NCBI GenBank assembly: GCA_965240325.2
Contig: OZ251241.1
Location: forward strand, 1,240,001-1,304,000
From: Rebecca billardiae RCC1528
Lineage: Eukaryota; Protista; Haptophyta
DNA length: 64,000 bases
Direction of reading: 5' to 3'
Part shown: in pieces, positions 1 through 64,000 of the stretch
Numbering within the stretch: position 1 is the stretch's first letter
How the letters are laid out: each line of letters starts with the position of its first letter
The notes under the pieces: generated by a model
The model's database searches: none
What the model was told of the DNA's origin: nothing
The model's input: only the letters and a program-made list of their open reading frames with translations
Position numbers and translations under genes: made by a program

Positions 1-1
1 C

Positions 2-1204
2 CACGACCTCGTCGACGTCCTGGGGGTGGTCGACGCGCTCCGGCAGGGCGGGCCCGGGCGGCCCAAGCCGCCGGCGCACTCGGTGCGGTACCAGGGCGAC
101 GCGCCGTGGAGCAAGGTCGATCCGGTCCTCATCCTGCCGCTCGCCTCCGTCAACCACCGGCGCATACGCACGCAGCCGCGCGTGGTGCCGACGCGCGCGC
201 CGGGCGCCGCAGCGGCCAGCGGCGCAGCCGGAGTGGCGGGCGCGAGCGGCGCCGGCGCGGGCGGCGCGAGCGGCGGCGGGGGGAGCGGGACCGCGTGCTC
301 GCGCACGACCGGCGGTGGTGCCGACCCCGCCCCCGGGGCCGCGTGCTCCGCCGCAGAGGGGCGGCGAGGGCTGCCAATCGACCCGCTGCCACACCTTCCG
401 CCGCTCACCGAGGACGAGCAGGTGCGCGCGCACATGCAGACGCTGCTGCACGCGTACACGAACAAGCCGCTGAACGCCGCGGACGCGCTGGTGCGCACGT
501 ACGCTCAGGTCGCCGTGGGCGGCGCGTGCATCTGCCTCCGGCTCGTCCTCGGCGAGCGCGACGCGTGCGACCGGCCGTTTGGGCTCTGGCTGCTCGTGCA
601 GGGCGCGCTGTGGCTGGGCGGTGTGGCGCTCCAGCTGCTCTCGTCCTCGTCGGTCGCGAATCGTGATCCGGTGCACCTGATGCGCTTCCCGCTCGAGGCG
701 GGGGCGTGCGAGTTTGTGCTCGACGGCACGCGCGTGCTCCTCCTGCTCCCGCTGATGTGCGTCTGGTGGCTCGTCGGCGCAGTGTGGGCGCTGCCAGTCG
801 GCAACGCGCCGGTAGACCCGAGTGTGGTCCCGGTAGGTGGGGGCGACATTGTGTGCGACGGAGCGCTCACGCCGCTGTGGTTGGCTACCGTCACTGCCCT
901 GGCGGTCGGCGTGCTGCACGCGTGCCTCACCGTCACAGCCGTGCTCGTGCGGCTGTCCCGCCCGAGGGGTGAGCGGCAGCCGCGGGGCCGGGGGCGCGCG
1001 CGCAAGCCAATGTCGCGTCGCGGACGATTGCGGCGCGTAGACGCGATGGACTCGTCCGGAGAGGAGTCGGACGGCTCGGCGGGTTGGGCTGGCAGCTGGG
1101 ATGCGGCGGCGGGCGAAAGCGACCGTGACTTCATGATGCCGTCGCACGGTCCGCCGCCTCACTCGCCTGCCACCGCCGCCAGCGGAGGCGGCACGGGGGT
1201 CTGA
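2..1204 (+). CDS. Multi-pass membrane protein, 5'-partial, resembling the TM region of plant-type TM RING E3 ligases
   Basis: Frame is open from the window edge. About 4 hydrophobic helices with CDRPFGLWLLVQG and VWWLVGAVW motifs. No RING finger before the stop at 1204. Confidence 0.6.
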   Translation, partial: HDLVDVLGVVDALRQGGPGRPKPPAHSVRYQGDAPWSKVDPVLILPLASVNHRRIRTQPRVVPTRAPGAAAASGAAGVAGASGAGAGGASGGGGSGTACSRTTGGGADPAPGAACSAAEGRRGLPIDPLPHLPPLTEDEQVRAHMQTLLHAYTNKPLNAADALVRTYAQVAVGGACICLRLVLGERDACDRPFGLWLLVQGALWLGGVALQLLSSSSVANRDPVHLMRFPLEAGACEFVLDGTRVLLLLPLMCVWWLVGAVWALPVGNAPVDPSVVPVGGGDIVCDGALTPLWLATVTALAVGVLHACLTVTAVLVRLSRPRGERQPRGRGRARKPMSRRGRLRRVDAMDSSGEESDGSAGWAGSWDAAAGESDRDFMMPSHGPPPHSPATAASGGGTGV

Positions 1205-1543
1205 GAAACGACGCCGAATCCGAGCTGGCCGGAGTGGCCGCCGAGTGGCGAACCGCGCGCGAGTGTCATCTATCGGACAACTCCGATTCCGACGTCGTAT
1301 AGTCCGTCGTCCGATATATAATGGACGATGATGATGATGATTAATAATAATATATATAATCCGGCGGCACATAAGTAGTTAATCAGTAGTAGATATATGT
1401 TAGAGCAGGACAGATACGATTGCACTCGATACAGCACGTGTGGGCTGCAGTCCGCCTGGATCGACCCCGCTGAGACGGCGGCGCTCCATCCGTGAGCGCC
1501 GGCGGCCGTTCACATGTCAATGCGTCGCAACCAACGGGCGCGC

Positions 1544-2075
1544 GCTGAAACCGATCACTCCGGGGCCAACCTTCCGAGACTCCACTGAGCTTCGGACTCT
1601 GCGGTTGTCCGGACCGTTCCGTGCAGCGCGCCCTCAATGGCTGTAAGCTTGTCCGTGCGGGTAGACGAGTGTGTACAATCAGCTCGTAGTGCATCAGTGC
1701 CAGAATACTCTGACACTCCTCCTCACTGAGCACAGCGAGATGCAGTTAGTGTGCTGTACGCGTGTGCGCGGTGTTGTTGCGCGCGATGATGCCGGCGTAC
1801 ATGTCTGTGACCATGTCGACTGTTGTCCCAACCAGTTTGGTCCGTCGAGGTGTTGACGGCGGTATCTCCGACTCGGGTGTATCAACCCGTCCCCCCTTGA
1901 TTCCTTTGCTGAAACCGATCACTCCGGGGCCAACCTTCCGAGACTCCACTGAGCTTCGGACTCTGGTTGTCCGGACCGTTCTGCAGCGCGCCCTCAATGG
2001 CTGTAAGCTTGTCCGTGCGGGTAGACGAGTGTGTACAATCAGCTCGTAGTGCATCAGTGCCAGAATACTCTGACA
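1544..2075 (-). mobile_element. TRIM-like miniature LTR retrotransposon
   Basis: Direct repeats of ~170 bp at 1907-2075 and 1544-1715. Minus-strand LTR runs TGTCAGA...TTTCAGCA. Purine tract TGAGGAGGAG (1716-1725) abuts the 3' LTR. Interior is 191 bp and non-coding. No TSD seen. Confidence 0.75.
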
Positions 2076-4103
2076 GTAGATAGTCGCAGATCGAACTGAA
2101 ATATGAAGTATAGTGTGAGTAATTGAGCCTGACTAGTGACTGTGACTCATCAGCCGTCAATCGTCATCGTCACTGTCACTGACGAGCACGGAGCAGCAGA
2201 CCTGCAGTGGCTGCAGTCGCACTCGCAGACCGGAGGGCAGTCATTCAGGAGCGAGCTTGGCCCGTTGCAGGTGACTCGTCACTTAGTAGCCGCGTCCCGG
2301 CCATAGCACTTAGCAGCGCCAGCGGCTACAGTAGTCAGTGAGTAGTCAGAAGCCTCAGTACTCCCACTTATACGTTCAGATCACTACATAAATTAATAAA
2401 ACGTATTGCGCCGGCATATTAGTTATCATCATCGGCCGCACGGATAAGTCTAATCAGAGTATCACTGATCGCGGATGACAGCCGTCCCGGCGTCCGCGAC
2501 GACGTGATCCGCCGATAGCTGCTATGATGATATGAGATATCTCGGACTTCTCTGGAGCCGAAACTGCGCGCCTCTTCATAATTCTATAATGCACTGGACA
2601 GTGACTGGTTATACTATTAAATAATACTGATGCTAGCAGATGGTAGTAGATTGCATATCGGATGATATATGCCATATGATGACGCACTCGTCATTTGGCA
2701 CGCAGATTCATCAGTGATCAGTCCCACAGGCTTATAATGATATTGTGACGTTAGTAGTAGTACAGTGCGGATGCTCGTATATCGTCGGCCGCGGCGTGGT
2801 GCGCTGAGTGCTGTGCACCGCCAATAGGCGCCATCATAAAGTACGGGGGCACTTTGAAGCCTTTCGCCGGCCAGCTGTCGCGTGTCGGGCTGCCACCCAG
2901 CAGGGCAAGTGCCCGTAGTGCTCGGACGCTGCACTACGTTTACGAGCTCGATCGAGGACTACTGTACAATAGAGATCTATCATTGGCGCATACGGGCTTC
3001 CCCTGCGACGCTGGCAATGGGGAGGGAGACGAATGTACTTGCGCAGCGGGGGGCGCGCGTGGCGCATGCGATGGACGTCGATCGATACAGACGACGAAAC
3101 CTGACCGCCACTCCGGCCGAGCTCCTAGCTGACTTGCACTGGGTATTCACGCCGCGCGTGCGGCCTGTGCAGCGGATGCTAGCCACTCAGCTGCAAAGAG
3201 CCCGCAAGCCGCCAAGCGTGTCACGCACGACTGGCAGGTGAGTAAATTCAGCGCGACGAGTCAGTTGACGCGCCGCAGACCAACGGGCGCAGTACGTAAC
3301 GTCACTACGTACACCGCCTACAACCATCTCGACCGAACCCCCCCCCGCTTGAAGGAGCCGCAAGGCGTGCAGCCGTGCAGTCGCCGCCTGGTGTCATGGG
3401 CACACAACCAGCGACTAGCTAGCAGTAGTAGGGCAGCGGCACTTCACGCCTCTCGGCAGACTCCACCGGATGGCAGCTCACCGGGACCGGATTGCTCGGC
3501 GCGCTGCCGCCGCCGCTGCACCTACGTAGCTGCGATCGCCGCCGAGAGGCGTTGGATCTGGAGGGACTAGGCTGGCTGGCGGCTGTTGGAGGGTAGCTAG
3601 GCGCACCGTACAGGCGTTCAGCGCCCACCAGAGGCGTGCGGGGTGGACGGGCCGCACCGGCAGGCAAGCGCACGTGACTGTTCATATGAGAGTCCTATTC
3701 GATTCGGCGCGATTCCTCGTCGTATTAGTTCACGTTGGCGGTTATCTGAGAGGCAAAGTATGGAATTCCCCTACTTTATGATAGAAGGGGCTCTGGTGAT
3801 CAGACTTGCGGCCTTCGGAAAGCCTCCGGCCCTACCTGGTATATTACCTTTTTTTCTCAACCGGCAGTAACCCCGGTAACCACTTCATTAGCAGCACGAT
3901 AACACAAGTCCCGGTTAGAGGTACAGTTTACCATTGAAGTATATTGATCACTATGTTACTATTCCATACTTCGAACCCATTAACCACAACCGCGAACCAT
4001 CATGGATTCGTGGTTGAGTACCCCCATATGCTAGAGAGTTAGAATGTGATGAAATTGTGGTTCAAGGTGGAAACATTTCCGCCCGCCGGCCGAGCCAAGC
4101 GTC

Positions 4104-5018
4104 ATGAACTCCCGACAGATGACGTACGCAACCCGTTCGATGTCGCCCCACCCCGCGGCAGCACCGGGCGAGAAGCCGAATGGCGGCGAAGCAGTAGCCG
4201 CGGCGGAGGAGCACGAAGACCGCCTGCATCCCCGCTGGAAGGTGAGCGCCGCGGCTCGGCGGGCCCTCGAGCGCTCCTTCCGCATGGAGCACTACCCGCA
4301 GGCCGCGGAGCGCGAGCGCCTCGCTGTGCATTTTGGCACCACGCCGCGTCAGGTGCAGGTGTGGTTCCAGAATCGGCGGGTACGCGAGCAGAAGACGGAG
4401 GTCGAGAACGAACGCAGGCGTCTAGCTGGCCTGGCCGTCGAGGCGTACGCCCGTAATCAGCGCGCGTACGGCATCCCCCTCCAACCGCAGGCCGCGGGCC
4501 CGACGATGCCGAGCAGCGCGCCGACCCTGCTCGACCCAAGTCAAGCGACTTTGCTCAACAACGTCGCGAGCGTGTCCGCGATGCAGCCACCGCCAGGGGT
4601 GCAGCTATTTGCGGCTGCGGCTCCGCCGCCGCCGACCGTGACCGTGTTGGGCGTTGCACCCCGGACGGGCTGGCACTGCGCCGTCGCGAGCGTGCCGCAT
4701 ATGCCCGCTGTGCCGGGCCCGCAACCCAGTTGCAACGCACCGTGCGTGCAGACGACATACTCGCCCTCACCCGCAGGTTTCACGGCGTGGAGCCATGCCG
4801 GCAGCTACTACCACCCTCCAGAGGCACATGTGATGATGCCCATGGCGCCGGCCCTGCACTACACGCATCAGTGTGCGCCGCCACAACCTTGTGAGCAGCC
4901 GGCGAGTGTCCAGCCTCCGTACTCTCAGGGCATGTGGTGCGCGCACCCGAAGCGGGTGGGCTACGTGGGCGCAACCTCGCCCGTTTGCAGCCTTCTGGGC
5001 ATAACGTGCTGGCACTGA
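4104..5018 (+). CDS. Homeodomain transcription factor
   Basis: LERSFRMEHYPQAAERERLAVHFGTTPRQVQVWFQNRR is a canonical homeodomain (WFQNRR), followed by a Pro/Gln/Ala-rich tail. Intronless. Confidence 0.92.
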   Translation: MNSRQMTYATRSMSPHPAAAPGEKPNGGEAVAAAEEHEDRLHPRWKVSAAARRALERSFRMEHYPQAAERERLAVHFGTTPRQVQVWFQNRRVREQKTEVENERRRLAGLAVEAYARNQRAYGIPLQPQAAGPTMPSSAPTLLDPSQATLLNNVASVSAMQPPPGVQLFAAAAPPPPTVTVLGVAPRTGWHCAVASVPHMPAVPGPQPSCNAPCVQTTYSPSPAGFTAWSHAGSYYHPPEAHVMMPMAPALHYTHQCAPPQPCEQPASVQPPYSQGMWCAHPKRVGYVGATSPVCSLLGITCWH

Positions 5019-5095
5019 GCATGCCCCGGCGGCTCTCGGATGCAGACACTACTGACAGAGTGTCACGATAAGTCGCCGGTCACACCGGGCGCCGG

Positions 5096-5260
5096 GCTAT
5101 GCTCCGCATAGTCCATGCCACCCGGCTGACCCCGGGCCCCGCGCTGAACGGCGGCCGACTTCCGGTGTAGTCGACGATCGGGCCGGGGCACTGCCAACGA
5201 CGAATAATCAGGACGGAGAGTGACCTGCGCCGCCCTACCTGTGTCGTTAAATCATCGAAT
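5096..5260 (+). repeat. Dispersed repeat, decayed copy of 9671-9775
   Basis: Shares ggctatgctc...gccgacttc...gtcgacgatcggg...cctacctgtgtcgttaaatcat with 9671-9775, interrupted by small insertions. Confidence 0.8.
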
Positions 5261-5662
5261 GCGTAGATGACTGAGTCCAGTCAGTCAGCTGAGTCCGCTG
5301 CCACGCCACTCGCCAGGCGGTGGCGCCAGCACCGGGCCGCCTGCAGCTGAAATTGAATTCAATAATAATTCACAGTGACTGCTATGCTAAGAAGTCATAT
5401 TATTCAGTGCCCGAGAGGCAGCAGTGTCCGGGTGGCGCCCGAATACTACGCGCATAGAACTTTAGGTACGTAGTTTTTAGCGACGAGAGAGAGCGGGAGA
5501 GACATCCGATGGAGAGAGGCGTCAATGCGTCATCCGGGACTCCGGGAATAACTCTTATATTGATGGTGGCTACGGGTGATGCGGGCTGAGGCCACCGCCG
5601 GGTCACGGGTCCGACGGTCTGACTCACTGTCAAGGTCTACCGACTACTGCGCCCCGCTGATG

Positions 5663-5881
5663 CGTCGTCGTCGTCGTTCGGGCGTCGGCGTCGTCAGCCG
5701 TCGTCGTCGTTGTCATCGTCGCCTCCCTCCTCTCCCTCCTCGCCCTCGCTGTCCTCCTCCTCGCCCTCCTCCTTCTGGCCTCCTCCTCTTCCTCCTCCTC
5801 CCCTTCTCCTCCTCCTCCTCCTCCTATAGAGTATAGTATCACTCAGAATATATATATGTGTATATATATATATATATATAT
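5663..5881. repeat. Compound microsatellite (GTC)n/(CCT)n/(TA)n
   Basis: Directly visible simple repeats. Confidence 0.85.
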
Positions 5882-6225
5882 TACGACTTCATTGGTCGGT
5901 CATCCAAATCTGAAATCACCACTCGGGCAGTCGTTCGTGACGCTGGCGGGGACGTCCGACGTGCCACGTGGGCACCCGCCCGCGGCCTCACGCACCGCGC
6001 GGAGCGGCCGCTAACTGTTCCGACCCCGGCGCCGGCAGCGGCCAGGTAAGTAAGCGCCGGGTCACGCGTCAGATTTGTCCCGGCCGTTGAACGATCTGCA
6101 GGCTCTGGCCGCGCGGGCCGGAACATTAAGCGCTAATAGCTTAGTACGTATTATTATTATTTCTGAGACTGATGCGCTAATTTGATATCTCCGTTTTCAG
6201 ATACTATCAGTGCCGCAAGATTACT

Positions 6226-6258
<33 letters not shown>
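6226..6258. repeat. (CT)n microsatellite
   Basis: Directly visible; abuts the 5' end of the element at 6260. Confidence 0.9.
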
Positions 6259-6259
<1 letters not shown>

Positions 6260-6260
<1 letters not shown>

Positions 6261-7553
6261 GGCCCGCGGTGCAGGGCGGAGCGCGCAGCGTGGAGCCCGC
6301 ACCAGCGGGCCCGAACCACGTTTCAAAAAGATCTTTGATCAAGAAAAAAGGGACGGGGGGCGGCGGAAAAAAAGGGACGGGGGGCGATTTTTAGGGCTGG
6401 CGGAGACCGAGTTTCGAGTTTTTGAGATCGCATTGAGAGGTCTATCAGGCCAAAAAAAACCGCGCCCAGCTGATTCCCTTAAGTAAAGTGCGATCTGGAC
6501 GTCAGCTGGACGTGACATTAGTGTAACGGTTCGTTACGAGCGAATCGTACTCGTCTTCCCGGATCGCGTGACGTCCGGACTGGGCCACATCCGGATCGTC
6601 GGAGGTGACGTGCCCCGGCGGCACGATGGGCGATGGCGGATATGCGGGACGGCGCCTGCACGTGCCTCCGGACCCGCCTCCCGCTTGCTGCTCACGCAGT
6701 CAGCTGCGACCGTGGCGCATGATCGCAGAAGCAGTGCCGGCAGTACGGCCTGCATCAGCTAGTGCCGCGCCGTCGTGGCGCGCGCGGTACGGTTGCGCGT
6801 TTGCAGCGCTCGCCCGGCTCGGCGACGGCACGCGCGTGCGGCTCAGGTGTGTCAAATGCGGTCTCGTCGGCGCGCTTTCGCCTGCCACCTCGTGCACCCG
6901 TGCCGCCAGTTTCATCGTCTTCATGAGGACTGCTGCTGCTGTCGCCATCCGCTCTCCATCACCCCGAGTCGCCGGTCGCGCGGCGCGCGCGGTAGGCACT
7001 AGGCACGGGGCGTACGGTCACTCACCCGTGCAACGGGTCAAGTGGCCAGAGTACGTCTGGTCGTTGGCTGGCACGGGCCGCAGCGCTAAAGCACCCTGCT
7101 GTCACACCCGACTCCTTCAGTACTCCGAGCTCCGCGGCACGACTCACTCGGCACGATCGCGGACGGGTCGGATCCGAGCTGATCAGCCAGAGTTGGACAC
7201 AGTTTGGCAGCTACTAGTAGTAATTCCGATGCCTATGGCACGATCGCGGACGGGTCGGATCCGAGCTGATCAGCCAGTTGGACATTTGGCAGCTAGTTGT
7301 CAGACGGACGTCCGATTTGACGACCGGTGCCGGGTGCGGTCTCAGGTCCGCTGCTGTGATTGTGTGTAGTGTGAATGAGTCTCGCGGTCGCGCAGGCAGG
7401 GCGACGGTCGGACTAATATAGCTTCAGTCATCTCAGAACCGACTTCAACTGGCGAACTGCCACTACGGCGGAGAGCCGCGATTGCACGGCCACCGCGGGC
7501 CCCCAACTGCGTTGATTCTATGCAGAAAAGGACCGCGGAACGCGGTCATATAA
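6260..7553 (+). mobile_element. Non-autonomous Helentron/Helitron2-like element (1.3 kb)
   Basis: 5' GGCCCGCGGTG (6261-6271) pairs with subterminal CACCGCGGGCC (7491-7501). Hairpin GACCGCG-GAA-CGCGGTC (7531-7547) then ATATAA. Both ends are homologous to the element at 48678-53108. Confidence 0.72.
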
Positions 7554-8072
7554 TAAATAAATAGAGTAGTCGCGTACGTGACCGCCCGCTCCGCCGGCAG
7601 TGGCCCGCGCGCCGCGCGCCGCCGGACCTCGCCCTCGGCCCTCGGCCGAGTCCGAGACGGTGCCACGCCCACCGCCCGTCCGCGCCAGGCCCGGGGCCGC
7701 CGGACTCGCGGCCCGAAGTCGCAGCCGCAGGCTAGATACTTGGCCTCATCACTCATGGTCGCATCCCCATGGGCGCCGGCGCCCGGCTGAGTCACTGACA
7801 CTGAGCCAGCGCGCGGCCCGCCGCGCCGCATTGCCGGCCAGGCGCCGGCGCCGGCAGGCCCGCAGGGCCCCGCGGCCGGCGGCCCGCGGGCCCGCGGCGG
7901 CCCGCGCGCGGCCCCGGCGCCGGCCCCGGGGCGGGCGGAGACGCAGAGCTTCGCGACGGTTCGGGCTGCACGATGAAACGGACTTACATTCACTAAGATC
8001 GATGAACGAACACAGCTCAGGCAACCCCACTCTTTCTGCTTGATAGACGAACGAGTAAAAGCTGCAGCAGAC

Positions 8073-8489
8073 TCAATCGCGGCCCGGAGTGACTGCGGCT
8101 TCATCCGCCGCCTCGGCTTGAGTGCGTGCAAGCCGCGCTGCCTTACCAGACTCCCATTTGGCGGCGTAGAAGCGGCCGACATTGTTCACCTCCTTTGAAC
8201 CGACGCCCCGGAATCGGCTGTTCGGGGCATTCACCGGATGGACGGGTAGATCTGGCATTCCCTCTGGCGGATCGAGCCCGGTCTCGCTCACGACCCAGTT
8301 GTCAGTCCCTCGCTCGACGATTGCGACGGTGTCGTTGAGGGTGATGGGCGCGGCCTCCTTGTCCTCGGGACGTGCTGCTTTGAGCCGCGTCAGCCAGAGA
8401 GGGAATTTCGGTTTGAGGCCCTGCACGTCCACGAGCACACTATACTTGTGCGTGGCGGCGACGCGGCCGACGAACCTACGGGCCGCCAT
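8073..8489 (-). CDS. Hypothetical protein, possible S1/OB-like fold
   Basis: Intact ORF of globular composition (FVGRVAATHKYSVLVDVQG...ITLNDTVAIVE). Fold assigned only from the beta-strand pattern. Confidence 0.45.
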   Translation of the reverse strand: MAARRFVGRVAATHKYSVLVDVQGLKPKFPLWLTRLKAARPEDKEAAPITLNDTVAIVERGTDNWVVSETGLDPPEGMPDLPVHPVNAPNSRFRGVGSKEVNNVGRFYAAKWESGKAARLARTQAEAADEAAVTPGRD

Positions 8490-8775
8490 TGATTGATACG
8501 AGCCGCGACCACGAGACCCCTGCGCAGCGCATCCGTCAGCGGCCGGCGATGTCCAGGACTGGACATCGCCCACAACTCACAAGGTGCCCAACCTGCCCGG
8601 ACCTAGTCCAGCCAATTGGCCGCGTCGGATGAACACTGTGTTCCGCTCGGTCCTGGCCGTCAGATAGTGAGATTCACTGCGACTCCGGGGTGACTTATTA
8701 GGCGGACGGCTGACGAACGAATTTTTCCGCCTACTCCGCCTAGTGCCAGTCTGGCCACGTGACAACCCACGAGTC

Positions 8776-9537
8776 ATGCTCGACGCGACCGCCTTGCCTG
8801 AGGGGCTATCGGACGGCGTGCTGCGCCTCTACGACCGCGACGTGCGTGACGTAGAGAAGCGCACCGCCAAAGATGGGTTCTCACGCATGGCGAAGCTCAC
8901 CCTGCCAGGTGGCGCGTGTCTGACGCGAACTGTGGCTCTGTGGCCGACGGCCGTGACGGATGCAGGCCTTGCTTCTCCACAGGGAACCCCCGCCGGTGGC
9001 AGCCGGCGGCGCAAGGGAGGCCGTGGCGCGCCTACTCGTGCTCCCCCGCCGACCGCCCAGCGCGCAGCGCGCAAGCCGGCCCCGCCGGTTCGCCCGCCCG
9101 CCGCGCAGGGCATGGACGCTGAGGTGCTGCAGGCAAACGACGAGCAGCAGCACTCTCAGAAGCGGAAGAAGAAGCCCCGGCGTGGGAAGCGCGGGCAACG
9201 GCGCGACGCCGAGGGCCGACGGATTCGTTCTCCATCGAGCCGTCGCTCCTCGGCGAGCCGCGCCGTCAAGGAACGCCAGGCGCGCAAGGCGGCGCGCCTG
9301 GCGCCGACCGCTGCACCGCCCACGCCAGCCCCTGCTGCCCCCCTCCACGATGACCGAGACTCGCCCCCGGGCGACGACTTGGACGACGAGGAGGCGTCGC
9401 CGCAGCGGGCAAAGCGCACCCTGGACGACGCCGCAGCGCCAGCCGCCGCCAGCCAGCCAGCTGGCTCGAGCAGCAAGCGCGTACGCGACCGCCCGGGGAG
9501 CACGGGGCAGGCTCGACCAGCTGCTACCCGCGGCTGA
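8776..9537 (+). CDS. Hypothetical basic nucleic-acid-binding protein (possible retroelement ORF1/Gag-like)
   Basis: Short ordered N-terminus (LPEGLSDGVLR...KDGFSRMAKLTL), then a disordered basic region with KRKKKPRRGKRGQRR. A dispersed repeat follows at 9671-9775. Confidence 0.45.
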   Translation: MLDATALPEGLSDGVLRLYDRDVRDVEKRTAKDGFSRMAKLTLPGGACLTRTVALWPTAVTDAGLASPQGTPAGGSRRRKGGRGAPTRAPPPTAQRAARKPAPPVRPPAAQGMDAEVLQANDEQQHSQKRKKKPRRGKRGQRRDAEGRRIRSPSSRRSSASRAVKERQARKAARLAPTAAPPTPAPAAPLHDDRDSPPGDDLDDEEASPQRAKRTLDDAAAPAAASQPAGSSSKRVRDRPGSTGQARPAATRG

Positions 9538-9842
9538 GACTGCCAGCTGACATCCGGACCTGCACTTTCGCCCTTGCTCGGGGCACAGCAGGTCCATGCG
9601 AGCCGCGCAGCGCAGGTGGATCGCGCTTCAGCAGCTCAAGGCCGCGCTCAAGCTTTACGATCGCGGTGCAGGCTATGCTCTGCCACCAACGCCGACTTCG
9701 TGTCGACGATCGGGCACTGCCGCCGACGAATCAGGAGACCCGCGTCGTCCTACCTGTGTCGTTAAATCATAGAATATGAGTCTAGGCATATGAGTCTAGG
9801 CTCCTCTGTCCTCACTCCTACTCCTAGTCCGGCGGCGCTACT

Positions 9843-10752
9843 GGCCTGTTTTATTTCTACGAGAGCCCAACGGCGACATTCGCCAAAACCGGGTAAAATG
9901 GCGGCTTGCCCGCTGGTGGTGGGTGCCGGCGCGATTGCGGAGTAGGGATGGCACGTCGTTGGCGCATGTTCGTACTAGGGCGCTGAGCTGTAGCGAAAGG
10001 TGTTGCCAAGGCATGCTGCTTAGCCTTGCCATGGTGCTTCGCCATGACACAGAGGTCACTCGCAGCGCACGGCGGTGTGACGATCGCCGCGCCGCGGCGG
10101 CAAACCGCAGTTGCGGGCGCGCTGCGAGCTGCAAGCACTCTGCCTTGGCTGCGTCGCGCCCGTGTCAGTTGTTGAGCCAGGATTGTTGAACAACCGATGG
10201 GCTGCAAACGATACCAGCTACACTCGCTCCGCCGCCACTTCCTTGTCGAGCGTGAGATGCTTCCGTTGCGTGCGCTCGCATGCAGCTTGCCGCCTGCATT
10301 TGAACGTGGTCACGGCAGGTTGGTGGGCTGGTTGCTCAGGCCTCCTCGGCGTAGATGACGACAGGGTGCGTGCCACGCGCACCCATGACGCGGGAAAGGC
10401 GTGCACACGCGTCCTCGCGCATCTGGCAGGCTGCAGTCTTGGCCAAGATGATGCCAGAACAAGCCTGCCAGTGCCTCGCCGCACGGGCGCGAGCGCGCAG
10501 AGAGATCTGGCTTCTGACCCGTGCTCTTCAGTGTACCTCGTGTGCGACGACGACGAGGCGGACGAGCGCCGCAACTGGATTCCTGCACTCACCGGTCACC
10601 GAGGAGTGCAGGAATCGCATTCCTCGCGCACGCCGGGGCCGCCATCGGTCGTGAGAGGTACACTGAACGGGGCGTGACACCGATTCCCACTGGCGGGCAC
10701 GGGTTTGTCGCCGTGACATAGTAAATGGAATCTGGTAGAAATAAAACAGGCC
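9843..10752. mobile_element. Non-autonomous DNA transposon, 18-bp TIR, 4-bp TSD
   Basis: GGCCTGTTTTATTTCTAC ... GTAGAAATAAAACAGGCC, flanked on both sides by TACT. No transposase recognised. Confidence 0.82.
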
Positions 10753-10814
10753 TACTCCGGCGCATCGGCGACGGCTTCATCACGGGGCGGTTAGACAGTA
10801 GTGGCGGGCGGTCA

Positions 10815-10862
10815 ATCTCGCCTGCCTGAGCTGTGTGCGTCTCTATTATTCTTAGTAAACTG
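10815..10862 (-). repeat. Solo Tc1/mariner-like end (copy 1 of 3)
   Basis: Reverse complement reads ta-CAGTTTACTAAGAATAATAGAGACGCACACAGCTCAGGCAGGCGAG, matching 29841 and 39393. Confidence 0.6.
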
Positions 10863-10881
10863 TAGTAGCAATGGAAGTCGT

Positions 10882-11871
10882 CTAGTCATCCACGTCCGCT
10901 GCCAGAGAAGTTAGCGAGCGCTGGCGCAGCAAGTCTGTGTGCTGGAGCCGGCCGTTGGCATCGAATGGCGGCTGCGCCTGCCCCTGAATGGTCACGTTGC
11001 GGTCGTCGTAGATCGCGACGATGCGAGGCTCGAGCTCGAGCGCGCCGCGGACGCCACCGAGGCAGCCGACACACTCCCATGCAAGCACGTGCTTGCCGTA
11101 GATGGCGGACGACATCGCAATGTCGATGAGGTGGAGCTGCCCGCCGCAGCGCACGCGCATGCGCCCGCCCTGGATGGAGTGCCCCATCACCATGCGCGCG
11201 GCGCCCAGCTCGTCGAGCGCCTGTCGTGCCAGCCCGCAAGCGTGCGGCTCCGACAGCTCGTGGTACCCGCGGTACCAGAGGGGGCCGTGCTCGCCGAGCA
11301 CGCTCGCGCGCTGCATGGCCCACGAAGAGCCGAGGGCGCGGGAGAGCTCCGCGTTGATGCCGTCGATGCCGACGGCGGCCCACTGCTTGTTGATGCCCGC
11401 GTGCACGAACACCGTGTCCCCGAGCTTGAGAGCCGCCGGCCGCGCGCGCAGCCACTGACCGAGCGCACCAGATGCGCTGAAGGCGCGCGCGCGCGCCGTC
11501 CTGCCGCCAAACAGCGTGTAGTCAGTCGCGTTCACGTACCGCAGGTCGCCGGCGAGGTTCATCGACTCGTGGTTGCCGAGGAGGTTGTGCACCTCGCCGC
11601 CTTGCTGCGGTGCCTCGGCCGCGAGCCGCTGGAAGAGCTCGTACAACAGCTTGCTCTCAGCGCCGCGGTCGACGAGGTCGCCCGTCTGCACCAGCACCGT
11701 GTCCCCGCCGCACCAGCTGCCAGACGCATCCACGAGCCCTCCGAGTCGAAGTGCGCGGTAGGCCGCGCCCAGATCGCCGTGCAAGTCGCCGATGGCGACC
11801 AGCCGACGCTCGTGCGTGACGAAGGCAGCAGCCAGGCCCACAACGAGGGCTCCAAGGGCGGCAGCTGCCAT
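10882..11871 (-). CDS. Shewanella-like protein phosphatase (calcineurin-like metallophosphoesterase) with signal peptide
   Basis: GDLHG, GDLVDRG, GNHE, FVHAG, GPLWYRGY, MVMGH and ID.AMS motifs; hydrophobic N-terminus. Confidence 0.92.
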   Translation of the reverse strand: MAAAALGALVVGLAAAFVTHERRLVAIGDLHGDLGAAYRALRLGGLVDASGSWCGGDTVLVQTGDLVDRGAESKLLYELFQRLAAEAPQQGGEVHNLLGNHESMNLAGDLRYVNATDYTLFGGRTARARAFSASGALGQWLRARPAALKLGDTVFVHAGINKQWAAVGIDGINAELSRALGSSWAMQRASVLGEHGPLWYRGYHELSEPHACGLARQALDELGAARMVMGHSIQGGRMRVRCGGQLHLIDIAMSSAIYGKHVLAWECVGCLGGVRGALELEPRIVAIYDDRNVTIQGQAQPPFDANGRLQHTDLLRQRSLTSLAADVDD

Positions 11872-11934
11872 GTCCCTGATCGGAGTAGGTCCTTGTCCAG
11901 GCGCTGAGTCGCTGAAGAAGAGTCACTACAAAAA

Positions 11935-13790
11935 GTCTCCGCCAGCGGAGCATCCGGGCAAGGGGCCCAGACCCTCCGCCGGCGGAGATTTTTGTGGCCA
12001 CGAAAAATCCCCGCTGGCGGAGCATGGAATGCTCCGCTGGCGGAGCCTGGGCTTGCAGGAATGACACAACAAACTACAGTAGTTATGGTACCAGAAGTCT
12101 GTCAACCGCACCGAACAGCAGTCACCTCCGCTGGCGGAGCTCGCTAATGAGCCATGCCTTTTGTAAACTTATACACTCGGCACTTGAACTGAGCTCCGCT
12201 GGCGGAGCTTCGGGGGCGCCAAATGCCATTCTTGATGACCCACCTGACTTGAACTGAGCTCCGCTGGCGGAGCGTCGGTGGTCAGCGTCGTGTGTCATAT
12301 CGGAGAAATAATGCTATAAGCCTTTCAACGCATTCATACTCTGCTGTGCCACACATTCAACCTCCGCTGGCGGAGCTCACTGGCCTATTCGACTTGAACT
12401 GAGCTCCACTGGTGGAGCCTCGGCTGCGCCGAATGTCCTTAATCGATGACCCACTCTCGACTTGAGCCGAGCTCCCCTGGCGGCGCTTTGGTGGCGCCGC
12501 ATGTCATATTGGAGTAAAGCGGAAGCGTCAACCGTAGTCATATCTATATTGAGACTCAACCTCCGCTGGCGGAGCTCGCGGACCTACTAGTATTCAACTT
12601 TAACTGAGCTCCGCTGGCGGAGCCTCGGCTGTGTCGAATGTCCTTATCGATGACCGACGTCTTGACTTGAGCTGAGCTCCGCTGGCGGAGCTTTGGTGGC
12701 GCAGCATGCCATTTATGGGAATAATGTGAAGCCGTTAACCATAATCATATCCATATTGACACTCAACCTCCGCTGGCGGAGCTCGCGGACCTACTAGTAT
12801 TCAACTTTAACTGAGCTCCGCTGGCGGAGCCTCGGCTGTGTCGAATGTCCTTATCGATGACCGACGTCTTGACTTGAGCTGAGCTCCGCTGGCGGAGCTT
12901 TGGTGGCGCAGCATGCCATTTATGGGAATAATGTGAAGCCGTTAACCATAATCATATCCATATTGACACTCAACCTCCGCTGGCCGAGCTCACGGACCTA
13001 TTCGACTTGAGCTGAGCTCCGCTGGCGGAGCTTTGGTGGCGCCGCATGTAGTCATATTGATGGAGTAATGCGAAGCCGTCAACCGTAATCATATCCATAT
13101 TGATACTCAACCTCCGCTGGCGGAGCTCACTGGCCTATTCGACTTGAACTGAGCTCCGCTGGCGGAGCCTCGCCCTCGGCTCCGCCGAATGTCCTTATCG
13201 ATGGCCCACGTCTTGAATTGAGCTGAGCTCCGCTGGCGGAGCTTTGGTGGCGCCGCATGTCATATTGGAGTAATGCAAAGCCGTTAACTACCGTAATCAT
13301 ATCCATATTGACACTCAACCTCCGCTGGCGGAGCTCGCGGGCCTATTCAACTTGAACTGAGCTCCGCTGGCGGAGCCTCGGCTGCGCCGAATGTCCTTAT
13401 CGATGGCCCACGACTTGACTTGAGCTTGAGCTCCGCTGGCGGAGCTTTGGTGGCGCCGCATGTCATATTGGAGTAATGCAACGCCGTTAACTACCGTAAT
13501 CATATCCATATTGACACTCAACCTCCGCTGGCGGAGCTCGCGGGCCTATTCAACTTGAACTGAGCTCCGCTGGCGGAGCCTCGGCTGCGCCGAATGTCTT
13601 TTTATCGATGGCCCACGACTTGACTTGAGCTGAGCTCCGCTGGCGGAGCTTTGGTGGCGCCGAATGTCATCATATTGGAGTAATGCGAAGTCGTTAACCG
13701 TAATACTATCCATATTGACACTCAACCTCCGCTGGCGGAGCTCGCGGACGTACGGTATTCAACTTGAACTGAGCTCCGCTGGCGGAGCCT
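11935..13790. repeat. Left subterminal array: GAGCTCCGC-TG-GCGGAGCTC palindromes in ~200-bp three-motif units
   Basis: Roughly 30 copies of the motif, including an exact 207-bp tandem duplication (12554/12761/12968). Confidence 0.9.
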
Positions 13791-14429
13791 CTGCTTGTGG
13801 TTTGCTGCAATTGGGGCTGGGCAGCCTGGGCTCAGCATGGGGCAGCTGTTCACAGCCCAGGCGGGGCGTCACCGCCTGTGGGCCGTCGGTGGGCAGGGCC
13901 GACGGCGTCGCAGAGCTCATGCGTGGGAGCAGCGCGTCGAGGAATAAGCGATCAAGGTCGAGAAGGAAGGGGCAAGCAGCAGGGGCTGCCTGTACGTTTG
14001 TACATGCCTCCACACCGGTGCACATCACCCTTGCTCACTGCAGTCGTGAACAGTGCTGCCACTCATCTCATCATCGCTCACCATGCAGTGACGGCCGAGC
14101 TGCGGCGAACTCTCACAGGCACCGAACACGCATCGGCTGTGCCCGCTGGTGCTGGCATGCGCTGTCCTCTACTTGCTGTCGGACAGCAAGGAGACGGCAC
14201 AGCCGCATCTGCGAGCGGGCGAGGTGATGCTGTCCAGTGTCCTCTGCTCAGCGAGGCTGAGAGGCTGAGCACGGATCACGGATAGTGAGCCCTGGTATCT
14301 CAACGCATCCAGGAGAGCAGTTGGTGCATGCCTGTGCTCAGACGTGCAGGACCAACCATCCGGTGCTGATTCAAGCACCCGCGCCAACAGCGGCGGCACT
14401 CAACTCCACGCTGCTGATGCGGCCGCACA

Positions 14430-17400
14430 GCTGCAGGGATGGTACCACGGCGGGCGACGGCGGGCGCTGCAGCTGGCAGCTCGGTGGTGCCTGCCCGAGG
14501 GGCCTGGGCGCCGGGCGCACCGAGCGCGATGACGCCTCTCGCATCGCCCAGCGCGCTGGAGCCGCTGTCATCCGACGCTGCTGTGCCCGCGCCCAGCTTG
14601 GGCTGCAGCAGCTGCGCTCGACTCCGCGCCGAGTGCGGCGGCAGCAGCGGGGATGGTACCACCGCGGGCTGCGGCAGGCGCTGCAGCTGGCAGCTCGGTG
14701 GTGCGCGCCCGAGGGGCCTGGGCGCTGGGCACAGCGAGCGCGGTGACGCTGCTCGCATCGCGCGCTGCGCTGCCCGCGCCCAGCTTGGGCTGCCGCAGCT
14801 GCACTGAACTCCTCGCCGAGTGCGGCGGCAGCAGCAGGGATGGTACCACGGCGGGCGGCGGCTATCACTTTGGCTGGCAGCTCGGTGGTGCCTGCTCGAG
14901 GGGCCTGGGCGGTGGGCGCACCGAGCGCGATGACGTTGCTCGCCTCGCCCAGCGCGCTGGAGCCGCTGCCATCCGGCGCTGCGGTGTCCGCGGCTCCGCG
15001 CCCCGCCTGGGCAGCTAGCTGTCACAGCTGGCAGCTGCGCTCGACTCTGCGCCAGTGGGAGGGATGATGCCTCGGCGGGTGGTGGCGGTCGATGCAGCTG
15101 GCAGCTCGGTGGTGCGCGCCCGAGGGGCGTGACCGGCCTAGGCAGCAGCAGCTGCGCTCGACTCCGCGCCGAGTGTGGCTGCAGCAGCAGGGAAGGCGCC
15201 GCTGGCGGCGGCGGAGGTGGATGCAGCGATCAGCTCGGTTGTGTGCGCGCGAGGGGCCTGGGCGGCAGACGCGCCCAATGCGGTGACGCCGATGCACGCG
15301 TCCGATATGCTGGCCAGCAGCAGCCGTTGTGACACTTCTTCCGCCGGCTGACGGCAGCAGGCGGTACCATCGGTCACATTGGTGAATTCGAATCGGGGAG
15401 AACCCGGCAGGCCTCAGCCCCGGACACTGCTGCCTGCCAATGACCTGTGAGGGCCGCAGGCCTTCCGGGGCACGGGAGCCGCTGCGGTCAGCTCATTGAG
15501 CTAGCCCGGCGCCGGGCGCGCGAACAAGTACGGCCCGGCGTCGGTGAGGCCGAGCAAGGCGCGCCGAAGTGCCGCGGCCCAGATCTCAGCGCACGCATCA
15601 TCAGTACTACGACATCACTGCGCCGCGGATATGCATCAGATAGCGACTGATGATGATGATGCGCCGCGCGCTCCCCGCTGACCGGAGCCCGACTACGAGT
15701 AGCAGGGGCGCATGATCTGAGCTGAGTACGTAAGTAGCCCGTGTCCTCCACTGGCGGTGTCACACGTATGTGACTCAGGAGTCGGAGGAGTCGTTATCGT
15801 CATATCGTCATCATCATGAAGATGCGCAATAAAACGGTCATCAGGCGGACCTGCGCTACCATACGCCGTCAATGTAATGCTGAGGGCGAGGCCGGCAGCG
15901 TAGTCGTAACTTACTACTACTACGTACAGAAAAAAGTATAGCGCCATCATAGTACGAGTAGCTGCGTGTGACTCGTCACCGCGTTCTCAAAACTCCTGCG
16001 CTGCTGATCGAGACTCGGACGTACGCCGTCTTAAGCCTATATACCGGCGTGCGGTCGCAAGTCAATTCACGCGGCCCCTGCGACTCAGCGGCTCACTCAC
16101 CTGGCTCATACGCAGCAACCGAGCAGTCACGGAGATCTGAGCAGCAGCTGTTAATTACCAGCCTGCTGCTGCTGCTGCCTGCGGCCGCACGCGGCGTGGA
16201 GTCGAGCGCAGAGTCCGCAGCTGCCCGAACGGTGCAGCAGCATCAAATGGCAGCGGCTCGAGCGTGATAGAGGAAGCGAGGGGCGTCAGCTCGCTCGGCG
16301 CGTCCGTCGCTCAGGTCCCTTGGGCAGGCACCGCCGAGCTACCAGCTGCAGCGACTGCCGCCGCTCGCCGTGGTACAATCCCTGCTGCTGCCGCCGCACG
16401 GGTGCGGAGTCGAGCGCACCTCGTGCTGCTCCGGCTGGGCGCGGACACCGCAGCGCCGGATGGCAGCGGCTCCAGCGCGCTGGGCGAGGCGAGCAACGTC
16501 ACCGCGCTCGATGCGTCCACCACCCAGGCCCCTCGGGCAGGCACCACCGAGCTGCCAGCCAAAGTGATAGCCGCCGCCCGCCGTGGCAACATCCCTGCTG
16601 CTGCCGCCGCACTCGGCGCGAAGTTGATTGAGCGGCCTGCTGCAGCCCAAGCTGGACGCGGGCGCAGCAGCGCCCGGTGGCAGCGGCTCCAGCGCGCTGG
16701 GCGAGGCGAGAGGCGTCACTGTGCTCGGTGCGTCCGTGACCCAGGCCCCTCGGGCCCGCTGCTGCTGCTGCCTGCGGCCGCACGCGGCGTGGAGTCGAGC
16801 GCAGACTGCGCAGAGTCTGCAGCTGCCCGAACGGTGCAGCAGCATCAAATGGCAGCGGCTCGAGCGTGATAGGGGAAGCGAGGGGCGTCAGCTCGCTCGA
16901 CGCGTCCGTCGCCCAGGTCCCTCGGGTAGGCACCGCCGAGCTACCAGCTGCAGCGACTGCCGCCGCTCGCGCCGTGGTACCATCCCTGCTGCTGCCGCCG
17001 CACGGGTGCGGAGTCGAACGCACCTCGTGCTGCTCCGGCTGGGCGCGGACACCGCACCGCTGGATGGCAGCGGCTCCAGCGCGCTGGGCGAGGCGAGCAA
17101 CGTCATCGCGCTCGGTGCATCCACCGCCCAGGCCCCTCGGGCAGGCACCACCGAGCTGCCAGCCAAAGTGATAGCCGCCGCCCGACGTGGCAACATCCCT
17201 GCTGCCACCGCACTCGGCGCGGAGTCGAGCGCAGCTGCTGCAGCCCACGCTCGACGCGGGCACAGCAGCGCCCGGTGGCAGCGGCTCCAGCGCGCTGGGC
17301 GAGGCGAGCAACGTCACCGCGCTCGCTGCGCCCAGCGCCTAGGCCCCTCGGGCGCGCACCACCGAGCTGCCAGCTGCAGCGCCTGCCGCAGCCCGCGGTG

Positions 17401-17630
17401 GCACCATCCCCGCTGCTGCCGCCGCACTCGGCGCGGAGTCGAGCGCAGCTGCTGCAGCCCAAGCTGGGCGCGGGCACAGCAGCGTCGGATGACAGCGGCT
17501 CCAGCGCGCTGGGCGATGCGAGAGGCGTCATCGCGCTCGGTGCGCCCGGCGCCCAGGCTCCTCGGGCAGGCACCACCGAGCTGCCAGCTGCAGCGCCCGC
17601 CGTCGCCCGCCGTGGTACCATCCCTGCAGC
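14430..17630. repeat. Internal ~190-bp GC-rich tandem repeat in opposite orientations (14430-15300 and 16160-17630)
   Basis: Recurrent cagcggctccagcgcgctgggcgaggcgag...gcaccaccgagctgccagc units around a unique core at ~15300-16150. Confidence 0.8.
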
Positions 17631-18269
17631 TGTGCGGCCGCATCAGCAGCGTGGAGTTGAGTGCCGCCGCTGTTGGCGCGGGTGCTTGAATCAGCACCGG
17701 ATGGTTGGTCCTGCACGTCTGAGCACAGGCATGCACCAACTGCTCTCCTGGATGCGTTGAGATACCAGGGCTCACTATCCGTGATCCGTGCTCAGCCTCT
17801 CAGCCTCGCTGAGCAGAGGACACTGGACAGCATCACCTCGCCCGCTCGCAGATGCGGCTGTGCCGTCTCCTTGCTGTCCGACAGCAAGTAGAGGACAGCG
17901 CATGCCAGCACCAGCGGGCACAGCCGATGCGTGTTCGGTGCCTGTGAGAGTTCGCCGCAGCTCGGCCGTCACTGCATGGTGAGCGATGATGAGATGAGTG
18001 GCAGCACTGTTCACGACTGCAGTGAGCAAGGGTGATGTGCACCGGTGTGGAGGCATGTACAAACGTACAGGCAGCCCCTGCTGCTTGCCCCTTCCTTCTC
18101 GACCTTGATCGCTTATTCCTCGACGCGCTGCTCCCACGCATGAGCTCTGCGACGCCGTCGGCCCTGCCCACCGACGGCCCACAGGCGGTGACGCCCCGCC
18201 TGGGCTGTGAACAGCTGCCCCATGCTGAGCCCAGGCTGCCCAGCCCCAATTGCAGCAAACCACAAGCAG

Positions 18270-20175
18270 AGGCTCCGCCAGCGGAGCTCAGTTCAAGTTG
18301 AATACCGTACGTCCGCGAGCTCCGCCAGCGGAGGTTGAGTGTCAATATGGATAGTATTACGGTTAACGACTTCGCATTACTCCAATATGATGACATTCGG
18401 CGCCACCAAAGCTCCGCCAGCGGAGCTCAGCTCAAGTCAAGTCGTGGGCCATCGATAAAGACATTCGGCGCAGCCGAGGCTCCGCCAGCGGAGCTCAGTT
18501 CAAGTTGAATAGGCCCGCGAGCTCCGCCAGCGGAGGTTGAGTGTCAATATGGATATGATTACGGTAGTTAACGGCGTTGCATTACTCCAATATGACATGC
18601 GGCGCCACCAAAGCTCCGCCAGCGGAGCTCAAGTCAAGTCGTGGGCCATCGATAAGGACATTCGGCGCAGCCGAGGCTCCGCCAGCGGAGCTCAGTTCAA
18701 GTTGAATAGGCCCGCGAGCTCCGCCAGCGGAGGTTGAGTGTCAATATGGATATGATTACGGTAGTTAACGGCTTTGCATTACTCCAATATGACATGCGGC
18801 GCCACCCGAAAGCTCCGCCAGCGGAGCTTAGCTCAAGTCAAGTGGGCCATCGATAAGGACATTCGGCGCAGTCGAGGCTCCGCCAGCGGAGCTCAGTTCA
18901 AGTTGAATAGGCCCGCGAGCTCCGCCAGCGGAGGTTGAGTGTCAATATGGATATGATTACGGTAGTTAACGGCTTTGCATTGCTCCAATATATGACACGT
19001 GGCACCACCAAAGCTCCGCCAGCGGAGCTCAGCTCAAGTCAAGACGCGGGCCATCATCGATAAGGACATTCGGCGCAGCCGAGGCTCCGCCAGCGGAGCT
19101 CAGTTCAAGTCGAATAGGTCAGCGAGCTCCGCCAGCGGAGGTTGAGTGCCAATATGGATATGATTGCTGTTGACGATTTCGCATTACTCCAATATGACAT
19201 GCGGCGCCACCAAAGCTCCGCCAGCGGAGCTCAGCTCAAGTCAAGACGTGGGCCATCGATAAGGACATTCGGCGCAGCCGAGGCTCCGCCAGCGGAGCTC
19301 AGTTCAAGTCGAATAGGTCCGTGAGCTCCGCCAGCGGAGGTTGAGTGTCAATATATATATGGATATGATTACGGTTAACGACTTCGCATCATTACTCCAA
19401 TATGACATGCGGCGCCACCAAAGCTCTGCCAGCGGAGCTCAGCTCATCAAGTCAAGATGTGGGCCATCGATAAGGACATTCGATCGACACAGCCGAGGCT
19501 CCGCCAGCGGAGCTCAGTTAAAGTTGAATACTAGTAGGTCCGCGAGCTCCGCCAGCGGAGGTTGAGTCTCAATATAGATATGACTACGGTTGACGCTTCC
19601 GCGTTACTCCAATATGACATGCGGCGCCACCAAAGCTCAGCCAGGGGAGCTCAGCTCAAGTCGAGAGTGGGTCATCGATTAAGGACATTCGGCGCAGCCG
19701 AGGCTCCACCAGTGGAGCTCAGTTCAAGTCGAATAGGCCAGTGAGCTCCGCCAGCGGAGGTTGAATGTGTGGCACAGCAGAGTATGAATGCGTTGAAAGG
19801 CTTAGCATTATTTCTCCAATATGACACACGGCGCTGACCACCGACGCTCCGCCAGCGGAGCTCAGTTCAAGTCAGGTGGGTCATCAAGAATGGCATTCGG
19901 CGCCCCCGAAGCTCCGCCAGCGGAGCTCAGTTCAAGTGCCGAGTGTATTAGTTTACAAAGGCATGGCTCATTCGCGAGCTCCACCAGCGGAGGTGACTGC
20001 TGTTCGGTGGTTGACAGACTTCTGGTAACTAGTTTGTTGTGTCAATCCTCCATCCTGCAAGCCCAGGCTCCGCCAGCGGAGCATTCCATGCTCCGCCAGC
20101 GGGGATTTTTCGTGGCCACAAAAATCTCCGCCGGCGGAGGGTCTGGGTCTTGCCCGATGCTCCGCTGGCGGGGAT
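18270..20175. repeat. Right subterminal array (inverse of the left)
   Basis: Units start at 18537, 18735, 18934, 19142, 19341 and 19562. Confidence 0.9.
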
Positions 20176-20373
20176 TTTTTGTAGTGACTGCCCTGCTGAA
20201 GAACTGCCTTGGGCTTGGAGAGTCCGGGAGTTCGTGCTGTTCGTGGATTTCCCGCTCGAGCACCGCAGAGCGTGCCGGACGCACGGGTGGATGCACAGCT
20301 CAGTGACGTGGTGTCCCGCGCTTCCGAGCCCAGGGCCAGGGCCGCCGTCCCGCGCGCGTGGTCGTCGTGCACG

Positions 20374-21090
20374 ATGCCGAAATCGAAGCGAGCACAGAAG
20401 GTAACGCTCGCGAAGACGAAGGCGAAGGGCTACGCGGGCAAGGAGAAGATCGTGGAGGAGGTCCGGTCCTGCGTCGACCGGTACAGCTCCGTGTACGTGT
20501 ACACAGCGCAGAACATGCGCAACGCGCTGCTCAAGGATGTGCGTGCGCAGTGGGCAGACAGCCGCTTCTTCTTCGGGCGGACAAAGCAGATCGCGGTCGC
20601 GCTCGGCAAATCGCCCGAGTCCGAGATCCGCGACGGGCTGTCCGGCATCAGCCGCGCCCTCCTCGGCCGCGAGGGCGGGCTGCTCTTCACGAATCGGCCG
20701 CGCGCCGAAGTCGAGGCCTTCTTCAAAAGCTACGAGCACCTGGACTACGCGCGCGCGGGATTCGTGGCGACGGAGACGCATCGGCTGCCCGCCGGTCCGC
20801 TGCACCAGTTCGCGCACTCGCTCGAGCCCTACCTGCGCAAGCTCGGCATGCCCACCACCCTTGACTGCGGCGTGGTGACGCTGCAGCGCGACTTCAACGT
20901 GTGCGAGGCCGGGCAGAAGCTGACGCCTGAGCAGGCCAAGCTGCTGCAGCTGCTCAAAATCCAGATGGCCGCGTTCAAGCTGCACCTGCGCGCGGCATGG
21001 GCGGACGGCGCGCTCGACACCGCATTCGCGCCGGTGCCCGAAGCAGGAGCAGACGAGGCGGCGGGTGCGTCGGGCTCCGATGACGAGTGA
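20374..21090 (+). CDS. MRT4: mRNA turnover protein 4 / 60S ribosome assembly factor
   Basis: MPKSKRAQKVTLAKT, NMRNALLKDVR, SRFFFG, DYARAG, LRKLGMPT, LTPEQAKLL. Confidence 0.96.
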   Translation: MPKSKRAQKVTLAKTKAKGYAGKEKIVEEVRSCVDRYSSVYVYTAQNMRNALLKDVRAQWADSRFFFGRTKQIAVALGKSPESEIRDGLSGISRALLGREGGLLFTNRPRAEVEAFFKSYEHLDYARAGFVATETHRLPAGPLHQFAHSLEPYLRKLGMPTTLDCGVVTLQRDFNVCEAGQKLTPEQAKLLQLLKIQMAAFKLHLRAAWADGALDTAFAPVPEAGADEAAGASGSDDE

Positions 21091-21618
21091 ACAATCGCCA
21101 TCGGAAGCGCGGCGTGCGCACGCCAACGTATGCAACACGGACATAATTTCGTCAGCGCGACTTTGGACACTCGCGGGCTCACTACTCAGGCACAAAGTGG
21201 CAGGCGTGATGTAGATAGTCGTAGTCGTGTCATCATCGTCAGCATGACGATGATGCACTAGTGTATATATATATGTGAGATCTATACATCGAAAAGGCCG
21301 TAGTTCACTTAGTGAAAGTCACTAGTCACTCTACTCTCTAGACTTAGAGTGCGCGCGACGCCGCTGAACGGACTACGGAGGCGGAGCCGGCTGAACCGCG
21401 CGTCTCCGTCACGGCCGATCCGAGCAGACCGAGTCGGGCACTGATCGTCGGATGAAGCGGCGAGATGACTCTGCCGCTCTGCGAGACTGCGACGCCCCGC
21501 AGCAGCCGCACCGTGCCGTCTCAGTCACTCTCAGTGTACGTGTACACACTACTCACTAGCAGACTGTGAGCAGGGGCCCAGGGGGCCGCAGGGGCGGCCG
21601 CCGAGCGATCTCAAACGC

Positions 21619-23330
21619 TCAGCGGCGCGCTTGCGCGTCAAAGAGACTCCTGCTCGTCGCCGAGGCGCCGCTGACCAGGTTGTTCCCGCCCCAACCGCCC
21701 GAGTTGTACGCAGCCGACCGCGGCGCCGAGTCGTGCTCGCCCGGCGAGTCTTGCACAATCTCGGGAAGGTTCTCGCAGTTGTGGTCTCCGAGCCTGTTCA
21801 GCTTGACGTAGCAGTCGGTGCCGTACCCCTCCATCGGCGTGAGGTGCAGCGTGCCGCCGAAGTATTTGGCGTACAGCCGGGAGAGGGGCAGGCCGAGGCC
21901 GTGCTGCGTGAGCGGCGCGGCGGCGCCGCCGACCGTCGGCGCCTCCTCCGCGTCGCCGATGGTCATCCACGCGCCCTTGTACGACCACACGTCCGCTAGC
22001 CGCGAGCGCGCGATGCCGCCGCCCTGGTCCTCCACCTTGACCGTGACGTCCTCGTCGCCGCGCGCGACGATGGCGCGCACGGGCGGCAGCGTCGACTCGC
22101 CCGCGTGTCTGCGCACCGTGGCCGCGCATGCCTGTGTCGGGCGTCGGGCGGAGCGGGGCGGGTGGCGGCGGTGAGTGCCGCCGCCGCGCGCGCGGGTCGG
22201 AGCGGAGCGAGCACGCCACGAGCGCGCGCCCTCCTCGGCGCGGGGCGCGCGCGGCCGCGCTCGGACGCACGTTCTTCATCAGCTCGGCGACGATGAAGTA
22301 GATGTGCGAGGGCACGTACGTGAAGGTGTGCGCGCGGTCGCCGATCACGTGGATCTCCGGGCAGGCGCCGTACTGCTTGCGCATCGCGTCGCCCATGCGC
22401 GCCGCCGCGGCCTCGCACACTTCCACCGGGGAGCACTGTGACTGGATGATGCCGCTGAAGCCCGGCCGAGGCTGCTTCGACGCGAGGTAGTGCTGGATGA
22501 GGAAGCGGTGGCCCACGCGCATCAGGAAGAAGGTGTCCAGCCGCTGCGAGCGCGCAACGCGGGCGCGGGCGCGAGGGCGGGCAGCGACGGCGTGGGCGCG
22601 AGGGCGGGCGCGGCGTCGCCCAGTCAGCCGGACGCGCCGCGGGGGAGGGGCGAGCCGGCGCGCGCGGCGCGCATGCGCCGCGGCGCACCTGGTCGACGAC
22701 GCGCTGCTGCTCGGGCGTGAACGGCTGCCGCTTGTTCAGCTCGTCCAGCGCCACGCCGATCTTGTGCGGGATCTCGACGGACGACGGCTTGGTCGCGTTC
22801 AGGATGCGCGCGAACGCCTCCTCGTCCGCAAACGTGCGCGGCTTGGGGCAGGTGAGCAGCAGCGCGGTGATTTGCCTGTACGTCGCCTCGGCGTCCTTGA
22901 TCGATGGGTGCTCCGCGATGCCGAACGGCAGCTCGCGCAGCTGCACCGCGCGGTGCGCGAACCGTATCCGCAGCTCGCGCCACAGGAACTGAGCGTTGAG
23001 CAACGACTGCTCGGGCGTCGGGTTGTCGCCCGACCTGAAGAGGTTGTTGAGCGAGACGGAGGTGGCGGACTGGCGCGCGAGCTCCTGCAGCTGCTGCTCG
23101 AAGTCGCCCGACGCCTCGAGCTCGGCGAGCGGCGGGGGCTTGGGCACCCCCGGCGCGTCGTCCACAACCGCTTTGGCAAACAGCCCTGGCGGCAGCTGCA
23201 GCCCCATGCACGAAGGCTCGGCCTGAAAGACGGACGAGCTGAGTGCGCGAGCGCGCAGCGACGGCAAGGCCGCCGCGGCGGGCAAGCCCACCACTGGCGG
23301 CGCAAGCCTGTGCACGGGGAAGCGCAGCAT
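21619..23330 (-). CDS. PDK: Mitochondrial pyruvate dehydrogenase kinase / BCKDK family, 3 exons
   Basis: ELRIRFAHR, FTYVPSHIYFIVAELMKN, EDQGGGI, GLGLPLSRLYAKYFGG, MEGYGTD. GT-AG introns at 22544-22688 and 22132-22270 join the frames. Confidence 0.92.
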
Positions 23331-23757
23331 GGCACCCGCTCCCTCCTCCGGGCGGCGTCCACGACAGGTCGTACCTCGCACTCCGCCCGCCACGCGGTGT
23401 TCAGGCAAAGGGTTGTGGTGACCAGCAATTGGGCGCGTTGGGCGTGTTTACCCAGTCATACATATGGCGGCTGAGCCCTCAATTAATGACTGGGGCTCAT
23501 ACTCTCAACGAAGCAGAGTGCTCTCTCGCACGTTCGGCCGAAACACGCCGTGATCAAGGCCGTCGTCCGTTTGATGGCGGCTGATCGAGAAAAAGGCGGG
23601 TAAAAGATGCGCGGAATCGATGATCAGAACCGACGTAAATCTTGTGCTTGCAGAGACCGAGCAGCGAGAGATCAGAGATTCATGGCTGCCGGATGGAGCC
23701 GTGCTGGTGAGGAACCACGCGGGCATCAAGGGCCGCTGGCGACTGCCCGCAGAGTCT

Positions 23758-25287
23758 TCACCCGGCATTTCCGTCCTCGTCATCGTCCTCCGCCTCGTCG
23801 TCGAGCGCGAGGGTGACGATGTGCGGACTGCCCGTGTGCACGCTTACCGGCACATCGGCGACCGGATCCGCGATGCCAGCGTATCGAAGCATCTCGCGCG
23901 CGGCGGCGGCGTCATTGAGCACTGCCGGGCTCTCGAAGATGGCGACGCGGTCGGGGAAGTCGCGCTGGAGCGCCTGGACCTCGGCGTAGTACTCGTCGTA
24001 GAAGCGCGCCGCCGCCGCCTCGAGCTCGACCGCCGTGTCCAGCGCCGCGGCGCGCGCGCCCTCGCCGCGGTCGGCGGCGCGCGCGGGCATATGGTATTTC
24101 GGGTAGCACACGTCGTACTCCGACGGCACGGCGATGGGCCGCGCGTGCGCGCGCGCGTCGTCGGTCGCAAAGGGCAGGTGGCGCTGCCATCGGAAGAAGC
24201 GCACGATGCTCTCGATCGTCGGCGCGCGCGCGCGCCGCAGCGCGAGCACGCGCACCGCCGGGCAGAGCCGGAGGTACGCGCGCGCGTACGGCAGGTGCCA
24301 TGCGGCCACGTCGCCCACGATGGCGCCCGGCCGCTGCAGCAGCGCGTGCAGCCGGCGGAAGGCGCGCGGCGGGACGCGCGCGTCGTCCGCGCCTCCCGAC
24401 GGCCACGGCACCCCGTCGCACTGCCGCCACTCGTGCGTCACCAGCTCCTCGGCTTGCGCACCCTCGGGGCGCGCGCCCTCGGGGTGCGCGCCGGCGGCGG
24501 CGGCTCCGCGCTTGGCGCCTCCGGCGCGCCCGGCGCCGCCAGGCTGCTGCTGCGCCTGGCGCTGGGCTTCGAGCTCGAGCAGCCGCGCGAGGCTCGTCGT
24601 GCCCGAGCGCACGGTGCCCAGCCCGATGACCACGCGCCGCTCCTCGCCCGCCGCGCCCCGCGCGCTCAGCACGTTGCGCACGGAGCCCAGGTGCGCGCCC
24701 ATCGCCAGCCGCTCCTGGGCAAAAGCGAGCGTGCGCGCATGCGCGCGCGCGCTCAGCGCGTGCGCGGCGGCGAAGGCGTCGAGCTCGGCGAGCACGTCGG
24801 CGCCCTCGCGGATCATCAGCATGCGCTGCGCGCCGCCCGCGCGCACGCGCACCGCGAGCACCAGCGTCGGCCCGCAGTCGGCGGGCGCGCAGCGCACGGC
24901 CACTTCGCGCGCCGCCTCGCACGGTCGGCCCTCGACCACAAGGCGCACCTCGTGCAGCCCGGCGCCGAGGATGCGGCGCGTGTCGACGGGGATGAGCGAG
25001 CCCGCCGCGATCCGCCCCTCGCGCGCGAGCGGCACGCTGAAGATCGCGCTCGCGTTGATGAGCAGCCCGAGCGGCTGCATGCTCGCCGGTTCGAACGGGG
25101 CGTCCGCGCGGATTCGAACGACGGACGCGCCGTCCGCCTCGGCGGGCAGGACGTGCAGCGCGCGGCAGAGCGGGTGGGGCTCGAGCGCGCCGTCGCCCGC
25201 CTCGCACGCCGGCTCACCACCGCCGCTCGCTGTGCCCAGCGCGCAGGCCAGCAGCAGCGCGCCGCCAGCCGCCATCACGCCCGCCAT
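23758..25287 (-). CDS. Secreted/Golgi sulfotransferase-like P-loop protein
   Basis: Signal peptide; VIGLGTVRSGTTSLARLL resembles a 5'-PAPS-binding loop; later VLALRR...TIES motif. Confidence 0.7.
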   Translation of the reverse strand: MAGVMAAGGALLLACALGTASGGGEPACEAGDGALEPHPLCRALHVLPAEADGASVVRIRADAPFEPASMQPLGLLINASAIFSVPLAREGRIAAGSLIPVDTRRILGAGLHEVRLVVEGRPCEAAREVAVRCAPADCGPTLVLAVRVRAGGAQRMLMIREGADVLAELDAFAAAHALSARAHARTLAFAQERLAMGAHLGSVRNVLSARGAAGEERRVVIGLGTVRSGTTSLARLLELEAQRQAQQQPGGAGRAGGAKRGAAAAGAHPEGARPEGAQAEELVTHEWRQCDGVPWPSGGADDARVPPRAFRRLHALLQRPGAIVGDVAAWHLPYARAYLRLCPAVRVLALRRARAPTIESIVRFFRWQRHLPFATDDARAHARPIAVPSEYDVCYPKYHMPARAADRGEGARAAALDTAVELEAAAARFYDEYYAEVQALQRDFPDRVAIFESPAVLNDAAAAREMLRYAGIADPVADVPVSVHTGSPHIVTLALDDEAEDDDEDGNAG

Positions 25288-25682
25288 TTTCCGTCCGTAC
25301 CACGGCGGTACTGTGCATACAGTTGACGCACAACACACTTTTACCTGATGCTCCCCCCCCGACTCCTCTACCGTATTGGCAAATACGACAATGTCCGCGC
25401 GCGCGATCTCGATTCTTTGTATGTGGCGTGGGGATTACTTTCATACAAACCGGCCTCCTAGGACAACCTACAAGAATGTGTGGAGAAGTACTCGCTCGCA
25501 TATGCCATTCGTACTTTCCTATGCCGTGCTGAACGCCTTGCCGTTTCGATAACCGACCAAAAGCGTCGTCGGTATGCCGCCGACGCCGTTCGAAGCGTGC
25601 ATGTGGCCACGCCTCCGAGTTTTTGCAGACAACGAGACGTGTGGCCCTTGCCGCCCTGGCCGGCGCAACGGCGGTGGCCGCG

Positions 25683-28400
25683 ATGGCCGAAAAACCGCCG
25701 AAGCCGCCGAGCCCGGCCGCGGTTGTCCTCGAAGCTCTTTGCCGTACGTCGGCCTGCGTCCCAGAGTGGATGCACGGCCCACGAGAGGAGGTCGAGCGTG
25801 CAATTCCGTTTGCTCGTGGCGTGGTCCGGCGTGAATCCGCCGGGATGCCGACGGAGCCGCTCGCGACGCGCGGGCTGCACATGGCGGGCGTCGACCCCCT
25901 CGACGCGACGGAGACGCACATCGCCATGTTCACACGCGCGCTGCGCTGCACGCCCGCGCACATGCCCGACGCTCGTGCGTGCGTCTGGCGCGCGCTGCGC
26001 GAGGCGCAGGGCCGTCCCCGCCCGGTGCCCGCTAGGCGACAGCCGCGCGCGACGCGCGGGCTCGATTTGCCGGGTGTCGACGCCTCCGACGAGACGGGCA
26101 CCCAGATTGCTGTGCTCGAGCGCGTCACACGCGCCGTGCCCGCGCACATGCATCACGTTCTCGCACGCGCGCAACGCGCGCTGGACGTGGCACGCCGGCG
26201 TGCCGTTGCTGAGCAGCAACACGCGCTCACGGACGCGCGCACACGCGATCGGGCGCTGGCGACGGAGGCGCGCCTGGCGAGGCGACGCGCGCGCGCGGCA
26301 CAAGCGCAGCGCGCACGTGAGCGCGTGCGCGCACGCGCCCGCCAAAGCGGAGCTGGCCGGCATGTGTTCGCGCAAGGGCGCCAGCGCATCTTTGGTGGCG
26401 GCGGCCCGGAGCGCACGCGCAGGCGGCGAGGCCGCAGCAGGTCCAAATCTCGGAGCCGGCCGTCACGCGCCTTGCCCGACTCACGCGCTGGCGAGCGTCC
26501 GGCCGCACCGCGCCAAGCCAACCTCAACAAGGCTTCTATCATGCGCAAGGCGACCGCCGAGCAGCGCCGCGCGCTCGACGGCGTGAGCGCAGCAGTGGAG
26601 CTCGCAGAAGGTGGTGGGGCAGAGGGCGCACGACGCGAGGCGTGGGTCGCGAGCGTGCGCGCCGCGTGCACGGCGTTGCGCGTGCCCGACGCTCGCACGC
26701 TCGTCTCCAACGACGACGTCGCGCTGCTCGACGTGGCGATGATGACCGTCGCGCGCGCTTGGCTGCTCCGACACGGCCGCGCGCCGCCACCGCATCTGCT
26801 CGAGGCACCACCCGCGGCTGAGCTGCGAGCGCTCTCCGCTGTCGCTCGCGCCTCGAGGGCGGAATCCGGCTGGCGAGACGTGGCGTTCGCCGTCGCTCAC
26901 GCGCGGCTACGACGCCAGCGGGCCGCGCGCGCCATCCAACGGCGCGCACGCCCGCTCTGGCGCATCCGCGGCACCGCCGCTGGCGCGAGTGTGGAGTTGG
27001 GCCGTGCGCCGCGGCGCGTGGGCGCGGTGCGCGGCGCGCTCGGCATCGTCTGCATGGAGCGGCGGCGCGCGAGGCTGATGGCCGACGAGGAGATGCTGAT
27101 GCCCGGTGGCGACTACTTCTACACGCCCATGGCGTACGCGCCGGGTGCGATCGCCGGCGCCGAGCTCGCGTCGCCGCTGCAGCTGCCGTCGTCGCACGAC
27201 CGCATCGCGTCGACCTCTGCCGGGCAGCACTCGCGCTCAGCCTCGGGCTGCTGCTCTGCGGCAGGCTGCGCCGCGCGCGTGGGCCGCCCAGCGCCCGTCG
27301 CGGCGGACGTGCTGTACGCGGTGCCGTGCGCGCACGACGGCGCACCGCATCGTGATCGTGCGGCGAGCGAGGCGGACACGGCGCGACCGTGCGGAGCTGG
27401 CGAGCAGGGCGGGCCCTTGGCGCCAAGTTTGGCGGCGCGCCCCGGCGCGCACGCGGACGGCAGCATCCAGCTCAGCGCGCGCGTGCGCGGAGGCGGCGCA
27501 TCGCTGGCCGCGGTGCTGGGCGCGGACGGGCTGGCTGACGTGCTCAGCGTCATCACGACGCGCTCCGAGTCCACACTCTTCTCGGCCGAGCAGAGCCTCG
27601 CCGTGCTCGAGAGCAGTCTGACTTATGGCTCAGCCTCTCAGCATCCCGCGCTGAGCAATGTCTCACTCGACCAGTGCCACAGGCATCGCCGCCGCCTGCG
27701 CGCGCTGCTGGCGGAGCACGCACCCGCCGCCGCTACGCGCCTGGACTCGCACCGCGCTTCAAGCGCACGCGGCGGCGCTGCTCCATCCGCCTCGGCCGCG
27801 ACGGCTGCCCCGCAGACCGACGCGCACCGTGCCCCGAGCACGCGCGATGGCGCCGCAGCCGCTGACCACCGCGTGCCCCACCTGCCGCGGTCGGAGTCGA
27901 CGGCGCCGCGTCCGTCCACGACGAAGCCGGCGGCGGACGGGAGCGCCACCTTGCCGCCGCCGGCCACGTTGCTGCTGGAGGTTCTCGGCGACGAGGCGCA
28001 TGCGCGCGTGTGCGCGCTCATCAGCTCGCGCTCGCGGTCGCACCTCTTCTCGCTCGAGCAGAGCCTCGCGGTGTTGGAGACGGGCGTGGCTGGCGCGCCG
28101 CCGGGCAACCACGCGCTCCTCGCCGACCTCAAGCCCCAGCAGTGCTACTCGCATCGCTGGACGCTGCACAACCTGCTGCGCGGCGAGTGCGCCGACGCGC
28201 TCGAGCGCCTACAAGCTGTGGGCATAAAACATAGTAAACTGTACCGTATTACCAGTCACCAGTTTCCAGGACTCTCTTCGCGGAGAGCGTGCGAAACTGT
28301 ACCGCGGACTTTTGCCGCCATGCAAGCTGAACACGATGTCCGCCAGCTTGCATGGACAAGAGGACGAGGCGCCGATTCTAGCGCACTCGGCCGGAGATGA
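25683..28400 (+). CDS. Hypothetical protein with an IQ-like motif and two copies of a ~65-aa module
   Basis: Long ORF; AARAIQRRAR; repeated LFS.EQSLAVLE...H..L.....QC..HR..L..LL. The 3' end is uncertain because it overlaps the next gene. Confidence 0.6.
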   Translation: MAEKPPKPPSPAAVVLEALCRTSACVPEWMHGPREEVERAIPFARGVVRRESAGMPTEPLATRGLHMAGVDPLDATETHIAMFTRALRCTPAHMPDARACVWRALREAQGRPRPVPARRQPRATRGLDLPGVDASDETGTQIAVLERVTRAVPAHMHHVLARAQRALDVARRRAVAEQQHALTDARTRDRALATEARLARRRARAAQAQRARERVRARARQSGAGRHVFAQGRQRIFGGGGPERTRRRRGRSRSKSRSRPSRALPDSRAGERPAAPRQANLNKASIMRKATAEQRRALDGVSAAVELAEGGGAEGARREAWVASVRAACTALRVPDARTLVSNDDVALLDVAMMTVARAWLLRHGRAPPPHLLEAPPAAELRALSAVARASRAESGWRDVAFAVAHARLRRQRAARAIQRRARPLWRIRGTAAGASVELGRAPRRVGAVRGALGIVCMERRRARLMADEEMLMPGGDYFYTPMAYAPGAIAGAELASPLQLPSSHDRIASTSAGQHSRSASGCCSAAGCAARVGRPAPVAADVLYAVPCAHDGAPHRDRAASEADTARPCGAGEQGGPLAPSLAARPGAHADGSIQLSARVRGGGASLAAVLGADGLADVLSVITTRSESTLFSAEQSLAVLESSLTYGSASQHPALSNVSLDQCHRHRRRLRALLAEHAPAAATRLDSHRASSARGGAAPSASAATAAPQTDAHRAPSTRDGAAAADHRVPHLPRSESTAPRPSTTKPAADGSATLPPPATLLLEVLGDEAHARVCALISSRSRSHLFSLEQSLAVLETGVAGAPPGNHALLADLKPQQCYSHRWTLHNLLRGECADALERLQAVGIKHSKLYRITSHQFPGLSSRRACETVPRTFAAMQAEHDVRQLAWTRGRGADSSALGRR

Positions 28401-29220
28401 TCGCGCTGAGGAAGCGCGCTCGCAGGGACGCACCGCCGCCGTCGTCGCCGTACTTACGCTCGTGCAGCTTGGCTTCGCGGTGAGCACCGTGCTGTGCGGC
28501 GCTGCAATGCGCGATTCGCGCGTCCATCCTCTCGTAGTTGCGTTGGAGCGCGATGTGCTGGGCGCGTCCATCCTCTTCGTTGCGGCCCACCTGTGCGGCG
28601 CGTCGGCGTGGCCCCACGCGCGCGATATCAGCGTGCTCTGCGCGATCGGCGTGTCGCACGGCTGCGGCCAAACCTTCATGCTGGCCTCCCTCAAGCACAT
28701 CTCGGTCCTCAATGCCTCGGTGCTGGCCGCGCTGATGCCCGCGTCGACGATGCTCCTCGGCCACGCCGCGGGCATCGAGCTACTCGCGCTTGGATCGGCG
28801 GCTGGACGGTACAAGGCAAGCGGGCTGTGCGTAGCCGTGCTTGGCGGCCTTGCCCTCGTCCGAGCACAGCATGACGCCGACCCTGGCGCGAGAAGTGTGC
28901 ATGATCTCGTCGTGGGCAACGCGTACGCGCTCGCCTTCTGCGTCGGCGGCTCGGTCTTCCCGCTGCTGCAGCGCCGCGTGCTTGACACGTCGCCCATGGC
29001 GCCGATCACTCTCGCCGCCTGGAGCAACGCGTTCACCGCAGCGGCTCTCGTCCTCGCGCTGCCAGCCGCGCGGCTGCCTGCGAGCTGGTGGGTGCTGCCG
29101 CGCCAGGCGTGGTTCGCCCTCGGTTATGTGGTGCTCATCACCTCGGCCTTCAACTACGCGTGTCTCGCCTGGTGCAATGCGAACTCATCCGCCGTCTTCG
29201 TTCAGATGATTCAGATGTGA
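28336..29220 (+). CDS. EamA/DMT (WAT1-like) transporter, C-terminus truncated or spliced
   Basis: About 8 TM helices; HPLVVALERD, LKHISVLNAS..LMP, GNAY, APITLAAW, LGYVVLITSAFNY. Confidence 0.8.
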   Translation: MSASLHGQEDEAPILAHSAGDDRAEEARSQGRTAAVVAVLTLVQLGFAVSTVLCGAAMRDSRVHPLVVALERDVLGASILFVAAHLCGASAWPHARDISVLCAIGVSHGCGQTFMLASLKHISVLNASVLAALMPASTMLLGHAAGIELLALGSAAGRYKASGLCVAVLGGLALVRAQHDADPGARSVHDLVVGNAYALAFCVGGSVFPLLQRRVLDTSPMAPITLAAWSNAFTAAALVLALPAARLPASWWVLPRQAWFALGYVVLITSAFNYACLAWCNANSSAVFVQMIQM

Positions 29221-29477
29221 GATGTTATGTGACGTCCGCGACTTAGCTGACAGTGTCACTGTCTGAGACAACGGTGTGATGTGCCTGCGAGAATGTCAGA
29301 ATGATGGTCCCATACATCTATATATTGGCCATTAGCCCAGGCTTGGCAAGGCCACCGAGGCCCGTTGCCAAGGGCAAGGGCAAGGCCCGTGGTCCCGGTC
29401 GAGCATCGGACAGGTGGAGCCGTCGAGCCGCCCGGGCGTCGGGCGGCACGCTCCGCAGTCACGGCACGGCGGACTGC

Positions 29478-29792
29478 TCAGGCGGGCGCCGTCGTGCGAG
29501 ACTCCATGTGGACGACAGCGTACTTGTACGTGTTCTCCCGCACGACGGAATCGTTGTGGATGTCGACCACGGGCCGCAGCTGCTTCCAGTAGTGGGCGCC
29601 ATGCATGGGCAGCGGCTGCGCCAGCCTCTCGCGGTTTGCGGCGATCACCTTCTCCTGCGAGGCGATGTGCGCCGCCAGGCGCTTCTCGTCAGCGACGGGA
29701 TCACCCATGAAGCTTTTGGCGATGAACTTGGTGATCGGGTGCATCGAGCCCATCCGGTCGATCTGGTGCTCGGTCCGGGGGTCCAGCGACAT
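29478..29792 (-). CDS. Putative complex I accessory subunit, NDUP1(P1)/NDUFB5-like (104 aa)
   Basis: HPITKFIAKSFMGDP resembles the animal NDUFB5 HPI..IA motif. M.DP...HI...A.P...G matches plant P1 as recalled. GC3-rich codons. Confidence 0.62.
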   Translation of the reverse strand: MSLDPRTEHQIDRMGSMHPITKFIAKSFMGDPVADEKRLAAHIASQEKVIAANRERLAQPLPMHGAHYWKQLRPVVDIHNDSVVRENTYKYAVVHMESRTTAPA

Positions 29793-29840
29793 TTGGAAGG
29801 CGCCATTGTGCCGGCCCGCGTCGTTGACGGGATGCCGCCA

Positions 29841-29886
29841 CAGTTGACTAAGAATAAGAGACGCACACAGCTCAGGCAGGCGAGAT
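29841..29886 (+). repeat. Solo Tc1/mariner-like end (copy 2)
   Basis: CAGTTGACTAAGAATAAGAGACGCACACAGCTCAGGCAGGCGAG. Confidence 0.6.
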
Positions 29887-30297
29887 ACTACTACGAACTG
29901 TACAGCATACAGTACAGTACTGACTACTTGAGACTGTGACTCACGCATTGATGTAGGCAGCATGGCGGACCCGCATCAAGGTCGAGGACTCCGGCCTTGG
30001 ACGCAGAGCTCTCACCTCTCCGCGAGCGAGCGTTCAACTACGCGCAGAGCGAGCTGTAGAGCCGGGTTTGTATGGGCCAGCAGATGTACACCGGCGGGTC
30101 GCTCTGCGACACCACCAGCAGAAATAAGGGCAGTGGCACGCGGATGCTAATCGATGGCCTCGCGACGGTCCCGATCAGTCGCACGCACTGCGCGCGAGCA
30201 CACTCAGCACTTAGTCACTGCTGTTCCGGCGGGCCCGCGCCGTTCGAGCGAACGTGCGCGTGCATCAGCCTCGCCACAGCACTCCGCCCGGACCGTC

Positions 30298-33200
30298 TCA
30301 CGCAGAGCCCGGCCACGCGTCGGCGACGGCGTGCCCGCCCTCACGGCCAGGCTCGTCGTGCTCGTGCCGGTCCCCTGGCGCCGCGGTCTCATGCCCCGCG
30401 CCCTGCGCAGTGCCCGAGGGCAGCACGCACCTGAGTGCGCTGAGCAGCGCGTGCGCGACGGGCGCGCGCTCAGGCTCGGCATTCTCAAGCGCGCCCTTCA
30501 GCAGGGCGCCCGCCCGCCCGCCCGCCAGCGCCTCCCGCGCGTCGTCGACGAGCTCGCCGCCGTGCGCCGCGCAGAGGCGACACAGGCTGTGCGCGCAGCG
30601 CGCCGCCTTGGCCGCGAGCGCCGCGTCGGCGTGGTGGGAAAGAGCGACCAGCGAGGGCGCGCACGGGAGCAGCGCGGGCACTCGCGACAGCCAGAAGCGC
30701 GCCGACGCTTCGGAGCCGGGCACCGCCGCGGACGCCTCCGCCGGGAGCTGGGCGATGAAGGCCAGGGCGGTCTGCAGGGTGTCGAGGCCGACGTCGACTG
30801 TGGCATGCGCGAGCGCCGCGCCGCCGTCCGCGCCGCCGTCCGCGCCGCCGTCCGCGACGCCTTCCTCGGCCGCCGCCGCGCACAGCTCGCCGAGCAGCTC
30901 CGGCAGCCCGGCCTCCCACAGCGCCCCCCGGTTCACCCGAGGCGCCTCCAGCAGCCGCAGCAGCAGGATCAGGTGCGCCGGCTGCACGGAGCGCGCGCGC
31001 ACGTACGCTCGCAGCGTCGGCGGCACGGCGGGCGCAATCCCCGCTAGCTGCATGGCGTCGGCCACGCCCGCGCAGAGCTCGGCGGCGGTGCCGGCGAGCG
31101 TGAGCGCGTACAACGGAAGCGGCGCGGCGCGGCCGAGCACCGAGGCGAGCGTGGGCACGAGCTGCGCGCAGCACAGCTCGTCCAGCGCGCGCACGAACGC
31201 GCCCGCGGGCACCACGTCAGCATGGCCGCCAGCATGGCCGCCGTCCTCCGAGTCCGCGGCAAAGTCGTGCTCGCGCGCCAGGGCCTGCGGCGGGCGCGCG
31301 CGGCGCGCGGCGCGGCGCGTGAGCGCGGCCGCGGTGCGTGGGCGCTCGCGCGCGTCTCGGCGCGTGCCGCGCCGCACGCGCGGGCGCGGCCGCGCGACAG
31401 CGCACGCGCGCTCGCCGCTTGCTCGCTCGCGCGGAACGGCCGGGCGGCCGGACGCACCAGCAGCAGCTGCAGCGAGAGCTTGAGACCGTCGAACACGACG
31501 ACGTCCGCCATGGCAGCGCTGCCGACGAGGGCGAGCACGCCGGCGAGCAGCCCGTCGGCCTGCACGGCGCGCACGTGCGCGGAGGGCTCCGAGCGGAGCG
31601 CGGCGCCGGTGGCCCACAGCGCGGCGCTCAGCTCTAGGAGCGCTGAGGCTAGCGCCTCAGCGTCGGCGGCCGCGCCGCCCGTGCCGCCGGCGCCTGCAGA
31701 CGTGGCTCGCCCCGAGCGCGGCCGCGAGGCCGCGGCGTGCAGCCAGCGCGGCAGCGCGCTGAGCAGCGCGGGCGCACTGCTCAGCGGCTGCAGCAGCGGC
31801 GAGCGGCAGAGCCGCGTGAGCGCGCCCACAAGTTCGACGGCGTGCAGTGCGCCGCCACCGCTGCCGGAGTCGGCCGCGCCGCCGCCGGCCGCGCCGCCGC
31901 CGCCGCCCGCGGCGGTGCCCGCGCGCGAGCCGCCGCCGCCGCCGCGCATGCCGCCGCCGCCGCCGCCGCCGAGCATCGCGTCGAGCCTGCCGATCAGCCG
32001 CGCCGCCAGCACCTGCAGCGCCTCGAGCGCGCAGCCCACGCACTGGCTCACATAGGAAGCCTGCTGGTGCATCGGCGCCGCCGTCGGCATACCGGTGCTA
32101 CAGGTCGTACTACTAGTAGTCGTACCCAGCGTCGTACTAGTAGTAGTACTCATAGTCGCAGCGGGGTGTGCGTGCAGGCGGTGGGTGCGGTCGGTGCCGG
32201 TGGCGCCGCTGGCTGCGCCGCCGGCAAAGGCGGCGTGCGGCGCGCGCCGCTCGGGCGAGGGTGCCGTCTGCGAGCGCAGCGCGCGCTCCAGCGAGGCGAG
32301 TGCCTTCGCCTCCAGAGCCTGTGATCGCGATTCAGGCGCACGGGCGCGGGGGCGCAGCGAGCGGGCGCGCGGGCGCGCGGGCGGTCACGGCGGGCGGGGG
32401 CGAGGGACGGCGGCGCACGGCGCGCGGGCGGTTGGCGCCGGGCGCGGCGCTCGGCGCACACGCGCGCGCACCGCGCACGCTGCCCTGAGCGCCACATCGG
32501 GCGCACAGAGCTGCGCCAGGCACAGGGCAGCCTTGGCTCGTGACACGGCCGGCGCGGCGTCGAGCGCCTTGGCGACGGCGCGGCCGAGCGCGCGCTCGTC
32601 CGCGGCGCTCGCGCCGCCGAGCAGCGCCGCGCGCGCGCCGCGCTCGCACAGCGAGAGGCACAGCAGCGAGATCGCCGGCTGCAGCAGCTGCGGCGGCGCG
32701 GGCGCGCGGCCCAGACCCAGAAGCAGCCGCAGCCGCCCGCGGTCGGACGCGAGGCGCAGCCGAAGCGCGCGCGAGCGGAAGGCTATGCGCACGGCCGCGC
32801 TGGCGGCGCTGGCGCGCACCGCGTCGGAGCGCGCGCTGGAGAGGACGGCGACGAGCAGGGCCAGCGTCTCCGCCGTCGCGAGCCGCTCCGCGAGCGGCGG
32901 CGGCGGCGCGCCCGCCGCGCCCGCCGCGCCGCCGCGTGAGACGGCGCGGCCGGCGGTCGGCGCGCGCGACGTGAGTCGGCTACCGGCGCCGTCGCCGCCG
33001 GCGGTGGCGGCGGCGGCGGCGGCGGCGGAGGCGGAGACGGAGGCGCCGCCGCCGAGCGCGTCCGCCGCCGTGATGTTCTCGATCGCCTTCACCGCGTAGT
33101 GCGTCACCAGCTCGTCCTCGGACGGGCGCAGCGCGCGGACGATGGCTGCGACGGCCGCGGACGGTACCGCGCGCCAGCCGGAGGGCGGCGGCGGCGGCGG

Positions 33201-35404
33201 CGCGCGCTCGGCTGCGGCGGCTGCGGCGGCGAGCGGCGCGGCGGGCGCCGCGCCGCCGTCCGCGTCGGCCGCCTCGCCCTCCGCCCCGCCCTCCTCCTCC
33301 TCCTCCTGCGTGCTCGCGTAGAACAGTAACTCGCCAAGCGCCGCGACCGCGCGCCGACGCACGCGCTCCGAGCGGTCGCGCGACGCGGCGGCGAGCGTGG
33401 TGGCCAGCGGCCTCTCGGCGGAGTCGGGGGCGATGAACGTGGCGTGGCGGAAGAGCAGGCCGAGCACGGTGCACAGCCGCGCGCGCAGCTCCGCCGACGT
33501 CCCCTTCTGCGAGCGCAGCTGCGACACCAGCAGCGCCGCGATCGCCGAGTTCACCAGTTGGTTCGCGAGCCGCGCGTCAATCGTGAGACTCTCGAGGTAG
33601 CCGAGGCAGTTGGCGCGCTCGGAGGCGGAGAGCGCGGGCGCGGCGCCGGGGGCGAGCCCGCCGCCGAGCGCGCGGAACACCGCGGTCAGGTGCTCCTCGA
33701 GCGCGCCCTGCGCCATCTCAAGCACGGTGCTGAGCGCGTGCGGCTCGAAAGGCAGCGCGCGCGGCTCAAAGGCGCCCGCGCCCGCGCCCCCTCCGCCCTC
33801 CACGTCGGAGGCGAGCACGATCGGGCGCACGGCGGCGTCGGTCGGGTGCCGGCTGAGCCGGAGGACGAGGGAGTCGGCGGCGAGCGCGGCCGCCGCCGCC
33901 GCCGAGGCGGAGGAGGGCGCGTCCGAGCCGAGGCAGCCGCTGGCCTCGGCGCCGACGTCGGCATTGCCGCCCTCCGCCGCGTCGCCCGCCGCCGATGCCG
34001 CGGGCCAGCCCGCGGGCGGCGGCGGCGGCAGCGGCTGGCCGGCGCGCGCGCCGGCCACCTGCAAGCCGGGCGCGCCGCCACGCCCCGCCGTCGCGCGGCC
34101 GGGCCCGCGGCCGCGCGCGCCGCCGCGCTTCGAGGCGGGCGGCGAGGGCGTCGGCGCGCCGCCGCCGTGCGCGCGCGCTCCGGCGCGCGCGCTGCCGGCG
34201 GCGCCGCGCGCGCGCGCGCTCGACTCGGCGCCGCCAGCGCTGCCGCCGGGGCCGGGGGTGTCGGCGCCGCGCCCGCGGCCGGCGCCTCCGCTCGGCGCGC
34301 GCGCGCCCAGCGCACCCGCCGCGCCCAGCGCGTGCGCCAGCACGGGCGCGCTCGTCGCGCGGCCCAGCGCGCCATGTTGCCCATCCGCGTCCGCGTCCGC
34401 GTCCTCGTCTTCGGCCGCGAGCGCCGCCAGTGCCGCCTCCGCCGCCTCCTCCTCGCCCTCCGCCGCCGCCTCCGCCTCGCCGTCGCTGCTGCGCTCGTCG
34501 ACGCCCAGCGGCGGCCCCGAGCGCGCGTGCGCCGACGCGCCACGCCCGCCGCTCGCGCCCGCGCCGTCGCGCCCTCCCACGCCGCCATGGCTGCCGCCTA
34601 GTCGAAGCTGAGCGCCGCCGTCGGCCGGCTCGAGCGCGGCGGCTCCGAAGTCGAGCTCGACGTCCGGGTGCGCCAGCTGCACGTCCTCGTCGTCCTCGTC
34701 GTCCTCCGCCCCCGCGGCTGCAGCTCCAGCCACCCCCGCTGTCTCCGCCGCCGCGTCCGCGCCGCGCCGCGCGCCCGCGCCCGCCCCTGAGCCCGCGCCC
34801 GCCGCTGCGGCCGCGGCGGGCAGGGAGGCGCCGTCAGTCGCGGCGTCAGCACGCGCACCGCCGCCGATCGCGCCCGCGCCGGATGGCGGCGAGTGTACAC
34901 CGCCCGCCCGCGTGGGCGCCGCCCGTACGGGCCGTCGGCGCGGCGCGACCGCGCCACTACCGCCAACACCGCCGGCCGGCGCGCGCGCGCCGCCGCTCGC
35001 CGCGCCGCCGCCGCCCGCGCCGCCGGCGGCGGTCTGCCGATATGCAGCGCCACCGCCTCGCTCGTGCGCGAGATGGCGGTTGGCGTTGCGCGAGAGCTTC
35101 GCCACGTCCACCGCCGCCGGCCCCGCGCTCGCCTCCGCCGCCGCCGCCTCCGCCGCCGCCGTGCCGGGCGACAGGCGAGCGCGCGCCGCGGCCGCGCCGC
35201 CCGCACCGCCAGGCGAGCGCGCGCGCGCGCCCTCGGGCGCAGCGCGCGCTGAAATGCCGTCGTGCGGCGCGGCGGCGGCGCCCCCGCCCGGCGTGCGCGA
35301 GCCCTCGCCCTCCCGGGGCGCGCGCGGACGCTCCTCCGCCCCGGGCGTGCGCGCACCCGCGCCCTTGCTGCGCGCACCCGCGCCGCCACCGCCCGCACCC
35401 CCGA

Positions 35405-35442
<38 letters not shown>

Positions 35443-36527
35443 GCGCCGCGCGGCAAGGCGCGGGCGCGCGCTCGCGCAAAAGCGTCGAAGTGGGGCTGGG
35501 GCGGCATGGGCAGCGGCTCGACCGCGCCGAGCCAGAAGGGCGCCTGCAGCAGCGCCGGCCACGCCGGGCGCTCGGTCGGCGGCTTGGCGAGCAGCGCGCC
35601 CACCAGCGCCGCCAGCTGCTGCCGCGCCGCGCTGTCCTCCGCGCCCTCCGCGCCGCCAGCAGACGAGTCAGCCGCCGCGGACGCGCCCGCCGCGGGCGTG
35701 TCCTGCGGCGAGCGGGGCGAGGCGGCGTGCTTGCCGTTGGACTCGGCGCGCCGGCGCGCCGAGCCGGGCGCGTCGCCCCGCGCGCGCCCCGCCGCGCCCT
35801 CCGCCGCGCCCGCCGCCGCGCCCGCCGCGCGTGCGGGCAGCAGCTCCGTCAGCCTGAGCAGCGGAGGGGGCTCGGTCAGAATCAGCCGCATCAGCGCCTT
35901 GAACGAGGTGGAGGAGAAGGGCGGCTCGCCCGCGGCGAGCTCGAAGAGGACGCAGCCGAGCGACCACAGGTCCGACGCGAACGACGGCAGCCCGCCCTGC
36001 TCGAACAGCTCGGGCGCCATGTACGCCGGCGTGCCGCGCTTGGCGAGGGCGGCGAGGTCGGCGCACGCCTCCGGGTCGGCGCTCGGCGGCAGCCGGCGCG
36101 CCTGGCCAAAGTCGGCGAGCTTGAGGATGCCGTACTCGTCGACGAGGACGTTGGAGGGCTTGAGGTCGCAGTACAGCACGCCCGACGCGTGCACGTACTG
36201 CAGCCCGCTCAGCAGGTCGAGGCCGAACGAGCGGACCGTCGAGGGCGGCAGCCGCCCATCCTGCAGGAGGAGCGTGAGCAGGTCGCCGCCCGTGCAGTAC
36301 TCGAGGACGAGCCACACGTGCGCGGAGGTCTCGAAGAAGGTGTGGAAGCGCAGCACGTTCGGGTGGTCCAGCGCGCGCAGCACGCGCACCTCGTGCAGCG
36401 ACTTGGCGCGATGCGCCTTCTCGACGCACTTGACGCCGACGTACTCGATCGACTTCTTCCGCCGGCCCTTGTACACGACGGAGTGCTTGCCGCCGCCGAT
36501 CTCCTCGTAGACGTGGTAGTTCTCCAT
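30298..36527 (-). CDS. ULK4: ULK4/RUNKEL kinase-like protein with ARM/HEAT repeats, multi-exon
   Basis: MENYHVYEEIG..KHSVVYKGRRKKSIEYV, YCDLKPSN, DFG, KRGTPAYMAPELF, RHATFI, AALGELLFY, HYAVKAIENI. Introns at ~32319-32471 and 31285-31457; a further intron could move the stop to ~30215. Confidence 0.93.
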
Positions 36528-36947
36528 CCGCGCCGCGGTGCCACGCTGCGCGCCGCCGCCGGCCGCGCGCCTCCGGCCCCGGCTTCTCCGCGCGGGTCGG
36601 GCGCCCGCGGCGCCACCGAGGGCAGGCAAAAGCAACAAGGGGCCGTTGCATTGGTTGCAGCGCCAACCGTGGCCCTTACATTAATGGTCGGCCACGATGG
36701 CGGCGCGAAAGGCCTTTTTCTTTGCTGCGGGCGCGGGCGCAAGCGGTCTTTTCGCGCTCCACCGTGTCGGGCATCAGCGTGGCGTCCGGGGCGAGCCTGC
36801 GGCGGCGAGACCCACCACCCGGGGCCTACCAGCTCGAAGCTCCGCCTGTGCGTGGTCGCGCACGCGCCGCTGGGCACCATAGTGTCGAAGAAGCGCTCGG
36901 GCAAGGCCGCGCCTGCCGCCGCGAAGGCCTCTCCTGCCGGCTCCGCC

Positions 36948-37761
36948 ATGATGAAGCGCGGCGTCAAGGGCGTGTTCTCACGCAAGAGCTCGAGCGGCTC
37001 GATCCCAAAGTTTGCAGAGCAGCTGTGGGACAAGTACAAGGACCCGAAGGACGCGGAGAGCATCGGGCCCGAAGGCGTCGAGCGGTTGTGCCACGACATC
37101 GGCTTCGACCCCTCCGACGTGCACATCCTCGTCTTCGCTTGGCAGCTCAACGCAGCGCGCATGGGCTACTTCACAAAAGCCGAGTGGACGGCGGGGCTGA
37201 ACAAGCTGCGCGCGTCGGCGCTGCCCGAGCTCAAGACGACGCTCGAGGGCGTGTACCAGGAGACGCTGCAGGGCGCGCGCACGAGCCACGGCGACGTCGA
37301 GTCCTTCCGCGACTTCTACGCGTTTGCGCACCGGTTCTGCCGCGACGACAACAAAAAGAATATCGACACGGAGACGGCGTGCGCGATGCTCACGATGCTG
37401 CTCACGCCGTTGTACCCGCGACACGTCGAGCAGTTCACCGCGTACCTGGCCAAGATCAACCGCACGCACGGTGTCAACCAGGTGCGTCGCCACGCCGCCG
37501 GCCGCGCGCCGCGCCTCGCGCGCACCGGCTGTCGCAGCAGCGCACGCACAGGGCCGCGCCAAGCCGGCCGCGCGCGCCGCTCAGCCGGCCGCGCGCGCGC
37601 CGCGCCGCGCGCGCGCGCCGCGCGCCGCGCAGGACGAGTGGATGTGCTTCTGGGAGCTCTGCCGAACCGTGAAGGACGACTGCTCCAACTACGCGGACGA
37701 CGGCGCCTGGCCCATCCTGCTGGACGAGTACGTCGAGTTTGTGCAGGGCGGCGGCAAGTGA
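36948..37761 (+). CDS. DCUN1D: DCN1-like cullin neddylation protein (PONY domain)
   Basis: IGPEGVERLCHDIG, AWQLNAARMGYFT, FRDFYAFA, D.W..F, NYADDGAWPILLDEYV. Intron at 37482-37632. Confidence 0.93.
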
Positions 37762-38240
37762 GCGCGGTGCCTGCGCGGTGGTGCCGCGCGGGCGCGCGCC
37801 CGCGGAGGGCGGGCGTCGGAGGCGGCGGCGGCGAGGCCTGGCGCGGCGTGGACGAGCGGACGGGGCTCCGTCCGCGGCGTTGCCCCGTGCTGGGCGCCGA
37901 GCCTGCGCCGTGGCACTGTGCGCCCTGACTGGGGCGGGCGACCGGGCGTCGTAATATTATATATAATATCAATGATGACAGACTATTAGTGACGAGTGAG
38001 CTCGCGCGGTCAACTCAACGACAATCGACATCGTCGCGTCGATGTGATGGAGTCAGCACGCTGAGCATGCGATCGGAATTCGGATGCCGATGACGATGCG
38101 CGTGCTGCGCCGAACCGGCCGGCGGCGGCCAGTCCGGTCTGCGTCGTCAGCCCAGACTGAGTGGCACTCACCGTACTCAGTGGCAGCGGCGGTCCGGCGC
38201 GATCAGCACTGACGAGTTACAAGTATCATACAATCAGCAT

Positions 38241-38347
<107 letters not shown>

Positions 38348-39392
38348 TAGTCGTAAATATACGGTACTATCGTCGTCAGATTTTTACTTATTTTATCATA
38401 TAAAAAAGCTGACTCTGACGCCTGCCCGTTGCATACCACGTCGTTAATATAATAATAATAATAATAATAATAATGATGATGATGATAATAAAATTAATAT
38501 ATAATATAATAATCACACGCTCGTCCGCCTGCTTACTGATTTAAGCGGACATCAGCAATGAGCAATATGATCAGGCTCATCACTCATATCAGCGCATCAT
38601 CATGGCACGACTCGTGGCGGGTTGGTCGTCGGCGTTCGTCTCACGTCTGTCCGCAACGTTGTCTACTCACGTGCTGCGTCGCTCGTGCTTCGAATTCGTG
38701 TCGTCTGTGACTGACAGACTGTGTCCGTAAGCGTGTCCTGCATGACCCGAGGCCGGTGGCCCTCACTGAGTCACTGTCCGACATCATCCGCGTCCGTGAG
38801 TCGTATAATCGTACGTATATATATGCTCTGGCCGTGCCCTGGCGTATTGGCGAGTGGCGTCAGGCTGCCGCCGCTGCTCTCGGCGGCTCCGGCGGAAACG
38901 GTCCGATTCAGAATTTATAAGCAGGCTCATCATCATCAGCCGCCGTGCAGTGCCGTGGGGGCGTGATTCAAATAATTCGTCACGACTGCTACGTACAACA
39001 TCAGGGCCTCGGCCGCGCGATGTGATGAGATGTCACTCGGACGAATGCAGACGCAGCAGTTGGCAGTCTAACCGAGTGGGTCACTGCAGTGGCAGCGGTG
39101 TGACAAGCTCGGGGTTGCGTTGGCCCGGTCACTCTGCTGCGACGACGCTGCCCCTGACGGCGGCCGATATCTCGCGCATCGTGAGAGTCAGTACACTCAG
39201 CAGCGTTCTGACGGTCTCGGACTCGGGGCAGCAGCTGAGCAGCGCCCACGTCTCGTGCTAGTCGTATAGACGCAAGTCCATGCAGTTCAGTCCGACGGCC
39301 ATTCGTCATACCATTTGTTGGCTGCTCGTTCACACGACCGCGTCGTTGACGGTAATCGTCATCAGTCTGGCATATCTGATATCATGAGACTA

Positions 39393-39438
39393 CAGTTTAC
39401 TAAGAATAAGAGACGCACACAGCTTAGGCAGGTGAGTA
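39393..39438 (+). repeat. Solo Tc1/mariner-like end (copy 3)
   Basis: ta-CAGTTTACTAAGAATAAGAGACGCACACAGCTTAGGCAGGTGAGT. Confidence 0.6.
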
Positions 39439-40096
39439 CCAAACACTGCTAGTATTAGTGCCGCCAACCCTTTCGAGCGTCTCTACTGCCATGGCTGTGT
39501 CGAGATGCAGTCCACTCACATCATCGTTGAGTGGCATCATGTGAGTTGGGGACTCTTCGCCGTACCGGACACTGCCCTACAGTGAGCAGCACGCGCGACT
39601 ACCGCTCACTCCATGCGCTGCATCGCCGTGGCAGCCAGTCGGTGCAGCGTCCGCGGCTCTCGGCCCGATGGGGCGCGGACGGGCGGGTCCCAGCGTCCTG
39701 AATGAGTCGGATGATGAATCAATCAGCCGCATGCATCCACGCATGCTCCATCAAGCCGGCAGACTCGCCGCCACGGTGGGGCTGCGGCCGTGCGTGCGCG
39801 TGCGCAGCGGGAGGCCGGGCTGGGAGCGCGCGGGCAGTCCCGAAGCGTTCGCCAGTCCGGTGGGCTAACCCTCGCAGATTGATATGAGAAGCGTCTGCGA
39901 ACGTTCGTGTCCCGGACTGCGGGGGCTGAGTGGAAAGGTGGAGTTGGGCAGTTGCGACTCGGGCTGACGAAGCAAGGCGTGTGCGCGGGCGCGCCCCCGC
40001 CGCCGCTTGTCGCGCACCAGCCCCCTCGTTCGCGGGGAGGGAGGGGAGAGCACTGCCCTCGAGCCCTGCCCCCACAACAAGCGCGCGGCACTCCCC

Positions 40097-40180
40097 ATGA
40101 CGTACTCGCCCGGGGCAGGCACGCCGGGCGGCGCGGGGCCGACGCACGGGATCGGCACGTCGCAGCGCCTCGCCGAGAAG

Positions 40181-40214
<34 letters not shown>

Positions 40215-41448
40215 AGAAGGCGGCCGCGGCCGCGGCCGCAGTCGCGCGCGCGCAACCGCCGGCCCGCACGGGCAAGTCGGGCGCGGGCTCGTCGAGGGGC
40301 GGCGGCGGGCGCGGCGGGCGCGCGGAGGAGCGCATGTCCACACCGCCGCCCGACGACGCGCACGCGCACGGCGGCGCCGACGCCGGCGCCGCCGCCGGGA
40401 GCGGCAGGGGCGGCGGCAAGCATGCAGCGGGCGCCGACGGCGCGTACGCAATCGACCGGCGGCACAGCGTGCAGCTGTCGAAGAAGGTGACGAACACGGA
40501 CCTGAGCATGAACCGGATCACCCTGCCCGACCCGGTCCACGTCGAGTCCTTCCTCGGGCGCGACGCCCGCGACATCGACGCGCACGACGCGCGCGGCGGC
40601 CGGTGGCCGCTCAAGTTCCGCCACTGGTCCAACCGCACCTCACGCATGTACATCCTGTGCGGCGTGCAGCCGTTCTTCGCGAAGACGGGCGCGAAGGTGC
40701 GCGCGCGCCGAGCGCGCGGGCGTGAGCGCGCGCGCCCAGCCCGCCGCGCCCCGCCGCGCCCGCCGTGGATGCCCCGGGCGCGCGCGCGCGCGCGCGCGTG
40801 CGCGCCGCGCATGCACACGCGCGCATGCATGGCGGCGCGCGTGCATGCGCGGCGCGCGCACGCGCCGCGGGTCGCGGGCCGGGCCCCGGCCGGGCGTGCG
40901 CGCTCGGCCACCCGCGCGCGTGCACCCCCTGACCTTCCCCCCGCCGCCCGCCCGCCCGCCCCGCGCCCCGCCCGCCGCCGCAGACCGGTGCCACCTTCCA
41001 GATGGCCAAGGTCGGCGCGCGGCTGCTGATCGGCATCGACGAGTCGACCATCGACAAGGGCGGCAAGGGCAAAGGCTCGAAGAAGAAGGCGCCGAGCCGC
41101 TCGGGCGTGCGCCCCGCGGCGGGCGAGAAGTCGGGCGGCGGCGGGGTCAAGCGCAAGGCCGGCGGCGCCGCGCCGCCCGCCGCGCGCCGCCCCGCCGCCT
41201 CCTCGCGCAAGGCGGACGCCAAGGCCGGCGGCTCGGCCTACAACAAGAAATCGCGCTCCGGGCGGCGCCCGCCCAAGGTGGCGCGCCGGGACGCGCCCGC
41301 GCGCGCCGCGGACGACGAGGAGGAGGAGGAGGAGGAGGAGGAGGATGGCGAGGAGGAGGAGGAGGGCGAGGAGACGGACGGCGAGGAGGACGACGGCGAG
41401 GAGGGCGAGGAGGGCGAGGAGGACGAGGACGCCGACTCGGAGGAGCTG

Positions 41449-41487
<39 letters not shown>

Positions 41488-42807
41488 GAGGAGGACGAGG
41501 AGGCGGCCGCGGCGGCCGACGCGGCGGCCGCGGCCGCCGCCGACGTCGACGGCTCCTTCCCGTACCCGCACGCGGGCTCGGAGCACGGCTCGCTCTCGGA
41601 CGGGCACGACGACGTCGACGCCCGCGCGAGGGGCGCGCACGACGCCGCGCACGCCGGCCGCGCCGCGCGCGCCGCGCCCACCGCCGGCGGGCACGCGCGC
41701 GGCGCGGCCGCGGACGGCGGCGCGCATGCGCGCTCCGACAAGGCTGGCGCGCGCGCGGCCGGCGGCGCCCGCCGCGCGGCCGGCGCGCACGACGGCGGCG
41801 GCCGCGCGGCGGAGCGCGCGAACGGCCGCGCGGCGGGCCGCGCGAACGGCCGCGCCGCGCCCGCCGCCTCCGCGCCGCGCGCCGCCGCCAAGCGCCCGCG
41901 CGCCGGCGGCGCTGCGCACGCGCGCGCGCGCAAGCACGCCGGCGCCGCGGCCGTGATGGCGCAGATGGCGGCGCGCGAGCGCGCGCGGTACGCGCACGGC
42001 GACGTGGACGTGGAGGGCGAGGGCGAGGGCGCGTACGCACATCCGCACGCGCAGCAGTACGACGCGCACGCCGCGCCGCCGCCCGCACACCAGTACCCGC
42101 CGCCGCCCGCTCAGTACGAGCCGCCGCCGCCGAGCGCGACGCCCGCGCCCGCCGCCAAGCCGGGCGTGCGTCCGGAGCCGGGCCGCATCCGCGTGTGGTG
42201 GGCGCTAGAGAGCCGCTGGTACTACGGCACCGCGCACGCGGCGCACGCGTGCGGCGCGCAGCTCGTGGCGTACGACAACGGGCACTGGCTCTGGCACGAC
42301 CTGCTCGACGAGACTTGGCAGTACGTCTTGCCGGAGGTCGGCGCGGCACCCGAGCACGCGGCGCCGGGCGCGCACGAGGCCGCGGCCGAGCCGGCCGGCG
42401 CGGGCGCGGCCGGCTGGGGCGACGGCGCGGCGGGCGGCGCGGCGGACGCGGCGGCGGTTGCGGCTGCGGCCGCGGCCGCGCCGAGCGCCGCGCCGCCGCC
42501 GCCCGGCGCGAAGGCCGAGCCTGAGCTCGCGGCCGCCGGCGCCGTGCCGGCGGAGAGCGCGGAGGCCGCCGCCGCGGCCGCGCTGTGCAGCTCGGCTGCA
42601 GGCATCGCCGCGCCCGCGCCCGCCGCGCCCGCGCCCGCCGCGCCCGCGCCCGCCGCGCCCGCGCCCGCCGCACCGCCGGCCGACGCGCATGCGGCCGCGC
42701 TGCTGCGCAAGCGGCGGCAGGAGGGCTCGCTCGCGGGCGAGGATGGCATGGACCAAATGGATTGGCTGTACGCGCTCGAGACTGAGCTCGACACCTCGCT
42801 GCTGTGA
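40097..42807 (+). CDS. B3 DNA-binding domain (LAV/VAL-like) + acidic tract + Tudor-like domain protein
   Basis: LSKKVTNTDLSMNRITLP...WPLKFRHWSNRTSRMYILCGVQPF. Intron at 40697-40983 continues TGATFQMAKVGARLLIG. Poly-D/E tract. RIRVWW..ESRWYYG..LVAYDNG..DL.DETW is Tudor-like (PDS5/MSH6 type). Confidence 0.82.
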
Positions 42808-43241
42808 CGGCCGCGACGCGGCGTGCCCGCGCCCGCCCGCCGCCCGGCTGCCAGCGTGCGCGTGGCGCCGCGGGAGTGGCGCGGGCGCGCGCGCCCTCGG
42901 CCGCCGCGGCGCGCGCGCCGCGAGCTTGGCATGTTGTGCGCCCGCCCGCCCGCCCGCCCGCCCGCCCGCCGCGGCGCGGCGGGCGGCGATGTGCGTGGGC
43001 CCCGATCGAGCCTGCCGACGATGACAATCGCCAATTCACCCCGTCGACGGCTGCTGGAACGCGCCGAGCCCGGCGTTGCGTGCTTGGATGAGATAGCAGC
43101 AGCAGCCGCGCGAGTGGATGCCGCTGCCGCATGCTCGTCATGCGTGCACACGTGCTCGGTGCTGACGACTGACGTCAGACGTGCGGCGCGGTGCAGCCTG
43201 GGCCCGCACGGGCTCATCATCGTCGGGAGGCTTCTATATTT

Positions 43242-43956
43242 GTGGCTGAGTCAGTTTAAATTCCCCTTCGGCGAAGGGAAACTTTTTCCGCGCAAATAAG
43301 CCCGGTCAAAGAAAGTCGAAACCCGCTGACTCACCCGCAAGCTCAGACTAGTCAGAGTGGGCCGCCCGTGCGGTTGCCAGCATGCCTGCGGTCGGCCGTC
43401 CTGGGCGAGCCGCAGTGATCGGAGCCAACTGGATGGGCTCGGTCACAGCCGAGTCAGCAGGGAGGTGATCGTAGCGAGCAGCACCGCCGACATGCGGCAT
43501 GTTCAAGGACGAGGTGCTGAGTCATGCAGCAGCTCGGCTCGCGGCACGGAGCGGCGGCTCACGTCGGATGGCGGCGTGGAGTGATGCCGGCCTCGACAAG
43601 CGTCAGACACGCTGCCTACAGGCCTGACAGGATGCACTGAGCAAGCTGCGCCAGTGGGTGCGGCAGCGACATGCGTCTCTAGCTGCGCCGTGACCTCTTG
43701 ACGCGCTGGCCGCCGCCCGGCGCCCAGCGCGCGCACTGCCGCGCGCCGCGCGGCTCAGGCTGGAGCCGTCTCAGATCCAATCTGACTCACACTTCTCAGA
43801 AATTCAAAAAAAAATGGATTTTCTCGCCCAATTTTGGTCCTTCGTCGACGTTCTTGGGCTCTACGTGCTCCTCTCGACGAGGCGCTTCGGGTAGGCTAGC
43901 TAACTCGGATCGGCGACCCCTGCACTAAAAAGGGGATTTTAAACTGACTCAGCCAC
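43242..43956. mobile_element. MITE with ~27-bp TIR and 4-bp ATTT TSD (Sola-like)
   Basis: GTGGCTGAGTCAGTTTAAATTCCCCTT ... AAGGGGATTTTAAACTGACTCAGCCAC, with ATTT on both sides. Confidence 0.8.
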
Positions 43957-44111
43957 ATTTCGTCTTAAATAATTTAATATATATCTATATATATCTATAT
44001 AGATAGGCCGAGCTGCCAGCCCGTGAGCCTGCCACCGAGCAGCTGATCGGTCACCCGGGCAGACCTACCCGCTACCGTGCCTCACTCATAGTGTTATCCG
44101 ATTCCGAAGCC

Positions 44112-44226
44112 TGAGCCATCGCGGGCGACGACTACTAGCTATATATATGAGCCATCGCGGGCGACGACTACTAGCTATATATATATATATATACTATATA
44201 TATACTCTATATATATACTCTCTCTC

Positions 44227-44260
<34 letters not shown>
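44112..44260. repeat. ~37-bp tandem duplication plus (TA)n tract
   Basis: tgagccatcgcgggcgacgactactagctatatat occurs twice. Confidence 0.85.
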
Positions 44261-44839
44261 CCTCATCACTTCCGAGGCTCTGACTCTGTCCTCTGCTCCT
44301 CACCCCGAGTCACCCGCCGGCCACTAGTTGACGATGACGGTCATGACGTGTATGAATATAAGTGCCGGCCCCGCGAATCGCCGACTCCGAGGCGGCAACG
44401 CGCACGCTCACAGATGGGCGCCGAGTCTGAGTCACACGCAACGGACAACGGTCCGAAGTAGACGTAGTCGTCATCCGAGACATCAGCGCGCACATGCTGA
44501 TGCATCGTCCCCCGTCTATCCTCATCCTGAGGTCAGTCATCCTGCTTGAATCAGTACCGTTTACGCGACACGGTCACGGTCTGTCGGTCACGGACCGGAA
44601 TCTGCCACTGCTCTGCCGCGGAGAGCCGCGCCCTCCGGCTCCGGACCGTGCATGAGTAGTCGGGCTGCCTGTCTCTTATAAGGCCGTAAATTGAGTCATC
44701 TAGAATAATTAGTATGTCAGTCACGCACGTCTGGCGGCTGGATGGTCGTCGGCCGCCAGTCGTGGACTCCGCGCCTGCTCCGTGCTCGGATGCGTGTGCG
44801 ACGGTGGCCATGGAGCCGTTCGGGACGCCAGGTGCAGCG

Positions 44840-45832
44840 TCAGCAGCCATCAAGCTGGCGCAAGGTGTGCTTGAGCGCGGGCATGAGCACGGCCAGGTTC
44901 TCGCGCACCGCGTTCGGCCGACCCGGCAGGTTGACCACAAGCGTCTTCCCGCGAATCCCCGCCACGCCCCTCGAGAGCATCGCGTGCGGCTGCGAGGGCA
45001 GAGCGCGCAGCAGCACGGCCTCTGCAATGCCCGGGACGAGCCGCTCGCACGCGGCGCGCGTGGCCTCGGGCGTGACGTCGCGCGGCGAGCAGCCGGTGCC
45101 GCCGGTGGTGAGGATGAGGCGGCACGCGGGCTCACCGCTCTGCTCCGGCGCGCTCCACGCCTTGAGCGTGCCCTCGATCTGCGCCAGCTCGTCCGGCACG
45201 ACGGCCGTGCGCCGCACGCGCACGCGCCACGCGCCCGTGCGCGCGCCGTACTCCTCGAGAGCCCGCTGCGTCTCTGGGCCGCTCAGGTCTTCGTACACGC
45301 CGGCGGAGGCGCGGTCGCTGACGGTGAGCACACCCACCTCGAGCTCATAGTCCGGCTCCGCCGGAGTCGGCGCGGCCGGCGCGACGCCGCCCTTGGGCGC
45401 GGCGCACGCGAGCGCGCTCGATTCGACGCAGCACACATCTGAGAGGGGCGGCGGCACGTGCGGCCGCGAAGGGCCGTGCTCAGCGTGGTGCGCGGTGGAG
45501 CTCTCGAAGAGCGCGAGCTGCTCGGGCGTGGCCTTCGCCTGATGCGTCGCCTTCCACTCCTTGTACGGCACGCCGTACACGTGCAGCAGCGCGTCGTCGT
45601 ACCCACCCGGCAGCCGGAGGCCCAGCTCCTCCGAGCCTCGGAGGTACCACTTGGACAGGCAGTTGCGGCAGAAGCCGGCGAGGTTCATCAGGTCGATGTT
45701 CTGCACGCTCGGGCGGTCGCGGAGGTGCTGCACCAGCGCGCGGAACGCGAAGGCCTCGAGCGCCTCGGAGGACGCGCGTGCCTCCGCATCGGCGTCGTGC
45801 TCGTGGTGGTGGTGGTGCGGTGCGCTCGCCAT
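44840..45832 (-). CDS. DUF1244 domain fused to MogA/MoaB-type molybdopterin adenylyltransferase
   Basis: N-terminal VQNIDLMNLAGFCRNCLSKWY...VYG.PY.EWK..HQ; C-terminal LTVSDRAS...EDLSGP, TTGGTG.SPRDVTPEAT, LSRGVAGIRGKTLVVNLPG. Confidence 0.9.
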   Translation of the reverse strand: MASAPHHHHHEHDADAEARASSEALEAFAFRALVQHLRDRPSVQNIDLMNLAGFCRNCLSKWYLRGSEELGLRLPGGYDDALLHVYGVPYKEWKATHQAKATPEQLALFESSTAHHAEHGPSRPHVPPPLSDVCCVESSALACAAPKGGVAPAAPTPAEPDYELEVGVLTVSDRASAGVYEDLSGPETQRALEEYGARTGAWRVRVRRTAVVPDELAQIEGTLKAWSAPEQSGEPACRLILTTGGTGCSPRDVTPEATRAACERLVPGIAEAVLLRALPSQPHAMLSRGVAGIRGKTLVVNLPGRPNAVRENLAVLMPALKHTLRQLDGC

Positions 45833-46037
45833 TCGCGTGTTACCTGCGCGTCGCGAACGCTTTTGTACCGATCATAAAAAGCTCAAGGAAGCGGCTTGCC
45901 GCCAGCCGAGCCCGGCAGCCATCGTTGATGCGTTGTCCGCGTGGCTGCAAGCCCTCCCTCCCCTGCCGCGGCCCGGCTGGCGCTGAGCTCCGCGCGCAAT
46001 CGCGTCGTCGAGCACGGCCACATCGCGAGCGCGCGCG

Positions 46038-48297
46038 ATGCTCAGGCTGCTGCCCCGGGGCGTGGCCCTCCTCTCGCGGCCGGCGGTGGCATCCCGCGTG
46101 CTCGCGCGCCAACTGCCGTGCAGCGCGCGCTGGCTCAGCACCGAGCAGAGCTCGGCCGCGAGTGCGCCGCCGGCCGATGGCGTCGCGAGCAACGCGCCGC
46201 CGGACGCAGCAGAGGACGTGGCCGCGTCGACGACGAGCGACACGTCGGTGTTCTTGCGGCTGCTGAAAAGCCGCATGGCTAAGGACCAGCCCGACCAGGT
46301 GATCGAGCTCTTCAACGAGCGCGCGGCCGCGGGCGCCGAGCTGCCCGTGCAGGCTTGGAGCGTGCTCTTCAGCGCGTATCAGATCCGGGGCGAGAGCAAG
46401 GCGACGGTGCTCGCGCGGTTCGGCGAGATGAAGGAGAAGGGGCACACGCCCGACGCCGAGACGTACGACGCCGTGCTCGCCTGCTGCGCCGCCGCCTCCA
46501 GCGGCGACAGCGCGAGCGACGTGTCGGACGCGGTCGCCCTTCGTGAGGAGATGGTGGCGGCGAGCGTGCAGCCGTCCCTCAGCACGTTCGAGTCGCTGAT
46601 AACGGTGTACCTCGGCGCGGGCGACGTGCCCAGCGCGCGCACGGTGATGGAGGAGATGTGCGTCGCGCGCCGCGCCACTCGCCGCGCGCCGCCGCCACAC
46701 CGCCGCCACCCGCTGAGGCTGAGCGCTCGCCGGCTGGCCGCGCGCGCGCGCGCCGCGCGCCGCGCAGGCACCTGAGCCGCGTTGCCGGTCGTTACCGCGC
46801 GAGCATCGCGTACCTCTCGTCGTGCCTGACGAGCGGCCAGCTCGACGAGGCCGTCACCTACCTCAACGAGCTGCACGCCAACCAGCGCCCGCCCGGCGGC
46901 AACGACATGCGCCGGCTCCTGAAGGGATTCACCTCAAAGCGTCACCTGCAGGGTGCGATGACGTCCGCCGAGATGATGCTCGAGCTGCAGGACACGTTCG
47001 ACCCGATGCCGCTGATCGTGACGATGGCGAACCTGCACGCGTTCGACGAGCAGCCCGCCCGCGCCGAGCTCCTCCTCTCCAAGTGCGTCAAGCTGATCCG
47101 ACCGGACTTGCAGACCGGCGCGTACTGGAACAAGGACAGGCTTCACGTTCTCACGAGGTGCCTTCCGCTGCTGCCGGACGTGCACGCCAAGATGAGCGTG
47201 CTCAACGTGCTCAACGTGCGCGCGCGCGGGGGGCACGCGCGCGCGCCGAGCGCCGCCGCCGCGCGAGGCCCTGACCGACCGCCCGCCCGCCCGCGCGCGC
47301 GCCGTCCGCCGCCCGCGCTGCGCGCTGCCCCGCCGCCGCCGCAGCTGCGCCGCCACCGCTCGCGCGAGCTGATGCGCGAGGTGATCAAGGTGGCGGAGGG
47401 CGGCGTGGGGGCGGTGGACGACGCGTACCACGCGCTCGAGGACCTGGCGAACACGGGCGTGCCCGTCGCGGTCGGCACGATCAACTCGATCATCCTCATG
47501 TGCGGCCACGTCCGAGGTGCGCGCGCCGGCGCGCGGGCGGGCGCTCGCGCGCGCTCGCGCGCGAGTGCGCGTGCGTGCCGCGCGCGGCCCGACGCGTGTC
47601 GCCCCGTCCGTTCGCGCGCGCAGACCTCGACCGCGCGGTGCAGACGTTCGAGGCGATCAAGAAGCCGCCCTTCGGCCTCGCCCCGGACGTGGACTCGTTC
47701 AACGCGCTCATGATGGCCGCGTTCCGCGAGAAGGAAGTCGGGGCGGTCGCGAATGTGCACGTGATCATGCAGGAGGAGGGCGTGAGGCCCAACGGCGAGA
47801 CCTTCCGCATCCTGATCATGTCCAAGCTGCACCAGAACAACGTGGTCTCGGCGCACGAGCTGCTGCAGCAGGCGGCGGACGCGGGCGTGCCGGCCCCGGG
47901 CCAGTACAGCGCGCTGATCAGCTTCCACCTGGGTATCCGCACGATGGGCGTGAACGGCGCGCGCCGGCCCGACACGGCAAAGGCGCTCGCGCTGCGCGAC
48001 GCGGCGACGGAGCTGGGGCTGCAGCTGAACACGAGGGTGAAGGAGGACCTGGAGCGCGCGGAGGCCGAGCTGGCGCAGCGTGCCAAGGCGTCGTCCTCGT
48101 ACGAGGAGGAGGTCGCGCCCGTGATGGCCGCGGCCGCGGCCGAGGCGGCGGGCGCGGCCGTGTCCGAGGCGGCGGCGGCGGCGGCGGTGGGCGGCGCTGC
48201 GCCGAGCGGCGGCGGCGGCGGCGCGGACAGCGGCGCGGAGCACGCTGACAGCACAGCAGCAGCCAGTTCAACCACCTCGTCGTCAGCAGGGGCGTGA
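46038..48297 (+). CDS. Mitochondria-targeted pentatricopeptide-repeat protein, ~4 exons
   Basis: Arg-rich presequence; PPR-like TPDAETYDAVL, QPSLSTFESLI, APDVDSFNALM, RPNGETFRILI. Introns at ~46658-46767, ~47217-47344 and ~47510-47623. Confidence 0.8.
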
Positions 48298-48677
48298 GCC
48301 GAGGCGCGCGCGCGCGCGGCGCGCCTCACTGCTCGGCGCCGGCGATCGTCGGAGGGCTCGCATCACGACGCCGACCATCTCTCCTATGGCGCTCGACGAC
48401 GCGCTCGATCTTGACGACGTCGCGCTGAGGTCGGCGTCGGCTGCGCGCTGATGTCTGTCTGCTGACACGCGGCCTCATGACGTGATATGTCAGACCCCGC
48501 GTTCCCGCCGTCACCCGTCACGTGACTACGTACCGCGCGTGAAAGATATATACATGCGCATGTATGCCGCCGCGGCGCCATCATCGATTCATCGTCACTC
48601 GTCTGAGAATAGTATTAATTAATATATATATGCCGATGCGTCGTAAACTCGTCGTATCAGTAGTATAGTAATAATAA

Positions 48678-50760
48678 TGGCCCGCGGTGTAGGGCGGAGC
48701 GCGTAGCGTGGAGCCCCGCCGGGGGCCCTCACTACGTTGTCAAAAAGATCTTTTGATCAAAGAAAAGGGGACGGGGGACGATTTTGAGGGGTGTTGGAGG
48801 GTGAGTTTTCGCTTTTTCGAGGGGTACGTTGGCCCATAGTGCTCTGCATTAGCAACTACGCGCTTGACGAAATAAGCGCGCCCACGCCATTCCGCATAAG
48901 TCGATGGACGGACGTGGGATCAGATACCCCGGGGGTGAAACAAGTGAGTATTTTTGTCATTCTTGTATGCTGGAGTACGAGTTTGCCGAGCGACGTTTGA
49001 TTGTTTTGGGTCGAAAACAGCTATGAGGCCAGATGCTTCTGAATAGCGCTTTGTTTAAACACCTACCCGCCTGTCTCGATGGATGAACCGCCTTATAATA
49101 TTAAAAGAGATCCTTTTGAATAGCGCTTGTTCAACCACATTACCCGCCTGCCTCGATGGATGAACCGCCTGTGCACTAATGTGAAACGAGATTCTTTGAA
49201 TGGCGCCTATGGCGGCTTGTTAAAACGTAACAAGTTACCCGCCTACAAACCGGGCCTAAGCCAAGGGCGGTAAGGGAACGTAACAAGTTACCCGCCTACA
49301 AACCGGGCCTAAGCCAAGGGCGGTAAGGGCTGTCAACTCCCAGTGGCGCCGAGTGGCGGAGGTTCCGTGCCCCTCAACTCGTGCGGCCTCGCGGCGCAGC
49401 GGCTAAGTCTCCTGGGGCGCCGCCCTGGAGGGCGCGTGGGGTGCGCACGCCGCGGGCTCCTGCGCCCGCGGCAGCGGCCGCGGACACGGCGCGCGTGGTT
49501 GGTCGCCTGCTAGACAGCACGTAGTACCCTCCCACGCCGCGCGCCGCGCTTGCCGGTGCCCTCGCCGTGCCTCAGGCCAGCCGCGCACGCGCGCCGCGCC
49601 AATGGCCAGCCGTGGCCACGAGCCAGCCGCCGGAGCGCGCGCGGTGCGCGGTGCGGTCGGCGCGGGTCGGGCGCGCGCCCGGGGCGAGGCTCGCGTATGA
49701 TGGGCGCGCGTCATGCCGCTGGCCCGCGGTGTAGGGCGGAGCGCGTAGCGTGGAGCCCCGCCGGGGGCCCTCACTACGTTGTCAAAAAGATCTTTTGATC
49801 AAAGAAAAGGGGACGGGGGACGATTTTGAGGGGTGTTGGAGGGTGAGTTTTCGCTTTTTCGAGGGGTACGTTGGCCCATAGTGCTCTGCATTAGCAACTA
49901 CGCGCTTGACGAAATAAGCGCGCCCACGCCATTCCGCATAAGTCGATGGACGGACGTGGGATCAGATACCCCGGGGGTGAAACAAGTGAGTATTTTTGTC
50001 ATTCTTGTATGCTGGAGTACGAGTTTGCCGAGCGACGTTTGATTGTTTTGGGTCGAAAACAGCTATGAGGCCAGATGCTTCTGAATAGCGCTTTGTTTAA
50101 ACACCTACCCGCCTGTCTCGATGGATGAACCGCCTTATAATATTAAAAGAGATCCTTTTGAATAGCGCTTGTTCAACCACATTACCCGCCTGCCTCGATG
50201 GATGAACCGCCTGTGCACTAATGTGAAACGAGATTCTTTGAATGGCGCCTATGGCGGCTTGTTAAAACGTAACAAGTTACCCGCCTACAAACCGGGCCTA
50301 AGCCAAGGGCGGTAAGGGAACGTAACAAGTTACCCGCCTACAAACCGGGCCTAAGCCAAGGGCGGTAAGGGCTGTCAACTCCCAGTGGCGCCGAGTGGCG
50401 GAGGTTCCGTGCCCCTCAACTCGTGCGGCCTCGCGGCGCAGCGGCTAAGTCTCCTGGGGCGCCGCCCTGGAGGGCGCGTGGGGTGCGCACGCCGCGGGCT
50501 CCTGCGCCCGCGGCAGCGGCCGCGGACACGGCGCGCGTGGTTGGTCGCCTGCTAGACAGCACGTAGTACCCTCCCACGCCGCGCGCCGCGCTTGCCGGTG
50601 CCCTCGCCGTGCCTCAGGCCAGCCGCGCACGCGCGCCGCGCCAATGGCCAGCCGTGGCCACGAGCCAGCCGCCGGAGCGCGCGCGGTGCGCGGTGCGGTC
50701 GGCGCGGGTCGGGTGCGCGCCCGGGGCGAGGCTCGCGTATGATGGGCGCGCGTCATGCCG
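48678..50760 (+). repeat. Near-perfect 1042-bp tandem duplication
   Basis: Units start at 48678 and 49720; identical ORFs at 48791 and 49833. Confidence 0.95.
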
Positions 50761-51485
50761 CCTCGCGCCGCCGCGCTGACGCCCGCATGGGTCGGCGCGC
50801 ACGCGTTTACATGCTGTCGAGTGTGCATTGCCATGTTTGAAAATGCTCACGTTGAGACGATCATGGGACGGCAGCGACGCGTGATAGACAAGCGCAGACC
50901 ACTAATATGTGCACGGCCAGCCTCATGTCATGGCAAGCAAGTCCCCGAGTACCCGCGTTCGTCGCACTGATGCGCTCACAACCACTTATCCAAGCTCATT
51001 TCTGATGGCCGAGGAATGCTCGACGAGCACTCTTCAGCAGCCGCGTGCAACGTGATCAAGCTCGTGGGTGGCGGCGCGAGGCGGCATGACGCGCGCCCAT
51101 CATACGCGAGCCTCGCCCCGGGCGCGCGCCCGACCCGCGCCGACCGCACCGCGCACCGCGCGCGCGCCGGCGGCTGGCTCGTGGCCACGGCTGGCCATTG
51201 GCGCGGCGCGCGTGCGCGGCTGGCCTGAGGCACGGCGAGGGCACCGGCAAGCGCGGCGCGCGGCGTGGGAGGGTACTACGTGCTGTCTAGTAGGCGACCA
51301 ACCACGCGCGCCGTGTCCGCGGCCGCTGCCGCGGGCGCAGGAGCCCGCGGCGTGCGCACCCCACGCGCCCTCCAGGGCGGCGCCCCAGAAGACTTAGCCG
51401 CTGCGCCGCGAGGCCGCACGAGTTGAGGGGCACGGAACCTCCGCCACTCGGCGCCACTGGGAGTTGACAGCCCTTACCGCCCTTG
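50357..51485. mobile_element. Non-autonomous P-superfamily-like element with ~415-bp TIRs and 7-bp TSD
   Basis: CAAGGGCGGTAAGGGC...GCCCTTACCGCCCTTG. CCTAAGC at 50350-50356 and 51486-51492. Arms at 50357-50772 and 51070-51485. Confidence 0.8.
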
Positions 51486-51759
51486 CCTAAGCGCAACCTT
51501 TTGAAAGTGCATGTTGATGTGCATGGTCAGGGTCCTCCTCAACTACTGCATGTCGGCGTACTGCGTGCGCGCGCGGCGCGCTGTTAATTGTTATTTACCG
51601 ATGCATCACTTATTGGTGCTGGAAACATAGGCCACACACTACGGGCACTTGGAAGTGATCAAGTTTTGCTACTTATTCACTAAACAGGAGCCGCCAGGCG
51701 CGCGCGCGGCCCCGTATATTTATTCGAACGAGCACGGAGGGTCTTTGCCCGAGCGTCTA

Positions 51760-52980
51760 GCGAGTAGCGAGCGAGTCCCCACGGCTGCTCGCTCGCTCGT
51801 TCGCGTTCGTCGCTGCGGCGCCCTGGCCGGGGACGTGCGTGTCGGCGCCGCGTACGCCGCGGTGCGCGCGCGGTGGCGGGAGCCGGCCGGCCGCTGGTCT
51901 CCCCCTCGCGCTCTGCTCTCGCCCTCGCGCTCCGCTCCGACGGCTCTCCCCGAGGCGTCGCGCGCGTCTCGGTCCGCGGTCTCGCCTCAGAGTCTTGCCA
52001 GGCCGTGCCGACGGCGCGCACACAGCGCCCCGCTGCAAAGCATGCGCGACGAGATCGCGGCGGGGGCGGCGAGATCGCGGCGGAGGCGGCGGTCAACAGC
52101 CTGCCCGCGGGCGCGTTCGTCGCTCGAGGAGGAGCGCGCAAGGGCGAGCCGAGTCCGGAGCACGCTCACGAGCGACTCGTTGGCGACGCCTTGAGGATCG
52201 GAGCGCGCCCGGAGCCACGCAGCGGAGATGAGCCGGATGCGCCCGGAGTTCGCGCAGCTGAAGGGCGAGCTCGAGCACGCGAGCTCGCTCCTCGACGCCG
52301 AGCGCGAGCTCCTCCTCAACTCGGTCGACGGCGACACTGATGCCAGAGACTAGAGAGGCCGTGCTGCATGCCAGCACGTGTGCGCGGAGGCGCTGTGCGC
52401 CGAGCTGGCGAAGCGCGGCGCCGAGCTCGACGCGCTGCGCGACGCGGCGACGGACGCGCTGGGCGCGCGCGGCGCCCTCGTCGCGACGCCCCGTGCAGCA
52501 GCTCGAGCAGCCAGCTGTGGAGTAGACGGCCGTCGAGGCGATCGGCGCCGGTTGAGCGCGCACGGGCTCCGACTGCCTGCCGCTGGCTGGCCGCCGCCGT
52601 CTTCGAGGCCGCCGACGCGGCGGAGGAGGCGGCGGGCGAGCACGGCGGCGCGGTGGAGCAGGCGCGCACGCGCGGCGGCAGGCGCGACGCCCCGCTCGCC
52701 TCGTTCCACCCCGAGCTCCCGCTCGGTCTCGGTGCGCGGCTGCGCAGCGGCAGGCCGGGGCAGCCGCGTGGCGCGCGCTCTCGCTCTGCCGGCACGAGGC
52801 GAGCCGGCTGAGCGACCAGCGGCCCGTCGTCGAGCGCATGGCGCAGCGCGAGCACCTCAAGCAGGTGCGCCCGCACGCGCGCACGCGCCGGCCCGCGCCA
52901 CGGCGGCCGCTTCCCCGCGCGGCCCGGGCGGCGCGTCGGCGTCGGCGACAGTGACTCGGCCCGCCGGCCCGGCGGGCGGC
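51760..52980 (+). pseudogene. Frameshifted coiled-coil gene fragment inside the Helentron-like element
   Basis: Coding-like blocks (EFAQLKGELEHASSLLDAERELLLNS; ELAKRGAELDALRDA; AQREHLKQ followed by an intron-like gtgcgc) broken by stops and indels. Confidence 0.55.
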
Positions 52981-53331
52981 AACTGAGTTGGCGGTGGCAG
53001 CTCAGGCGACTGTTACGCATGTCAGACTGACAGCAGCCGACGGAGGGTACACCGCGGGCCCCTAACTGCGTTGGTTCTACGGAAGGACCGCGGAACGCGG
53101 TCATATAATAGTCATATATATGACATATCGGCGGCATATATAGCACCGTGCTGCTAGGGCGCTAGGCCTATATATAGAGAGAGTGTGTATACTGTATAGA
53201 GCAGCGCAGCCGCAGCAGCGCATCATCGATCATCAACGACGCGCGGCCTTGTCGCTTGAGCGCGCACCGCGCGACTCGTCTACTGTTAATAAAAGCAGTG
53301 GCGCCACGGATACCAGGCCGCTGCCCATCAG

Positions 53332-55742
53332 TCAGCGCGGCACAACACTCGCGAGCGCGGCCGTCGTCTCGAGCCGCTCGTCACTCGCGGCGCGCAGCAG
53401 CTGCGCGTGCGTGCGCGCGACGGCGCGCATCGGCCACGCGTGGAGCTGCGCGTCGAGGCAGCCGCGCAGCACGCGCAGCGCGGGCGCGCGGCGGCGCACC
53501 GCGCGCGAGAACGCGGTGAGGCCGAGCCAGCACACGAGCCGCGAGACTTCGGCGCGCGGCGGCTCGGCCGCGCCCGCGTCCGCGCGGGCGTGCGCGCCGC
53601 CGTCGCGCGCGGCGCGCGCGGCCGTGTCGGCGCGCGCGCCCGAGACGAGCCGCGCCCCGAGCTCGACGAGGCCGGCGGCGATCGCGGCGAGGCAGCGCTC
53701 GTTCCGGTGCGGCAGCGCGCGCGCGAGCGCGAGGAAGCGCAGCGCGACGAAGAGCTGCGCCTGGTACGCGTTGACCAAGCACACGCGCAGGCAGTTCACG
53801 CGCGCATCCGAGAGCAGCGGGTGGCACCGGTGCGCGAGCGCGGCGCTGAGCGCGGAGCACAGCTGGGCGGGGCGAAGGCGCCTGGCGTCATATCTCACGT
53901 CAGCGCTCGCGCGCCGGCCGCGCAGCGAGGAGTAGTCGCGGCGCACCTCGCACGTGCGCGGGTCGAGCAGCAGCCCGCACCACGCGAAGTGCGGCGCGGG
54001 CGTGCCCGCGCCAGCCGCGCCGGGCGCGCGGGCCGGGGGCGCCTCCGGCACCGCCGCGCGCGGCACGCACGCGGGCGCGAGCGCGCGCAGCGCTGCTGTG
54101 TCGGAGACGCGCGTCTTGCGCGCGTTGAGCGCGCAGCCAAACTCGGGGAAGCCGTGGCGCGTCGCGTCGAGGAAGCGGCACACCTCCGCCGGGTCGGCGG
54201 AGGCGAAGAGGAAGTCGTCGAGCAGGCGGATCGTCTCACGCGGCGGCGGCGGCGCGGCCGCAGCCGGCGGCGGCGAGGCGGCGCCCGCCGCCGCGGCGCC
54301 CGCCGCGGCTGGTTTGGCGGCCGCAGCGGCGCGCGCCGTGGCGGCGGCGGGCGGCGCGGGCGGCGCGGAGAACTCGCGCAGCCGCGTGCGGTCGAGCTCG
54401 GCGTAGTGCACCGAGCACAGCAGCGACGAGAGCGAGCCCCCCTGCGGGATGCCCCGCGCCTGCAGCAGCGGCCGGCGCCGCCCGGCCGCGCGCAGCGTGA
54501 CCACGTTGCATCGGACGTGCTGCGACAGACGGGTCAGGAGGGCGGCGCGCTCGGCGGCGCGGATGCGGCCGAGGTCTGTGATCACGCCGGCGCGCTGGGT
54601 GCCGAGGAGCGCGGTGCGCGTCGCGGCGGAGGGCAGCAGCTCCAGCTCGTCGCACGCCACGCGGCGGAACACGCGCCGCGGCGGCGGCGGCGGCGGGCAC
54701 CACACGCTCGCGCCCGCCGCGGCCGCGCCGCCGCGGCCGGCGCGCGGCGGCCGCGTGCACAGCGCGCGCGCGCGCGCCGGCGGCGCGTGCGCGCGGAAGT
54801 CTCGGAGCACGTAGCTCGGCGCGCGCATGAGCTTGCCCAGCGAGCGGAAGAGCTGCTCCGTGTCGATGGTGTCGAAGCACGCCGCCACGTCCACGCCGGC
54901 GCAGTGCAGCTCGAGCAGCTGACCGGCCGCGTCGCGCGCGCCCTCGCACGCGTGCAAGCCAACCGGCGCCGGCGCGGCCGCCGGCGCGGCCGCTGCCACC
55001 TCCGCGGCGTGCGCGCGCGCGTGCGCGACGTGCGCGCGCCACGCGGCGCTGAGCGCGCCGAGGCGGCGGTGGATGTCGCACATGCCCAGCACCGAGTTGC
55101 CCATCCGCTCCGGCGCGCGCTGCGCCTCCCAGCGCAGGGCAGCCATCGCATCTCTGAGCAGAGAGTTGACGGGCGGCGCGGACGGCGGCGCGGCCGCGCC
55201 GTGCGGCGCGCCGCCACCCGCCGCGCCGCCGTGCGCGGCCGGATGCGCGCGCGCCGCAGCAGCGCCGCCGCCGAGCAGCGCGCTCAGCGGCGTCGCCGCC
55301 ATCGAGAGCTGGCAGATCGGCCGCACCCCCGCCGCCGGCCCACCCAGCCCCTTCGGCTGGAACCGCAGGCCGGACGCGCCCAGGCACTGCGCCGCCACCG
55401 CCGCCGCGCCGCCGCTCGCCCGGCTCAGAGGAAGGAGGCTGAGGCGCGAGCCGTGCGCGGCCGAGGCGCCGTCGGCGCGCGCGCCGTCGCTGAGCGCGCG
55501 CGCGCACACGCGCGACCACACCGGGTGCCGGAAGTACCGCAGCTCGTGCACGCCGCCGCCGCTCCCCGCCGCCTCCGTGCAGTGGAAGGTCGAGCGCAGC
55601 AGCGGCAGCAGCACGCGCGTATGCAGCCACAGCAGCGCGCGCGCGAGCGCCTCCGCGCACGCGCGCTGCTCGGAGCGGGCGAGCGCGTGGCGGCGGCGCG
55701 CGATCGGCGGCGGGGCGCGCGCGGCGGCAGCCGCCAACGCGC

Positions 55743-55786
<44 letters not shown>

Positions 55787-57816
55787 CGCGCCGCGGCCGC
55801 GCGCCGCTGCCGCCGCCGCCGCCGAGCGCGCTGCCGCGCGAGCGCGCTCGCCACAGCGGCCGGCTGCGCGCCCTGCGCCGGCGCCGCGCCGCACATCGAG
55901 CCCTCCGGCCGCGGCGTGCGCCCCGGCGCCCCCGCCTCGGCCGCCCCGCCCGCCGCCCGCCCCGCCCGCTCGGCGCCGAGCCACGGCACTTGCGAGATTG
56001 CAATCTGGTGGGCGCCGAGCCACGGCACTTGCGAGATTGCAATCTGGTGGATGAGCACGCGGCCACTCGGCGTTGTGCGCCGGTTGTCCAGGACGAGGCG
56101 GCGCGCCGAGCGCAGCAGGAGGCGCCAGTTGCGCCCGGCGCCGACGAGCTCGACGGGCACGAGCGCCTGCACCACCGCCACCGCCAGGTCGGCCACCGCC
56201 GCGCGCGGCGTCTCCAGCGCCAGCAGGGCCGCGAGCGATGGCGGCGGCGCGGCGGCGTCGGCGCCGCTCGGCCGCGGCCGCGGCGCCGAGGCGGCGCGCT
56301 CGGCGACGGGTGCGGCGCGCGCCGGCGCGGGCAGGCGCGAAGCGGCGGGCTCGGCGGGCTCGGCGGGCGGCGGCGTGGGCGCGCACGAGGGCTCGTCCTG
56401 GCTGCACGGCAGCAGCTCTGCGCACCCGCTGCCGCCCTCCTCCGCGGCGCACAGGTGGCGGCCATGCTCCCAAGCCAACTCCGCAGGGCGGACGCGCGGC
56501 GCGCGCCGCGGCGGCGGGCGCTGCGGGCAGCACGTCTCGATCAGCCGGTCGAGGCGCGCCGCGGCGAAGTTGGAGACGAGCTGCGCGGCGATGGGCGCGA
56601 AGCGCGCCACGCGCGGCGGCAGCCGCGGCACGCGCCGCCGCCGCTTGGCGCAGCCCGCCGCCGCGGCCGCCGCGAGCGCGCGCGCCACGCCGGCGCCGCC
56701 GGGCGCGGCCGCCGCGCGCGCGGCCGCGGCCGCGCCGCGCGCGCCCGGCCGGGGCGCGTCCGCGAGCGCGGCCGGGACGGGCGTGAAGCCAGCAGACGCG
56801 GCGCCACGCGGCGTGCCCCGCCGCGCATCGCCGCCCGCCACCCCGCGCGCGCCGCCGCCGCCCCCACCCCCGCTGTCCAAGGCCCAGATGTGTGCAGCCA
56901 GCCTGACGCCGCGCGTGCGCGCGCCCGCGCGCGAGCGCGCGAGGCGGTGCAGGATGTGCGCGCGCGCGAGGCCGACGCGCCCGCTGCGCGGCTGCCGGGC
57001 GTACTGCAGCGCCCAGCGCGGCACGACGCAGTCCAGCTCGCTCGGCCGGGCGGGCGCGGCGCGCGCGGCCGAGCCGGCGCCGGCGCCGCGTGCTGGGTCC
57101 CAGCCGCCCGCGGGCGGCGCGGCGAGGCGCGGCGCCGCGCGCGCGGCGGAGGACGGCGCCGGGCCGGCGCGAGCCTCCGCCGGCGCGGCCGCGGCCTCCG
57201 CGCACGCCCGCAGCGCGCGCGTGCCCCCCGTGCACGGCGGCGGCAGCGGCGCGCCTGAGGAGCGCGCGCCGTCGCCAATCGGCGGCCCGCTGAGCTGCAC
57301 GAATTGCACGCTGCGCTCGAGGCGGAGGAGGAGCGTGGTGCGCAGGAGCAGGTGGCGCGCGGCGGCCTCGCCGATTCGCGCGAAGAGGCGCGCGAACGGC
57401 GCGCCGCGCAGCGTCTCCGCGCCCGGGTTGTCCGCGGTGCACTCGACGCCGTGCGCGCCGTGCAGCGCGCCGCCGCGCGCGCCATAGCGCTCGCCGAGCG
57501 TGTAGCCGTAGGCGAGGGCGTTGTCGGCGCGCGCGCTGAGCAGCCGGCGGATCACGTCGTTCACCACCGCGCTCGCGTCCTCCGCGTGCTCCACCGCGCC
57601 CGCCGCCGCCGCCGCCGCCGCCGCGTCGAGCGCGCCGCCGCCGCCGTCGTCCGCGTCGTCGCGCGGAAACGGCTCGCACGGCGTGAGCACAAGGACGGAA
57701 TCAAAGATGGCGGCGTACGCGGCGTCGTCGGTCGGCGCGAGCAGCGTGCGCGCGCGAGGGCCGAGCTCGCTCGCGAGCACCGCGCCGAGCGGGCGCAGCG
57801 CGGGCTCGCCGCTCAT
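53332..57816 (-). CDS. TERT: Telomerase reverse transcriptase
   Basis: TEN (NALAYGY, RIGE...QLSG), T motif FHCTE...YFRHPVW, motif 1 LRFQPK, 2 VRPI, A DVAACFDTI, B' GIPQGGSLSSLLC, C RLLDDFL, D GFPEFG.LN.RKT, E WCGLLL. Confidence 0.96.
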
Positions 57817-58022
57817 CCCCGGCGCGCGCCTCGCCGACCGCACGCCGGCTCCAGCCCGGAGCGGCCGCCCTCCCGAGTGGCCGCTCGTCGCCTTTTCCGG
57901 AACCAGTGCGCACTGTCTTGCGCAGACCCATCTTCCGCGCGCATCGCCGCCATCGTGCCCCGACGCGCGCCCACGTGGCCCCGCCCGGGCCCCCTACCCC
58001 TGGCGTCGACGCGTCGGCGGCG

Positions 58023-59610
58023 ATGATGATCTGCGGCGACGACACGGGGCTGTGCAAGAGCGTCTCATACGACGACGGCCGCGTGCTCGCGCGCTGGGGC
58101 GAGCAGGCACGCGGCCGCGCCGTGCGAAGGCTCGCGCACGCGCGCGGCGCGCTCGCGTGCGCGCGCGCCGACGGCACGGTCGAGCTGTCGACGGTGCCCG
58201 CGCTGACGTCGGCCGAGCCGGAGGTCGTGCGCACGTACGCCGCGCACGGCCGCTCCGAGCCAACCGGCCTCGCCATGCACCCGAGCGCCGAGAGGCTCGT
58301 CGTCGCCGACGCTGACGGCACGGTCCACGTGCTGAGCACCGACCCCGGCGGCGGCGGCGGCGGCGGCGGCGAGAGCGGCGGCGAGGCGAAGCGCGGGTCG
58401 AAGCGCAAGCCGGCCGCGCCGGCCGCGCCCCTCGCGAGCCTCTCGCTCGGCTCGCACCTCGCGCACCTCGCCCTCTCCCCCGCGGGCGACCGGCTCGCAC
58501 TGTGCGGCCGCGGCACCGAGCTGAGCGTATGGGACTTTGGGGCAATGGCTGCCGGGCTGCCGGCGGCGGAGGGGGCGCACGCGCCGCAGCAGCAGCCCGT
58601 GTGGCGCGCACGGAACGTGCGCGCACGCGCGCGTCGCCGCCCCCCGCCGCCGCCGCGCTGGCGCGCTCGCTTGCTCCTCGCGGCCTGCCGCGCGCGCGAC
58701 GCGCGCGCACGCCCCGCTCAAGCGCTCCTCTGCCCTGCCGCGTCGCCGCGCCGCCGCGCCGCCGCGCCGCTGCGCCGCTGCGCCGCCGCTTCGGCAGGTG
58801 CCGGAGGACGAGACTCGGCTGGCGGTGCCGGTGTGGCACACGGCCGTGGCGTTCGTCGAGAGCGCGCCCGCGTGCCTCGTCACCACCTCGGGCCACGTGG
58901 CGCAGCGGCTGCGCGGGGAGGTCCGGCTGTACGATGTGCGCGCCCGCGCGCGCCCGGTGCTGCGCGCCGTCGCGCCCGCGGGCGACGTGCCGCTGTCCGC
59001 GCTCGCGCTCTCGCCCGAGGGGCACTCCGCGTTCGTGGGCACGGCGAAGGGCGAGCTGTGCCGGCTGGACCTGCGCCGCGACGCCGCGCTCGTCGGCGGG
59101 TACAAGGGCGGCGGCGGCGCGATCGTCGGCCTGGCGCTGCAGCCGGAGCGCGGCCTGCTGCTGGCCGTCGGTTACGACCGTTACGCGCGCGTGTACAGCG
59201 TGCGCAGCCGCGCGCTGCTGCACGCCGTGTACCTGAAGCAGCGGCAGCGCGCGCTGGCGCTCGTCGAGTCCGGCGCCGGAGAGATCGGCGCGGACGGCGA
59301 GGGCGGGGACGCGCGGCTCGACGACGACGACGACGGCGTGCGCGGCGCACGCGCGCCGCGCGGCGGCGGCGGCCGCGGCGCCCCGGAGATCGGCCGGCCG
59401 CCCAAGCGCGCGCTGCACGCGGACGACGACGCCGACGTCGAGGCCATTCTGAGCCGGCTCGAGCGCGCGCGCGACGACGGGCGCGCGGGCGGCGCGCACG
59501 CCGCGCGGGGCGCCGAGACGTCCAAGCCTCGGGCGAAGGAGGCGAACGGGCGCGCGCGCGCCGAGGGCGCGCACGGCGGGGTGCGCCGGCCCAAGAAGCT
59601 CAAGGCGTAG
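58023..59610 (+). CDS. WDR74: WDR74/Nsa1 WD40 ribosome biogenesis factor
   Basis: GDDTGLCK N-terminus, VWRARNVPEDETRLAVPVW across intron 58617-58797, VRLYD...RPV, GGYKG.GG.I, VGYDRY.RV, VYLKQR. Confidence 0.9.
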
Positions 59611-60471
59611 CCTCAAGCCTGGCCTGTGCGGACGCCGATGGGCGGGGTCGCTGCCGCCGTGCACCAACGGCCTTCTTCCCAGGACGAGGCCCGGCGATGG
59701 CGCCAATCATCGCAGGCAGGCCATCATCAGCTGCACTGGCGGATGCTGAAGCCGGTGGAACTGCTTGATGCCGGCCGCGAACTGAGCGGCGGCGCCGCGA
59801 ATTCTGATGACATCAGGAACAGCGCGCTCACGGCTCATCGCGTATATCGTATTCGTAATCGCGTGGCCGTGCTCCAGCGGCAGCAGACGATCTATCGACC
59901 AGCGCTTGATGCTACCAGCATACTGTCAATATATATAATAACTAAATAAGGCGGTCGTTGTCGTCCAGCACGACTTGGCAGCACCATATATCATATATAT
60001 CAGTAGTCGTACATAGTACGTTGACGACGCGCGCGTCACTGCTGTGACAGACCTGACGACAGCTTGTCAGCTGAGGCAGCGAATAAGCTGACTGCGCAGT
60101 CATCAGCGCGCTTATTCATCATCGTCAGTAGCAGCGCGCATTGATCATCACTCATCGATCATATCACATCGTCAAACGGTGCTGTGAGCTGTCAGCATGA
60201 GCATCGCGTCAACGTTTGATCATCTGTGATGTGTAGTCGCGTGAAATCCGTGATGCCATCGCAGGGCTCGCAGGCGGCGCCACGCCCACGGCGGTCGTCA
60301 TTATGTCACTCGTCATTCATCCGAGTAGTGGCGAGTCACCGACGCCGTCAGCACGCCGCACGCACGCGACTGACGCGTGCGCCGACGGGCGCCGAGAGCC
60401 AGCTTTTTCGGCGGGCAGAATGGCTCGGCCGCCCCGGTGGGGGGCCTCCCGCCTCTCCGCCCGCGTCACAC

Positions 60472-61578
60472 TCAGACGCTCACGTGGAACGTGTCTCCCG
60501 GCTCGATGCCCTGCGGCACCGTGACCGCCACCAGCCCGCCCGTGCGCGGGTCCTGCACGAGCATCTGCATGCCCGAGCGGATGTTGGGCGGCAGCGTGAC
60601 CGCGAGCAGCGTGGGCTGCGGCGGCGGCCGCGCCGGCTGCATCGGCGCGGGCTGCGCGTACGCCTGCGGCGGCGGCGCGTACTGCGCCTGCGGCGGCACA
60701 ACCGTCGGCGGCGGCGCCACCTGCGCAGGCGCCATGCTCGCCGCGGGGTATGTGGGCGCCTGCGGCGACGGCGGCGCGGGCGTGGCCTGCGCGCGCGGCG
60801 GGCCGAGCGGCTGCGCCGCCGGCTGCACCGGCTGCGGCGCGGCGGCGGCGCCGCTGCCGCCCCTGCCCAGCGTGCCCAGCCGCGCGACTGGGTTGGGCCG
60901 CGGCGGCGGGCTCTCCTGCACCACCTGCGGCCGCACGCCGCTCAGGCCCGCGCTGCCCGCCGCCTCGGCCGGCCGGACGGTTGGCACGGGCATCACGATC
61001 GGACACGAGTACTTGTTCAGCCCCGCGATCGAGGAGAACGTGCGCCCGCCCGTGTCGTCCGAGTGCAGGTCGACGTACAGCCTGCGGGGGCGGCCGGGCA
61101 GCACACGCGCGCGCGCAGGCAGCACGGGGGCGCGTTGCGCCGGCGCGGCGCGAGCGCGCGGTGTGCGCGCGCGGTGCGTGCGCGGTGCGTGTGTGAACGC
61201 CCCAACACACCGAGCGCGCGCGCGGCCGTGCGCGCGGGGCGCGGAGGCGGGCAGGGCCCGCTCAGCGCCGGGCGTCGCGCGCGGCGGGTCGCGCCGGCGC
61301 ACCCGCCGCGCCGCGCACCTGAGGAACGGCAGCCACTTCACCGGCACGGCCTTGTAGAACGCCCAGATCGCCACGAGCCAGCCGCAGAGCGTCTGCTGCG
61401 CCGTGCCGTCTGCAAAGATGATCTGCATGATGATCGAGCCCAGCACCACCCAGCCCATCGCGGCGCGGTACTGCTCGCTGAGGCCCTCGTTGATCGAGGG
61501 CGGCTGCTTGAAGACGCGCAGCAGCGCGTACTTGTTGCACGCGTACCTGCGCGGCGGGGGGCGCACGCCTGCGCATCA

Positions 61579-61622
<44 letters not shown>

Positions 61623-63598
61623 TGCCGCGCGCGCGGGACCGCCGGTCGCGCGCGCGCGCGCGCACGAGATGACGAGCGCGCCGGCGGTGATGATGTACGC
61701 GATGGGCATGGCCGGGCCGTACAGGAGGCCCAGGCTGCACGTCTTCGTGATGCCGGCGTAGAACTCGCCCAGCGTCGCCTCGGGCGGCTCCCAGTACTGC
61801 GGAGGGCCGTGGGGCGTGGCCGAGCGCGCCGCACCCGCTCGGCTCAGCGCCGCGCGCTCGGCGCTCGGTGCTCGGCGCGGCGCGGCGCGGCAGAGACGCG
61901 CGCGGCGGCCGCGGCGCTTCGCCCGCCCCCCCCCGCGCGCGCACCGAGTCAAGCTTCGCCTGCGACCTGGCCAGCTTGGCGAGCACGTACCGGTAGAAGA
62001 GCACGTCCACGCGCACCACCTTGACGACCTCGGGCAGGACTGCGTTGGCCAGCAGGATGTAGAACGCCTGGGAGATGGCGCCGCCGTCCTCGTGCCACTC
62101 GCGGAGGCCGCCGGTGATCGCGCCGACGATGAGCACGAGGAGCGACTGGTTGATGATGTACGCCCACGTCAGCTTGAAGTACACCGACTCCTCGTACTGC
62201 CGCCCGGCACGGCGGCGCGCGTGGCGGCGGCGGCGGCGGCGGCGGCGCGCGGGCGGGCGGGCGCGGCGCGGCTCAGTCTGGCGAGTGCGCCGCGCGCTCG
62301 CCGGCCGATGGGGCGGCGGTGCGGTGCCGCGGCGGCGCGGCGCGGGCGGCGCGGCGACTCACCTCCGTCCGCGTGTCGCGCCGCTCGATGTCCGTCAGCC
62401 GGATCACCGCGTACTTGAGCACCGCGTTCACGGCCGTCACGGCGCCCGCGGCCGCGGCCGAGACGGCGCGCGCCGTGTTGAGTCGCTCGTCGCCCTCGAA
62501 CCGAGTGACCTGCTGGTCCTTGATGAGGTTGAAGCCGATGAGCGCGCCCGCCGAGGCGGCGATCAGCGCGAGGGAGAACACGGTCGTCCGCACCGAGAGC
62601 TTGCGCACCTGCTCCGGCCCCACCTCCAGGTTCTCCCAGTACACGTCGGACGGCTCGGGCGCGGGGCCGACCTTGAGACGATACCGGTCGAGGTAGCGCG
62701 GCCGGCTGCGCGTGACGCCGCAGCCCTCGAAGAGCTCCTCGTACCACTCGAGCGAGTGCGCGCGGAGGCAGGCGCGCCGCCCCGCCTCGGTCTCGAAGAT
62801 CAGGAACGCCGCGCCCGTCGGGTGCAGCGCCTCCGACTGCACGCGCCGCATCTCCGCCTCGTACCGAACCATCTCCGCCTCGAGCTCGGCCGCCTTGCGC
62901 TCCTCCGCCGCGCGCGCCTCGGTCGAGCGCGCGGAGTACGCGCCGTTGGCGGCGGCGGCGCTCGCGGCGGTGCGCGCGCGCGCGAGCGCGTCGTTCCGCC
63001 GCAGGTCGAGCGCCTTCCACTTGCGCTCGAGCCGGACGAAGTCGCCGCACGCGTAGCCGACGCTCACCATGTGCACCTTGCCAAACTGCTCAAAGAAGCC
63101 GACCAGGTCGGCCTCGGACGAGGCGTGCTCGGGGAGGTCGCGCACCTCGACGGCGTAGTCGCCGGCGGTGATGTACCGCCGGTCCACCTCCTTCGCGACG
63201 GTGCGCTGCAGGTAGCGGATGTGGTACATGAACAGGATGATGATCAGCGTGATCAGGAACCACGGCACGACCTGCGTCCACATGCGCGGGCACTGGCGCG
63301 CGCCGCCGCACAGGTTGGTGCGCCAGCCGATCGTCGTGGCGAGGATGAGGCTGTCGCTCTCCTCCTTCGGCGTGCGCATGTTCTGCGCGAGCGCCGGGAT
63401 CGCGATCAGGAAGAGCAGCGTGAAGACGCCGATCGAGAGCCGGATCGTGCGGAAGAAGAGCTCGACGCCGACGCCGCCGCGGCCAAGCTGCTTGAGCGGG
63501 CCGTGCAGGGGCAGCGGCTGGCCCGCCTCGTCCTTGAACCCCTCCTTCTCCTTCGCGCGCTGCCGCGCGGCCGCCAGGCTCGGACGCTCGGTGCTCAT
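60472..63598 (-). CDS. OSCA/TMEM63 (CSC1)-like channel, 5 exons
   Basis: G.GVELFF, TAGDYAVEVRDLP, TGAAFLIF, APEPSDVYWENL, KYALLRV.KQPP. Four GT-AG introns join the ORF pieces. Confidence 0.82.
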
Positions 63599-64000
63599 CG
63601 CGCGCGCCCGCTTGGGGACCAACCACCACAGATGGGCGGCGCCGCGGCGGTTCAGCCTCTCCTTTGGTGTTTTTGTGCAGCTGCCGGCCTGCCTGCCGCC
63701 CCAGGCCGGGGCGGCGGCGGGCGGCTGCGCGGCGCTTGTGATTGCCGCGAATGTTCACTTTGCTTTACAGTAGCTAGTGAACCCGGGTACGATGCGAATG
63801 TACAAGTCCGACGTGGTGGCTGGGCGGTACAGGCGGCGCCGCTCGGGCTGACGCGGCGACGCCGGACGGGCCCCCGCCAGGCGTCGATGCGTCGACGCCT
63901 CGGCACGCATCGTGCCTGGTGGGGCCATCGCACCATGTGCCATGCAGCGTGCGCAGCGGTCTCCACCGCTGCAGACGCGGTATTCTCCGGGTAGCAGCCA

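Follow-up and report, generated by a model that had tools for sequence, protein, structure and literature searches.

The plus strand of the window, by which we mean the whole 64,000-nucleotide (64-kb) stretch of DNA that was analyzed, very probably carries an intact two-exon gene that fuses an ABI3/VAL-like B3 domain to a Tudor-like domain in a Pavlova-group haptophyte. This reading is drawn from sequence comparisons with solved domains and with relatives in the Pavlovales. B3 factors are textbook "plant-specific" regulators, and a conserved, intron-bearing family of LAV-type B3 domains in haptophytes, with an expressed ortholog, bears on the origin of the B3 superfamily. The window contains only one copy of each domain, and some 350 residues separate the B3 domain from the Tudor-like domain that follows it (Table 1).

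Gene structure

Table 1. Coordinates of the B3-Tudor gene and its parts, numbered from the first nucleotide of the window
Feature	Position	Strand	Description	Basis
Whole gene	40097-40696 + 40984-42807	+	two exons, 287-nt GT-AG intron, ~807 aa	
Exon 1	40097..40696	+	200 aa; first in-frame ATG to donor AAG/GTGCGC, phase 0	ORF and sequence
B3 domain, N-terminal three quarters	40466..40696	+	profile positions 6-73 of 101	phmmer and Pfam
B3 N-arm	within 40466..40696	+	KKVTNTDLSMNRITLP	
B3 C-arm	40616-40663	+	FRHWSNRTSRMYILCG	
Intron	40697..40983	+	287 nt, GT...CAG, 89% GC, phase 0, interrupts the B3 domain	
B3 domain, last two strands	40984..41046	+	TGATFQMAKVGARLLIGIDES, start of exon 2	BLASTP alignment to P0122
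Basic linker	41053..41310	+	Lys/Arg/Gly-rich (KKKAPSRS, KRKAGG, KKSRSGRRPPK); 14 Lys and 12 Arg in 86 residues	
Acidic tract	41311..41502	+	64 residues, 32 Glu and 20 Asp	
Tudor-like domain	42181..42330	+	GRIRVWWALESRWYYGTAHAAHACGAQLVAYDNGHWLWHDLLDETWQYVL	PDB 7DE9 similarity, BLASTP to P0122
C-terminal tail	42331..42807	+	Ala/Pro-rich; TGA stop at 42805-42807	

The exon model is backed by the codon periodicity of the region. GC content at the third codon position (GC3) is 0.9-1.0 in the exon 1 frame as far as position 40699, codon periodicity is absent from 40700 to 40969 in the same scan, and GC3 is ~0.97 in another frame from 40970 to ~42800. The exon 1 peptide belongs to the frame of the open reading frame 40007..41029; a stop lies upstream in this frame at 39965, and the start codon is presumably the ATG at 40097. 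Because the exon 2 frame has a stop at 40930, the acceptor must be at 40984 or 41002, and use of the latter would remove the first of the two last B3 strands. The orthologous protein P0122, the product of a transcript from Pavlova sp. CCMP459, continues uninterrupted across the point at which the intron falls in the window, which suggests that the window copy is likewise expressed and spliced.

The same intron position and phase recur at two other Pavlovales genomic loci. The intron is 293 nt long (GTGAGC..CAG) at one of them (L003) and 142 nt at the other (L006), which is a paralog in Pavlovales sp. CCMP2436. Together with the loss of codon periodicity, this confirms the intron as real. It bears out the argument of the preliminary description that a host-style intron speaks against contamination, which an intron shared with these two loci excludes.

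Outside the two domains the protein is compositionally biased. The first 120 residues of exon 1 are Ala/Gly-rich and of low complexity. The basic linker, which may be an NLS-like region, shows no conservation in a BLASTP alignment of exon 2 with P0122, and neither does the C-terminal tail, for which there is also no Pfam family match. The acidic tract described earlier is found between these two, and its Pfam matches are compositional only (BSP_II, Nop14).

Such long low-complexity stretches, together with the weak Pfam scores reported below, might indicate a decaying, nonfunctional copy, that is, a pseudogene with recognizable domains. We consider this highly improbable. Both exons are open across 807 codons with a strong codon-position bias throughout, and the key DNA-contact and aromatic cage residues are retained. 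Moreover, the exon 2 alignment with the expressed ortholog shows conserved domain residues and freely varying linkers.

The B3 domain

The peptide FRHWSNRTSRMYILCGVQP, encoded at 40616-40672 on the plus strand, had been singled out in the preliminary description as a close match to the LAV signature, and database comparisons uphold this assignment. An 81-residue query from exon 1 (40454-40696) matches the VAL1 B3 structures 6fas, 5yzy and 6j9a with phmmer E values of 1.8e-6 to 2.1e-6, followed by FUS3 (E = 3e-4) and LEC2 (E = 3.2e-4); with this query, no further solved family reaches a phmmer E value under 0.01. The remainder of the domain is encoded at the start of exon 2, where residues 1-24 align by BLASTP with residues 214-237 of P0122 (E = 3e-5), immediately beyond the P0122 segment aligned with exon 1. 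When the whole B3 domain of P0122 is used, the only solved structures at E <= 1 are LEC2 (6.5e-6), FUS3 (1.1e-4) and VAL1 (4e-4). The exon 1 portion is 58% identical to P0122 and P0121, and 55-58% identical to the domain at residues 126-242 of P0122. Plant and green-algal B3 domains share just 22-27% identity with it.

The Pfam B3 model (PF02362) scores the exon 1 part at E = 0.0015 and 18.9 bits, under its gathering score of 30.1 bits; since each exon was searched on its own, this query covers the first three quarters of the domain. A Pavlovales paralog, P0125, reaches 27.1 bits on the same model, and P0122 has no PF02362 match at E <= 0.1. The family is overlooked because this model scores the window gene, P0122 and P0125 below threshold, and censuses that rely on Pfam thresholds consequently miss it.

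VAL1 reads the RY element with R309, W349, N351 and M356 (PMC5934628). Alignments show that the window domain keeps all four, as well as the backbone contacts K297 and R347. The LAV C-arm signature R-x-W-x-N-x-x-S-R-M-Y-x-L-x-G is present in the window (FRHWSNRTSRMYILCG), in P0122 and in P0131. The N-arm is less faithful to VAL1, with S302 replaced by T, I307 by M, V311 by T and K314 by D, and with R306 lost through a deletion of one residue; in the C-arm, N352 is replaced by R. Because several N-arm contacts and the C-arm residue N352 are changed, the DNA motif may differ from CATGCA. The RY motif itself is not enriched across the window (38 occurrences observed, 38.5 expected).

A fold consistent with this assignment is predicted for the ortholog. 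AlphaFold2 was applied to residues 126-242 of P0122, using an alignment that included a plant VAL sequence. The resulting model has seven strands plus helices (pLDDT 86.2, pTM 0.79) and corresponds to the seven-stranded open barrel with two helices that defines the B3 pseudobarrel. In it, the stretch equivalent to 40984..41046 forms strands E92-98 and E101-107. The best Foldseek match is VAL1 (6fas; TM 0.70/0.74, rmsd 2.3 A over 104 columns), followed by FUS3 and LEC2 and then by ARF1, TEM1, RAV1 and NGA1. All seven have a Foldseek probability of 1.00, with TM scores of at most 0.74 and rmsd values of 2.2-2.3 A. A shape search of the ESM Atlas with this model returns ABI3-like (TM 0.78) and VAL/HSI clusters as its best matches.

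Bacterial restriction enzymes also contain domains with the B3 fold (PMC5934628), and the domain could in principle be a relic of such a DNA-recognition module, of the EcoRII-N or BfiI-C type, that was taken up from bacteria and is unrelated to plant LAV factors. An EcoRII-N cluster does appear at 0.86 in the Atlas feature search, and a bacterial cluster stands at rank 10 in the shape search. However, the sequence matches are to LAV B3 domains only, the C-arm carries the motif RxWxNxxSRMYxLxG, which is specific to LAV domains, and the gene bears a eukaryotic intron. Foldseek likewise places VAL1, FUS3 and LEC2 first, with the N-domain of the bacterial enzyme LlaJI.R1 far lower (E = 0.019). A bacterial relic is therefore extremely improbable, and sequence similarity, conserved DNA-reading residues and the fold of the ortholog support an LAV-type B3 domain.

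The ranking of solved structures by both phmmer and Foldseek favors placement among LAV domains. In a B3 tree of 11 rows, none of them from REM, RAV or ARF proteins, the only supported clade unites the window domain with P0122 and P0131 (94/96). Because the tree resolves nothing beyond this Pavlovales clade, no donor or direction of transfer can be inferred from it.

The Tudor-like domain

The preliminary description also held that a Tudor reader is joined to the B3 domain, and comparison with solved domains points the same way. As a single sequence, the C-terminal stretch matches the Tudor domain of Arabidopsis RDM15 (PDB 7DE9) at E = 0.003. A profile built from the window and P0122 sequences improves this match to E = 2.1e-5, covering 46 of the 63 positions; the runner-up in PDB has E = 0.26. 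In P0122, which has the same order of B3 then Tudor, the corresponding residues (472-528) are 61% identical to the window domain (BLASTP E = 3e-23).

The aromatic cage of RDM15 is formed by W616, Y623 and Y641 (PMC8184781). The aligned positions are W, Y and Y in the window and W, F and Y in P0122. Other parts of the RDM15 binding site are not maintained. The acidic pair D643/D645, which selects monomethyl-lysine (H3K4me1) in RDM15 (PMC8184781), is replaced by N and H in the window and by N and Q in P0122, and the residues that hold H3R2, E647 and Q654 (PMC8184781), are L and E in the window. These replacements suggest that the histone mark probably differs from that of RDM15.

It is also possible, although unlikely, that the B3 domain is real and the C-terminal domain is some other small beta-rich module that binds proteins or nucleic acids and does not read methyl-lysine. 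Pfam Tudor families give no match to the exons of the window protein, even at E <= 10. A single-sequence model of the piece is poor (pLDDT 54.4); with it, Foldseek returns nothing at E <= 0.001 and VIA-align scores do not exceed Z = 2.9, with WWE domains among the weak best rows. A language-model search offers a lead at 0.88 to a cluster of PTM/DIR17-like Tudor domains. Against this alternative, RDM15 is the sole PDB match of the profile below E = 0.1, the three cage positions are aromatic in both species, which are 57% identical overall, and even the poor model has five strands in the expected order. The evidence accordingly supports a Tudor-like domain with an apparently intact aromatic cage.

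Relatives and host

P0122 is a complete open reading frame of 701 residues, carried by a transcript contig of 2618 nt from the MMETSP data for Pavlova sp. CCMP459. The closest named relatives of the window gene are all Pavlovales haptophytes. The same is true of the adjoining DUF1244-MogA gene about 2 kb away: among named relatives, its product comes nearest to a protein of Pavlovales sp. CCMP2436 (63% identity, compared with 43-50% for other haptophytes). By this measure of sequence relatedness the host is a Pavlova-group haptophyte, in agreement with the earlier proposal that it is not a green alga.

A B3 gene in such a genome invites the suspicion of contamination or an assembly artifact, in which a gene from a green alga or plant would be foreign to the genome. 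B3 domains have been described as limited to Viridiplantae (PMC11685440), and the nearest solved relatives are all from Arabidopsis. However, the gene sits within a contiguous 64-kb window and shares the extreme composition of its host (81% GC, GC3 ~0.97), next to the neighbor of Pavlovales affinity. Orthologs with 58% identity occur in the Pavlova sp. CCMP459 transcriptome and, with the same intron, on another genomic contig, whereas B3 domains of plants and green algae are only 22-27% identical. Contamination is refuted for practical purposes.

Broader searches added no further relatives. A scan of JGI metagenomes with the Pavlovales B3 alignment gave 276 pattern matches, none of which was confirmed. 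Word-indexed protein searches with the Tudor region of exon 2 and the B3 region of the exon 1 open reading frame gave no matches, a result of little weight since these searches required a length window and shared 5-mers.

The earlier framing of B3 factors as green-lineage proteins holds in part. It agrees with a 2024 survey that finds bona fide B3 domains in Viridiplantae only (PMC11685440), but a census published in 2016 counts one factor of the ABI3/VP1 family for the haptophyte Tisochrysis lutea (PMC4827209). This entry is the single mention of B3 in haptophytes that we found in the literature, and B3 outside the green lineage is consequently not wholly new. The same census gives a score of 0 for Pavlova sp. 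CCMP459, the proteome that contains P0122 (PMC4827209).

Proposed function and origin

The gene is predicted to be nuclear and to encode a sequence-specific DNA-binding protein of ~807 residues, in which a disordered N-terminus is followed by the LAV-type B3 domain, the NLS-like basic linker, the acidic tract, the Tudor-like domain and a disordered tail. The N- and C-arms of the B3 domain could dock in the major groove and read an RY-like element (CATGCA or a variant), as is suggested by the conservation of the four key VAL1 base-contact residues. The Tudor cage may bind methyl-lysine, for which a histone tail is the likeliest site, and the acidic tract could serve as an effector or as a histone-contact surface. 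If so, the protein would act preferentially at those copies of its motif that lie within chromatin of one particular state. This arrangement would match the logic of VAL1, which combines a B3 domain with histone-reading fingers, while using different parts.

With regard to origin, we tentatively suggest, with slightly less than even confidence, that LAV-type B3 domains are not confined to Viridiplantae and that pavlovophytes hold a small family of them with old shared introns. The family might have been acquired from a green alga at an early stage of haptophyte history or have come down from an older ancestor, and one of its branches would have joined a working methyl-lysine-reading Tudor domain. 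If true, this would be a second, independent invention of a "B3 plus Tudor" protein besides the ARFs, and a non-plant analog of the VAL1 switch that depends on a DNA motif plus a histone mark.

The haptophyte family also offers an extra test case for green-to-haptophyte gene flow. For haptophyte biology, the gene provides a candidate sequence-specific regulator whose motif may be predictable. A pairing of B3 and Tudor domains that is free of zinc fingers could furthermore be a simple natural model for coupling the reading of DNA motifs to that of chromatin state, with VAL1 and the separate B3/Tudor pairing of the ARFs as points of comparison.

Comparison with known systems

Several plant families share one part of the window protein. 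ABI3, FUS3 and LEC2 show similarity to it in the B3 domain only (~25% identity) and lack a Tudor domain. FUS3 and LEC2 align along nearly all of exon 1, including the N-arm (NxD...R..LP), and an ABI3-like cluster is the best ESM Atlas shape match of the P0122 model. RDM15, the H3K4me1 reader, is the sole solved protein with significant similarity to the C-terminal module and shares its cage, but this similarity is limited to the Tudor stretch. The ABI3/VP1-family protein of T. lutea is likewise a B3 factor in a haptophyte and is compared here by its census entry only (PMC4827209).

The ARFs are the sole described transcription-factor family that unites B3 with Tudor-like folds, in a PHIP-type double Tudor-like scaffold (PMC11685440). 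In ARFs the first Tudor-like fold of this DD/AD scaffold (PF06507) harbors the B3 domain, and the second has a blocked cage (PMC11685440); a PB1 domain usually accompanies them. In contrast, the window protein has a single Tudor-like domain that follows the B3 domain at a distance, past disordered linkers, and its B3 domain is LAV-like rather than ARF-like. Pfam finds no match to Auxin_resp (PF06507) or PB1 in the window protein. Since the layout and the B3 type differ and PF06507 and PB1 are not found, the B3/Tudor pairing appears to be independent of the ARFs.

VAL1/HSI2 of Arabidopsis, like VAL2, consists of a B3 domain, a PHD-like finger, a CW finger and an EAR motif. Neither exon of the window gene has a Pfam match to the VAL fingers zf_VAL1_N (PF25813, PHD-like) and CW (PF07496), whereas the same scan returns scores for both in the lycophyte VAL protein P0130. 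The ~807 residues of the window protein include just 3 Cys and lack a CxxC, and a pattern search of both exon translations finds no EAR motif (LxLxL or DLNxxP). We therefore reject the gene as a VAL/ABI3 ortholog. Polycomb recruitment, which had been raised by analogy with VAL proteins, is without support because the VAL fingers and the EAR motif are absent. The intron also fails as a sign of common descent with plant VAL genes, for the B3 intron of the lycophyte gene lies 4 codons downstream of that in the window and is in phase 1 rather than phase 0.

The likeness to VAL1 instead lies in the B3 domain and in the design as a whole. VAL1 is the nearest solved B3 both in sequence (E = 1.8e-6) and in the fold predicted for ortholog P0122 (TM 0.70-0.74), and it has in common with the window the C-arm motif RxWxNxxSRMY and the base readers R309, W349, N351 and M356, although several N-arm residues are changed in the window and one is deleted. 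Both proteins appear to place a sequence-specific B3 domain and a reader of histone marks on one chain, the reader in the haptophyte being a putative Tudor domain.

Gene Structure and Intron

GC content in the window is 56-84% per 2-kb bin and is 81% over 40-42 kb, where FRHWSNRTSRMYILCGVQP, the peptide singled out in the preliminary description, is encoded at 40616-40672 on the + strand. Codon-position statistics support a gene of two exons in different frames. In the first frame, third-position GC runs at 0.9-1.0 between about 40070 and 40699. Over 40700-40969 all three codon positions are equally rich in GC, after which the third-position bias resumes in the second frame, at about 0.97, and continues from 40970 to about 42800. 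A donor (AAG/GTGCGC) follows 40696 in phase 0. Because a stop at 40930 interrupts the second frame, the acceptor is limited to CAG/ACC (exon from 40984) or CAG/ATG (41002). Comparison with P0122, the orthologue from the Pavlova sp. CCMP459 transcriptome, settles the predicted acceptor at 40984: P0122 runs unbroken from the part matching exon 1 into VGATFQLAWENEQFVIGLDESTTD, which aligns to residues 1-24 of an exon 2 that begins at 40984 (E = 3e-5). This alignment also shows that exons 1 and 2 together encode a single continuous domain. If translation starts at the first in-frame ATG (40097), as we infer, then the product has 200 + 607 = 807 residues.

The host-style intron proposed in the preliminary description is borne out by this break in codon bias and by its recurrence elsewhere. 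Its site, which lies within the B3 domain after the residue 12 positions beyond the conserved C-arm 'G[VMA]', and its phase are common to a second Pavlovales-like genome (L003) and to a divergent paralogue (L006). Sharing among all three argues that the intron was in place before these B3 genes duplicated, and by this comparison it is old within the Pavlovales group. The nearest intron of a lycophyte VAL gene (L007) was rejected as the same intron, since it falls four codons downstream and in phase 1.

Four RY elements (CATGCA/TGCATG) occur within 38 bp of the window intron (40810-40847), two of them overlapping as CATGCATG. Dinucleotide shuffles of this intron contain 0.31 on average, and 0/2000 reach four. 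The cluster could serve for autoregulation through the B3 domain that the gene encodes. Against this reading, the intron is built from alternating purine-pyrimidine repeats. There is no RY excess across the whole window (38 observed versus 38.5), and no RY elements were found in the equivalent introns of L003 and L006.

Features of the B3-Tudor gene, its neighbors and its relatives
Feature	Coordinates	Strand	Source and details
Exon 1	40097-40696	+	
Intron	40697-40983	+	Phase 0
Exon 2	40984-42807	+	
ORF with B3 peptide	40007..41029	+	Open frame; includes FRHWSNRTSRMYILCGVQP
Second ORF	41002..42807	+	Different frame; acidic tract and Tudor-like stretch
L003 intron	L003:1805-2097		Logan run DRR621826; GTGAGC...CAG, 293 nt, phase 0
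L006 intron	L006:6362-6503		Paralogue in Pavlovales sp. CCMP2436; 142 nt, phase 0
DUF1244-MogA gene	44843-45832	-	Closest named relative Pavlovales sp. CCMP2436, 63% identity
Single-exon ORF	4104-5018	+	Homeodomain PF00046, E = 4.5e-16
Single-exon ORF	10882-11871	-	Calcineurin-like phosphoesterase domain, E = 2.1e-11
P0122			Pavlova sp. CCMP459, MMETSP1139; 701 aa, 58% identity; complete ORF on 2618-nt transcript contig
P0121 / P0131			ENA (P0121), Logan run DRR621826 (P0131); 58% identity; genomic, gene caller read through intron
P0125			Pavlovales sp. CCMP2436, KAJ1623370.1; more distant paralogue
P0126			Chlorella sp. A99 (green alga); 695 aa; two LAV-like B3 domains in one chain
P0130			Diphasiastrum complanatum; lycophyte VAL, B3 and CW domains
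P0129			JGI/IMG 'hypothetical protein'; 547 aa, internally repetitive; probably a spurious match
P0123, P0124, P0127, P0128			Environmental or unnamed sources

A LAV-Like B3 Domain

In the profile comparison proposed in the preliminary description, the exon 1 part of the B3 domain (81 aa) matches Pfam B3 at E = 0.0015, with a weak score of 18.9 bits that lies below the gathering score of 30.1. Among all solved structures, the same part finds the VAL1 B3 domain (6fas, 5yzy and 6j9a; E = 1.8e-6 to 2.1e-6) and then FUS3 and LEC2 (E about 3e-4), with no others at E < 0.01. The RY-reading residues are known from the VAL1-DNA structure (PMC5934628). In the alignment, the key base contacts R309, W349, N351 and M356 (VAL1 numbering) are all kept, as are the backbone contacts K297 and R347. 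The substitutions are S302 to T, I307 to M, V311 to T, K314 to D and N352 to R, while R306 falls within a one-residue deletion. This pattern argues that the DNA-binding mode is very likely the same as that of VAL1 and that the exact motif may differ. The LAV-like character proposed from the peptide is upheld.

Structure prediction used the whole B3 domain of the orthologue (P0122:126-242) rather than that of the window's protein, with an 11-row alignment that includes one plant VAL row. The model (pLDDT 86.2, pTM 0.79) has seven strands plus helices and adopts a B3 fold. Foldseek ranks VAL1, FUS3 and LEC2 at the top (TM 0.67-0.78, rmsd 2.2-2.8 A), followed by ARF1, TEM1, RAV1 and NGA1, with a bacterial B3-like domain far lower. 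ABI3-like and VAL/HSI clusters likewise lead a shape search of the ESM Atlas.

When the exon 1 part was compared exhaustively by HMMER with 1.84 billion representatives, ten matches passed E <= 0.001; their sources are given in the table. P0127 (Logan, 688 aa) has two LAV-like B3 domains, the first scoring 89.7 bits on Pfam B3, and P0123, P0124 and P0132 are fragments of B3 from large eukaryotic contigs of environmental origin (49-144 kb; e.g., L004).

A Putative Tudor Reader

The product of about 42181-42330 matches a single solved structure (7DE9, E = 0.003), the Tudor domain of the Arabidopsis H3K4me1 reader RDM15 (PMC8184781). This stretch is 61% identical to residues 472-528 of P0122 (E = 3e-23), and a profile built from both sequences lowers the E value for 7DE9 to 2.1e-5; the second-best PDB entry is at 0.26. 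The RDM15 cage W616, Y623 and Y641 is W, Y and Y in the window and W, F and Y in Pavlova. In contrast, the monomethyl-selecting pair D643 and D645 is N and H in the window and N and Q in Pavlova, and E647 and Q654 of the H3R2 pocket are L and E in the window. Because the cage is kept and these other positions are changed, we read the C-terminal module as a Tudor-type putative methyl-lysine reader, and RDM15 does not allow the mark that it would bind to be predicted. No Pfam Tudor family matches the stretch. A single-sequence model has five strands in the expected order at low confidence (pLDDT 54), and Foldseek and VIA-align give no meaningful match to it. By the profile match, a Tudor-like module is joined to B3, and P0122 has the two domains in the same order.

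Between the two domains are a basic Lys/Arg-rich stretch and a 64-residue Asp/Glu tract, the acidic tract of the preliminary description, and an Ala/Pro-rich tail lies downstream of the Tudor domain. None of these three regions is conserved in P0122.

Host Lineage and Neighboring Genes

The DUF1244-MogA protein is 43-50% identical to those of other haptophytes (Chrysotila, Prymnesium and Tisochrysis). Its relatives, the Logan contigs and the B3 relatives together assign the genome to a Pavlova-group haptophyte and not a green alga, in agreement with the non-green host assumed initially. Identities of only about 58-63% indicate that it is distinct from CCMP459 and CCMP2436. The DUF1244-MogA fusion itself is widespread, with at least 7664 proteins at E <= 1e-10 among 8000 scored candidates; nearly all of the 120 matches listed, which come from euglenids, diplonemids, dinoflagellates and haptophytes among others, carry both Pfam domains.

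Window 44232-48704 is matched at 100% identity by Logan contigs of two ENA runs. These independent short-read contigs (ERR14847151 and ERR14847148) both end exactly at 44232, near the very GC-rich B3 gene, which suggests that short-read assemblies break there. Such a break may explain why the B3 gene product is missing from the protein collections searched.

Predicted Function and Comparison with Known B3 Proteins

The B3-then-Tudor order is kept in a transcript from another genus (P0122), with DNA-contact and cage residues conserved. We predict with good confidence that the protein binds DNA sequence-specifically through B3 and carries a Tudor-type module. The B3 domain would read an RY-like hexamer via its N- and C-arms, the Tudor domain would bind a methylated lysine on a histone, and the acidic tract might serve as an effector surface. 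If both readings operate together, for which we give odds about even or slightly better, then the protein would act at motif copies in one chromatin state.

B3 domains are regarded as Viridiplantae-specific in reviews and surveys (PMC11685440). The sole exception that we found in the literature is one ABI3/VP1 factor in Tisochrysis lutea, from a 2016 census (PMC4827209) whose counts for Pavlova sp. CCMP459 and for Emiliania are both 0. The CCMP459 proteome in this census is the same one that holds P0122, and its zero is explained by the Pfam scan of P0122, which gives no match at all. Haptophyte B3 domains may come from a green alga or may be older.

The B3-Tudor protein has 3 Cys in total with no CxxC, and it lacks zf_VAL1_N, CW and EAR motifs, whereas a comparable scan of the lycophyte VAL picked up both zinc-finger models. 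It is therefore LAV-like in its B3 domain and not a VAL or ABI3 orthologue, and the Polycomb link originally drawn by analogy with VAL finds no support. We found no description in the literature of a B3 domain with a C-terminal Tudor domain. B3 and Tudor folds are otherwise known to be united only in the ARF DNA-binding domain, where a PHIP-type double Tudor with a blocked cage carries the B3 domain as an insertion (PMC11685440). Both this arrangement and the B3 subfamily differ from those of the window protein, and its B3/Tudor pairing therefore looks independent of ARFs.
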